This document shows, in pieces, positions 1-64,000 of a stretch of 64,000 nt of DNA. Positions within the stretch are counted from its first letter, which is position 1. Each line of letters opens with the position of its first letter. The notes under the pieces are model-generated. The model was not told the DNA's origin and made no database searches. It saw only the letters and a program-made list of their open reading frames with translations. A program made the translations under genes and the position numbers. This DNA comes from Anthoceros angustus (taxonomy: Eukaryota > Plantae > Anthocerotophyta): positions 434,001-498,000 of the forward strand of contig VJWM01000019.1 of the NCBI GenBank assembly GCA_010909165.1. Reading direction: 5' to 3'.

Positions 1-1718
1 GAATCTGGGTACAAAGAGGCTATAACATCAGAGAAGTTCGAGGGGGTGAGCTTGAGGGAACTAGTCCTTGCAGTGCTTCTGCTTCTATTGCTAAATTCAT
101 CATTAACGGGCATGGCTTTCAAATCCAAGACGGAATTGTTCTCAACCTCATCTTCACCAAATATGGACAATGGGAGAGGTGCTGCACTGATTCCCAAAAC
201 CCCCTTCTTCAGGGTATCAGGCCCCACCTCCGCCTCCAGAGAGTTGAGATGAACTGTGTTTTGATCATCAGCAACAACTTCTGCAGTGCTACTTGACTGA
301 TCTTTACTGCTGGTCACTGCATTTCCTGGGGTCACTTGCTCTAAAACGACAGGTGAGCCATCAAGGTGTTGATTTCTGCCATCACTGCTATCGGATATGC
401 TGTTGCTTACAACATGTTGAATTGCAAAAAAATCAGTGCCTTTCAAATCTTCCATGCCAGAGATCTTTGATCCACTTCCTGAAGGAGGATCAGTGGTCTC
501 TGCGGCAACCCAATCCCACGTGTCTTCATCCTCCAAGTCCGAATTGATGGGATCCACCTGATTTTCTACCGCCAAAAATTCCAGAGTGCTCTCCTTACTA
601 TCTGGGTATGCCTTAAGATCTGCAACCGCCACTTCCTTGGGTTGGCCAGCCTCAAGACTCAGGGGATCCCAGAACATGGGTGCATCTGTGAAGAAGTTCA
701 GGGAGGGCATGGGATTGCTCTCATCTTGCAAACTGATATCACCTTCTTGAATAAGCGCATCAGTGAAGAAGTTCAGGGAGGGCAAGGGATTGCTCTTATC
801 TTGCAAGCTAATATCAGCTTTTTGAAAATTTTCACCAGGAACAGAGATTGAACTCCCACCTTGCTGGTTGCTGGATTCATGATCATCACTCTGACCGCTT
901 AGCACCTGATCAAAAGTGAAAGAGTCCTGAGCATTGTCGTTGAAGACACTTCCACTACCCCAGGTTGCAGATTCTTGTGGACTTGTTTGTGCGAGAGGTG
1001 CAACCGGCGCTACAAAGTCTCCCCACTCATCATCTGACAAGCCCTCACTCATTTGATCCAGCCCAGTTGAGATTTCCTCACGTGTGCTATCGGTTCCCAT
1101 GGACAACGTTCCAATAGACGCTGCCAGGTGTGTGGGATCAGGAAGGGCCATGTCATGACCAGACGTGGGCACGGATGTAAAGGCTGCTTGTGGCGCTTGG
1201 CCATGTTGTACCTGTTCAGACTGATATTGCAGACCAGCAGATACTGCCAGGCCATGCATCGGCAGCACCAACCTGCTGGAGTCTACAGCAGGCGAAAGAC
1301 CTGAAGAGCTTGAACTAGGCAAACGAGCAGGGACTGATTCGAAGTCCCCGAACTCAAAGTCGTCATCTGAGTCGCCTCCAAGTGTACTTGAGCCATTGCT
1401 ATAACCAGCATGCACAGCAGGTTTATGATTTACAGATTCCTCTGTTGTTTCCTTTCCATCCCCATAACCTCTGTTTGAGCTTGGAACTGTGCCAACAAAA
1501 AGATCATCTTCTTCCTCCCCGAAGAAGGAAAGTGGTAAAGGTCCTGCGGCCACTTTAGACACTGACACAGACTTATGCGCCGAGCCACCTACTTTTCCCA
1601 TATCAATCTGCGACATCCCGTTGCCAGAAACGTGACTGCTACCATTTGTCCCGTAAAGCAAACCATTCCCTCCGTTCCACTGCGCCATTGGCAGTGATAG
1701 TGCCTGGGGGAAATCCAT
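1..1718 (-). CDS. Large exon of an At1g54920-like acidic, low-complexity protein with WxxF-type motifs; continues beyond the window edge
   Basis: Manual translation of the minus strand is open from 1718 to base 1. It is missing from the ORF track because no stop falls inside the window. It contains GPLPLSFFGEEEDD (~1510-1555), APLPLSIFGEDE (~135-185), DDEWGDFV and DDDFEFGDFES. The PLPLSxFGEE motif recalls Arabidopsis At1g54920 (GPVPLSVFGEEE, from memory). Start codon uncertain (ATG at 1718 or 1688). Confidence 0.7.
   Translation of the reverse strand, partial: MDFPQALSLPMAQWNGGNGLLYGTNGSSHVSGNGMSQIDMGKVGGSAHKSVSVSKVAAGPLPLSFFGEEEDDLFVGTVPSSNRGYGDGKETTEESVNHKPAVHAGYSNGSSTLGGDSDDDFEFGDFESVPARLPSSSSSGLSPAVDSSRLVLPMHGLAVSAGLQYQSEQVQHGQAPQAAFTSVPTSGHDMALPDPTHLAASIGTLSMGTDSTREEISTGLDQMSEGLSDDEWGDFVAPVAPLAQTSPQESATWGSGSVFNDNAQDSFTFDQVLSGQSDDHESSNQQGGSSISVPGENFQKADISLQDKSNPLPSLNFFTDALIQEGDISLQDESNPMPSLNFFTDAPMFWDPLSLEAGQPKEVAVADLKAYPDSKESTLEFLAVENQVDPINSDLEDEDTWDWVAAETTDPPSGSGSKISGMEDLKGTDFFAIQHVVSNSISDSSDGRNQHLDGSPVVLEQVTPGNAVTSSKDQSSSTAEVVADDQNTVHLNSLEAEVGPDTLKKGVLGISAAPLPLSIFGEDEVENNSVLDLKAMPVNDEFSNRSRSTARTSSLKLTPSNFSDVIASLYPD
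682..818 (-). repeat. In-frame 75-bp (25-aa) tandem duplication inside the acidic protein exon
   Basis: gcatc(t/a)gtgaagaagttcagggagggca... occurs at 682 and 757 and encodes DISLQD(K/E)SNP(L/M)PSLNFFTDA twice. Confidence 0.9.
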
Positions 1719-2495
1719 ACATACTTTTATCAAGCCATTAAAGCCGCATGTATAGCCACCGAGCCATCCCGAGGGCCGAGGAAGCTCAAACCTTAACAGT
1801 TCTCCGGCGTATCAAATCGCATATGACGAGATCTCGGACCTGACTAACACCCTACGCCACTTCCTGCCTCCAATGCGGAATTCTCGTCAGCCAAAAGTTG
1901 CCCGGACCCAAGACGAAAGTCTGCATACTCCTCACATGACCAGGCATTACAGGCAGCATTTGCAGTAGGCAAATCCGAAGAGCAGGAGAAGAAGCTTTCC
2001 AGCAGGCGAAGGACAAAATCATCATGGCGAAGCCTGCAGTTCATCAAACAGCAGTGCTACACAACAGAAGTCCACCACAGACCCAACACCAAAATCAGGC
2101 ATCCTCCCTACCCGTCCACACGATGAACACAGCACTGCAGCAGCTGCGAAGGCCGTCCCAGCGACATACATGGACAGTAGTTCAATCAAACCCTCATGCA
2201 ATCACGGATGACAGCTCCAGTATTCAGCATCGGGTCAAACTGACCGATCTGACTCCACAAGATGCTCCTGCTCCCCCGCTCTGTCTGTGCGGTTCAGAAT
2301 CAGCAGATTCACAACAGGATTCAGCCAGATCATGGCGGGACTTGGGATTTTATGCCGGCACCGATCCGCGAGACGGAGAAGACGACTCCAGAGTCCAGAC
2401 AACGAGACACCCGCACGGGGGCACACCGAGTCTCAGTAACTGCGGTTCGAACCTCTAGTAGACAAGTGTGTCGTGTACATGGGCCTGATTTACAT

Positions 2496-5400
2496 CTACT
2501 TCAATTTTGCAACCTTGGCAGGCTCGGAAGAAGATGCAGTAGCAGCTTTCCTTTTATCGCAGCCATCGCTGGCAGTAGACTGCATCCTCTTGATCGAGTC
2601 CAGGAGAGAGGCAGATGGGCTGGGAGCAGCTACGGTGCCTTGCTTTGCAAACGGGTTGTTGGGTTTCCGGAACGGGTTCGATGATGCAGGTGCAGGGGTG
2701 GAAGAGGAGGCTGGTGAGGAAGATGGGGACGGTGTGGACGACGGGGCTGAAGTGGACGCAAGGTTACCCTCCCTCGACGTCGACGAGGCCACACCTAGGT
2801 TTGTGGATGGCACGCTTGGCAAGGGCCCAGATGTTGGGTTAGAGGGAGGTTTGGAGGACGAGGCTAACAGAGAAGAGGGGGGCTTAGACGTGGCTGGCGG
2901 TGCCAGGTCCAGAGCGGCTTTCAGGCCGAGCGAACCCTGATGCAGAGATGAGAAATGCGGAGGTCTGGATGCCGTCTGAGCGCTCCTATCAGCGTCTGCC
3001 ACTGCGCCATTCGAAGCCTCTGTCTTTTCCGTATCTAACCTTTCCTGGAACAATGACAAGAGGTTTAACAGGCGAGGCGGATTCCAAGGAGGTGAAGGTG
3101 TGGAGGATGACGTGAGTGAGTTACCTCTAGAATTTGTGAGAGCCGCTCAGCTAAAGCTGGTAGACGGAGTGCAGTTACGAGCTTCAAGGCGCCTTCCATT
3201 GATTTGTGCAATGACAGCATCGTCGCCAGTTCCAATGCCCTGGCCAGCTTGTCACCTGGAGAAATAGGAGGAGGGAGGAAGTCAGTCACATTCTGGCAGT
3301 TGGGAGCAGGCTATTATAGGATGACGGGTAAAGTTGCAGCACCTTTGCATGCGGCTGCAATCAGCCGCAAAATACACTTGTCGCGCTCTGCTTTCATCTT
3401 CAAGACCTTGTCTTCCAGTTCCTCGTCTTCTTCTCCAGTGGAGGCGGCCTCATCTGCTTCGACTCTTGCCTGGGGAGGGGTTTTAGAAACGGAAATCAGA
3501 CAATGGGTGACTATTGACAAGCTTCGACTGGCAATGGCAAGAAGGAAGGAGGCCTCGACTTTCGTCACCTGAGAGAGCAGCAATGTGCTGCGCAGATACT
3601 CATTCTCCAAGTTGTCGGCCCCCAGGTCTGAATGGACTAGTGGTATCGACAAGCTGAGCACGCTCAGGACCGGCCTGGGAGCAACCTGCGCGAAACCAGT
3701 CCATTTGAGTTGGGAAGGGAGGAGAGAAACAATGCTACGAGATGCTGCTGCTGACATGTTATGGCTTGTCGTCAATACCCGAGGCTCTGTTTCAGGCAAC
3801 TGGCAGATGACACAGAAGAGCTGGGTATCGTTTAGACCCACCATCCAGTAACTCTCGGCTCCACTCTTTCTTTCAACAACTGCACTGCAACACGGCCAAG
3901 CGACCTTAATAGGAGGTCAACAGTTGGCCCGCAAGTCTGCTCACGGCTTCTTGACAAAATAGAGATGCTACCTGAAGAGAGGTATCCAACAACCATCGAA
4001 ATCAGGTTTGTAAACACGAAGAATGCCCTGCCGTCGACAGTAGACGAAGCAAGTCAGGAAGGGAGCCGACTAGCACAGAGCTTCAAGTGAACTGGAGGCG
4101 GTGCACTTACTTGAGAGTCGAAGCAGCCAAGGTGGCCAGTTTCACTGAATCCAATCCAAGACAGAGTTGCACCAGAGCTCAGAGGCAGGCGACCAGCTAC
4201 GGTGCGTCTCTGCTCGTGCACGTCGTATACACTGAAGTGCATCACCTTCACACCCAGGAGCGCCGTCAGACAAGGGTGAGTATACACACGGCAATCTGAA
4301 CGCGAAGCATTCTTGTAGTGACATTACTTGATCACCAGACGAGAGAGGGCTTCCTCCATGAGTGACTACCGCCAGGAGTTGCTCGTGACCTGCCAGTGTC
4401 ACCACAGGACCTGACATCGACATCAAGAACCTCTGCAATGAAGAAAGATTAAACAGTTTCACAATCAGGAAACGTAGACAGACCCACAAGCGCCTGTCAC
4501 GATAATAGAGGTAGGTGACCGACCTGTAAGCCTGTCTCTGAGAAAATGCGAAGCATGTTCAGACTGGTTACAGCTGCAGCCCATCCACTACCGATGGCAA
4601 CAGCTTTCACCTCCTCGTCTTGTTGGAATCTCACCGACCACTGGATGCCCGAGCATGCCAATCTCAGATCCCATACAGGGGAGATGTGCTGAACTCAGAA
4701 GAGAAGCATGGTCCAGCAATCCGACCTCACTGTTATTCGCCCAGCAGTTGAAGGGCCGGTACATGAGCGTGCTGGGGTTCTTGTCTCCTTTCCTCGGGTT
4801 AGCCAAGACGCATCCCTTGCTGCACAGAGCCGCCATGGTGAAACCGAAGTAGTCCGTCATTGCTGGCACTCGGGTACCTGTGCTGGTGTCATGAAACTCA
4901 ACCTACAAACAAGATGCTCAACACCATCAGCTTCCCACATTCTCAAGACCGCAACATCCACAAGCAGGAACACTTGAAGCTGTCGCTCCCGTAGCTACCT
5001 CTATGTGAGAAAGCCCATCCTTCTCAAAGCTTGTAATGCTTCCCATCATGCTGTAGGCCAGAAACCTGCGCTTCCCAGGCACCTGCTTCGTAGCACCAGG
5101 CTGGAAGGGAGCCTGCATCGCGACCACATCCTCCTGCTGTGAAGCACGTCTCTTCGAACCCACAGCCACTTTCAACCCTTCAGGTGACGCAGGAGCAGAA
5201 ACTTCTTCAGCCTCAGCCTCAGCCTCCTTCTTGATCTTCCTCTTCAAAATCTTCCTCACCTGGAAGGAGGACTTGTCAGACCGACGACGAGGAAACTCAT
5301 CCTCGCTGTCACTGAGGCTGCCCTCCATCCCATTCCCACCACCATCACCATCCTCCTCCTCTCCCACAGCCTCATCATCATCCCCAAACTTAAGCAAGGC

Positions 5401-6498
5401 CTCCCTGTCCGCCATAGCCGAGCTCGGCACCAGGTCCGCCGTGGGCGACATCATATGCCCGGGAACAGCCCCATCCCAAACCCCATACTTCCCAGCCGTG
5501 TCGATCACAGCCAACGCATTCCCAGACGGCCTCCAAGCCAGTCCGCACACGGGGTGGTCGAACTTGAGCGAGTCCAAATCCTGCCGCTTCTCCACGTCCC
5601 AGAGCATCACCTTCCTGTCCTTCCCTGCGCTGGCCAGATACTTCCCGTTGGGCGACCAGGCCAGCACGGCCACATCCCCGGCATGCCCGCCCTTGAGCGA
5701 GCCGAGCCGCTGCGCCGTGTCCCGGTCGTAGAGCACCACGTCGGCCTTCCTCCCGGGCACGGCCAGCGTCCTCCCATCAGGATGCCACGCGATCTGATTC
5801 CTCCCAGGAAGGTTAGCATCCGAGTTGGGAGCTGCCCGGTCCAGCGTGTGCATCCGCTTGCCAGTCACAGCCCAGAAGATGACAGTCCCATCGCTGTCCG
5901 CGGACGCCATGTACTCGTTCTTGGGGTCGAAGGCCAGACCCAGCACAGGCGAGTCATGGCCCTTGAGCACCCGCACAATGGCGCAGTCCACGGTGCTGAT
6001 GAGCTTGATCCCATCATCGTCCCCCGCCGCCGCCAGCAGGCCCCCCGTGCTGCTGAAGGCCACCGCCCGCGTCGGGAGCGTGAACCTCGTCACATTGCTC
6101 TGGAACTTGATCCCTTCCCAATGCCACCACCCCACAAAGCCTCTCAGCACCCACGAAGCAAGCAGGCAAGCAGGCAAGGAGGCAATTGCGAGAATTGGGC
6201 TCGCCCAGGCTGAGGATCACTCACCGGGGTAGCTGTAGAGCTTGACGGCGTGGTCCAGGGAGGCTGTTGCCACAAAGTTCCCCAAGGGGCTGATGGCCAG
6301 GGCGGTGATGGCGGCCGTGTGATCGTGCTGCGCCTTGGGTGCGGAAGCCGATCCGGAGGTGGTGGAGCAGTCGTGAGTGAGGATGCGGCCATCCGGGCCG
6401 GCGGTGAGCAAATGCTGGCTTGATGCATCCCACACGATGCAGGAGACGCCCTCTCCGGAGTGAGCTTCCTTGAGCGGCAGCTTGCTCACGCCCACCAT
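2496..6498 (-). CDS. WDHD1: WD repeat and HMG-box DNA-binding protein 1 / AND-1 / Ctf4 homolog (multi-exon)
   Basis: N-terminal WD40 repeats (HTAAITALAISP, GHDSPVLGLAFDP, WSPNGKYLASAGKDRKVMLWD). FQPGAT...RRFLAY precedes the SepB domain (LMYRPFNCWANNSEW-like segment). Helical LARALELATMLSLHKSMEGALKLVTALRLPALAERL segment and NPF-rich tail. ATG at 6496-6498, donor at 6224, stop at 2496-2498. Confidence 0.93.
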
Positions 6499-8950
6499 TG
6501 CGGCCCGTTGCTTCCACGCAGTCCTCAGGCCCCTCTAACACCCCAAAACCAATCCCGATCGCGCGGGAAACCCATTGCCTTTTCTTGCATTACAAAACTC
6601 GTACCCTCTATAGGTTTTTTCATCACCACCGATTCCAAAATGAACCGTCGCACTGGGAAAAAATAATCTTCTAAATTTTCCGACCTCCTCCTGATTGTAA
6701 ACTTAGAACGACAGCACCTGCACCTGTTTTTCGGTAACGTTACCAAGGTTCACATGGAATGGTAAGAAAAAGCACAACCACTTCATAAATTTTTCAGTTA
6801 GACTTTGGAATATGGTGTCAAAGACTCAATTTAAGTAGGTTGGGGGTTCCAGGATTAATACTTTCAGATGGATGCACGGTTTGGTAGACCACATTTTGTC
6901 AAAAAGTGAAAATGGACTACCTATATATACACCATTATTTTGTATACTTTATTTTGTTGATTTCGTATTATATGCTTATGTATTGTTCGGAAAGTCATGT
7001 ACTTACGAATTGCTTGGACCGGAAGGTGACAAGCCTCATAGCCTCCCACCTTCACACCCCACAACACTTACGTTTGATTTGGCGCAATCGCTACACTGGA
7101 ACTCGTGGTTTTTTAAAAGGTCTAGTGTGTTTGTTGGGAGGATAGAAGGGACACCGTGAGCAATGAGGTTGCCAAGGCTGGAGGAGAGGCATGAGTAGAA
7201 GATGGAAAGGAGCTTGAGCGAGGTTGCTTCCTCAGAATCGAGCATAAACTGCCCACTGAGGAGGTAGGATTCAAGGAGCTCAAGGCTAGGTACCAAGTTT
7301 TTTTTTGGCTTGTTGATATTGCTGATACCATGTTAATTGGGGAAGCCTAGGGGGTAGAGAAATGGAGCTGGGAGCTCTGCTGAGCCTGGAGCTAGTCGTG
7401 CACTGGGCTGAGGGTGAGAAGCCCGTCTCACGCTTGGATAACCAACTGGTTGAGCCGAGCTCAGCTCTAGACGACATCCATTGCTCAGCTTGTGATGGGA
7501 GCTAGCGCTTGGCATAGGTGATAAATTCTGCTCATGGAGTATGTTTTTTGACCTAATGGCGAGTACCAGCAGAATAGGGTATAGAGCAATGAAATTGACA
7601 GAGACTAGTGTACTCAAAGCTACAGCTCGTGGACAAAAGGCTCCTCAATTGCTGTCGTGTTGACCGCTTGTGGGCACTACTGTGGGGTTGCTTCTAGTAC
7701 TACTAGTTCCATTAGAGGCTGGGGCAAGGCAAAAATTTGAGGGAGTTGCTGAGACAAGCTAGCTTAAATTGCAACAACTGGTACAATTAATATAACACAC
7801 AACACTGCATGTGCTAATCCATGTTACTACACATTTCCAACAAATAAAGTATGTGGTTAGTGAATTGTTAACACATTTGGTAAAACAAAAAGGCTACCAA
7901 CCACTCACTTAAAGCTTGAGTGAGCAATCTCATAAATTAAAGGGAACGAGGTTAGTTCGTTCTTCTCCTCTAGACCACATAAGCACTAATCAGGCTTCCA
8001 AGAGGTGCCTAATGTTACATCTTGTGGGAAATGCACAGTTCTATTGTAGTTTTTTGATAACGCTATAGTCATTTGAAATAATGTAGTAGAATGATGTGGG
8101 TTGTTTAGATCCTATTTCGATAATAGTTGGTTACATAATCATTATATGATGCGTTGGGCAATACGTCAATAATCTATGGGCTCCAAAGACAACAATGAGA
8201 AATTTCTATATGAAATCTAAAACAATCACCTTGCATATTAGCTTGTACTCCAGCGATGCTCCAAATAACTTCGTTTTTAGTCCACATCCATTCTAACTAT
8301 CAGCTTGGTAGTCATTCATTACCAGGGTTCAGGAAGCCGTGACATAATGCACAGCACGTCGCTGGAAAACAATGTTCAATCGAAACGAGGAGGGAGAAAA
8401 TGCATAACTTTCTCCTATTTGTATATTTTGTGATATTCTCGGCTGCTAGTAAGGAAATTATGTGATTTTGATTACCTATCGAACAACTTTTCTATTGTGA
8501 ATTACAACGATTCTGAAATTTTGTTTTTTTTAACTTTGTTAATATAGACGATCTTTAAAAACTGTGGATGTTCTTGATCCATTGGTTAATATTACATTCG
8601 AATGCGACAGGAAGTCTTAGGCTCCCAATGACTACGTAGCAAAAACTTTGATTTTCTATTTAATGAAATCTGATCTCATTTTTACACTATATATGTAAGT
8701 AATGTTCTAACTTTTTGCAATTCGTTTTCAAACTCTAGTCAATATCAAAAAAATTTCAGAAATGTAGGAGATTAGAGGTAGAAGCAGGTTAATGCCTAAG
8801 GCACTACTAGTAAGGAGTAGGGCATCAATTTGCGGGTACTACCTGAAGTTGCTTTTGATTACTTATTGAACAACTTTCTGTTACTGAGGTAAGATTCAAA
8901 CGTGTAGTTTTTTATGCTTAGTAATAATTGTTCGTAGCCCTACGGCCAAC

Positions 8951-9148
8951 AATGCTCCTAGGAACACTGGAACTCATCATGATTGGCAGGTTGCTTCCCA
9001 AAACACTATGCATTCTTTACCATTCCCAAGGCTTAAACAGCCCAATTGTAATGCTCCTAGGAACACTGGAACTCATCGTGATTGGCAGGTTGCTTCCCAA
9101 AACACTATGCATTCTTTACCATTCCCAAGGCTTAAACAGCCCAATTGT
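8951..9148. repeat. 99-bp tandem duplication
   Basis: aatgctcctaggaacactggaactcatc...cccaattgt at 8951 and 9050, nearly identical. Confidence 0.92.
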
Positions 9149-9193
9149 GCCTGATGCAGCCAGATATGTATTCTAATCATTGCCTCGACGCTG

Positions 9194-9895
9194 GAGTAGT
9201 AAGATGCTATTCATTCAAAAAATTCCAACTCGCCCTAATTGAGGCAAAGGAGGTTTGTGAAGCTGACCACATCGGGACAGCGGGGCTGCAACCCCAACCG
9301 ATGTGGTCATGCGTGACATACCAAAATAGTTCTGCCATATGCGGCGGGACTATTTCCACAACCCTAAAAAAATGTAGATGCCATGTGACCAGATCGGTAT
9401 TACACCCTTCCTATGCATTCTACTTAGACGTTTCATATGCATTCTACTTTGCTTTTTACGTATTGTATTTATACTATTCATAAGTATTCTATTTACCTAT
9501 TTTGTACATATTCTATTTATACACTTAACACGCTTTTTACATAATATACTTACACCGTTCATAAGTATTTTATTTGCGTACTTTGTATGTATTCTATTTA
9601 CACACTTAACATACGTGGTGTAGAGCGTCGAAACCCGATCAACGCGGTGTAAAACGAAAGCTACACGCTGGTATTCTATTTACACACTTAACACTTAACA
9701 CGCTTTTTACATAATGTACTTACACCGTTCATAAGTATTCTATTTGTGTACTTTGTACGTATTGTATTTACACACTTAACATACGTGGTGTAGAGCGTCG
9801 AAACCCGATCAATGCGGTAGAGCTAGAGTAGTAAGATGCTATTCATTCAAAAAAACTTCAACTCGCCCTAATTCAGGCAAAGGAGGTTTGTGAAG
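9194..9895. repeat. ~70-bp direct repeats flanking ~560 bp that contains a hairpin and a 170-bp-period duplication
   Basis: gagtagtaagatgctattcattcaaaaaa...ggaggtttgtgaag at 9194-9262 and 9826-9895. Hairpin arms at 9264-9275 and 9298-9309. tacaccgttcataagtatt...gaaacccgatcaa at 9551 and 9721. Confidence 0.8.
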
Positions 9896-10183
9896 TTCTA
9901 AGTCCTCAAAATGAGCATTAGTTGTGATGCCTTTCACTCTAGCTCATCCTCAGTTTCACATGCTCCTTGTCTCTCACTTGTGAAAATAATGTCTGGAGGT
10001 CATATGGCACCCAGACCGCCAGTGAAATCATCTAAAGAACAAACTAGCTTAGTAGCGTTCTAGAATTCTTCTAGCAAACGAAAGAAGGAGCACTTCGACT
10101 TAAGCAAACAACGAGTATTTTATCCTAAGGCAGACACTCATGACAAAATTCAATCGTCCACTCAGTGACAGTCACTCATCCTC

Positions 10184-10348
10184 TAATCTTATCTAGACAC
10201 ACGTATCTTGATTCAACCTTGTGCTGCGTGTAGGTCGTTATAGAAGCATCTAGGTTTTATGAGATCTCTCACACATGTCAGATGCCTTACATAATCTTAT
10301 CTAGACACATGTATCTTGATTCAACCTTGTGCTGCGTGTAGGTCGTTA
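10184..10348. repeat. 57-bp direct repeat (108-bp offset)
   Basis: taatcttatctagacac(a)(c/t)gtatcttgattcaaccttgtgctgcgtgtaggtcgtta at 10184 and 10292. Confidence 0.88.
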
Positions 10349-10765
10349 AATGGGAGCATACAAACATTCAAGTAGCCGGATCAGGCAAAAAACGTCTTGA
10401 GATAATGCAAATATTTAGAACTTAGGGCATGATATCAAATAAAGTTATAACTCGTGCTTTGTTATGAAGGCATCTTTTCATATCAATTTTGTTGCCCGTT
10501 ATATACATACCATCCTTATCATTAGTTTTGAAATATACCCTGTGTCTCTAGGAACTATCCGGTTATTGTTGATTATCATGCACCTCCTTCATGAGCTTCA
10601 ACCTCACACTCTTATCTTTCCTTGACGTATCCAAGACCCCTTGTAGTTGCATCGGATTAGGGATGCCTTCGACATTACCTCGCCCTTTCTGGAGAGCCAC
10701 GTCCTTTGTTTAACGTTAGACAAACACTTTGTACAAGCAGGGGATCGGATTCAAAAGTTATTTAG

Positions 10766-11082
10766 TGTTGTACAAGAATATTACAAATATACGAATGTAG
10801 ATCTGTACAACAATAGATTACTGGGTATATGCACAAATGGGTACACTACTTACGCGTAGAAAGTAAAGTGACCCTAATGTAAGTAATGGGTGGCTATAAA
10901 AAGGGTTTTTTTCCAATGTAATTCACATAGATGCCCTAAGATGTCTAAAATGTGGGTGTGACAAATAGAGTCACAGCCACATTCACTCCTTCACTCGATC
11001 ATTCAGGGAGCCGGGCTGGGGTTGCTTAACTGGACTTGGAGTTGGATCTTGTGCAACTTTGAGGTGAAGTCCATCTACAACA
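10766..11082 (+). mobile_element. Possible solo-LTR-like remnant
   Basis: 317 bp starting TGTTGTA and ending TACAACA (7-bp inverted termini), with an internal ctataaaaggg. No target-site duplication or PBS is visible. Confidence 0.25.
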
Positions 11083-11298
11083 CATCAAGCGCTTAGACTC
11101 CAACATATGCCACACACTATTTTCAGGGACCTCTAGTTACCTTTAGGAAGGTTCGGCCATGGTATGAAACTATGTTGGAGCCTGTTTCTGGTGAGCATGT
11201 ACGTCGCCTTCGAATGACAACAACATAAAGTTTGCTCAAACTCTTGTGATAAGTAGGATCGTTCCCAACCCAAGCTGCTCGGGCTCATGCACGACGCC

Positions 11299-11478
11299 AT
11301 GGTCTCATCCACATCAGTAAAAGTTGTAGTAAGCTTGAGTAGCAGAAAATTTATATGGTCTCATCCACATCAGTAAAAGTTGTAGTAAGCTTGAGTAGCA
11401 GAATGAGTAGCAGAAAATTTATATGGTCTCATCCACATCAGTAAAAGTTGTAGTAAGCTTGAGTAGCAGAAAATTTAT
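11299..11478. repeat. 56-bp tandem repeat, 3 copies
   Basis: atggtctcatccacatcagtaaaagttgtagtaagcttgagtagcagaaaatttat at 11299, 11355 and 11423, with a 12-bp duplication before the third copy. Confidence 0.92.
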
Positions 11479-12070
11479 CAGAGACCATGAAACAGCTACT
11501 AATTGTGAAGATGAGCACTCCCTCAGATTCTTTTCCTATAATTCATTTTCATTAAAAATACTCCATCACAGAAAATAGCTGAAATCCCGAGTAAGCCGTA
11601 CCGGGGTTAAGCAGCATGGAGTATAGACGATAATAATCCGACCGAAACCCGGCCACCTTGTCATGGCGTCTCTGGTAGGCTTCTACAAACAAGAGCTGCT
11701 TGCACGAAAATCACGAGCAGATGACGTGGTTGAGGGACATCCACAGAGGGTTTGCATTGCATGGCACTTGGAAGCAGAGAATCAAACTTCATTTCCATAT
11801 AGTTTTCTTCTGCAGGCGGACGAGAAGGGACATAGTGGAGGTACCGAAAGTGGTCCGATATTTTTGTGCAGCCGATATTTGAGCAGACGCATCTCTGAGA
11901 TACTGACTTCCAGACTTCCAGGACAAAAAGTGCAAATGCGTTCTCTGTGGAAAAGATTTGTTTATCACAAGAATGGGCAGCTTTCTTACGACAGCTGCTA
12001 CACACTTTTCATCAGGCTTTTGCTGCCGACAGTAACGTAGCCACGTGTCGCCTCTCCGCGGCAAGCCTTG

Positions 12071-13408
<1,338 letters not shown>

Positions 13409-13464
13409 CGCTGAACCCACCATCTGAGCACCCACAAACCCACCTCCGATCAGCCTTGTTCAAA

Positions 13465-13554
13465 CAACCCACCAGCGCATTCCCGCAACCCACCACCGCA
13501 TTCACACAACCCACCACCGCATTCTCACAACCCACCACCGCATTCTCACAACCC
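13465..13554. repeat. 21-bp tandem repeat (~4 copies) just upstream of the peroxidase ATG
   Basis: caacccaccaccgcattc(t/a)ca repeated. One copy of its reverse complement lies upstream of the paralogous pseudogene (~30332-30352). Confidence 0.88.
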
Positions 13555-14432
13555 AGTGAACACACCACTCCGTTGTCGAAGAGACCAACCCACCTTGGGG
13601 AGAGGACTCTCAGACACTCCAGCTAGGCGAGAGCACAGAATGCTAAACCGGACAAAGCCCGTGAGGGAATGGAGCAGAGGCACGGACAGGCTGAGGGCGG
13701 GATGGAGAGGCGTGTGCGGGGAGAGCCACCATGATAACAAACCTCGGAGGTCGACTAGGATTTATAACACCCCGGCGGGCCGCGCTTTCTCTCTCCCGGC
13801 ATCCAGGCTGGCTGTTCAATTTCCTCCCGACGATCTCGTCCCGCCACTCGTCCAGTGAAAGCTTTCCTGAAAATCTGTTGTCCTGATTGCTGAGCATCCC
13901 TTTCCCTACTAGGTGCTCTGGCTCACTTTTGCGCCTTCGTTGTCAAATTTTACTTGTATCCTGCGCGCGATCGGCGGACTGCGCAGCGCTCTGGGGACCT
14001 GGTCGCCCGGCCATAAACCTTAGGGCCATAAACGACAAACTAGCAGGCAAGTGGGGTTTCAATTATGTGAGCTACACGCCCGTTCGCCGGGTATTCGCCT
14101 TCAATGCTCAGGTATGCCCTAACTACTGTATGTATAGAAATACATATGTACGTGGTATGCATACCTGATTTCCCTCACAAGACCTATTATTGTGACCCCA
14201 GCTCCGAGCCTCCGACAGGATTGTAAGAAGTGCGAGATTCTCTAGGCGTGGAGGCCACGGATGAGCTCCACGTCAGCCACCTCCCCTACGCCCCTGGTCA
14301 GATTGCGGCAGCGTGCAGGTGCTACTATGGGAGATTGAACCCTACACGTGTTTTGTTGTTGTTAGGTTTTTTCATGACGTCCGCCTGGAACACACATGCA
14401 CATGTTTGTTGGACATGTCCCAGCCCCACGCC

Positions 14433-14690
14433 AAGAAGAAGAAGAAGAATTTTATTTAAGTCCACTAAGGACGGATTTCCATCTTGGACTTGGTACTTAA
14501 CAACTTGTACCATGGTGTGTCTAAGCTACTTGCACCAAGGGCATCCACTCCCTTTAGGCATCCCATCTAAGTACTGATCTAAGCTCAGGATATTAATCTA
14601 AGCTCAGGATGCTTAATCACGGCGTTCTTATAAATGTGTGTCCATTTGGCCTAAGAACACATTTGGACACACATTTATAAGAACGCCGTG
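14433..14690 (-). mobile_element. Copy of a dispersed non-autonomous repeat with an AATAAA/(TTC)n end and a perfect 27-bp palindrome
   Basis: Its reverse complement aligns with 25427-25650, and its end also matches 28821-28885. Inverted arms at 14618-14644 and 14664-14690. Confidence 0.6.
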
Positions 14691-14797
14691 ATGTATGAAC
14701 ATTTGGCCAAGGCCCTGGATGTTCGCTCCCGATTGGGTTGCAGCAATGTTGAGTGCACTAGGATTACATCCTTCCGAGCGTTGCAGCCATGGGGAAG

Positions 14798-15042
14798 TGA
14801 AACGTGTAGGGCACTCGGTTGTGCATGAACTGCATATCGTGAAGGACAATGCGTATGCCGAGGGCTTGGAGGACAGGGAACTGAAATGTGTAGGGCACTG
14901 GGTTGTGCATGAACTGCATACCGCGAAGGACAATGCATATACAGAGGGCTTGGAGGACGGGGAACTGAAACGTGTAGGGCACTGGGTTGTGCATGAACTG
15001 TATATCGCGAAGGACAATACGTATGCAAAGGGCTTGGAGGAC
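14798..15042 (+). repeat. 84-bp tandem repeat (3 copies) preserving a 28-aa unit in a degenerate coding remnant
   Basis: Units start at 14798, 14882 and 14966 and read LKRVGHWVVHELHxAKDNAYxEGLEDxE in ORF 14695-15141. Confidence 0.85.
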
Positions 15043-15994
15043 ATGGACTTCGTCCCGGATATGAATCGGCTGCACATGGCACCGACGACACTCCGCAGGG
15101 AGTGCAAGAGTAGACGGGAGGCATTACCCGAATATCTCTAGTGGTGGATGGAGGCTGAAGCTACTGTGAGTGTGGATAACGATTACCATGCTCGGGGCTA
15201 TGGTGCCCTAGGCGTGAGGAACGTGTGGATCGGCTTTGGGCTCTTCCGGGATTGAGCGGGGTGCAGGATGTAGAGAAGTCTTCTGTGCGCTCCCACCATG
15301 AGGTGCAAGTGCAAACCGTGTAGAATTTTCATTTGCGTCAAATTGAGAACATGATAATATTTGAAGCGGCTGCATATATAAAGCCTCTTCCAGCAGAATT
15401 GGAACCGCTTCCAAAAAATTGCACAGTAACTAAATCACGATTTTAGGCAATGTTTGATATGAGGCAATGGGTACTAGCTATTGAGATCGGGAATCTTGAT
15501 GTGTTTTCTAGTACAAGGACTAGGAGTACTGGTGTGTGGGCGCAAGCATGCCAGGCACCTAAAAAGAAACTTAACTTAACTAATATAAAAATTACAACTT
15601 GGATCTTGAACTCGCGACCTATGATTCTTAGCCGAGTTTTTTACTACTTTACTAACTTTAGGAGATAACAAAACTTTATGATGTGCAAATAATATATACT
15701 AATTTAGGCGCCAATATGCTAGCACCCTATGCTCTTATGCTCCCTCCATGGGGTGCCGGCATGCCAGCATCCTTAGATAGGTTTTCTGTGAGCGCCAGTG
15801 TGCCTGTGTCCGCATTAACACTAGGGCTTACAACCACTTGTCGTGCACCATGCACCTTATGACATGTGTCACTTGCTTTTGCAAGAGAATGAGAAAGAAC
15901 ACACCACCTTTCACACTTCCGATCACGACGCAGCTTTGGTCGCTCACAAAGATGATGTCCAACACACAAAACACGTGTTCAATTACTATGACGA

Positions 15995-16192
15995 ATTTGA
16001 AAATAATTTCCATGATTTTGAATTCTTGGCTACGCCAAGTATCCATCACTTTTACAACACAAGGCCAAGTGAAATTTGAAAATAATTTCCATGATTTTGA
16101 ATTCATGGCTACGCCAAGTATCCATCACTTTTACAACACAAGGCCAAGTGAAATTTGAAAATAATTTCCATGATTTTGAGTTCATGACTACG
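15995..16192. repeat. 79-bp tandem repeat (~2.5 copies)
   Basis: tgaaaataatttccatgattttga... at 15998, 16077 and 16156, with a partial copy near 16225. Confidence 0.9.
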
Positions 16193-16283
16193 AATTATTA
16201 GAATATGTGGATTTTAAATCGAACCAAGTATCCATCACTTTTACAACACAAGGCCAAAACAAAGAAGCATGACTCGAACTAGT

Positions 16284-16835
16284 AACCTTGGATTTTTTTC
16301 TCTCATTTCAAACCATATTACCTATTCCCTGAACATTGAGAAAATTTAACATTTAAAAATATTTTTTCTCTCATTTCAAACCATATTACCTATTCCCTGA
16401 ACATATTACCTATTCCCTGAACATATTACCTATTCCCTAAACACTGGGAAAGTTTAACATTTAATAGGATTTTTTTCTCTCATTTCAAATCATATACACC
16501 TATTCCCCGGGAAAATTTAGCATTTAATAGGATTTTTTCTCTCATTTCAAACCATATTACCTATTCCCTGAACATTGAGAAAATTTAACATTTAAAAATA
16601 TTTTTTCTCTCATTTCAAACCATATTACCTATTCCCTGAACATATTACCTATTCCCTGAACATATTACCTATTCCCTAAACACTGGGAAAGTTTAACATT
16701 TAATAGGATTTTTTTCTCTCATTTCAAATCATATACACCTATTCCCTGGGAAAATTTAGCATTTAATAGGATTTTTTTCTCTCATTTCAAACCATATACA
16801 CCTATTCCCTGAACAGTGGAAAAATTTCACATTTA
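16284..16835. repeat. AT-rich hierarchical minisatellite (20-bp subunit, ~60-bp monomer, 239-bp higher-order repeat)
   Basis: ttttctctcatttcaaaccatattacctattccc recurs. catattacctattccctgaa is triplicated twice. The block at 16321 recurs at 16560. Confidence 0.9.
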
Positions 16836-16968
16836 AAAGTTTGAACCCAATACATCTTGCCCATAGACCCCACGTCTCACCACTTTATTAACTTCCCCAT
16901 ATACTAAGATATTGAAGCACAAAGTCCATGCCGGCGCCCAGGTGTGTCACTTACGCAGTGTTTAGGGT

Positions 16969-17100
16969 CTTCATACCCTCCGCTATTGTGCACAACGACA
17001 TCAACCATGTATCTTCATACCCTCCGCTATTGTGCACAACGACATCAACCATGTATCTTCATACCCTCCGCTATTGTGCACAACGACATCGACCATGTAT
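16969..17100. repeat. 44-bp tandem repeat, 3 copies
   Basis: cttcataccctccgctattgtgcacaacgacatc(a/g)accatgtat at 16969, 17013 and 17057. Confidence 0.93.
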
Positions 17101-18042
17101 GGATTGGGTGTACAGCACGTATATAGAAATAGCCATATGCATTCCCTTCGATGCTACAAAGATGGTTGCCCATGTTTATTTACTGTTGTTTAACGAATCG
17201 CATACACTAACGATATGGGCATCATTTCCATGGAAAACAATGGTCGTCCTGTGGGACGAACCCTTCGTCTACCACTGTGGGCTGCTAAAAGATATAAACT
17301 TCTCTCACAATACCCTAATTGTGTGCCTTCTGGGTATGCTCAAATATGGCATTTCAATGCCCATCGAAAACACCGTTCCGCATATACTCACGTCAAAATC
17401 CGCTTGATGTATATTCAGCCCCTTCAAATATTATCATGTTTGAGGCATGAGCCATGTGGTCGCTTTGTTTTTGGTCGGATGTGTGATCTTCCTCCGTTAA
17501 GTAATCCTCCCAATCGCAGCATCATGAAGATGGCCTAGAGAGGGCATGTAGGCTTTGCAGTCACACAAGGCCTGGACGGTTGCTCCAGGCCATTTACCAT
17601 AGAGGCCTGGTGAAGGTTTGCTGACGGCATACTCAATGCTTGCGCAGGGCGTTTCCCGATGTTCCATACTCTTTGTCTCACGTTGAGGTTCGCGAGGGTT
17701 AGCTAGATGGGTGCTTGTGAGGACATGCAAGGGCCAATGTTTCGACAACCGTGAAAAAGAAATCCATGTGTATTGCACACAAAAGGATTCTTGACACACC
17801 TTTTGACAACATCAGTACACGGGGCACAAGCCCCGAGCCATTCTCGTCAAGTGTGTGACCTAAGAAGTTTTCCCGCCGTATGCAGTGTGAAAACTTCTTA
17901 TGTCACCCTCGATAAAAACCCTTGGTGGCCTCGTGATGACTTCCGTATTCCATATGCGTGGACTCACGTGGTTCAAAAAGTTGTGAATAATATTCCAATT
18001 TAATCGGATGAAGATTTCACAATATATTTCAACACGAGGTGT

Positions 18043-18102
18043 TGCAAACCTACCCTACACTTGACCTAAGACTGCAAACCTACCCTACACCTGACCTAAG
18101 AC
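18043..18102. repeat. 30-bp tandem duplication
   Basis: tgcaaacctaccctacac(t/c)tgacctaagac twice. Confidence 0.9.
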
Positions 18103-20636
18103 TATACTATTCTCAGGACAACCACACTGCCAACCTTTGCATCCCCGTGCAGGTGATCGATCATGCGCAGTCATGATCATTCATGACAGGTTACCAGGCA
18201 AAATTGATATCAAATCAACCAGAGACAAAGTTCCGACGATCACATGCAGGGGGAAAACCCGTGATGGAAATACCCCCCCTTGATGGAAATACCAGGCTCC
18301 AAGGGTTGTAAGCAAACATTCTACATGAACCTCTAGATACTGAAACTAAGAGTGATTTCTTCAAGTAAACCTTCACGTGATTTATCCTAGTAAACCTCAG
18401 GTGTAATGTCCGGAAAGGCAAAAGGGTTAGAAAACTTCCACTGGAGTAGATCTGGCATGAAAATTGTACAATTCTTGGATTCCGTATTATAAAGAAAGAT
18501 CGGAGAGAAACTTAAAACTCGAACAACGGACGGTGCGCATTAGGTTCGTACACAATATAGTCAAAGTCACCGGAACACGGTTAAATTTAGATTCGTTAAA
18601 GACCGTATCCCAATACTTTCGTGTGGCCAATGATAGGGAGCCGGGGAGCAAGACAATCCAGCTAGTCACTTTTGAAGATCCTGAAGGTGAGAGGAACTCG
18701 CGCACTTGAAGACCCTGAACTGAGCGGAACTCGAGCACTCGACAGCATATGCGGCCTTTGTTCATCCACTTCTCAATCGTCTCAGCTGTGGCAGTGGCCA
18801 ACCCCACAACACCGAAAGATATCGGGAGCCAACTGCATAGGGACCCGAGCACATTAGAAAGTTATGAACTAAAACATGTGTTGTGAATTAGCTCGACCGA
18901 GCTTATTGACACAAAGAACTCAAAGAGCCTGCTAACTACCGTCGACAGTACAGAGCTCCCCATGAGCAACGGATGGAGAATCTGCAACTTGGTTATAAAT
19001 GCAAGCAGGGAGGTAACAAAGGTCTTTAAACTCAATTCCAAGTAGTCTTCACCTTGAGGTACCCAGACAAGGACCGAACCAAGTACGTAGATCCTGCTCT
19101 CAGACAACATAGCTGTATCCCGTTTCATACAATGAAGCCGTAACATTTATCGGTAAACGAGCAACGAGGAAGCAGAAACTTGAAGTGCCACTTCAAAATA
19201 TAGGAAACCTTCATACGCTCACAATTCCGCTTCCATGTTGCTTGTATAAAAAAACTGAGAACTGAATACCTTCTCGAGAGAATCCAAATCTGTGGCATTT
19301 GGCTAAGGAGCAGGTCATTTTGTAGCAAGGACTGGGCATCAGACTTCCTCAAATCATCGGAGACATCCCTTGAACGTCATAAAAGCACATGCCTGTTGTC
19401 ATAAGATTTGCTCCATCACAGTGCTCCCTCTAGAATGTTGCGTAGTACAACCACTCTTCCATAACCACAAACTTGAAGGGCTCAAATGGGCACAAAGACT
19501 AAAATCCACACGTAATGAGAGTCCTCCCAAGGGCTAGATGGTTACTGCACACGACAATCTAGATGACTCCAATTGCACCCATTGCTCGCGGTACAAACTG
19601 AATGGGAAGAACCATAAACTACATATCATAATCCAAACTCAGGACATTGGCACCTCTCAGCTGCATCATAAGACCATGCAATACGGACAGGGCAGAACAT
19701 TAAGACACGCCAAGATCAAACAGAAACTGAGCAAAGTCCTTCACGATCTCATGTGCGGGGTCTGTCAGGAATACCTACTACATTGATGAGATTGCAGCAT
19801 AAGTGATCCACCCCACACTTACCGCCGATTAGGGGATGAGAAGGCACTCCACGTTGTCCCTCGTTCACACAGAGTGCTTCGTTGAAACGAGGGGCTGCTA
19901 CAGTTATGTGCACATACATGCACATTGACGATTAGTAGAGTAAATTGGAATGGCACCTCTCCATGAAGAGACATGAGAAAAAACTCACTCAAAACACACA
20001 CTAAACTAAAGAGCAACAAGACCCTATCGTCCCTCACAGAGAACAGAGAGTTTGTGTCAATCAAGCTACATCAACACTGGCGTCCAAACACACACAAAAA
20101 TTCATCAACAACACTGTAAACTATACGATAACACTACACAAGCCATAATTGGTAGGATCATGCTTTAGAAACGTAAGGAGTCCCATGATAAGACAAAATA
20201 AAGTACACATATGGTGCAGGCCAGAACCATTTCAACTCACATCATTGAATTAATATGTTACAGGTTTGTTGAAGGAAAGGTCCAAAGCTTAACAATCAAA
20301 TGAAAGACCTCTAATTATCAGCCAGTATCTGCCGCTCCAAGAACACTGCTGAGTCCAGGAACCGACCGTGAAGTAGACAGGCGGATGTCTTCAACCAGCT
20401 TCATCCAGCATTCTTTCTCCGGGCCTGTTTCACCTCTGTCCAGGCAACATCTGCCAGAGGACATTAGTTATCCTACATACAGCTGTTGCTTTCAAGAGGT
20501 GAGCGAAAGCCAGACTTACACCAGCTGGGCTAATATTCCAGCAGCGTGAAGCTAGCGTGGGGCAACAGACCCCAGTCAACAATCCTATGACCCTCTTTGT
20601 CCAGGAATTGTCAAAGCTTTGTGGCTGCTTGGTCAA

Positions 20637-23473
20637 CTAAGCATACGGGTGGTAACGATGTCGCTCTCTCTCACGAATTACAGCATGAGAGTTCTGAAAC
20701 TCGTGATCTGAACATAACCACTATAACTCAATATAACAATCACACAAAAACAATTTAACATAGATGCTTCCAAGAAATGGAAAAGACCTTCAAAGCGACA
20801 GTCACCTCGTGAAGATGGACGATGTCGTAACTTGTCTGCATGCCCTGCACACATCAGCACCCACGATTTCCCCTTCAGTGCACAGCGTAAGCCAAAGAGA
20901 TTTTTCTACCCAAACTCTCACCATGACATGGACCTTTCACCTCGTTACTGCTTTAGACTCATCTGGTTTGGTTGCTGACAAGTTGGCGAATAGCAGCAAC
21001 TCACAGACGGATGGCAGAAATGAACAATAGAAAAGCATCCATCAACATACCTCTAGAACAATTGCACTTAACACAAAAGGTTCATGCATCCAGTTGACAG
21101 GCTCCAGTTAAAACAGCTGTTGAACGGCCTCAGGCCCCAGGGTAAGGCTCCACTAAAGTACAATGGAGAATTAAATAGAAGCTTCGAACAGAATCCCTGC
21201 ACAGAAAACTTGCACATCCTCCTACATGGCACCCAAGGCCGTTCAACAGCTGCTTAACAGGAAATACTGACAGAAGAGCAGGAAACGGTCAAACGGTGAA
21301 GCTACTGACAAATAAGGATGCAAAAATGTGCTGGTAGCTAACCTGTGTCTCTACTTCTGTCCTTGCTCCGCTGGACCCTTTCCCTTAGCTTTTCCCTCTC
21401 CCTTTCCTTGTCCCTATCTCTGTCGCGCTCCCGAGTACGGTCACGGTTATCTCGCTCTCTGTCCCTGTCACGATCTTTCTCATTCTCTGTCAATTGCCGA
21501 CTCCTATCTTTTGGTCTAGAGTTGTCACCACCCCCATCTTCCTTGTCGTTCGCCAGCTTTGTTTTCCCTACTGATTGATCATCTCTCAACTCGCCATTGC
21601 CTGATGAAGTTTGGAGCTCCTGGAAGTCAGTCCTAGTGTCCTTAGCTACTGCTATCTTAGACCGATCACCAGTCGAGTTCGTGTTCTGTGGCCGAGCATC
21701 CGGACTGGCACTTGGTGGCATAGCAGTCGCACCTCCATTTCCAACAACTTTGAGTAGATTCACCTGTACAATGGAGGGTTTGACATCAGACACAGTACCC
21801 CGGATAAATCCAACTGAGCCACAGAAATTGAAACTTGCCTGCGCATCTGGAGGAGGGTCCCAAGCAGTACTTGTTAGGACAAAGGATTTGGCATCCTTCC
21901 TAACTTCAGCATAATGTGCCTTTGGCTGCCTATACAGGTCACCTAAAACCCTGCAAACCTCCTCCACATCACTTTTCTCAGCGTCGAAGACTTGCCACCA
22001 TGGAGGCTTCTCCGGCAATGGCACTCTAAATCTCCGGGCTGCAGCATAGACTACCCCGCATGCTACGACCTCACTCTTGAACCGAACACACAGAGTTGTT
22101 CGCAAGCTGCCACCATGACAGCAACTGAGAATCAGCTCTTGTTAACTGGTGTAGTGGCCTACAACATGGAAACCACAACGAAATGCTGAGCGATACAAGT
22201 GCCAAAGAAGACAGGTGACCCACAGGATGACTGCAGATCACAAACGTTGTCAATCCCTAACTTCTCACATTCACCTTGGTTCAGTGAGACATCCATCCAT
22301 TTCTCACCAGGTAATTTGGAGAGTTTCTAGGTTAACAATTCTGAGAGTAACACAAATCCCAGCCTATGGTGTGAGCGATCACCTGATTCCTCAGCAAACC
22401 AGAATGGTTTCTCAGCTACGAGAAAACCAGCTGGGAGCAGACTGCCTCCACAGGGCATCCTGTACTTGAGGTTAGGAAGCCCACCGATGGGTGTGACAAC
22501 AACACTTCTGCGAGTTATAACAACTGCTGGTGTTCACTCTCGACCATGGATGGGCACAGCTAGTATAGTAAAGACCAAAAACAACACACAGTGGTGTGGA
22601 CAGCAGTCATTCACCTGTCATTTGCCAAATTCCATGCCTCCTGCATAAGCTCGGGAGGCGCCTCCAGTTGCAGCAGGTAGTTCAGAATGAACTTGTGCGG
22701 ATGCTCCACATGACAGATAAATCCCATTTCCTTGAGAAGATGACGCTCAGTCCTTATGAGGTCTACTTTCATTTCTTCGTACTTCTGGACAACCAGAAGT
22801 AAGTCAGACAAAGGCAGTGGCACGAAAAGGAGCTGCAAAACCAGAATCGACAGAGTCCGCACCTTATGGTCCGGAAAATCTATTTCACGGTTCTCACGAC
22901 GACAATCAATGCGATAAAACACATTCAAAATATCCGTCATCCTCCTCGGACTTTCTTCCAACTTGGAAGCCAGCCAGACACAGCTCGCCGCAACTCGCTG
23001 CCGCAAATAAACATCTAGCAACAATTTAGAAACAAAACTACATGCCAAAATACCAAAACCAAATTCCAGCAAGCGCGTGCACGTATATACCTTCACGTTG
23101 AACCGAGAGAAAGACTTCTTGCAGTAGAAGCGATGGAAGAGTACCTGACCCGTGGCCATGACGGCTTGCGGCCTGAAGCCAAACAACAACAAAAACAGGG
23201 GGAGGAGCGTCAGCGCACTTATCAGATAGCGTGAAACCTAGACAGAATTCAATCTTTCAGAACAAAAGGGATACGTGAGCACGACAAGCTGGCAACAGCA
23301 TGAAAAAGGCTCAGAGAGTACATTTTGAGCAGAATGCCGCTCTCCTGGATCAGCTCGCAGCCAAAGCGGCGGAGCAGGCTCTCCGTCGGCTCATCAACCC
23401 CATCTTTCCGAGAAGGAGAATCCGCAATTTGTTGAGGGGAGACATAGAAGGTGTCGAGAGCCGTGTAAATCAT
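20637..23473 (-). CDS. CYCL1: Cyclin L1 (RS-domain cyclin, multi-exon)
   Basis: MIYTALDTFY...SPSRKDGVDE...GCELIQESGILLK, PQAVMATGQVLFHRFYCKKS, VAASCVWLASKLEE, EMGFICHVEHPHKFI and LRTTLCVRFKSEVVACG, followed by an RD/RE-rich tail. Last exons read GHADKLRHRPSSR / DHEFQNSHAVIRERERHRYHPYA*. Confidence 0.95.
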
Positions 23474-24714
23474 CACCTACACCGCCGAAGGACCAGACTT
23501 CCAGGAAACGGTTCGGAGAATGTGGCTATGGCAAGCCGGAGCAAGTGGCCGGCATACACGGCCGAGGGGGAGCAGCAACGCAGAGACGAGCTGCTGAGAA
23601 GCTGCCCTAAACTCGAACCAAGCCACGCACTACGTATTTATGTGCACAAGAACCTCCCATACTTTACGCAACATAACAATCTCAAGTAGGTACAGTACCT
23701 GGTTTAGAGACGTGTAGGGGGGATTTATTGGTAGATCAAACCAAAATTGGACAAATCGGTATTATTGATTTGTAGCAAGAGGCTGAAACTAGCAGGCTCT
23801 TCCTCTTCTCTTTGGAGTCGAAGAGCTTCTAAAACTTTGATGCTCCTTTGATCTACATAAAAAATTATCTTAAAAATATTATTTATGAATATAGAGGTTT
23901 TTTTTTATATATGTTACAGTTCATATCATTAGATCACTAAATCATATCAATAGATTAGGTACTAGCATGTTATGGAATTTATGATGAAGCACATTGATTG
24001 AATAAAGTGTAACATAAACCCTACTTGATCCGCAATCTATCTACTTATCACGACTAGCTAATAAAATAATTGATTCTAGCTGAACTCACAATTTAGCTCA
24101 TGAATTCTAGTATCCAACCAATTTATTATACAATAGAGGCCTTCGGTCCAAAACACCCTCAGCTAAATAATTATAATTTTGAATTATTTTTTACTTTGAT
24201 CACTCAATAAATTTATTTAGGCCAGTCCATGAGGTGACTGGAGGGTAGCTGCAAAATCTCTCCCACTTCCATTCCATTTATTGTACATCGAATTACAATT
24301 TGACTTGGATTAGGTACAACACTATGTCCAGAAATATTTTTAATGATATATATAGTAATATGTTATATTTCAATAGTGTATTAAATAGGTAGGATAAGTA
24401 ACATACCTACTTATGTACTTTTGTTGTCAGCTGCATAGTTGCAACAATTGCTACAACTCTAGAATTACATGCTAAGTATGTGTAGGTAGTGGAGATGAAG
24501 CACGGTTGGGAGACCCAGCGAAGATTCTGACAAAACATCAACATGCTGTGCAACTAGGTTGCTTTTTATCACCATGGGCTACTTCTGAAGGCAGCGCACC
24601 ACGTAGGTAGTGCGGATCTTGCGGCTTTAGTAGCAGCTCGTAAGCCAAGGGATGGGTGTTGGACATCTTGGCTGCAAGCATTTGTTAGACTAAATAGCGT
24701 GATTGATATTTAGG

Positions 24715-25195
24715 GAAAAGAAGACTTTATTATGAAAAAGAGATGGGAAAAACCCATCCACCCTGAAATAAAGGGGGAAAACCCAACGGAGGGCACCATG
24801 CCAAGAGGACTAGCCCCCACGATCACGCATTTCAAAACTACCAACCGCTCGAAGAACTTCGTGATCAGGGATGTGAAAAGGCCTACTTACCACCGGTGTC
24901 GAAGAAGGTGCATCTCCCGCGCTCGCTGTCGTTCTATACACTACGTTAGCCAACGCCCTTTGCAAAGCAATGGAAACCCTCTGCCGGAAGAAAGCAACAA
25001 TACAAGAAAGGGGGAGGCCAACCCCATTCCTGCGGCTATGATAAGCCTTGGCACAGGCCTTGACGAACCTAGAGAAATCCTTGCCCATGGCTCCGTAAGT
25101 CTCAATGGCAAGGGGGACAAAGGCATGGCTGTCCTGCAAAGGAGAAAACTTGTGGACCTTAGCCGTCGTGCATAGGAGAGTACTTGTCAACCTTA
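24715..25195 (-). mobile_element. 5'-truncated non-LTR retrotransposon fragment encoding a restriction-like endonuclease (CRE/R2/NeSL-type C-terminus)
   Basis: AKVHKF...FVPLAIETYGAMG...FRQRVSIALQRALA matches the KxxKY...FxPxxxETxGxxG...QRxSxxxQRxNA RLE signature. It is followed by a short 3' UTR ending aataaagtcttctttt. Confidence 0.8.
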
Positions 25196-25426
25196 ATCCT
25201 ATTGATATTTAGGTGGTTTTCAAACTTTTTATTTTAGGATTTTGAGTTTTCAACATGTAAAATTAATAGTTTTTACAACTCTCATGATTAATAAAAAAAA
25301 AAAAATCCGTCCAAGATCATAAGATGATCCAAACAATCAGCTGATCAACCAACTGATCTTTATTGTCGGCTGACTGATCCAGATAGTCGACCAAATGGAC
25401 AATCGACCAAAGTGGACTGACCTAGC

Positions 25427-25650
25427 GTCCAAATGGCTTAGGCCAAATGGACACACATTTATGAGGCATCCAAATGGCTTAAGCCAAATGGACACACATT
25501 TATAGGAACGTCGACTTGTACTTCGATCGATACTTAGATGGGGGTACTTAAAGGGAGTGGATGCCCTTGGTGCAAGTGGCTTAGGCACACAAGGTACAAG
25601 TTGTTAAGTACAAGTCCCATGTGAGTGGACTAGAACATTTTCTTCTTTTT
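25427..25650 (+). mobile_element. Second copy (inverted) of the dispersed repeat at 14433-14690
   Basis: ccaaatggacacacatttata...aaagggagtggatgcccttggtgcaagt...gtacaagttgttaagtac...gtggact is the reverse complement of 14455-14655. Confidence 0.75.
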
Positions 25651-25890
25651 CCTCCCGAACAAATTATATTATTGTTCTTCTTCTTCCTCCCCAACAAGCT
25701 TGCCATGAACAAATAGCACAGAAATCTGGACTAAAACATATTCTTCCTTTTCTTTTTCCTCCTCAACAAATTATATTATTATTCTTTTTCCTCCCCAACA
25801 GCTTGCCAGATTAAAACATATTCTTCCTCTTCTCTTTCCTCCTCAACAAATTATATTATTCTTCTTCCTCCCAAACAGCTTGCCATGAAC
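25640..25890. repeat. Degenerate pyrimidine-rich tandem repeat (3 partial units)
   Basis: aacaaattatattatt...cttcctccccaacagcttgcca recurs near 25659, 25766 and 25845. Confidence 0.75.
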
Positions 25891-26254
25891 AGAGAGCAGA
25901 GAAATCCCCCCATCGGGATGTCGGGAGAGACGTCATGAATAAAGTTGAACTTGCGAGTTCTAAGCTGAATGTGGAGCGTCCCGACGCAGAGCGCGTGGCG
26001 GGCCTCCTCGCCGGGGCCGGGGCCGAGCACGAGCTTCCTGGCTGCGGCGAAGAGGGTGGAGAGGAGGGACAGCACGACCACGTCGTAGCAGCAGAAGGCG
26101 AAGACGTCGGAGTAGCAGACGACGAAGACCCCGTAGAAGAGCCAGAGGGAGCCCGGAGACGAGCGGATGCCGCGCCATACCAGGGTTTGGGGAAGGAGTA
26201 GCCCGAGTGCTCGAATCCGTCCAGTGCGCGGTCCGGCGACGACGTTGGCGCCAT
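25851..26254 (-). pseudogene. Truncated, frameshifted paralog of the membrane protein at 26871-27806
   Basis: Shares DGFEHSGYxFPK. One A is missing (cccaaaccctgg versus cccaaaaccctgg), which shifts the frame. Restoring it gives TLVWRGIRSSPGSLWLF...CCYDV. The signal peptide is deleted and most TM helices are absent. Confidence 0.78.
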
Positions 26255-26870
26255 CCTGGTGTTTTTGTGCTGTTCCCTGTCAGATTTCTCGGACTCGTCG
26301 AGCTTCCTGTTTCCCGAACGCGCCTTACTGGCGAGCACGTCTCCTCTGCTTGCAAGGGCCGCCTTCGCTTGCTACGGAGCTATTAAAAGGTCCGTACAGA
26401 AATGTACAGTTTTTCTCCAAGACCCTCCCGATGATCGCGTTGTGATAGGGTTTCGCAGTCTCGTGGCTGCGAGAAGCTTGCTACCACCGCGTTGTGGAGC
26501 ACTGGAAGAATGTACGAAGCTCTGTGTGTTCAAGGCAGGGATGGAAATTGTACACGCAAACAGGATCCGAGAAGGCCTCGGGAATCCGTAGTCTGTTCCC
26601 ACTATGTGCTTTGCATCGTGACCTGGCCAGACGTGATAGATTTCTTGCTAGGACTAAACGGGATTTGATAAGGCACCCGGCAGCCAAGAACATCGTCAGC
26701 TATCTCATGCCTCCACGGAGTCGAACCTGGCTCATCTCCTCACGACGTCATTGACGCGCTGGGAAGTTGATTCCTTGCGCAACTGTGTGATCTTGGGGTT
26801 CAGCAACCAGCATGAGAAGGAAGGCAGGAAGGCATTGTATGTAGCCAATCCAGAGGTGTGTGGTGACTAC

Positions 26871-27806
26871 CTAGTATGAATAGCTGTGAGTAGTGACGAA
26901 TCCTCCCGACATGATTTGCTCAACACCCGGGCCCATGGTGAGGGTTTGGGGCCTCTCGTCCAGCATCGATCCCAAGCACAGAGCCTGGAGGATGCCGAAC
27001 CCTGTGCACACACAGACGGTGCAGAGCAAGGCGAGCATGGGCGCGCGGTGGGTGCCCTCCACCTTCCGGGCCACCACGAATGCCGCGATGGAGAATCCCA
27101 TTTGCAGGCAGGAGAAGAAGGCGCACAAACCCTGCTCGATCTGCGGCAGGTGCCTGCGCACGCACCACGCCGTGAGCAGCATGAAGATGGCCGCGCCGAA
27201 GTAGGCCACGTTGAGCCGGTTGAGAGGGGGGTAGGAGTCCAGCATCGCGATCCCGAACATGGCCCCCAGCTGCAGGCCCACGAGCCCGCGCTGCGCCCAC
27301 GGGGACGTGCCCAGTTGGAGCAGCACCTGGATGGACACCATGGCCACCAGGTACGCCTCCACCGTCTCCGACAGCCGGGTCGCGCTCAGGCTGACGAAGA
27401 GCACCCCGAAGCCCAGCGCGGTGGTCACCATGGCCCCTTCCGCGTTCACGCCCAGGGACATGAAGGCTCGGAAGATGGAGTCTACGGCGGCGGCGGGGTC
27501 GGGCGTGGCGGCTGGGGCTGGGGTGTTGGCCTCCGCGTCGGACTTGAAGATGAACCTCCTGGCTCCGGCGATGGCGGTGGAGACCAGTGTCAGGGCGAAC
27601 ACGTCGTAGCAGCAGCAGAAGAAGATGACGAAGAAGAGCCAGAGCGAGCCCGGAGAAGAGCGGATGCCGCGCCATACCAGGGTTTTGGGAAAGAAGTAGC
27701 CCGAGTGCTCGAATCCGTCCGCTGCTCGGTCCATGGCCGCCAAAGCCGTGCCTGGTTCGGTGCAAGCGAGTGCTAGGGCGAGCAGCAACGACGATCTCAG
27801 CGCCAT
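26871..27806 (-). CDS. Intronless orphan multi-pass membrane protein (311 aa, signal peptide plus ~7 hydrophobic segments)
   Basis: Continuous ORF with strong GC3 bias. It starts MALRSSLLLALALA and has alternating hydrophobic stretches. A diverged paralog lies next to it. No family recognised. Confidence 0.75.
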   Translation of the reverse strand: MALRSSLLLALALACTEPGTALAAMDRAADGFEHSGYFFPKTLVWRGIRSSPGSLWLFFVIFFCCCYDVFALTLVSTAIAGARRFIFKSDAEANTPAPAATPDPAAAVDSIFRAFMSLGVNAEGAMVTTALGFGVLFVSLSATRLSETVEAYLVAMVSIQVLLQLGTSPWAQRGLVGLQLGAMFGIAMLDSYPPLNRLNVAYFGAAIFMLLTAWCVRRHLPQIEQGLCAFFSCLQMGFSIAAFVVARKVEGTHRAPMLALLCTVCVCTGFGILQALCLGSMLDERPQTLTMGPGVEQIMSGGFVTTHSYSY

Positions 27807-29397
27807 CCTGTTCTTGGTCCCTGTGAGATCGCTCATGCTCGCGCTGATGAAGCTCTGTCGAGCTTCACCAGGGCCGACGCCAATCCCGGACGCGCTCCTA
27901 GTGGACACCACGTCTCACTTCGCTTGCAACGGCCGCCTTGACTCGGCATAGCCCTATAAAAAGATCAGTACAGCTTGGCTGCAGAGTTATCCTCGAGGGC
28001 AGACCGTGTCCCCATGTCAGATCGCACGCTTGTTTGTGATCAAGCGGGACGAGTTCCTGTTGCCGGCCATGGCAGTGTGACTACCTCTTCTTCCAGCGCC
28101 AACTTCTCCGTGATCTTATGGCAATCCAGCACTGAAAGAGTGTGTGGAGCTCTATCTATTCAAGGCAGGCAAGAAATTGTACACTGCAGACAGATGCTAG
28201 ACGACCTCGATCACCCCTTTCAGTCTGATGGATCCCCCACTGCCTTGCATTCGGACAATACAAGATTGCCCTCATTGCAGAAGACACCTAGCAGCCAAGA
28301 ACATTGTCAAGCTGTGTCCGCAGGAAGAGCAACTTTGCTGATCTCCTCACGAGCTCACTACCGAGGACTCGTCATGAAATCCTCACCACATCCTTAGGTC
28401 TTGTGGACAAGGCAAGGGGTCCCGCCTAGCACGTCCAGTCCCTCCCAAAAATCTTCCAGTCATCGCCAAGCCCCAAGGTCGCTTGAACTCACATCGTAGC
28501 CTGAATTTCCTCTGCAGAGCCGAGAGTTGAGCACAGCGGTGAGAGTAGGAGGCACTTCACAGGTATCCATCACAGCAGCTGTTGCGACTGGGCAATGCGG
28601 GATGCTGGATTCCGAGAGTAGGGCATTTTATGAACTAGGATGCCATGCTGCAAGCCATATCGATGTTCAGTGACAAACCAGGTAAAGCTCGGACTCGTCA
28701 CCGCCTTTTCTAACCTACTACATAAACAGCCTCTAAAGCACTGCAATTGCAACGTGCTGTCTGTCGGTGCCGGGTTATCAAGAGTCTAGAGAGGAAAATC
28801 ATGTGCAGTTTGTGGATAGGGAAGAAAAGAAGACAATTTATTTTATTTTAATCCACTAAGGACTGATTTTCCGTCATGGGACTGAAATATAATAAGTGCA
28901 TAGATTACAGTAAATTGGTCTGGACTAATATAAAGGTAAATTCAAACAAGAGAAATAATCTTCAATCAATCAACAATGTCAATGAAATTGCGTGAACGAG
29001 GGCCAAACACCACCAATTCATCCCCACGAAAGAAAGCCACTTGACCTGCAGCGCAGTAGCACGAGGTGCTCTGAAAGTGGGTAACTTCTCCTTGTTAGTC
29101 TTCCATTGCGATGGTGTAAAATCTGCATTGATATATAACTGAGGAAGCCCTAATCATTGAAGGTGGAGACTTGGGGAAGAGAAGCTATATAATTGGTGCC
29201 CCACTTCCCGGCTTCATTTATCGGGCTGCCGTCCAAAGGTTATCAGAAAAAAGAGCTGAGCTTTTATAGATTTTATAGAGAGGGAACACAACATTCCCAC
29301 AGATGTATGGGTTATATGCACTAGCCACACTCATCCTAGCGCACAAAAATACTTGCACACACCACACCTTACCTAGGTGGGCTTGGCATTATACAGT

Positions 29398-29860
29398 CCT
29401 AGCCTTGAATCCTATAGATCGCTTCACTTTGAATCTTATTGGTCACTTAGTATTATATAGTCCTAGCCTTGAATTTGAATCTTATTGGTCACTTAGTATT
29501 ATATAGTCCTAGCCTTGAATCCTATAGATCGCTTCGGTTTGAATCTTATTGGTCACTTAGTATTATATAGTCCTAGCCTTGAATTTGAATCTTATTGGTC
29601 ACTTAGTATTATACAGTCCTAGCCTTGAATCCTATAAATCGCTTCACTTTGAATCTTACTGGTCACTTGACCTTGAATCCTATTGGTCACTTGACCTTGA
29701 ATCCTATTGGTCACTTGACCTTGAATCCTATTGGTCACTTGACCTTGAATCCTATTGGTCACTTGACCTTGAATCCTATTGGTCACTTGACCTTGAATCC
29801 TATTGGTCACTTGACCTTGAATCCTATTGGTCACTTGACCTTGAATTTATTGGTTACTTA
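29398..29860. repeat. Composite tandem array: A(64 bp)-B(46 bp)-A-B-A' followed by 7 perfect 24-bp units
   Basis: A/B units start at 29398, 29462, 29508, 29572 and 29618. ccttgaatcctattggtcacttga x7 spans 29671-29838. Confidence 0.95.
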
Positions 29861-30402
29861 ACTTGCCTTTTACTTTTGAACTTTTGTAGAAGATATAATT
29901 TTTTAAAAATATACAAATTTATTACGGTACTCTTCATAACGTATCAAAAGGTTCCGGGCTGGAGACAGTCTCTAGCAGATCTAGCAGATCTGCACTGTAC
30001 AGGGCTGCGCAGGCCGCCGATTGCGGGCAAGCATGTGCAGAAAATAGTTCATGGGAGTCGCGGAGGAGCACACCGTCGTGATCTGGAACAGTGGGCAGCG
30101 GGTAAAATCGACGAGTCAGGAAGCGATCAAGAAATGTAATGTTTGGGAGAGGCTTACACGACGGGTGGCGGGGAACGGTCGTCGGAAGAAAGCGCCAGCC
30201 TGAAAGCCAGGACTGGAAGAGGTCGATCGTCCACGGACCTTGTCGACTGCACTGGTCGGCGCCCAGTCCGAAACTCCGAGTCCTCTCCTGAAGGTGGGTC
30301 GGTGGATGCGACGGCGGTGGGTTGGAGGAGCGAGAATGCGGTGGTGGGTTGCGAGAAAAATGCTGCTCCGGAGATGGGTTTGAGCAGGTAGTCGGGACAG
30401 GG

Positions 30403-31105
<703 letters not shown>

Positions 31106-31108
31106 TTG

Positions 31109-31287
31109 GAACACATTATTAATTCGATAGAACACATTATTAATTTGATAGAACACATTATTAATTGCACCCTCACGATCTTGCTGAAGGGTGTGCACTG
31201 ACGAGTGAGGGGAGGGGCAGGTTCGAACCTGCAACCTCCTGCTTCAGGTGCCGGATGCTCAATCGACTGAGCTAATAATACAGGGTT
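31109..31287 (-). mobile_element. tRNA-derived (Arg-CCU-like) SINE candidate or tRNA pseudogene with a 21-bp tandem tail
   Basis: The minus strand reads tagctcagtcgattgagc (A box) ... gcaggttcgaacctgc (B box / T arm), with no acceptor-stem pairing. Downstream is attaataatgtgttc x3 (31109-31167). Confidence 0.6.
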
Positions 31288-31675
31288 AATAAATAGTAAC
31301 ATAAGAAACTGAACAAGGTTACTCTCGCGGCGATCCCAACGGTGCGACACCTCTTGATCCTGTCCGCCGTGCCACCTTGGGGTGCAGAGCCTGCACATTG
31401 CGAACTGCGGATTTGCCTGCCCCTTACTGTTCTTGTTCTTCTACTGTTCATGAAATTCTGTTCTTGTGTGAAGACGCGGTGCTGATCATGGCTGGCTCGG
31501 CTTGGGGAATGTGTTGGGTTGTTCTGTCCTGGTCCGCTTGCGGGTTCACTGTAGAGTTCCTCAAGGTGTCCTACAAGGCCAGAAGTTGGAGGCTGTTGGG
31601 GTTCTATTTCCAATGATGTGGTATGCAATTCATGCAACGGCAAGCGGGTGAAGCTATCAGGATCGAGGTTGCGAG

Positions 31676-33790
31676 ATGGCGCATTGTGACAAGTGCAAGC
31701 TGGGGCAATGCAAGAGGTGCGAGAGGGAGGATATACGGTTGGTTACAGATGTGTTGAAGGAGCGCCTGTCCATGTTGTTTCTCACCGTGGCTCCACCCAT
31801 GGACGTGCCTGGCCCCGCCGATGTGATCATCTATGTGTCCAAGAGGGCAGACAGCACGGAGGTGGTGCGGCTCCTGTGCCACTCCTGCATGCTCAAGAGG
31901 CCTTGTGACTTCTTCAGGGAGATCCTGGAGTATACGAGAATTGTGAGCAGACGGCCTACCATCCGGCCCCCCAGTTTTGTGCTGGACAGAAACAGCTTCT
32001 TCATGGAGCCTGATGGGGAAGGGGGGTTCTTGGGCCCGGCAGCGAGGACCATCTACGAGGATGTGAAGAGGGGGAGTGTGACGGGGTTGAAGAGGCAGAG
32101 TGTGGTGGCCCAGCCTCAGGAGGAGGCGCAGCTTGAGAGGCAGAGTATCATGCTTGCCCAGAGAGCCAGCATGGTTGCCAGTGGTCCTGTCCTGGATTCC
32201 AAGGCTTGTGTTAAACGGGGGAGGAGCCTGCAGGCCACTGGAGAGCAAGGTGGAAGTTTGAAAGAGGATGGGGTTGTGAAGGAGACCTCGTTGCAGAGCA
32301 GCATTGTTGCTGGTGGAGAAGCCAAGGATGGTGTCAAGATGGTCGAGGGAAAGGATGGGAGTGTGCTTCCTAATCCTGCTCCTGCTGCTACGAGGAGGGT
32401 GACCATAGTTGATCCTAAGGATGCACAGCAGAACGCTGCAGTCAGGAAGGAGAGCCAGCAAGGTGCTGTAAGATCTGGGAGCCTTCAAGGAGAAGGTGTT
32501 TCTGGGGCCGACCTAGCAGGAGAGGCTTGTGCAAAACTTGGGAACATCGCAGGGACAGGACAGGCGGTCTCAGAACCTGCAGATACCGTCAAGACGGACC
32601 TAGAGGAGGAAGATAGGCCTCCCAGTGTGGAGGGGGGGGACATGGCTGACGAACCTTGTTCCATTCGGAATGATTTCCTGGTCCAGCTGATGGCATTTGA
32701 AGCAGCCAGAAGGGAGACAGTCCATGAGAGGGAGACCCTGGTCAAGTTCCATCACAAGGGTATTCCGGTGGGCAAGTACTACGTGAAGCTCAAGATGCTG
32801 TCGTGGACAGAGGCCATGCTGCATGGTCTCATGGAGTACATCTACACAGACAGATGTCATCTCACGGTACAAGACCTACCTCTTGTGTACGCCGCTGCTG
32901 ACAAAATGATGCTCACATCCTTCACGCAAGCAGTGAAATACCGGGATCCTGTGCCATATGTGCGGTTTGCCATGGAGAACGAGGACAACAGACGGTCCAT
33001 TCTGAAGCTCTGCCAGCTTGCAAGGTGCCCCGAGCTCGAAAGCATCCAACAACTGTGCGAAGCCTTCGCATACGAACGAGAAAAGACCAGCAGGAACGTG
33101 CACATCCTCGTCTTCCACAGTGCCAAGAGACTCGGTCGGCACGCGGATGTGTTCGCTCAGGGTTTCCACAACTACTGCGGGTCTAAGTTCTGCATCCTCA
33201 AGGATCTGCCTCCGCTCTACGAGCATGGCTACCCCGAAGAGTGTTTCAAGAACCCACAGTGGACCAGAAGCCGACGCTCTCTGCTCAACACCTATGGCAG
33301 AGTTGTTGGCCCCCCTGGGAGCAAGTCTGAGCGAGATGCCAAGGACCTGGAGTACATTGTCATTTCCAGGCAGCCGCAAGGGTTCGGGGAGAGCAAGAAG
33401 GAACCCAACCTGGACGAATGGTGCACATCCCAAGCCGAGCAGAAGAACAAGGACAAGGTGTGGAGAGTTTACCTGTTCGGGCAGGAGATTGCTAGGACGT
33501 GCTACAGGTTCTTCAGATACGCTTGCGGTCTCACCCACAGACCCGTGTCCCGTGAATCCTTCAGCTTGAGGATGGTATCAGGCTTGATCGTCGGAGACAT
33601 CCTTGTCGAAATTTTGAAGAAGGCTGTTCCTGAAGGTGTCTTCCAGCCTCAATCTGCGCAGGCATACTGCCCTAAGCACAGCAGGACCAGACATGCAATG
33701 CAGGATTGTGCATTCCCTCACGGCAAAGAGAAGGATGCATCCTGTGTGAGACGCCATGGCACCTGCCAACCTCGTTGCATGGAATCATAA
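31676..33790 (+). CDS. Intronless BTB/POZ-like protein (704-aa ORF); C-terminus uncertain
   Basis: VVRLLCHSCMLKRPCDFFREIL resembles the BTB (A)H+xxL..S.YF segment. MLHGLMEYIYTDRCHLTVQDLPLVYAAADKMMLTSF resembles the BTB C-terminal helices. GC3-biased codons. Confidence 0.7.
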   Translation: MAHCDKCKLGQCKRCEREDIRLVTDVLKERLSMLFLTVAPPMDVPGPADVIIYVSKRADSTEVVRLLCHSCMLKRPCDFFREILEYTRIVSRRPTIRPPSFVLDRNSFFMEPDGEGGFLGPAARTIYEDVKRGSVTGLKRQSVVAQPQEEAQLERQSIMLAQRASMVASGPVLDSKACVKRGRSLQATGEQGGSLKEDGVVKETSLQSSIVAGGEAKDGVKMVEGKDGSVLPNPAPAATRRVTIVDPKDAQQNAAVRKESQQGAVRSGSLQGEGVSGADLAGEACAKLGNIAGTGQAVSEPADTVKTDLEEEDRPPSVEGGDMADEPCSIRNDFLVQLMAFEAARRETVHERETLVKFHHKGIPVGKYYVKLKMLSWTEAMLHGLMEYIYTDRCHLTVQDLPLVYAAADKMMLTSFTQAVKYRDPVPYVRFAMENEDNRRSILKLCQLARCPELESIQQLCEAFAYEREKTSRNVHILVFHSAKRLGRHADVFAQGFHNYCGSKFCILKDLPPLYEHGYPEECFKNPQWTRSRRSLLNTYGRVVGPPGSKSERDAKDLEYIVISRQPQGFGESKKEPNLDEWCTSQAEQKNKDKVWRVYLFGQEIARTCYRFFRYACGLTHRPVSRESFSLRMVSGLIVGDILVEILKKAVPEGVFQPQSAQAYCPKHSRTRHAMQDCAFPHGKEKDASCVRRHGTCQPRCMES

Positions 33791-35336
33791 TTAAATCGGG
33801 CAGACGATTGAGCAGCATGAGAATGAATGGACCCTAACACAGCTCTTGGTACAGGTCTGGACATGGTGCAGCGCAGAGGCTCTGGATACTTCATCGGAGG
33901 ATTCAACTACGGCAACAACATCACTCTCACCGGGCATCCCATCAAGCTCTTGGAGGCCAAGTGCATCCCAAAGACATGATAGGCAGGGCAGCTCTGAGGA
34001 TGATTTCCTGGTCCAGCTGATGGCATTTGAAGCAGCCAGAAGGGAGACAGTCCATGAGAGGGAGACCCTGGTCAAGTTCCATCACAAGGGTATTCCGGTG
34101 GGCAAGTACTACGTGAAGCTCAAGATGCTGTCGTGGACAGAGGCCATGCTGCATGGTCTCATGGAGTACATCTACACAGACAGATGTCATCTCACGGTAC
34201 AAGACCTACCTCTTGTGTACGCCGCTGCTGACAAAATGATGCTCACATCCTTCACGCAAGCAGTGAAATACCGGGATCCTGTGCCATATGTGCGGTTTGC
34301 CATGGAGAACGAGGACAACAGACGGTCCATTCTGAAGCTCTGCCAGCTTGCAAGGTGCCCCGAGCTCGAAAGCATCCAACAACTGTGCGAAGCCTTCGCA
34401 TACGAACGAGAAAAGACCAGCAGGAACGTGCACATCCTCGTCTTCCACAGTGCCAAGAGACTCGGTCGGCACGCGGATGTGTTCGCTCAGGGTTTCCACA
34501 ACTACTGCGGGTCTAAGTTCTGCATCCTCAAGGATCTGCCTCCGCTCTACGAGCATGGCTACCCTGAAGAGTGTTTCAAGAACCCACAGTGGACCAGAAG
34601 CCGACGCTCTCTGCTCAACACCTATGGCAGAGTTGTTGGCCCCCCTGGGAGCAAGTCTGAGCGAGATGCCAAGGACCTGGAGTACATTGTCATTTCCAGG
34701 CAGCCGCAAGGGTTCGGGGAGAGCAAGAAGGAACCCAACCTGGACGAATGGTGCACATCCCAAGCCGAGCAGAAGAACAAGGACAAGGTGTGGAGAGTTT
34801 ACCTGTTCGGGCAGGAGATTGCTAGGACGTGCTACAGGTTCTTCAGATACGCTTGCGGTCTCACCCACAGACCCGTGTCCCGTGAATCCTTCAGCTTGAG
34901 GATGGTATCAGGCTTGATCGTCGGAGACATCCTTGTCGAAATTTTGAAGAAGGCTGTTCCTGAAGGTGTCTTCCCAGCCTCAATCTGCGCAGGCATACTG
35001 CCCTAAGCACAGCAGGACCAGACATGCAATGCAGGATTGTGCATTCCCTCACGGCAAAGAGAAGGATGCATCCTGTGTGAGACGCCATGGCACCTGCCAA
35101 CCTCGTTGCATGGAATCATAATTAAATCGGGCAGACGATTGAGCAGCATGAGAATGAATGGACCCTAACACAGCTCTTGGTACAGGTCTGGACATGGTGC
35201 AGCGCAGAGGCTCTGGATACTTCATCGGAGGATTCAACTACGGCAACAACATCACTCTCACCGGGCATCCCATCAAGCTCTTGGAGGGGGCCAAGTGCAT
35301 CCCCAAAGACATGATAGGCAGGGCAGCTCTGAGGAT
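32670..35336 (+). repeat. Near-identical 1330-bp tandem duplication of the 3' part of the BTB gene
   Basis: atgatttcctggtccagctg at 32670 and 34000. The copies differ by one visible SNP (cccc/ccct) and by homopolymer indels. The junction shows gatttcc microhomology. Confidence 0.95.
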
Positions 35337-35553
35337 AGATTTCCCCACTGAGAGGACGTTCGTCACCTACATGTCTACTTCCCGTACTGTCGGGGTCCAG
35401 ATCGAGGCCACTTCGCGTCTGTTTTTCGTCAAGTCCTTGGAGGATCTGATGGGCATGCTGGAGTACGCCACCGGCATGAACGAGAAGGCATTCATTCCGT
35501 GGGAGGAGACAAGGACTATGGTAGAGCTAGTGAGGCCTGTAGAGCCGTTTTAG
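35158..35553 (+). CDS. Coding-like segment of 131 codons, possibly the disconnected C-terminus of the BTB gene
   Basis: GC3-rich codons with a globular-looking translation (YFIGGFNYGNNITLTGHPIKLLEG). It is separated from the BTB frame by several stops. Confidence 0.4.
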   Translation: MDPNTALGTGLDMVQRRGSGYFIGGFNYGNNITLTGHPIKLLEGAKCIPKDMIGRAALRIDFPTERTFVTYMSTSRTVGVQIEATSRLFFVKSLEDLMGMLEYATGMNEKAFIPWEETRTMVELVRPVEPF

Positions 35554-36073
35554 ACCCATGCTTCTGATCCTGCTCTTGCGAACAATCCCACCTCAAACTT
35601 TTTCGAATGAGATCACCACGAACTGCAAATCTGCTCAGCCTGCGGTCAAAGTGATGATAAAAGATAAAACTGTTGTCCTGTGTTGGGCATTGATCAAAAC
35701 GTTTCCTTCAGCGACAATGGCATTTCTCAACCGTTCTGGACAACGTGCTCAAAACATCAATGCCCAAATGGTTCTCATGAATATCCCCAAACACACTAGG
35801 TACCTATTTCTCCTAACCCACAAAAACTGCCCGCCTGTAAGGCGTCCTCCAGCAAATTTACCCGATACTTCTCTCCATGGAGAAACCAGGGCAGAGAACG
35901 AAGATGAAGCCATCGGATCAACGAACAGAGCCAACCTTCCTGTTGCACATGCAAATTCCTTCAGCAATGAAACAAAGATGCGAAGTTCTTACGAAGCAGC
36001 TTAGGAAGGAAAGTCATTCAGCTGTCAGGTAGCATTCTACATGAGGAGGAAGTGGGTACCTGGCTCGTCAGCT

Positions 36074-37651
36074 CTAGCCACCACCACTGCTGTAGGACTT
36101 CCCCAGAAGCATCATCTGAAGCTGGTCATTGATGGAGAGCACTCCGGCACCAGCAACTGCCCGTAAGATGTTGGCTCCAGCACCCTTGAAGAGAGATTTG
36201 TGGCCCTCTTTTGCAACAATCTGTTTGTAAGCATCATACGAGCTCTTGTATTTCACAGCTTCTCCTGACGTCATCATCATACGACGACGAACCGTATCCA
36301 AGGGGTAGGATGCCAGCCCTGCAGCAATTGTGATCGCCCATCCTAGGAAGAAACTTCCGAGAAAGCTACCCTGTGCAACACACAAATTTGCATCATCTGC
36401 TGAGCTCGCAGCAGCCAACTCCTCAAACGATCAACCTAGCTAACAGGAAGGACGTCGTTAAACACCAGTGCACTTACCTCCAGATTACCCGTCAGAAGAA
36501 CTGGTTTCAATGAGTCATACATCCCAAAATATAAGCCACGATACACCACGATTCCCACGCAAGAAATGTTGAATCCACGGTACAAACCAGCAATCCCATC
36601 TGTTTTCAAGGTCTTTCTGTAAACATCCAAAAGACCATTGAATTGACGCTCTCCTCCTCCCTTTTTTGAGGACTTCGAATCACTCGCCAATCGTGTCCTT
36701 GCATAGTCAAGGGAGTAAACAAATGAAAGAGAAACTGCACCCGCCATACCACCGGAAGCTAGATTTCCACCAAACCATTTCCAATATCCATCTTTCTCTT
36801 TTTTATACCCAAATAAGGCTTTGAAGTAGTCTTTGAAAGCGAAATTCAATGCCTACATTTTGAGATGGGCAAGGTGTTAGAAGAAATTATGTAGACCATT
36901 TTCAGTCTACAAAAACTATCACAGCAATGTAATAAAAAGAAGAGATAATCTTTATCTATACTTTTAAATTATATTCACTATCAACTCAACACTGGTTTGC
37001 AAATTGAGCATATGCTTGCAATAAAAATGAAAAGAAAGATACAAACATAGGAAGGTGAGTATATACTTGTGTGGGAAAGTAACGGATAACATTTGCCAAG
37101 TTTCCACGCCACAGAGCCATGGTTCCCTCTTCTGCCATCGTGCGTTGGAAACAATCCGCAATACCTTTGTATGGCTTAGCAAGACGACCTGTCTTCAACA
37201 TCTCATCTTGATTCTGAATGAGGAGCTTGATACGCTCAATGGGAGCAGCAGCCGTCTTTGACACTGCCGCTGAGACACCTCCCATGAGAAAATCAATTAG
37301 AAAATCATTCACACTTTTACCTTCTTTTGGCTTACCGGCCTTCCCCTCTGAACCGGATGCAACAAATATCGGTGGACTAGAGAACAGTCTTGAGGTACAA
37401 CTTGGAGTTGCTATAACACTATAGTTGGAACCACCAAAGAAACAACTACGAGCATATGCACCAATGCATTTGGTCTCATCTGGAGACCCATGAAGTTTTG
37501 GAGCTTGAAGTACAGACATCTCCACAATCTTCTTGGAAGAGTTGAAATGCTCATAGTCCAAAGTAGACACATTTGGAGAGGAGTAAAGCTGTCTTGGAAA
37601 CCTTTGAAGAAGAGAAGGAACTATTGGAGACCATTTCTCCTCAAAAGCCAT
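36074..37651 (-). CDS. AAC: Mitochondrial ADP/ATP carrier (3 exons: 37651-37067, 36852-36478, 36370-36074)
   Basis: [68 protein letters not shown], the RRRMMM signature and [10 protein letters not shown]. Plant-type N-terminal extension. Confidence 0.97.
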
Positions 37652-38776
37652 GGTTTGAACTCACAATATGTCCCCCCTTATAAGCCCTCTCTTCACAAAT
37701 GCACTACCATCCACGCATCTACACTTGCACTACATACATTGCTGCTCTTACTTCACCTCCCCATCTAGCTACTCTTCTTTGCTTCTTCCCCTCCAGCTCC
37801 CCCTATACACTCTTCCAGCTTGTATCACTAGCCAGCCGCCTCTCTTTGCTCTCTCTACATTTGGAGGAGGGAGAACACCAATTAGGGCACTCATAAATTC
37901 AAATGACACTGACTAAGCTACCGTGGTTGCAACCGTAAGTTATCCAACGGTACCTTTCTTTACACTCAGCTGAAGTCCGCGTCCCGTGAAGGCGTTTTGG
38001 TAGAATGGTGATAAAAATGGTGGCAGACAGCTGATCGTTGTGCAGGCACGATCTGAACGATTGCTGGGTTTCCCTCTTGTCCTCTTGTCAGCTGCCAGTA
38101 AGGTGCAAAGATTGTCTTGATGTGCCAGCGTAGCTGCATGAGGCTCAGATCTGTTGAGCACCGTGTTTTTGTCGTATGGCTAACTCTCCCAGGCTCAGCA
38201 AAGCAGTGATGCACGATGGAAAATGCGGGTGTCATCACTGGCTCTCGGACAATTCTCGGGCAGGCTGATATAGTTGTCTCCGGGGTGAGAAAGATGCCCG
38301 CTTCCAAGCTGCTGGAGGTTGCAAGCTTGCCTAGCTCATCTGCATCTGTGGTTGCAGCCTGGAAGCTTCTGCCATTTGCTTACTAGGGGTAGTCCAGCTG
38401 CAAGGAAGAGGAGATGCATCAGGGCGGAGAGAAGCAGGGCCACCGTAAATTGCTGCTCGCGGGTTGGACCCTAATCGTTCCGGTAGAGCGCTGCTGTGGT
38501 TGCCGATGTGCAATTCCGTCAGGTGACCAGTTTAGAGGAGTTGAGCTTGGTTCCTTGATGAAATCCTCAGAGGCCTCTCATTTCCATGTGCTTGAACACT
38601 CCCACGCGGCACACAACGGTACAAAGTTACAAGCTCGTCTTTTGCAGTTTCGGAACATTCATTAGATAGGAGAATGGTAAGTTTGTCAAGCAGAGGCATT
38701 GCAAGAACTGTGCAAAGTTGGCACCTGAAGCTCATCTCGTTGCAGAGGCAGATATGATTGGGCAAATAGCAGGCAG

Positions 38777-41700
38777 TTTCCTGGACTTGAAATTTGGCTT
38801 GTTGGCTTCGGCTGCAAGTCCCGTTTGACTAGGATCTGTCACAGAAACCTTAGGGCTATGGCAAGAATAAAGGGCTTGCGGAAGCTCCGCGCTGAACTGC
38901 GGCGCTTCCATGATGAACTCTCTAGAATCAACTGCGTTCCATTTCATGGTGGGGAACATAGTGATGCACGAGAAATATCTGATGAAGGCAGTGAGGATTC
39001 TGGCAGGCAGGATGACGATGCAGTTTGGGACAGTGTTAACAGTGCAGGACCAAGCCATTCTTTCCAGAATGAGGCTGAGCAGTGGAAAGACGAGAGGGAC
39101 AGCCGGGAGCATAATCGTCAAGCTGCCCGACCTGCCGAAGTATCGTCATCGAAAGATTCTGGTTTTGATGATTTGAACACAGTTGCAGGGGATCAATCAA
39201 GGCCAGAGGTGGGAGTTCTTCCAATAGCGGGGCTTCCTGGAGACAAGGAGCATGCCACATCTCCAGGAAAAGGGCCGCTCGGTAGTGGTGAAGGTTGTGG
39301 TGAGCTAAGTTGCAAAGCTGCTATCTGGAATGGACAAAGTCAATGTGAATGTCACATCGACCAAGTTCTTCGCATATCAGCCACCTCTTTGTTCACATCC
39401 AATGTTGGCCATGTTCTGTCTGCAGAGAAGGGAGGCACTAATCAGTCAGGACCTGGCTTCTACGATGTTGAGGTTCAGGCACTTCAACCAGGTTCTACTC
39501 CTTCTCAGAGACGAGCTGTTTCCGATAATATTACTGTCCATAAAACAACAGGTACAAGGTCAGACGTAGCAGAGGATACCAGGTCTCTTACTACGTCAGA
39601 AGCTCTGAATATATCTGCCTCTCACCAAATTGCATATCATTGCAGAGATGGTATACAAACGCTGTTGGGAGGCACTCAGCAGGTAGTTGGACATGCACCC
39701 ACTCCCCTCATCGATAGAACAGGGTCCGTATTTGCAAGCGGATCTCTAATAGTCAATCTTGCGACTAATGGATCTGGTGGAACACGGGTCTTGGCAACAA
39801 CCAAAGCTGCTGTCCTTCCTCAGCCCAGTACATTTCAAATTGCCGGAACGGCTGAGCACCTTGATGGCAAAAGCTTGGAGAAGCAGACACAGGCTCCCGA
39901 GCTCTCAGAAAAGAACAGGCTTGAAAGTATATCTAATCTCGAGTCTCGTTGGAAGAAGAAGGGCCGAAATGCAGGTACGAAGGAAGACGTCAGTGCGGCA
40001 AAGATGGCCCATATGATCAAGCAGGCCCTGCAGGTCCGCAAGACATATTTTTAGCCTTTCGTTCTGCTCCTCATTATTCGTGCAGGTCTACGTTTTGAGC
40101 TTCTCCCCTGTTGTATCATGCATACAGATGCAGGGCACGGAGGCTGAACTTAAGCATGCATTTGGATATCGTGGCATCTTACAAGGAGGTACATCAAGCA
40201 GGTTCCCGAAGAGAAATGATGAGAAGCTGAAATATAGTGCTCTGACAGGCCCACCATCTGCAGCTCCCAAAGACAGCGACAACAGCGAACGCGGGATCGA
40301 TGCTCAATCGTACTTGCAAGCAATCATGGCTGCTTTGTCCCCACAGGAACAGATGCACCAGGCAGCAGTTCAGAAGTGTTCCTATGCAGAAGGTGCCGTG
40401 AGTCCAAAGAGACCTCAAGAAAAGATGTCTTCATCATCTCCAAGTGAGGATGAGGGAACTTGTGACAGAGGAACATGCATGTGTCCGAACGAACCAACGG
40501 AGGACAAAGGTCCTGGGCCATTTACCGCCTGGGTTACCACCACGCAGGATACGGCCTCTAAGCATTTCGACACAGTGCTTGAAGTTCCACCAGGGTCTCC
40601 AATCAGCATTACCTATGCACCCAAGTCCTGCCAGGTACAACCCGACAAGCAGGAATATGTGAGCGTCCAGGCCCCCTACATACATGAAGAATATACAGAA
40701 TGCCCATCTCTAGACAATTTGCAACAGCAGCCAGCTGCTGAATGTAACCCTTTGCAGTGCATGCTAGTGCCGCACTGCGATAACCGAGAAGCCATGATGC
40801 CAAAAGATCCGACAGAGAAAAGATTCGAAGCTGCGACCAGACTTTTGTACAATCTGGATTCCAAGAATGGCAGAAGTGGGGGTGAATGTGCATTCTCTCG
40901 TGATTGTCGTTGGAATCGTGGGAGTATCTATGGACGTCCTAAGCTTCCAATTCAAAAGAAGGAATCGCAGCCCCAATCGAAGGGCAAGCCACAATCAAAA
41001 CGGGGCCAGACTCATAAGGTGAGACTGATCGCACTTGCATAGCTTACAGTTTCCAAAGAATCAGCTATTTGGCATGAGTTTACAAGTTGGTGCGGTCTTG
41101 CAAAGCAGGACTGCCCATCATCCAGTGGCCTGCAGAAAGGGCAATGACTTTCTGATTTCATCTTCTGAAGTAGTTTGAACTTGACAGGGCCAACAAGAGC
41201 GAGGCAAAGCTAATGGAGATCCACATTTTGATGTGGACAAGCGCATAGCTGTCGCTGCTGCAGGTCTGGCCAATGACATCGAGGCACTGGTGGGAAATTG
41301 TGAAACAAACAACTGTATGCATGATCATGTACCGTGTAGATACACAAGATTAGATGCACCAGTTGAAGCTGCTGCACAGGCAGTAAGTAGGCTTACACAG
41401 GATGCCGTTCCTGAAGAAGTGGTCCAGTCTAGGTGGCGACAGTTCTTGGCGACACAGATTGGGCGGACTGTTTGTGCACAAGAGGCTGTCAAAAACATGA
41501 TAGGTGGAGGCATAGACTTTGATCAATTCCACCAGGTTAGTCCTCACTGTCGTGCACACACTCTGGGCGTAGTGGCCAAATGACAAGTGCTCCCCAGTTT
41601 GGAGCATTTGTCAATTATCAAGTAGCCACTTGATCGATATCCTAATTAATAGTCAATGCCTATGGTTTTTGCGGACCTGACCCACATGCTTTTCAATTCT

Positions 41701-44700
41701 ATCCACCATCCTAGCTTGTGTGAGTTCGCTGCTTAGACGTGATCAAGTAAGTTACTGACGGTGGTGTTCTTGGCTGGCTGAAGGAGTTGAATGACATTAG
41801 GAAGGAAAGAGACAGGATCAAGCAGCTCGAGGAAGTGTATCACCGCTTCAAGCAACCCCTTTCCACGGACAAGCAGCTGTTGAACTGCTGGCAAGAACCT
41901 TGCCTTGCGCCAGGTTATCAGGTACCTGGCATGTCACTCCTGGCAAACGTCACTCTCAACAAAGGAATGTACTTTGTTTCAACTCGAATGAACTCTGTTG
42001 CCTTATGATATTCCAGGGCGAAAACCAGGATGAGATGTTCCTCAACAGCCTTCGCCAAGAAGTGGAGTCAAGGATTGCATGTGTGGATACCGGCGCACGT
42101 ACTAAGAGGAGGAAGGTTGGGCCCTCACCTAGTCTTCAGGGGAACAAAACGATAATGCAGCCCAGCGCTCGGAATATTTCCCAAGCATCTACCGGCGGAG
42201 TCAAACACCAAAATCCAGATAACAGTGCACTGGGAGGAAGTGTTCGTGAACTATTGCTTAAGAGGCCTGTTGTAGCACAACCAGTTTGTAAAAGCCCACA
42301 GCTTGAAAAGCTTGTTAAGGAGGTTCAGGCTATGCTCAAAAAAGCCACACAGGTTGCAACAGGCACAGGTCAACATTCCTCCAAACCGGTGGATCTCGTT
42401 GCGCCGAGGTTTGAGAGGTTGGCTGCAAAAACCAAGCCTCCTTACCCGATGGATGGTCTAGAGGCGGCTAGACCAGGAAGGAATCACTTTGTTAGTGCAG
42501 CACTCCGCAGGAAGGAAGTGCGGCCTCCTGAGTCACTATTTAAAGCTGGTGCACCAACGAAGTGGATGGGAGATGTTATACGGCACACACCGCTCTCAAG
42601 GAGGGGACTGGCAGATGATGTACATCCTGTAAAGCTACCAGTATCCCCTTCTACGAAAAAGTCTAGGAAAGGAGCAGTGGAGCCTCAGCAATCAAGGCGG
42701 TTAGTCACAGCTGCTGAGAGCAAGGCAAAGATTAAGCAAAGATCAGATAAAGCAACGAGGAAGGTTGAGAAGTGGCAGATTGCTGGTCCTGTAATTGATT
42801 TCGATAACCCATATGAACCAGAGAGGGACCTATATCCCGTCCCCAAGTCCAAGGGGAGCAGAAAAAAAGCTGAGAAACCCAACGCAAAGAAGCATGATAT
42901 AGGCCCAAGTAACAGGAACCCAGTTATTGATTTCAGCAAGAAATTGGAAGATGAGAGGAACCTCCAGCCTCTGGTACGGTTGGGGCAGAAAGCTGAAAAA
43001 CGCAGGAGCCAGCTTGAGTCTGAATGGAAGCGTTTGGAGAAAGACAAGAGACTAGTTGAAATTTATGGGGCATCACTTCCCAGGAAAAAGTTTCAACATA
43101 AAGCTCAAATCACTACAGCATACTCTCATCCACAGAATGTAGCTAACCTGTATCTGAAGGCAGCTGGAAGTCGCCAAGACACTGTTGACTCCAGTTCCAC
43201 TCATAGTCATAGGGGTCTGGCCGCTGTTTCCCATCATAAAAGGAAGGGGCATATCAGGTCTCCACGATCCAGATCTAGAAGCCCACTTTCTGAACAGGTA
43301 GACGATTGGGTCATTGACAGGGGTCTTAACAATGAGAAAAAGATGAAGTACCCAATCACCCATCCCCAGAGCAGAATTGGTGGCCGTCCATACGCTGCAC
43401 CCAGAGGAGGACATTTTGATCACTTGAATAGGAAGGGGCTTACCAGTTCTCCACGATCCAGATCTAGAAGCCCATTTTCTGAACAGGCAGACGATTGGGT
43501 TTCTGACAAGAGTCTTAACAGCGAGAAAAAAATGAAGTACCCAATCACTCATCCCGAGAGCAGAATTGGTGGCCCTTCATACGCTGGTCCCAGCGGAGGG
43601 CATTTTGATCACTTGCACAGGAAGAGGCCTACCAGTTCTCCCGGATCCAGATCTAGAACCCCGCCTGCCGAACAGGAAGAGGACTGGGCCCTTGATATGC
43701 GTCTTGAGAAAGAAATCAAGGGGCCTCCAACCCATCGCCAGAACAGAATAGGCGGCCCTCCATACGGTGTGTCCAGAGGAGAACCTTCTCATCACTTGAG
43801 TAGCCATCCAGTCAGGCCCCTCCCTTCTGATCCTGACCCGAACATTCCGGTGAAGCACCTTGAGAGTAGACCCCTGATACACTCGTCCAAAGGTGCTGAA
43901 GATGAGGATGTTGAATCGTCAGGACCATCTCCTCTTACAAGAGAACTAAAAGACGCTGACTTTGATGGGTTCATTGAGACACTCACAGCAGAAGTGCAAG
44001 AAGAGATCTTAAAACTACGCCTCAGCAAGGACAGTGCGGGCAATGAGACTCTCACAGCAGAGGTGCAAGAGGAGATCTTAGAACTACGCCTCAACAGGGA
44101 ACAAGTGGGCAAAACTGGTGGAAAGGAAACAACTGCTGAAGCTTCTGAAGAACGGTATGAGTCCGACGAATTCCACTCGGATACTGAGGATCCAGCTTTT
44201 GATCCAACTTATCAACCGACAACCCTGAAATCGTTGGAGGGAGACTTAACACAGGAGAAAAGAGAGCTGGAAGACGAGGTATTGGGGCATGCTCTGAAGG
44301 AAATTATGTTGAAGAACGTCCTCAGCGACCAGGAGAGGTATGCATTCACCAGACAAATTAGGCCAAAATCTGTACATGGTCACCAAACTGGGAATTCTCA
44401 TATGTGTGGAGTTCTGATTCAGGTGGGTCTTTTGCGATGTGCAGGCATTATAAACGAATGCAACTTCAGGAGGGTGTGGAGCCAGACGGTGATGACTACC
44501 CTGTGCCTGGTAGGGAACACCAGCCAGAAACATCAAGGGTCATCAGAGGCAATTTGCCTTTGTCACAGGAATCTGATAGATATCAGGAGAGAGCTATTGG
44601 TGTACAAACCCCCTTGAACCGTGTGTCCATTGTGGGCGTTCAGACAACAGGGTATGAGCAAAAATATGCGGGAGTACAAACTACTGACTATGACAAAAAA

Positions 44701-46218
44701 TATGCTGCTGTGCAAACTTCTGACTATGACAGGAGATACGCTGAATCTCAGACCAACGAGAGGAAATATGCCGGTATCCAAACCATCCCTTCTGAAGGAA
44801 AATATGCTGGTGTGCAGACCAGCCACTTTGAGAATTACGGTGAATCGCAGACAACTGCCTCGGAAAGGAGATATGCTAGTGCTCAGACTATGAGCTTAGA
44901 TGAGAAATATGCTAGTGTCCAGACCATGCCCGCAGAAAGAAAGTATGCTAGCATCCAAACCGACGCAGAGATGACAACGAGCGTGCAAACAGCTATGGAT
45001 GATGGGGCTCCAATAATGAACTTTCATGAAGGTGAGGTTGGATGGGACGGTGAAAGAGCTCCTGCGTCCAAGAAGGTCGTGTATGCACTTCAGTCAGTTC
45101 CAAGCAGTAGCAAAATTGGCTACTACGAGCCTGTATACGGCCAGATGAAATCTCCGGAGGGCGAACCTGGCTGGGATACATCACGTGAAGAAAAGTCTGC
45201 TCCCGAGAAATCTGCATACCAAACAGATCCAGGAAGTGGTAAAGCTGGGTACTCCCAGCCCACGTATGTGGAAGCTCAGGAAGGCGAACTTGGCTTGGGG
45301 AGAACACGTGAAGAAGAGTCTGCTCCCAAAAAATCTGTATCCGCGTTTCCAGGCAGTAGTCGAACTGGGTACTTTGAGCCATCCTATGGCCAGATGGACG
45401 CTCAGGAAGGCAGAGTTGAACGCGAGGGACCACATGAGGAAGGTTCTGCTCCTAAAACAATTTTGTCCGCCCTCCTAGAGATGCCGAGTGATAGCAAATC
45501 TGGCGATGCTTACCGTTCTCCGGAGTATGGCAGAATGGAAGAATGGCATTACAAGAGCGAACCACAGCAGGATCCCTCTGACCCTCAAGGTGCCAAAATG
45601 CTACCCAGTGTAAAGCAAGAGAGAAATCTGGAAAGACCGAGCTCTCCACCATCGCCTTCCACTCCTAGCACACCCTCATCTGATCCTATGCATGAGGCAA
45701 TGCTGGTAGCCGCTTTGGCTCCATTTCCTGAACTGACCACTACAAATGAAGAAGTCCATGTGCTTGGTAGAGAGTTTGCTGCAAGATATGGTGCAGAAGT
45801 GCCCGGTGCAGGACCCAGTGAAGCAGCAAGAGGTGTAGGGGAGCTACCGAGAGCTGACTGGCCAGTTGCAGTGGACCAAGGTGAACTTGACCAGCCAGAT
45901 ATTCGCTGCCAACCAGAACTACGAGGCCAACCAGAACTAAGAGGGCAACCAGAACTAAGAGGGCAACCAGAACTCAGAGGGCAACCAGAACTCAGAGGGC
46001 AACCAGAACTAAGAGGGCAACCAGAACTAAGAGGGCAACCAGAACTAAGAGGGCAACCAGAACTAAGAGGGCAAACAGAACTAACAGGCCAACCAGCACA
46101 AAGAGGCCAACCAGAACCAAGAGGCCAACCATCTATCAGAGGCCAACCAGATACAAGGACCGAGACTGGTGTACAAGGTGCAGTGGAAGAAGACATCAGG
46201 AACGTCCTACTGAGGTAA
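38777..46218 (+). CDS. Very large (>2,000 aa by my estimate) multi-exon low-complexity orphan protein with several internal repeat arrays; 5' end not defined
   Basis: Consecutive long ORFs (38825-40054, 40080-41042, 41233-41583, 41900-44617, 44404-46218) can be joined through phase-compatible GT-AG introns (e.g. donor 40034/acceptor 40127, donor 41019/acceptor ~41187, donor 44339/acceptor ~44444). Stop TAA at 46216-46218. Confidence 0.65.
43259..43760 (+). repeat. 189-bp (63-aa) coding repeat, ~2.7 copies
   Basis: SPRSRSRSP.SEQ.DDW...NxEKKMKYPITHPxSRIGG units start at 43259, 43448 and 43637. Confidence 0.9.
43976..44100 (+). repeat. 69-bp (23-aa) coding duplication
   Basis: ETLTAEVQEEIL(K/E)LRL at 43976 and 44045. 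Confidence 0.9.
45913..46146 (+). repeat. 18-bp coding minisatellite: PELRGQ x9 plus 4 degenerate units
   Basis: ccagaact(a/c)agagggcaa units from 45913 to 46074, then TELTGQ, PAQRGQ, PEPRGQ and PSIRGQ. Confidence 0.95.
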
Positions 46219-48075
46219 GCAAGCAGTGCCATTTAAACTATTGCCATGTTGGATGTTGAATGCTTCACATAATTGGAAGACTTGTTTCTGCAGTCGGCGG
46301 CATTTGAGAAGGGTAGAGGCGACGGAATCGGTTGCACTCTCTATGATCTCAAAAGCTGTGCGGAGCGACTCATCCAGATCATCATCTTCTGAATCCTCTG
46401 CGGCATCTTTCACGATTATACAACCACCGGCACAGCCAAGTTCCCCTTTATCTCCGGGTGAAGTGGCAGGTAATCTGTTAAAGCTTCATTAGGTTCCTCA
46501 TCTTTCAGTACTAAAGGCTTGCCCTGGTACTAAAGGATTTGCTCGTGAACCTGAGTAGGTGCCGTAAGCATGAACCCAGGGATGCTTCGTAGACGTTCAA
46601 GCCTGGAGCAAGACCTTGGCACAAGATACTTCAAGCTGAGAAGGTACTCGTCACTGGCTGCAGCGGAAGTCCAACTGCAACACCATCCCACATCTTCCCA
46701 AATGTCAGAAGGTACATCCAGCACTCACATCTAGTGTCCCAAAGAGAAGCACATGCCACTCAAGGCTCTAAGAAAAAGGCTGTGAACTGTTGCAATGCTG
46801 ACAGGTGAGACGGACATTGGAGCACTGCTGGAAATTGACGAACCTGGACAAACTCAGTTCGTTACTGGCACAGATCCTCAAGGAGAACCTGGTGAGATTA
46901 CTTTGCAGCAGCCACCGACAATGCAGTCAGACCTCTTGGATAGGAATTCAGACAGAAGCTGGTCCGAGGGGGAACTGGACTTAGGATTGTTGGAACTGGA
47001 CTTGGGAGCGTTGGAGTCTTGAAGTCGATGGTCTCTGAAAACTGAGGGAACTGGCTTCTATCAGATCTAAAACGTGAGCCAACATCACATTACAGCGACT
47101 TGTATGTCATACAATTCCTCCAGGTAGATTTGGTCTGTTCTGCGTATATCCTGCTTGACTGAGTCTTGGGCACATTTCAAAATCGCATAGGTATCGATGA
47201 TGATCCCGTCTCCACTCAAGTCATACTGTAAATGCTCCATTCAGTTTGGCACTTGAGACTCGACGGAATTCCTACATAAGAAGAAGAAGAATATATTCTA
47301 GTCCACTTGGACGTAATACCTGGACGGTTGCCGCCTAATTTTTCAGTTCCACTGAAGTCCTCTACATATGCACTGGAATGGACCATAGGAATTGACCACT
47401 GGTGTGAGTTGCGAGTTCATCGTGCAGACATGTCAATAATAGTGTGCGCCGGCCGACAATGGGTGGGCTCTAGTCAAAGCAGCCAGTCTAGTTGTTGAAT
47501 AAGAAATTGATGCGATCAGCTGCGGAGGAGAGTCGGGAATAAGAGCGCAGCACGAGCTTCGACCTTTGGAAACAACGCTGAAACATAGGTGCAGCCTGGT
47601 GTTCAATTGGAAGGTGGCTGGAGCGTGAAAAGAAGGAAGGTTCCAGCAAGTAGCTTACGGCACGTTTTCTGATGAAAGGTCCAGGCAATGGCCTGCAAGC
47701 TGTTAGTAAGATGCGTTGGGAGTTCTTCCAGTGCTCGCCTTGTAACTTTTCCGTCTCCTGATTTGTCTCTAGTGATGTCACACAGGGTTCCAGAACATCC
47801 CATAAGATTTTCAGATGGCTGGGATTAGATGGGTAGAGTAGGTCGGTGCTGCCATAGCTCATACATGCCATGCCCTTGGTCATCGGGGCCCTGTTTCTTT
47901 GACCAGTCTATCAGGGAAGATGGAAAAACTGACGAGTCTGGACAAACTCTCACAATTCGTACTGTAACTGGTACGGATCATCAGAGAGAACCTGGTGGCC
48001 AATATTGCAATAGGAAGCCAATTCAAGCAGGAGCTGGTCTATGGGTTGACTCAACGTAGGAGCGTGGGACTCATG
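46207..48075 (-). pseudogene. Tandem pair of decayed copies of an unknown minus-strand protein gene
   Basis: Matching peptides occur about 1.05-1.1 kb apart: DSNAP..PSDQLLSEF/HQVLLED/EFVQVRQF/PSHL..LEP*V versus ESHAP..PIDQLLLEL/HQVLSDD/EFVQTRQF/PSHL..LEPCV. Both copies contain in-frame stops. Confidence 0.5.
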
Positions 48076-48135
48076 AGATGCATGGCTTTAGAAGACAGAG
48101 GACACTGGCTACAATCGGATCCCAAAAGTGGGTCA

Positions 48136-49144
48136 TTACACGACGGCGGCTTTTGTGTCATCTAGTTCATCCAAGGAGAGCTGCTTTGTGCTGTGAATAT
48201 ACTCCTTGGTTGAGCTTTGGTCAATATCAGTCAGGTCACACTGCTGCACTTCAAATTTCTGCTGTAATGCTTGCATGATTGATTCAAGAAAAAGATCTCG
48301 AGATGGCAGATGATCTTTTAGCCGGCAAATGAAATCAGTATGCCGCCGAGCCTGTGAGACCTTGTGCTGTTCAGTTTCGTGGGTATACACGAGTGGCATC
48401 ACACAGCAGACAAAAGAAACACACAAGAGGGACTTGCCTGGCGATATTCGGGACTCCGATCAGGAAACTTCAGGTAGCTCATTCGAGTGGCCTCGTAGTC
48501 CCACAAGAAGGATGTATGATGAAGCCATCTATCTTTGATGATAGACTGTGCATTACCTCCAAACTTCATCTGGCCGATGACATAGTCTGCACACACACAC
48601 CTACACCTGGTCACCCAGCCACACCAGGACTACTGTTCCCCAACTGAAGCTTACCGTGCTCGAGGAGCCGAAACCCTGGAACGTCCCGGAACACAGACGA
48701 GTACATGCCCTCAGTCCACTTCATTATGGGACGAGGATACAGCTGCAACCCTGGCTCCGCATCTCGTGAGCAGATGAAAGTGACAAAAACTGTCCCCTGA
48801 TCAACCATAACAGTTCCTCCTCCACTGAAGCGTTTGATAACAGGGATCTGGTCACGCACGACAGCCTTCACATCAAGAAGCAGCTCTGGACGCCTGCAGG
48901 GCAAGGTTGCACTCTCAGCTCCCTGATACAGCAAGCCTGAAACGGGAGTTGAGCATCATCTTCGGCGAGGTAGGACCCGGTACCCTGAGATTCCCATGAC
49001 AATGGACGGAGGAAGGGTCCCATCGTTGAGGATGCACCAATTGTGGTGCGTCGTTCGAAGCAACAGCTCCTCCAAATGCAGCTGTTGGAGAATAGGGAAG
49101 CCTCGGAGGTGCAGCAATCGCATTCCAGGTCTGCCTGCCATCAT
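48136..49144 (-). CDS. Biotin/lipoate A/B protein ligase family protein (LplA-like, At3g29010-type; multi-exon)
   Basis: LRGFPILQQLHLEELLLR...NWCILNDGT, IPVIKRFSGGGTV, QLYPRPIM, KFGGNAQSIIKDRWLHHTSFLWDY and RHTDFICRLKD. Confidence 0.93.
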
Positions 49145-49388
49145 CCACAGAATCTGGAATGCGCTCCTTCTACAAGCGGCCCATCAGTTGATTCATCCCC
49201 GAATGGAGCACGGTAACGATCACGTCACACGCTCTGCAGGAGACGCCCGCCGTCATCGTCTTTCTGCACCAGACACCAAGCATAGCTGCTGCCCACGCGA
49301 AGCTCGTCTCCCACCATGGGTTTAGGGTTTTTGGCTATACCCATTCTAAGGTGTGTTAGGTAAAATGTAACACAAGTGGTCAACCACC

Positions 49389-49579
49389 GCTGGAGTAGCT
49401 CAGTCGGTTAGAGCGAGTGGCCCCGATTCATAAGGTCGTGTGTTCGGACCCTGCCATAGACATACATTGCAGAATTTGAGCCCCACCTCTAGCGTCCAAC
49501 CTAGCATCACTGACTATACATGTCGTGAGAGGTAGAGCTATTGGCCACGATGACGGAGGTTCAAGCCCTCCCTCCAGCA
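49389..49579 (+). pseudogene. tRNA-Asn-like pseudogene/composite: intact 5' half and intact 3' half separated by ~120 nt
   Basis: GCTGGAG-TA-GCTC-AGTCGGTTA-GAGC (acceptor 5' strand plus D arm) at 49389-49414. GGAGG-TTCAAGC-CCTCC-CTCCAGC-A at 49555-49579. The anticodon loop is non-canonical (C33). Confidence 0.6.
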
Positions 49580-49882
49580 CGTTTGGACTTTTCCCCGTTG
49601 TGGTGTGTACGTCCTGAGGAGTAAAGTCCGCGGCCAAGGCGCATACATTGACGACTTTGACTGCCCCCTGTGGCGAATGAGCCGGCCGTTCCGTGGAAGA
49701 CGACGAATTTAATAGTTGGGAGTTCCTCACCCGCTACAAAAGCTGCTCCTGTGGTTGGAGTCCTCAACAAATTGTGTTCACCTTCGCTTGCTGCAAAAGC
49801 TGCTCCCTCGCTTGCTACAAAAGCTGCTCCCGAGTCGAGTCCCCAACAGATTGTGTAGCTCGTCCAGTGCCGGTCGCTGGCT

Positions 49883-50923
49883 ATGGGTACCGCAGAGACT
49901 CTTCTGGCAAGCCATGCTGTAGCGCTTGTGGAGAATGTGAGTCTGGATGTCAAGGAGCCTGCTGGAAAGGCGTCGCCTGCTGATGAGATTCAGAATCTGC
50001 CTCAGCCAGAAGAGCAGGCAGCTGCGAAGGAGGAGGCCCCGCAGAGGCCGGAGCAGGCTGATGACGAATGCGTCAGGAAATTTGAGGTAAGGCTGGTTGC
50101 CTGATGTTGTTTGTTTGTTTTCTGCCTCGGTCGTTTGTTGGGTGGAACCCATGGTGTCCTCATGATGCAAATCAGATCTGCAAATCCATTACAATTCCTA
50201 TGGCGAACAGCCCACAATGTTGTTGGCTGTGACAAACTTCTTTTTCCTCTTTGACACTGGCAGGCTGCGATCAACGCCACTGTTTGCGCACAAGTGAAGG
50301 CTAAAGTCCTGTCAGAACTTCACCTGCTCGCGTCACAGACGGACGGAGGATGTCAGGTGTGGAGACCACTCGACTGCATTTCGCATGGTGTTAGTTGGCT
50401 GAAGCTGAGATGTGTGAGTTCATTCTGACGATGTGCCCATTTCATTGTTTCTGCAGACTCTGCTGAGTTCGCCAAACGAGAAGGCTGTACACGAGAGCCC
50501 CGAATTAGCTGAGAAGATAGTGAAGCTTCTGACAGATTCTGGTGGGCAATACTACGGTCTGGTCTGTGGTTCGATGTTATACTATCAGCCATTGCATCAC
50601 TCTCCTTATCTTCTGGACCTGTGGATGCAGAGTTTCCGGGAGCACGAGAGACACAGGAAGCTGTGGGCATCGTGGATGACAAAGCCCTAGATCAGCTCAG
50701 AAGAAGGCTGTTCCAGAAGGTGGCGGATTCCGTGAAACTGGCAAGTCTTTTAACAGTCCATACGGTTCGTTTTCAGAACCCTTTCATGGACGCCTACATG
50801 AGTCCGCATTTCACACCGAGGCAATTCAAAGCGGAGGAAGAGAGCGGAATTGTACGAGCCAATCCACCCTCTGGAGTAACTGCTCCTAAACCTCCAAAAC
50901 CAACAACACCTCCACCACTTTGA
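49883..50923 (+). CDS. Small orphan protein, copy 1 (4 exons, Pro-rich C-terminus)
   Basis: MGTAETL...DDECVRKFE|gt; ag|AAINATVCAQV; ag|TLLSSPNEKAV; last exon ...FQNPFMDAYMSPHFTPRQF..VRANPP. Splice sites are conserved in the paralog. Confidence 0.72.
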
Positions 50924-51572
50924 TTCACTTCAGATTCAGCGACCTCGCATATGAAACTCCACCCATTAGAGTCATCAACCTACGGAACGACCCACTCAAT
51001 ACTGAGGGAATTTTGATGCTTCCTCCTGTCATGACGTGATTTGCTGTCTGTTTGCCTCCCCCGAGGAGTGACATTGTAGCATGAGTTCCCACCTCGGCCG
51101 CTCATTGCGCTTTTATTCCTGTCCGAAACCAAAGCGCAACAACCCGAAGAATTAAAGATCTATATTATATCTCAAACTTTTATTCGAATTTGTATCCTTG
51201 AAGTCATACGGAATACTTATCTTCCTAGAAAAAGGCTCTCCTCATCAGTTCTCTCCTTCAATGAAGTCCTCCTCCTCTGTGTTGAAACAGTCAGAGGGGG
51301 AAGCCCATGCTGGTACATAGCGTGCTGTCAGACGCGTCTCCAGCGGCACGGAAACGCCCCCATCTCGCAAAGGCCTCTTCGTCTTTATCTGCCTTGACTG
51401 TTTGACTTGGCCACTGTAGCGAAGAATGGCTGATGTGTGAACAAAGTCTGCGAGCTCCTCCTCTCCCTCTCCCTCTCCCTTACCCGCTACTAAGGCTGCT
51501 CCTGACGGTCAGTACTCAACAAATGTGTGGAGCTCGTCCAGGAGTAGCCCGCTGCAGTGCTGGTGGCTGGCT

Positions 51573-52630
51573 ATGGGTACCTCAGAGACTCTTAATGGCC
51601 ATGTTGTAGAGCTTGTGGAGAACTTGAGCCTGGATACCAAGGGATGTGCTGGAAAGGCGTCGCCTGCTGACGAGCCCCAGAATCCGCCTCAGCCTGAAGC
51701 GCAGGCAGCTGCGAAGGAGGAAGTCCCGCAGAGGCCTGAGCAGGCTGACGACGAATGCGTCAAGAAATTTGAGGTGAGGATGGGTGAGTGATGATGTCTT
51801 CCTCGTTAGTTTGTTTTTCTGCCTGAGTAGATAGTTTGTTGGGTAGAACCTATCCGTTTCAGGTTTAAGAAGAATTTCCTCATGACGCAAACCAGAGATG
51901 CAAATCCGTTATCATTCCTTTGTCGAACAGCCCACAATTTTGCTGATTGCTTCTTCTTCCTCTTTCGCATTGGCAGGCTGCGATCAATGCCACTGTCCGC
52001 CCACAAGTGCAGGCTAAAGTTCTGTCAGAACTTCGCTTGCTTGCACCGCAGACGGACGGAAAATGGCAGGTTAGGAGAGCACTGAAGTTTCAGATGGAAC
52101 TAGTCGGCTGAATTGCTGGAATGTGTGAGATAATTTTGTGCCCATTTCATTGTTTCTGCAGACATTGCTGAGATCGCCAAGTGAGAAGGCTGTACAGGAG
52201 AACTCGGAAGTAGCTGCGAGGATAGTGAAGCTTCTGATTGATTCCGGTGAGCAATACTACGGTCTGTTATGTGGTTCGATGCTATGCAATTGGCCTTCGC
52301 ACCACTCTCGTTTCGTCTTCTGGAACTGTGGATGCAGAGTTTCCGGGGGCGCAAGAGGTGCTGGAAGCTGTGGGCATCTTGGATGACAAGGTCCTGGATC
52401 AGCTCAGGACGAGGTTGTTCCGGAAAGTCGGGGGATCTGTGAAACTGGAATCTCTACTAACAGTCAAAGCGGTTCGTTTTGAGAACCCTTTCATGACCGC
52501 CTTTGAGAGTCCGCATTTCACACCGAGGCAATTCCATTCGGAGGGACAATGCGAAATTGTACGAGCCAACCCGCCGAGGCCGCTACCAAATACCAAGATA
52601 CCTCCACCCCCGACACCTCCACGACGTTAA
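51573..52630 (+). CDS. Small orphan protein, copy 2 (tandem paralog, ~1690-bp offset)
   Basis: MGTSETL...DDECVKKFE|gt with the same exon structure. The last exon reads FENPFMTAFESPHFTPRQF..VRANPP. Confidence 0.72.
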
Positions 52631-52689
52631 CTGGCACTAGATCGACCAACCTCGTGCTGAAATTCCTCCATCACAGTCCATTAATTGGA

Positions 52690-55600
52690 TCAGAGATTTG
52701 GTTTTTTGAAGAAAGTTTCTATTGGAACATGCCAGTTTCTCTTGGGAGCATGCTGCTGGCCAATACTGGTGCCAGATGGCTTTCTTTTGTAGCTGGAGAC
52801 AAGTTCTGTACGCCTGCATGGAGTAAGAATTTGAAGCCACACATCCGTGTCAGAGAATGTCCCCCACCTTCCTGTCATAGTTGTTTCACGAAATGGGAGC
52901 AAGGGTTGAGAGCACCACCTGGTTTGCTGGGTTGGCCCTGCTGCATCTTCTCGTTGTAAAGCAACTGCAAGATGGTAGTCCTCATGCTCTTGCCGAGCCG
53001 AGGGCATGCAGTCACTCACCTCCAGCCCGCAGATGGAACAGCAATTGTCATCAACCCAGATTTGTAGGGGAAGATCATGAACTTGCGCTTCTGTCCAACC
53101 AGGTGCTTCCGGAATGGATACGGGTGCACCAGAGCCAACCTTGTCATCCGTGGGCACCCTTGCACTGCCATTCACATGGAATGCATCTGTATGAGCTTCA
53201 GAATTCGATGTAATGGATGACAACCGCGAGCATTTTGATAGATCTGCTGCAGGATAAGGCTTTCCTTGTCCAGGCAGTACGATGAAAGTGTCCAAAGTCC
53301 GTTGTGCCCTTGCACCTTTCAAAGGACTTTTGCTTTGAGAAGCATCACACACTGGCTGAGCAGTGCTCTTTCCTTTGTCGTCGTTTCCACCTGAGAAGAG
53401 CTCCCCTAGATGAGCATCACCATAATGAGGGATACATGGGTGTGCACCACTGCCTTCCACACCTGAGCATGATTCATCAGTATGCACATCTGGTGATGCT
53501 GCAAACCAATTGGAAGTATGTTGTTTGCCTTCTGTGTCAAGTGGCTCAGCTGAGAGTCCCGAAGAATTTAACTGAGGCAAGAAGCTGGTGAGAGTTCTCT
53601 GTGATTTGTCAGCAAGGTCCAGCTTCTCCCCTTTGAAGTGTGACATACGGAGACCTGTCGCACCAGCGAGTGGTGAGTTCATTTCATTTGAGGGAAGAAG
53701 GGGAAAGCGTCAGAAAGCATACCCATGAGTCGAATTGATATTGGAAGCTCGCCTCTGAGCAACTTGGTGGCATGCAGCAAAATGTCCTCTACCTTGTAAA
53801 TGAACGAGGGCAGAGTCATTGCCCTTGTCCGCACCTAACATTGCCGTTTACAGAAGACCAAACATGAGGGTGAGTGGGAGCCGGGAGATAATAATAAGGC
53901 GGTGGCTCAAACCAGAATAGGTGTAACATAGATACCTCAAATCCAGTGGTTTTCAACTTGAGCGTTAAAGTGCGGCCCTGCAAGTTCTCTTTTTGCATAT
54001 CTTCTGCCAATGCGTGAGCTAATTCCTCTTTTGACAAAACAAGTTACCCACTCAGAAATGAGCTGAGAAAGTATGCCACGTCTTAGAGGAAAACCATCTC
54101 CCGAAACACGCACCCCACTCAAGGTTTCACATGATTACCGAGCTTGCTCAATAGGTCACTCTCTTTTGATTTTGCAGCAAAAGTACGTTCGTTACTCAAG
54201 CTCTTGCGATGTTCTTCTTGAGGTGCATCCGAACCTCCAATGCCCAATGCCACAGCAAGGAAAAAATCTGAACCTCGCAACTGAGCTTGGTCAGCCAGAA
54301 TCTGATAATTTACCTTGAGTAAGCTTTACACTTGACATTGAACTCACTGTAGGAAGGAAGCAAGCAGACAAATGACTTCATGCACAGCCATATTGGTTCA
54401 CCTGTGGAAATTTCTGAAAAGAGAGCCGAAATCAAGGCACGTTTAGTCAACAAGTCTGCGCAAATGGTAATCCCAAGAACCTCCTTAAGCACTCTCTCCG
54501 TCACCTTGCCAATGCCAGATATCTGTCCACGGCAACAGAATCCAGTTCACCTCAAAATAACAGGAAGGGACTCACTGTTGCATCGTGTCTACTCATACAA
54601 GGATACTAGTACGTACTCTAGATGGTGCGGGGAATATGAGACCTTGCGAATAGGCAATGCAGCGATGAAGGCCATGACTGACGTCCTGTCATTGCTTAGG
54701 ACAAACTGTCCATTTGGCTTCTTGATGTCTGAACATACCTACGACAGTGCACTGCATCTTATCACCCTCCTGCACTGTCCGACAATGCCAAGCAAACCAT
54801 TCACCGGAGCAATCCTCATTGACAGGCTCAGAAGAGAACCTTCGCCAGCAACCGATTTGGCCCAACGCCAGCACTGCACGTGAGTCCAGTCGCTGCATGC
54901 ACCCTGTTGCGCAGCTCCTCCGCAACCTGGGAGTGGGTAATGCAAGGCATCACCCAGATCTCCAACAATGTGAAGGACTGACTGGGAGAGGATCCGGCTT
55001 ATCTCGCACACAATCAGACACAGGACTATATTTACCTCTGCTGCACTCATATTCTGTGACCAGCAAGCATCCGTGATGTCCAGATATGCTTCATCCAAGC
55101 TTCTTGCAACAAAGTTGGGATCATACTCCTGGAAGACTGCACCAAGGTTTTCCCAGATGTCATGAGAAACTGTCTTCTTCAGACCTCTCGCCATGAAGAT
55201 AAATTAACTATAACGGCAAGTCCCCAACCTTTTCGGCTGAGTTCGCTGTAACGGGTATATTTCTCAAAATCAGGACGCACAAAAATAAGATCGGAACAGA
55301 GTTTCCGAGCAATAAACCCGGGCATGGCAGCACGTACTCCAAATTTCCGGGCCTGCCAGCACACATATTCCAGAACCCAACCCCTTAAAGACACACAACA
55401 CTGCAAACGAACATCTTCACCTCCGAACACCCCAGCTGATAGACAACCAGACTCTGCATAGCACGAACCTCGTAGTTAGCCGTACAAATCATGGACATGC
55501 CTCCCACAGCCATGGGCTTGCCTCCTAAACCAGGATTCTCCAAAGTTTCCACCGCAGCGTAGAAGGCATCCATATCCACATGCAGCCAGATCCGGGAAAG

Positions 55601-56165
55601 GTCACGAGTGGCTTCCAGATCCACAATTTTCGCATCAGCAGCCTGCAAACCCACATCCAATCATCACCTACACTAATCCAAATCACACCAAGCACATGCA
55701 CGCTGTATGCACCCACAGCAAGCCAGCCATGTCAATCACCCCACCCCACCTTCTCATGAACAGCCAGCTGGGCTGGGGTAAGGCCAGCAGCCTGCACCGT
55801 CATAGCATGCACCCGCTGCAGCACAGCTGCTTCCTTCCTCTGCTCGTTGTCGAAGTATCGAGACCCTTTGCTCATCTCGTATACCACCTTCTGCACCTTC
55901 TTCTTGTCCACGCCGTCCATACCTGCCTCGATCACTCATTAGAAATTCACTCAAACGCCATCCCGCCCTTCCACAACCACCCCATCTGATCACAACACGC
56001 ACCTGCTTTGGAGTTGAGGAACACGGTGTCGTACGAGTCCCAGGAATTCTTCTCCCTCTGCTGGCAGCCTCCTGCAGATGGAGCATTTTTCGGTCCCCCA
56101 TCTCCCTGCCCGGCAACGCAGTGGTCTCCAGACCCAGTCCTCCCAGACTGCGCCGGCTCATCCAT
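52690..56165 (-). CDS. POLK: DNA polymerase kappa (Y-family, DinB; multi-exon) with a C-terminal UBZ-like zinc finger
   Basis: WDSYDTVFLNSKAG/MDGVDKKKVQKVVYEMSKGS, RIWLHVDMDAFYAAVE, ARKFGVRAAMPGFIARKLC, FVARSLDEAYLDIT, GRTLTLKLKT and CSICG...EHEDYHLA. Confidence 0.96.
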
Positions 56166-56290
56166 CTCCCCGACCTCCAGCCCCGCAGGGCTCGTCTTCA
56201 CGGAGCACACGGATTCACGAAGGGAGCAGTGGTGGCAAAATCAAAGTTTTAAGTACCTAATAATCAATGACGCTCCATGAGCACATCACT

Positions 56291-56363
56291 GGTCGCGTGG
56301 CCTAATGGATAAGGCGCTCGCCTCCGGAGCGGGAGATTGCGGGTTCGAGTCCCGCCGTGATCG
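56291..56363 (+). tRNA. trnR-CCG: tRNA-Arg(CCG)
   Basis: Full 73-nt cloverleaf: acceptor GGTCGCG/CGTGATC, D arm GCCT/AGGC, anticodon stem CTCGC/GCGGG with loop CT-CCG-GA, T arm GCGGG-TTCGAGT-CCCGC. Confidence 0.96.
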
Positions 56364-57352
56364 CTCCATGCCCATAATGACATGTGCTCCTGATTTTGTC
56401 ATTCCTTTAGATGCGGACCCATGGTAGAATACTTTGGTGCATATACGGAATCAAGAGGACAGGCGACCTGGGGCGGCGGACGAGATGCAGCAGCCGGGGT
56501 TGGCAGCCGCGAGCAAGTCCCGCGGCCTGCTCTCCTTCGTGGCGTTCTCCTCTTCCTTGCTGCGAGCTGGGAGGCGAGACATGCATTCAGCTTCAGTAGC
56601 AGCGTCCAGGGCCGGCCTCTGCGTGTGCACGCGGGCCTGGACTTGGAGCAATGCGTATCCAACAGGCAGAAGGAGGGCCTGTCCGAGTCCCCGTGATCGC
56701 TCCATGCCCATAATGACATGTGCTCCTGATTTTGTCATTCCTTTAGATGCGGACCCATGGTAGAATACTTTGGTGCATATACGGAATCAAGAGGACAGGC
56801 GACCTGGGGCGGCGGACGAGATGCAGCAGCCGGGGTTGGCAGCCGCGAGCAAGTCCGCGGCCTGCTCTCCGTTCTCCTCTTCCTTGCTGCGAGCTGGGAG
56901 GCGAGACATGCATTCAGCTTCAGTAGCAGCGTCCAGGGCCGGCCTCTGCGTGTGCACGCGGGGCCTGGACTTGGAGCAATGCGTATCCAACAGGCAGAAG
57001 GAGGGCCTGTCCGAGTCCCGCCGTGATCGCTCCATGCCCATAATGACATGTGCTCCTGATTTTGTCATTCCTTTAGATGCGGACCCATGGTAGAATACTT
57101 TGGTGCATATACGGAATCAAGAGGACAGGCGACCTGGGGCGGCGGACGAGATGCAGCAGCCGGGGTTGGCAGCCGCGAGCAAGTCCCGCGGCCTGCTCTC
57201 CTTCGTGGCGTTCTCCTCTTCCTTGCTGCGAGCTGGGAGGCGAGACATGCATTCAGCTTCAGTAGCAGCGTCCAGGGCCGGCCTCTGCGTGTGCACGCGG
57301 GGCCTGGACTTGGAGCAATGCGTATCCAACAGGCAGAAGGAGGGCCTGTCCG
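56346..57352 (+). repeat. ~330-bp unit triplicated (tRNA 3' end + spacer + start of the GTPase CDS)
   Basis: cgagtccc(gc)cgtgatcgctccatgccc at 56346, 56684 and 57012. The copies differ only by short indels. Confidence 0.95.
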
Positions 57353-59456
57353 GGGCGGCCTCCTGCTCCTCCGGGCCGGACCAGCGGGGGCCCGGGAGAT
57401 GGTCATTCTCAGCGCGCCCTCCCGCCGCAAGGGCGCCGGCGGCCCGCTGGCCGGATTCCAAGCTGTGGAGCGTGACGGCGGGGGCGAGCAGGTGTCTGGC
57501 CACCAGGGCGGCGGCCGCCAGGGACGGGGGTTTGGCATGCCCCGGGTGCGGAGTGTACATGCAGGACAAGGATCCCAAGGCGCCGGGCTTCTTCAAGCGG
57601 CCGGCGGCGCTGGACAGGGCCGAGGAAGACGACGAGGAAGGAGGAGATGCGGAGCTGCTTATTGAGGATGAGGCGGCGGAGGGGGAAGAAGATGATGAGG
57701 AGGAGGAGGAGTTTGTGATCGGCGATGGCGAGGGTTTGGGGAAGGGTTTAGGGAAGAGCTCGGAGCAGCGCATGACATGGAGCGGGATCAACTGGGAGGA
57801 CTGGGCCGTGCAGGAGAAGGAGCAGGAGATGGCGGACCGGGTGGCGCGGCCGTTCGGGGACATGGAGTGGAACGAGGTCGGGAGCAACACGCAGGCGGCG
57901 AAGGATGCGTGGAACAAGCTCTTCAGCGAGCAGGGTCAGGGTCAGGAGCGGGATCGGGTGGTGGTGGTGTGCGCGCGATGCCATTCGCTGCGGCATTACG
58001 CGCAGGTGAAGGACGAGGAGGTGGAGAATCTCCTCCCCGACTTCGACTTCGACAGGCTGATCGGGGCGCGGCTGAAGAAGGCGTACGGGCGCCGCGCCGT
58101 GGTGCTCATGGTGGTGGACGCGGCGGACTTCGACGGCTCCTTCCCGCGCACCGCGGCGGCGCTGCTGGCGGAGGTGGAGCGCGAGAGCGGGGACGCCTGG
58201 AAGGACGGCATGCCCGGGAACACGCCGAGGCTCATCCTGGTGCTCACCAAGATCGACTTGTTGCCGAAGCAGGTGTCGCCTAACAGGCTGGAGCAGTGGG
58301 TGCGGCGCAGGGCCAGAGCGGGGGGCGCGCCGAGAGTGAGCGGGGTGCACCTGGTGAGCGCGTATAAGGGATGGGGCATCCCGCAGCTGGCGCTGCATGT
58401 GAAGGACCTGGCGGGGTCGAGGGGGGACGTGTGGGTGATCGGGTCACAGAACGCCGGCAAGAGCTCGCTCATCAACGCGTTCGGGAAGCTCTCCGGCGGG
58501 AAGCGCGCTCCCCAGCTCACTGAGGCCCCCGTGCCCGGGACCACAGTGGGCGTGCTGAAGCTGGACGGGATCCTCCCCGCCAAGGCGCACCTCTACGACA
58601 CCCCTGGACTCATTCACCCGCACCAGCTCACCACCAGGTTGAACAGGGACGAGCTCAAGGTGGTGCAGGTGCGCAAGGAGCTCCGGCCTCGGACGTACAG
58701 GGTCAAGGTATGCGGGCGAATCCTTCTTCTTCAATTTGATTACAGGCAAGCCAATGCAATGCAATTGGGCTGATGGGAGCATTGCTGTGCTGGGAATGCA
58801 GGTAGGAAGCAGCGTCCACATCGGAGCCCTGGTGCGGCTGGACGTGGTGGAGTCCAGCGCGGACAGCTTCTACCTCTCCGTGTTTGCGTCGGCCTACATC
58901 CCGCTGCACATGGGGAAGACGGAGTCGGCGGAGGAGCTGCTGGAGAAGCATGTCGGTGACCGTCTCACGGTAGGCTCTCGTGTTCATGCCCATGTGGGTC
59001 CATGTCCTGCCTCGCATTGCTGTGCAGGAGACACTGCTCACTGATGCCTGCTGCTGCCATGTTGTGCGGCAGCCGCCCATGGATGGGGAGCGGCTTGCCG
59101 AGATAGGGCACTGGGTTGCGCGGAGCGTGAAGGTGGCTGGAGATCAGTGGGATCACAACAGTGCGGACATCGCTGTGGCCGGGCTGGGGTGGATCAGTTT
59201 CGGGATCAAGGGCGATGCTGTCATCAAGGTGTGGACGTTCGAGGGAGTGGCCGTCACAACGAGAGAAGCGCTCATATTTGATAAGGCTGTTGATTTCGAG
59301 AGGGCCGGTTTCACAGTCCCGGTGGCCGCTCCCAAGCCTGACAAAGCCAAGCTCAAGCCCAAGCCGGGCAAGAAGGGCAAGGATGGCTCGGAGCAGCAGC
59401 AGCCCAGAAAACAACGAGAGCTTAATTCCTCGAAGCAGCAAGTTGCTGTGCTTTAA
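57151..59456 (+). CDS. YqeH-type circularly permuted GTPase, probably plastid (BPG2/At4g10620-like; exons 57151-58707, 58802-58969, 59073-59456)
   Basis: CPGCG...CARCHSL zinc finger, VVDAADFDGSF, TKIDLLP (G4), SAYKG (G5), GSQNAGKSSLIN (G1), PGTT (G2) and DTPG (G3). N-terminus resembles a transit peptide. Confidence 0.93.
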
Positions 59457-59801
59457 TTCATGGAGGGATTGTTGTGTGATGAACTACGACGATGCTGCAT
59501 ACGATTCCGGAAGCCTTGCCCTGTGTAGGCAGGCTACCGCCAGTCAGAAGCTTCGTGTGGAGAAACTGAAGCGGCAAGAGCACAACATACGAAATTTGTG
59601 TGGCTCCCAGGCAAGTTCAATCCAGGCTTTTATCCAGAGTGCGGATTCAGACGGACTGACTCCTGACAGATGCAATCCTTCAATCGGAAGCTTCACGCGG
59701 TGGTTCCTTCTCTGCTGGGTGCAGGCCTATACAGGGAGTGATGAGATGCGCCGGCGGATGAGAGTTCAGGCGTGCGTGAAGAGACTCGGCGAGCGGGAAG
59801 C

Positions 59802-60578
59802 ATGATGTCCGTTGTTCGGGCACCGGCTTCGGCTTCTGCTTCTGCTTGTGTGGCCGGGAACCCGACGGCAAGCAGGCTCGCCGGGAGGAGATGCTCCTCG
59901 GTGACGCTTTCCAGGCACAGCGATACGGCTGCATTGGGCTATGGCGGCAGCGTCGTCTTCCGTGCTGTCTCCAGGAGGAGGGCGTCGGTGAGAGCTGAGG
60001 CCGGGCCCACGCCGAACGTGATCAAGGTGGTGGGCATTTCCGGATCCTTCCGCAAGGCGTCCTGGAACCGGGGCCTGCTGCTGGCGGCGCAGGAGGTGGC
60101 GGCGGAGTCGTTCCCGGATCTGGAGCTGGAGATCCTGGACATCAGCAAGCTGCCGTTCGTGAACACGGACCTGCCCAAGGACGCGCTCCCGGAGGAGGTG
60201 AGGCTGTTCCGGGCCAAGGTTTTGCAGGCGAACGCCGTCCTCTTCGCCTCCCCCGAGTACAACTACGGCGTCCCCGGAGTGCTCAAGAACGCCATCGACT
60301 GGGGCTCCTACCCCTCTAACGTCTGGGGGGACAAGCCCGCCGCCATTGTGAGCGCCGGCGGCTCCCTGGGCGGTGCAAGAGGCCAAACCCAGCTCCGCCA
60401 GCTGGGGCTCTACATCGACATCCACTTCCTCAACAAGCCCGAGCTGTTAGTCAAGGGATACGAGCCCCCCCAGAAGTTCGACGAGAACGGCAACTTGGTG
60501 GACCCTGTCACCCGAGATCGGCTCAAGCAGCTGGTGGAGGCTCTTCGGGCCTGGACCATCAGATTGCAGAAAATTTGA
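59802..60578 (+). CDS. NQR: NADPH-dependent FMN reductase / NAD(P)H:quinone oxidoreductase, intronless, with an N-terminal extension
   Basis: KVVGISGSFRKASWNRGLL, LFASPEYNYGVPGVLKNAIDWGS, KPAAIVSAGG and GGARGQTQLRQ. Confidence 0.93.
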   Translation: MMSVVRAPASASASACVAGNPTASRLAGRRCSSVTLSRHSDTAALGYGGSVVFRAVSRRRASVRAEAGPTPNVIKVVGISGSFRKASWNRGLLLAAQEVAAESFPDLELEILDISKLPFVNTDLPKDALPEEVRLFRAKVLQANAVLFASPEYNYGVPGVLKNAIDWGSYPSNVWGDKPAAIVSAGGSLGGARGQTQLRQLGLYIDIHFLNKPELLVKGYEPPQKFDENGNLVDPVTRDRLKQLVEALRAWTIRLQKI

Positions 60579-60697
60579 AGGTGGGAAATCTCCTTGCGAG
60601 GATGGGCTGTTTTGTGGAAGATGGCTGTTCTTCTCCATTCCTGTGTACCAGTATAATACATGTGATTGCTGAGAGAGCTTTAGGTGGCCAATGACTA

Positions 60698-61813
60698 CTA
60701 CAGCTTGGATTGTCTCAGTATGGCCTCCAGCTCCCACTGGACGTGAGCTCGGGTGATGTCCTTCAAGGAGCAACATCCCGCCAAAGACATGGTCAGCTCC
60801 AACTCATCCCTCAGCATCTGCAGCACCTTCCGGACACCAGCCTCCCCGTCCACGGTGAGGCCGAAGATGATGGGCCTCCCCACAAACACGCCGGCAGCGC
60901 CCAAGGCCAAGGCTTTGAAAACGTCTGTGCCTCGCCGGATTCCACCGTCCACGAACACCGGCATCTCCCCCTTCACAGCATGCACCACCTCCTCCAGGGC
61001 GGAGATGGTGGCTGGCACGTGGTCCAGCTGCCGGGCACCGTGGTTCGACACAACCACGCCGGCTGCTCCTGCTGCGTAAGCCAGTTTGGCATCCTCGGCC
61101 GTGAGAATTCCCTTCACCACCACCGGCAGCCTGGTGATGGATCGCAGCCACTTCACGTCCTTCCAGCTGAGAGACATGTCCACCTCCCCGACTGTGTAGT
61201 TCGGGAGGTCTGCCGGGATGGCGTCCTGGATCCTGCTCAGGCTCACTCCCTCGAAGTTCTTCAAGCTCAGGTGGGCTGGGATCTGAAACTTGTTCCTGAT
61301 GTCGTTCTCCCTGCGTCCCACACGGGGCACGTCCACGGTGAGCACGATCGCCTGGTAGCCTTCACGCTCCGCCCTGCGCACGAAATTCACCGCAATCTCC
61401 CTGTCCTTCATCACGTAGAGCTGGAAGAAGCGGATCCCGGGCCCCGTGCCTGCCACTTCCTCGATGCTGCTGGTTGCGTTGGACGACAAGGTCATGATGG
61501 TCCCTGCTGCTGCTGCCGCCCGGGCCACCGCCAATTCCCCCTCCGGATGGGCCATCCTGTGCAAGGCTGTGGGTGCAACCATGATGGGCATGCTCACCGC
61601 ATGCCCCAGCACGGTAGTGGACAGATCTACCCGGCTCACGTCTATCAGGATCCGTGGCCTGATCCTCAGCCTTTCGAAGGCCTCGCGATTCTCCTTCAGA
61701 GACCACTCGTCCTCTGCTCCCGAGGCGTAGAAGTCGTATGCCATCTTTGGGAGCCTGTGCTTTGCGAGCACTTGGTACTCGCTCACGTTCACAACCTCGG
61801 TCGCCATGGCCAT
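60698..61813 (-). CDS. GLO: FMN-dependent (S)-2-hydroxy-acid oxidase (glycolate oxidase family), intronless CDS, PTS1 SKL
   Basis: [55 protein letters not shown] and C-terminal QSKL. Confidence 0.95.
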
Positions 61814-61973
61814 GGCGGATGTTGCCACCGCCCAGATTGTACCGAGACTGACAAGCTTCTGGCTTGCCGCATCGACTTCGAGGGTTTGAGAGCATTCCAG
61901 TGCCAAGACCCTAAAACCTCTCCTCAGAGAATGTCCGAATGTGCAACGGCTTAGTGATGGTGGCGGGCAGAGG

Positions 61974-63692
61974 ATGAGGCAGAGGACATATTGGCGCCTG
62001 CTGGTGCGAGTGGTGGATGCCGCCGCCGCCTCGGCAGGTGGGAGGAAGCAGGAGCTTCTGGGTAGTGGGCACCCGTGCAGGATCCAGGATGGACTGGCCT
62101 GGGGAATGTCGTTGGGTCCTGACCGGAATTCTTCCTTCATTGCAGTCAGAAACTATGCAGCTCCGATTGTGAGTAGAGTGCGGTGTTTTGGTAGCTTCAC
62201 GTCCATTGCTACCTCGCATTTTTGCCTTGTAGCAGGCATTAGAGTCAGCCAGCTGCGTGCAGGTGAAAGGCGGGAAGGCATCGAAGCAGAAACCCAGGCC
62301 TTCTGATAAAATTGAACCTGAGAAGGATCCACGGCGCGTTAACAGGGCTGTGGTGGCCAGGAACATCCGCCTTATTGGCGAGGACGGTGAGTAAGTGCCT
62401 GGGAAGGTGTGGTGTTTGTTGTCTAGATCTGCTAAACCTGCTGAAAAATGCTTGCCGGCATGGTGCTGTTTGTGGCAGGAAAAAGTCATGAGGTTCTTAC
62501 GAGAGCAGAGGCTCTTCAGCGTGCCCTTCGTTCGGGTTTGGATCTCGTTGAGGTACTCATTTGAGGTCTAAGTGGAAAATGATAAGCATTGACAGTTTGA
62601 TGCTAGTCAACTTGGGATTGCTGCTGCCTTGTCCAGTTTGGAGCATTTTTTTGATGTGTAGAAGCTTATCAATTCTTTCAGGTTGATGGCAAGGTTGATC
62701 CTGTTGTCTGCAAGCTTATGGACTACAAGAAGGAGAAGTTTAAGGAGAAGCAACGTGAGAAGGAACTTCGTAAAAAGCAGGTCTGCGGCACCTTGTTGGT
62801 GATTCCTCTGTAAGCTGGGACAGCAGCACGTCCGTGGAAATTCTTCCCACAGAGTGATTTGAAGGTGCATGGCATTCAGTGATGCAGTCACTAGGCTTGC
62901 TAGGATCTTAGGTTCGGGGTTTAACAGGCACAGTAGGATGTTGGAATGAACCGTGATCATTGAAGTGTGTATGGGGGTGAGAGCTCTCAACACTGATATG
63001 TCATGCCAGGTGGAGAAACGTCGACTAGATGATATGAAGGAGATCCGATATGGCTTCAAAACGGTAAGCAAGCCTTTCACGTCCACCTGTTCTTGTTCAG
63101 AGAGGAGTTAGCCCTTTCTTGCGCAGTTGTTGAAACAATGCTCTAAATATCAGGAGCAGAAGGATCTGGAAATGAAGGCAGAGATGGCGACAAGATCTTT
63201 GCAGCGGGGACATAGAGTCAAGGTGACTGCAGCCTAGTGAAACCCTAACGCTCATGGCAACCATTTGTGCTGGCTTGTGGAAATGTCTCTGGAATGAACG
63301 TTAGTGGCTGCCCTGTTGTTGCTAGGTCACGATTCTGACGCAGGGTCAGGCTGCGGATGGTGTTCCTCTACAGCAGCTGCAGAAAATGATTGATCTGGTA
63401 AGTAACCATGGCACCCCGGAAGGTCAATTGAAGTCAAGAGCCGGCTGCGTGACTCATGCCTGTTGGTGCACCACAGCTCAAGGATGTGTCCAAGATTGAG
63501 GTGGGTCCAAGATTGGATCCCACTCGCACCTGGGTGCTACTGCGACCTCTTTCGGTGACTTCCAGAAAGTCGGGACAAAAGTCAGGCGTCAAGGACGGGA
63601 GCGGTGATAGTGGTGACGATAGTGACAACGATGAGCCTCATCAAGTCGATGGCTTGGAAGACGATGGCGCTGCAATTCGGAGTATGAAATGA
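61974..63692 (+). CDS. IF3: Organellar translation initiation factor IF-3 (~8 exons)
   Basis: Spliced reading gives [18 protein letters not shown] / [24 protein letters not shown] / [20 protein letters not shown] / [10 protein letters not shown] / [23 protein letters not shown], each flanked by GT-AG. The start codon is inferred. Confidence 0.85.
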
Positions 63693-64000
63693 GTCAAAAC
63701 TCTTTGGAGTCCCCGTCAGTGCTCTCGTCATTGACAACTGTGTGTCTATGTCGCTGAATGGAGCTCAATGCAATAGAACAAATGAAGCATTCAGCAAATT
63801 TTCCTTGCAAGTGGCAGACGAAGAGCGTTGAAGCTAAAAGTTGTGGATCCATCTTCGGATTGCACGACATTAGAAGGAAAGCCAAAGACGGATGGGCCCA
63901 AAGAATTGCTAGGATACAGGAGAAGTCTTGGATGTCTCGTCAACCGGGAGTCCAGTACCAGAGAGAAGAATATCTACATGTGCACCGAAGGAATTGACCT

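Follow-up and report, generated by a model that had tools for sequence, protein, structure and literature searches.

A selected array of twelve Gln-Thr motifs in a very long Anthoceros angustus protein is a candidate LC8 docking site

We analysed a 64,000-nucleotide window of the Anthoceros angustus genome (GCA_010909165.1, contig VJWM01000019.1, positions 434,001-498,000 of the forward strand). It carries a plus-strand gene that in our approximate model extends from about 38.86 kb to at least 46.47 kb of the window, with a coding length of about 2,250 codons at least. The following features make up the model:

38858..40030, plus strand: probable first large exon, with an ATG at 38858
42017..44337, plus strand: low-complexity upstream exon, about 773 codons
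43241-43688, plus strand: 189-nt repeat in the upstream exon, 2.4 copies (Tandem Repeats Finder)
43975-44112, plus strand: 69-nt repeat in the upstream exon, 2 copies (Tandem Repeats Finder)
43955-44023 and 44042-44116, plus strand: two predicted helices (AlphaFold2, single sequence)
44228..44332, plus strand: a further predicted helix, amphipathic, 35 residues (AlphaFold2, single sequence, pLDDT 68-78)
44338..44444, plus strand: inferred GT-AG intron of 107 nt, phase 2, between the 773-codon exon and the array exon
44404-46218, plus strand: open reading frame of 604 residues, in whose frame all twelve QT motifs lie
44445..46214, plus strand: inferred array exon, 1.77 kb, encoding a 590-residue peptide
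45028..45540, plus strand: four repeats of about 40 residues (EGExGWD...SAPKK...GY.EP.YGQM) on the 3' side of the QT array, limits approximate
45910..46131, plus strand: young array of twelve 18-nt units encoding QPELRG (Tandem Repeats Finder, 93% matches)
46215..46293, plus strand: inferred intron of 79 nt
46294-46469, plus strand: inferred next exon, in which the gene goes on

The array exon was delimited by eye from GT..AG sites and continuity of the reading frame. Ahead of it, the frame stays open with only one acceptor, that of the 107-nt intron, and an acceptor at 44422 leads to a stop; at its other end, the stop codon of the open reading frame (46216-46218) falls within the GTAAG donor of the 79-nt intron. 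The predicted 35-residue helix terminates at the exon boundary, about 90 residues ahead of the first QT. Besides the QT motifs, the array exon contains the four repeats of about 40 residues and the QPELRG array, and in the gene as a whole Tandem Repeats Finder detected at least four tandem peptide arrays in addition to the QT array.

An earlier note on this DNA had pointed to twelve evenly spaced xQT motifs, which the coordinates and 20,000 shuffles of the exon peptide bear out:

44590..44994, plus strand: array of twelve xQT octamers, from position -5 of motif 1 to position +2 of motif 12
44590..44613, plus strand: motif 1, RAIGVQTP, an edge unit
44662..44964, plus strand: nine core units (motifs 3-11), [KRN]-Y-[AG]-x-[VISA]-Q-T, with Y, Q, and T invariant
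44971..44994, plus strand: motif 12, MTTSVQTA, an edge unit without Tyr that retains S-V-Q-T

The peptides read, in order, AIGVQT, SIVGVQT, KYAGVQT, KYAAVQT, RYAESQT, KYAGIQT, KYAGVQT, NYGESQT, RYASAQT, KYASVQT, KYASIQT, and TTSVQT, exactly as first listed. Their Q codons start at 44605, 44641, 44677, 44713, 44749, 44779, 44815, 44848, 44884, 44920, 44956, and 44986, all in the frame of the 44404-46218 open reading frame, and consecutive QTs are 12, 12, 12, 12, 10, 12, 11, 12, 12, 12, and 10 residues apart. Position -3 of the core units is Ala (8/9) or Gly (1/9), and the three edge units that lack Tyr all retain G/S-V-Q-T. The exon peptide contains 14 QTs, compared with a mean of 2.7 and a maximum of 11 in the shuffles, and its densest 140-residue window holds 12, a count that never exceeded 7 after shuffling. 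The array segment is polar and rich in Q, S, T, and G, with few aliphatic residues and 13 Tyr in 145 residues. It is predicted to lie in a disordered stretch, as AlphaFold2 assigned it a pLDDT of about 30 and no secondary structure; the model was computed from the single sequence without an alignment, and is weak evidence.

The units are conserved as peptides and diverged as DNA, as had been proposed from the sequence at first reading. Tandem Repeats Finder recovered just 2.2 copies of a 36-nt unit (83% identity) from the array. First and second positions of the Q and T codons are invariant, and pairwise identity at third positions is 0.44 for Q and 0.36 for T; over all unit pairs, these two codons have a pN of 0.00 at a pS of 0.9 (Nei-Gojobori, as for the values that follow). 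In the nine core units the codons for Y, A, Q, and T have a pN/pS of 0.03 (pS 0.75); the linker codons have a pN/pS of 0.5, with pN at 0.48-0.55. The QPELRG array provides a young contrast, with a pS of 0.19 against the near-saturated QT units. Q and T, and in the core units also Tyr at -4 and Ala at -3, are held by purifying selection. Because the amino acids are held while synonymous sites are near saturation, the array is translated in this frame and is old; because the edge units without Tyr still retain G/S-V-Q-T, constraint is strongest on phi-Q-T. We conclude that this part of the protein holds short linear motifs in a selected, multivalent array.

The protein had also been called a giant orphan, a description that fits both the length of the gene model and the outcome of our searches, which were run exon by exon rather than on the joined spliced protein. 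Pfam gave nothing above threshold for any inferred exon, PDB sequence searches with four exons returned no relative, and a feature search of the ESM Atlas yielded no usable match. A word-index search with the 604-residue open reading frame was blank, within a length window of 332-1,057 residues, too short to capture one of about 2,250 residues. An exhaustive HMMER search of 1.84 billion representative proteins with the peptide of 44446-45900 found no homologue with such an array, a metagenome locus scan came up empty, and exact-protein look-ups gave no match. The sole match of the exhaustive search (P0001, E 5e-13) was judged a repeat-on-repeat resemblance, as nothing outside the repeats aligns. 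P0001 has about 27 repeats of the 12-residue unit SDSK[HY]D[LI]F[QK]TTP and shares the 12-residue period and the K-[YH]-x-x-phi-Q-T-T register with the QT array, but it carries a C-terminal apolipoprotein-L (ApoL) domain, and its repeats have Phe at -1, Leu at -2, and Asp at -3, which is not LC8-like. Orphan status is relative to libraries in which close relatives of the A. angustus genome are barely represented: the best match of a glycolate-oxidase-like gene in the window has just 78% identity, and a neighbouring 704-residue open reading frame has a single match (61%), on a 6.5-kb Logan contig from run SRR33208241. This contig, the one distant relative in the libraries, has 75-79% DNA identity in the neighbouring gene; it runs colinear with 31.5-35.6 kb of the window and stops short of the array gene. 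The array protein is very long and apparently lineage-restricted, with no detectable family in the searched libraries.

The earlier note read the array as a candidate docking site for LC8 (DYNLL), and this reading is supported in part: the anchor, the spacing, and the predicted disorder are compatible with it, but Tyr at -4, small residues at -3, and one AQT fit poorly. As reference we used 79 curated binders (Table S4 of PMC6607443), whose column counts were tallied by hand and turned into a simple log-odds matrix. The published motif definition (LC8Hub/LC8Pred, PMC6607443) places [T/V/I]-Q-T at -1, 0, and +1, and nine of the twelve motifs have VQT or IQT there. Two others have SQT (4/79 binders) and one has AQT (0/79 binders, one non-binder); VQT, IQT, and SQT are each present among the curated binders. 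The G/S at -2 in 9/12 motifs also counts for LC8 and, combined with V/I at -1, matches the yeast Dyn2 consensus charged-X-G/S-[VLI]-Q-T-D/E (PMC3727929), and K/R at -5 is enriched among the curated binders (17/79, our own tally), which again speaks for LC8. Against LC8, about 0.5% of random 12-residue repeat units would be expected to contain phi-Q-T, and a genome-wide scan would thus meet some by chance.

The flanks depart from what LC8 prefers, which is a polar residue, and none hydrophobic that is larger than Ala, at -4, a large one, often K/R, at -3, and D, E, or P at +2, where hydrophobic residues are poorly tolerated; 'hydrophobic -4' is given as a class of non-binders (PMC6607443). Position -4 is Tyr in nine motifs and Ile in one, leaving only motifs 1 and 12 with a suitable residue, whereas the 79 binders have only D, S, T, N, H, E, A, or C there and never an aromatic or large hydrophobic residue (0/79). 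Position -3 is Ala in eight motifs and Gly in one, both disfavoured among the binders (6/79 and 1/79, respectively), and Ile, Val, and Thr in motifs 1, 2, and 12. At +2, P and D occur once each (2/12 units), hydrophobic residues (I, M, M) occupy three units, and the remainder have T or S, six times, plus N and A. Eleven of the twelve motifs score within the lowest 0.1-3.6% of binder-matrix scores and motif 1 alone falls inside the known-binder range, at the 22nd percentile, where percentiles refer to synthetic binders simulated from column frequencies and not to leave-one-out on the 111 octamers. The preferences of LC8 leave the conservation of Tyr and Ala unexplained.

The spacing can be set against several characterised LC8 clients. 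Polybivalent scaffolds need linkers that permit cooperative stacking yet leave enough room to prevent clashes. In ASCIZ QT2,3 two adjacent LC8 dimers are accommodated with a linker of 3 residues, which corresponds to a pitch of 11 (PMC10046861), and Nup159 with five Dyn2 dimers forms a 20-nm rod (PMC4315244), from which we derived 4 nm per site, or about 12 extended residues. The two 10-residue spacings of the array are shorter than any tested spacing that we found in the literature. In KANK1, motifs that are weak or non-canonical and separated by short, uniform linkers bind at least 15 LC8 dimers (bioRxiv 10.1101/2025.07.16.665182), and since many low-scoring sites bind there, the poor matrix scores here do not exclude binding; weak Nup159 sites, likewise, are rescued through multivalency (PMC12057147). 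Dimerisation domains often flank LC8 motifs (PMC3078936), and the three predicted helices lie within about 180 residues upstream of the array, with a heptad pattern that is imperfect by eye. By analogy with these clients, anchor and spacing appear compatible with multivalent LC8 binding.

The closest parallels each differ in some respect. The dynein-interaction domain (DID) of Saccharomyces cerevisiae Nup159 also has tandem QT motifs with very short linkers in a disordered stretch and the same G/S-[VLI]-Q-T flavour of anchor, and its rigid 'pearls on a string' rod, at about 4 nm per site, corresponds to the 12-residue pitch seen here. It has five QT motifs and five Dyn2/LC8 dimers compared with twelve sites in A. 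angustus, whose array differs in its invariant Tyr at -4 (core units), Ala at -3, and mostly absent D/E at +2; the nucleoporin features of Nup159 (FG repeats, C-terminal coiled coil) were not found in the array protein, which has no sequence homology to it. The L2 region of human KANK1 resembles the array in its many low-scoring motifs, regular short pitch, and long disordered region, and a rod of about 50 nm would be the predicted outcome. Its motifs are heterogeneous and often without QT, in contrast to tandem duplicates with canonical QT, and its pitch is about 15 residues per site against about 11.5. ASCIZ/ATMIN, a high-valency client with 7-11 TQT motifs, tolerates the 11-residue pitch that occurs in the array; unlike the array, it has mainly TQT anchors, polar residues at -4, linkers of 3-41 residues, heterogeneous sub-saturated complexes, and a zinc-finger DNA-binding domain.

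Other readings start from the residues that LC8 statistics disfavour. The array may instead present motifs or 'stickers' to a non-LC8 partner or for self-association, which we consider possible though rather unlikely. In one version, K-Y-A-x-phi-Q-T would be a lineage-specific motif, possibly for a Tctex-type light chain that captures a beta-strand; the Tctex site of the dynein intermediate chain is also a Q-centred strand motif (PMC3727929). In the other version, condensation would be driven by Tyr residues set at even intervals in a polar background rich in Q, S, T, and G, with which the Tyr count and the scarcity of aliphatic residues agree. In the core units Tyr at -4 and Ala at -3 show the same strict conservation as QT, and the further tandem arrays of the gene suggest that repeat-built interaction modules are general here. 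Yet no module reading Y-A-x-phi-Q-T is documented, a pure sticker-and-spacer array does not need an invariant Gln-Thr, and what the edge units give up is Tyr while phi-Q-T is retained.

Two further explanations are improbable. Neutral low-complexity expansion, with the regularity of QT inherited from a founding unit and no specific function, would suit a gene full of tandem repeats (including the young QPELRG array at 93% DNA identity) and the lack of an array homologue among 1.84 billion representative proteins, but the Q, T, and Y codons are essentially without replacement although synonymous change has nearly saturated. Had they been neutral, these amino acids should have drifted as in the linkers, and gene conversion would have homogenised third positions too; we regard this explanation as having little chance of being correct. 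Still a shade less credible is a set of tyrosine-based Y-x-x-phi motifs, either sorting signals for adaptor mu-subunits or of the Atg8-interacting type. Six of the nine core units do read Y-A-x-[VI], and our literature search met the strings YASIQT and YASVQ only as SIRP-alpha immunoreceptor tyrosine motifs, so that in animals the same letters do act as a Y-x-x-phi site. The phi position is S or A in three core units, however, and the invariant QT is left unexplained. Sorting signals reside in the tails of membrane proteins, and by eye no obvious membrane-spanning stretch appears in the translated exons, nor is there a Pfam match. Atg8-interacting motifs favour acidic residues before the aromatic one; here the residues ahead of Tyr are basic. 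Motifs for FHA, CK2, 14-3-3, SH3/WW, and S/T-Q kinases, compared by eye, showed no consistent fit to the twelve units.

We tentatively favour an LC8 docking site, a candidate reading by analogy with known clients that we hold to be plausible, if short of probable. Each phi-Q-T motif would dock in an LC8/DYNLL groove by beta-strand addition, and a dimer holding two such strands would link two copies of the array protein. With sites every 11-12 residues, up to twelve dimers could stack into a stiff rod of about 45-50 nm, in the manner of the Nup159 DID and KANK1 L2, and individually weak sites would bind cooperatively; we infer LC8 as the partner, as well as the duplex and the rod. The more specific proposal, the first polybivalent LC8 scaffold of a land plant, with up to twelve dimers, a rod of about 50 nm, and a Tyr(-4) variant absent from known clients, we consider unlikely. 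If it were true, LC8 specificity would be shifted in plants or there would be an extra contact. Should LC8 bind, the array would be a natural LC8-rod design, its regular pitch shorter than any other that we found described; should it not, the array would still define a strongly selected, undescribed motif, K-Y-A-x-phi-Q-T.

LC8 is retained in all plant genomes examined (PMC2239267). Flowering plants no longer possess a dynein motor, and the known LC8 clients of plants are very few. A dense, regular, and selected QT array would provide a concrete candidate client. That no such hub had been described in plants, as the earlier note supposed, is correct for land plants as far as we found, but not for the green lineage, where Chlamydomonas RSP3 is a multivalent LC8 client within Viridiplantae (PMC3392930), with IQT-, TQI-type, and TQT anchors (PMC6607443). 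RSP3 is axonemal and conserved, and its domains can be recognised, in contrast to the A. angustus protein, which matches no family and carries Tyr at -4; the relevance of RSP3 here is that A. angustus has flagellate sperm.

Twelve QT dipeptides lie within 44605-44991 of a plus-strand open frame (44404-46218), spaced 12, 12, 12, 12, 10, 12, 11, 12, 12, 12 and 10 residues apart, and they are the same peptides, in one frame, that the earlier note had listed as evenly spaced motifs. The nine central (core) units share [KRN]-Y-[AG]-x-[VISA]-Q-T, with an acidic and a basic residue before it. Tyr is absent from units 1 and 2 (RAIGVQTP, SIVGVQTT) and from the last (MTTSVQTA), all of which retain G/S-V-Q-T. 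The number and clustering of QT are far above chance expectation: no shuffle among 20,000 of the exon peptide reached the observed 14 QT, and none had more than seven per 140 residues. Outside the array, Y-[AG]-x-x-Q-T has zero occurrences in all six frames of the window.

Tandem Repeats Finder detects only 2.2 copies at 83% identity in the array, so the QT units are old. With the core units aligned by their Q codon, positions 1 and 2 do not vary in the Y, Q, and T codons, and third-position pairwise identity is 0.61, 0.44, and 0.36, respectively. For the Q and T codons of all twelve units, Nei-Gojobori counts over every unit pair gave a pS of 0.9 and a pN of 0.00; pN/pS was 0.03 for the core-unit Y, A, Q, and T codons and about 0.5 for linker codons. 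Silent sites have thus diverged while these codons were held, which shows that the frame is translated and the peptide is under purifying selection. This agrees with the earlier suggestion that QT was kept by selection on the peptide as the DNA diverged, and the codon-substitution pattern counters, from sequence alone, the objection that the segment may not be translated in this frame. Gene conversion as the cause of the uniform peptide is ruled out: silent sites would then have been homogenised too. The most constrained element is phi-Q-T (phi, hydrophobic residue), followed by Tyr-Ala, which is constrained in nine units.

The gene carrying the array was modelled by eye from the sequence:

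38858, plus strand: probable ATG, reached by upstream exons
42017-44337, plus strand: upstream 773-codon exon, read by eye
44338-44444, plus strand: GT-AG intron of 107 nt, connecting the 773-codon exon in phase to the array exon
44445-46214, plus strand: array exon, read by eye
46294-46469, plus strand: next exon, after a 79-nt intron with a GTAAG donor

With the alternative nearer acceptor at 44422 the frame hits a stop, and the apparent stop at 46216 falls within the GTAAG donor. Exons running from the ATG through 46469 give a predicted gene at least 7.6 kb long, with about 2,250 codons. Searched exon by exon, not as the joined spliced protein, the gene matched no Pfam family and no PDB sequence, in line with the giant protein without known family that had been proposed. 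Single-sequence AlphaFold2 predicted no secondary structure across the array (pLDDT near 30) and placed three helices within the 180 residues upstream of the exon junction, the last of 35 residues. Taken together, the short motifs form an old array, multivalent and maintained by selection, within a stretch of a very long protein that is predicted to be disordered.

Besides the QT array, Tandem Repeats Finder detected at least four further tandem peptide arrays in the gene. A 189-nt unit (2.4 copies, 43241-43688) encodes a further conserved peptide module of 63 residues with an SPRSRSRSP stretch, an acidic [DE][DE]W motif, and KKMKYPITHP..SRIGG. Directly C-terminal to the QT array, four repeats of about 40 residues (45028-45540) all contain SAPKK and GY.EP.YGQM-like stretches, and two of them start with EGExGWD, a GW dipeptide in acidic context. 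An 18-nt unit repeated 12 times (45910-46131) encodes QPELRG at 93% DNA identity and pS 0.19 (Nei-Gojobori), a young expansion, unlike the old QT array; the 215-residue open frame on its opposite strand is probably spurious.

LC8 (DYNLL; yeast Dyn2), a dimeric hub protein, appears to be the best single candidate reader of the array, because a beta-branched residue followed by Q-T is exactly the LC8 anchor, and context and pitch also fit. We compared the units with 79 binder and 32 non-binder octamers and the rules of their authors (PMC6607443).

Array units and curated LC8 peptides (PMC6607443), positions counted from Q = 0, T = +1
Anchor: array VQT/IQT 9, SQT 2, AQT 1; curated, VQT, IQT, and SQT in binders, AQT only in a non-binder
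Position -2: array G/S 9/12; curated LC8 peptides, G, S, A, and E each common
Position -3: array Ala 8, Gly 1; curated binders, A 6/79, G 1/79, large residues preferred
Position -4: array Tyr 9, Ile 1; curated binders, aromatic or large hydrophobic 0/79
Position -5: array K/R 9/12; curated binders, K/R 17/79
Position +2: array D/P 2, I/M/M 3; curated, D, E, and P preferred, hydrophobic residues poorly tolerated

"Hydrophobic -4" is a named non-binder class among LC8 peptides (PMC6607443). Ranked among simulated binders by a log-odds matrix from hand-tallied column counts, our own approximation and not LC8Pred, motif 1 lies at the 22nd percentile. The remaining eleven fall at the 0.1-3.6th percentile, their flanks still scoring above the random median. 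The ELM pattern for LC8 requires K/R at -3 plus TQT, which presumably none of the twelve motifs would fit. The canonical LC8 motif was rejected as a class, since most units lack its -4 and -3 features. The G/S-[VI]-Q-T core agrees with the fungal Dyn2 consensus, charged-X-G/S-[VLI]-Q-T-D/E (PMC3727929). A low score does not rule out binding within an array, because the Nup159 sites are weak and poorly scored yet functional through multivalency (PMC12057147), and KANK1 binds at least 15 LC8 dimers on non-canonical motifs joined by short linkers of uniform length (bioRxiv 10.1101/2025.07.16.665182). The Nup159 DID and KANK1 L2 are the nearest systems in working principle.

On Nup159, a rod built of five Dyn2 dimers measures 20 nm, or 4 nm per site (PMC4315244), which would correspond to about 12 residues of extended chain; in ASCIZ, a 3-residue linker (an 11-residue pitch) lets two neighbouring LC8 dimers bind (PMC10046861). 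Nine of the 11 array spacings are 11 or 12 residues, and for the two of 10 we found no precedent among described LC8 arrays. Tandem duplication of 36 nt alone gives a regular pitch, so the pitch is not independent evidence of selected spacing.

The LC8 docking proposed in the earlier note rests on anchor, context, and pitch and is weakened by Tyr at -4 and Ala at -3, both disfavoured among curated binders; we regard it as plausible but somewhat short of probable. Conservation of Tyr-Ala is unexplained by LC8, and known data oppose Tyr at -4; a different reader, or self-association via regularly spaced Tyr "stickers", is a lesser possibility, though a substantial one. That the array is a neutral repeat is improbable, being contradicted by the selection signal at its codons. 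Similarly improbable are Y-x-x-phi-type motifs; the strings YASIQT and YASVQ are SIRP-alpha tyrosine motifs of animals. If LC8 binding were shown, the array would exceed all other LC8 arrays in density and regularity, and its motif would carry Tyr at -4. The absence of a plant precedent, also noted earlier, holds for land plants, for which we found only single-site or predicted clients in the literature, but not for the green lineage, where Chlamydomonas RSP3 is an already described multivalent client (PMC3392930).

A word-index protein search with the 604-residue ORF returned zero matches. HMMER, run exhaustively against 1.84 billion representatives, found a single protein, P0001 (1015 residues), which combines an apolipoprotein-L domain with about 27 tandem units of 12 residues, SDSK[HY]D[LI]F[QK]TTP. 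It shares the 12-residue period and the K-[YH]-x-x-phi-Q-T register with the array and nothing further aligns; we rejected it as a homologue and read this repeat-on-repeat resemblance as an odd convergence. The P0001 repeats also produce a spurious Pfam hit to MgtE_N. To calibrate blank results, two further genes in the window were searched: the top match of a glycolate-oxidase-like gene had 78% identity (next, Sphagnum, 71%), and the single match of a neighbouring 704-residue ORF had 61% (P0122, on the 6.5-kb Logan contig L001 of run SRR33208241). The libraries therefore lack this genome's proteins and contain only one distant relative; the genome's best named matches are to mosses and other non-flowering land plants. 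At 75-79% DNA identity, L001 aligns colinearly with 31.5-35.6 kb of the window; it stops short of the array gene. An orthologue with the array should score at least as high as P0001 and none was found, mild evidence that the array is lineage-restricted.

On one side of the array gene lies a minus-strand ADP/ATP-carrier-like (mitochondrial carrier) gene (36.07-37.65 kb), and on the other are minus-strand ORFs past 47.4 kb. The former (36074-37651, at least three exons, identified by eye) lies between a duplicated upstream gene and the array gene; among the latter, ORFs at 48399-48934 on the minus strand have, as judged by eye, a lipoate/octanoyl-transferase-like signature (..RFSGGGTV..) and are probably the next gene downstream. 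The upstream gene (31676-35600; L001 2040-4690) is a second lineage-restricted gene adjoining the array gene, with 704- and 386-residue ORFs, a weak BTB-like signal, no matching Pfam family, and P0122 (61% identity) as its sole relative among 5.8 billion protein clusters. A plus-strand segment of about 1.3 kb within it occurs twice in tandem (32670-33942 and 34000-35273; start-to-start distance 1330-1331 nt) at 100% identity and is single-copy in the orthologous contig L001; it therefore either arose very recently by duplication or is an artefact of assembly. Farther upstream, about eight perfect tandem copies of the peptide LESYWSLD (29579-30139, plus strand) within a 186-residue ORF probably represent a microsatellite-like DNA repeat rather than a gene.
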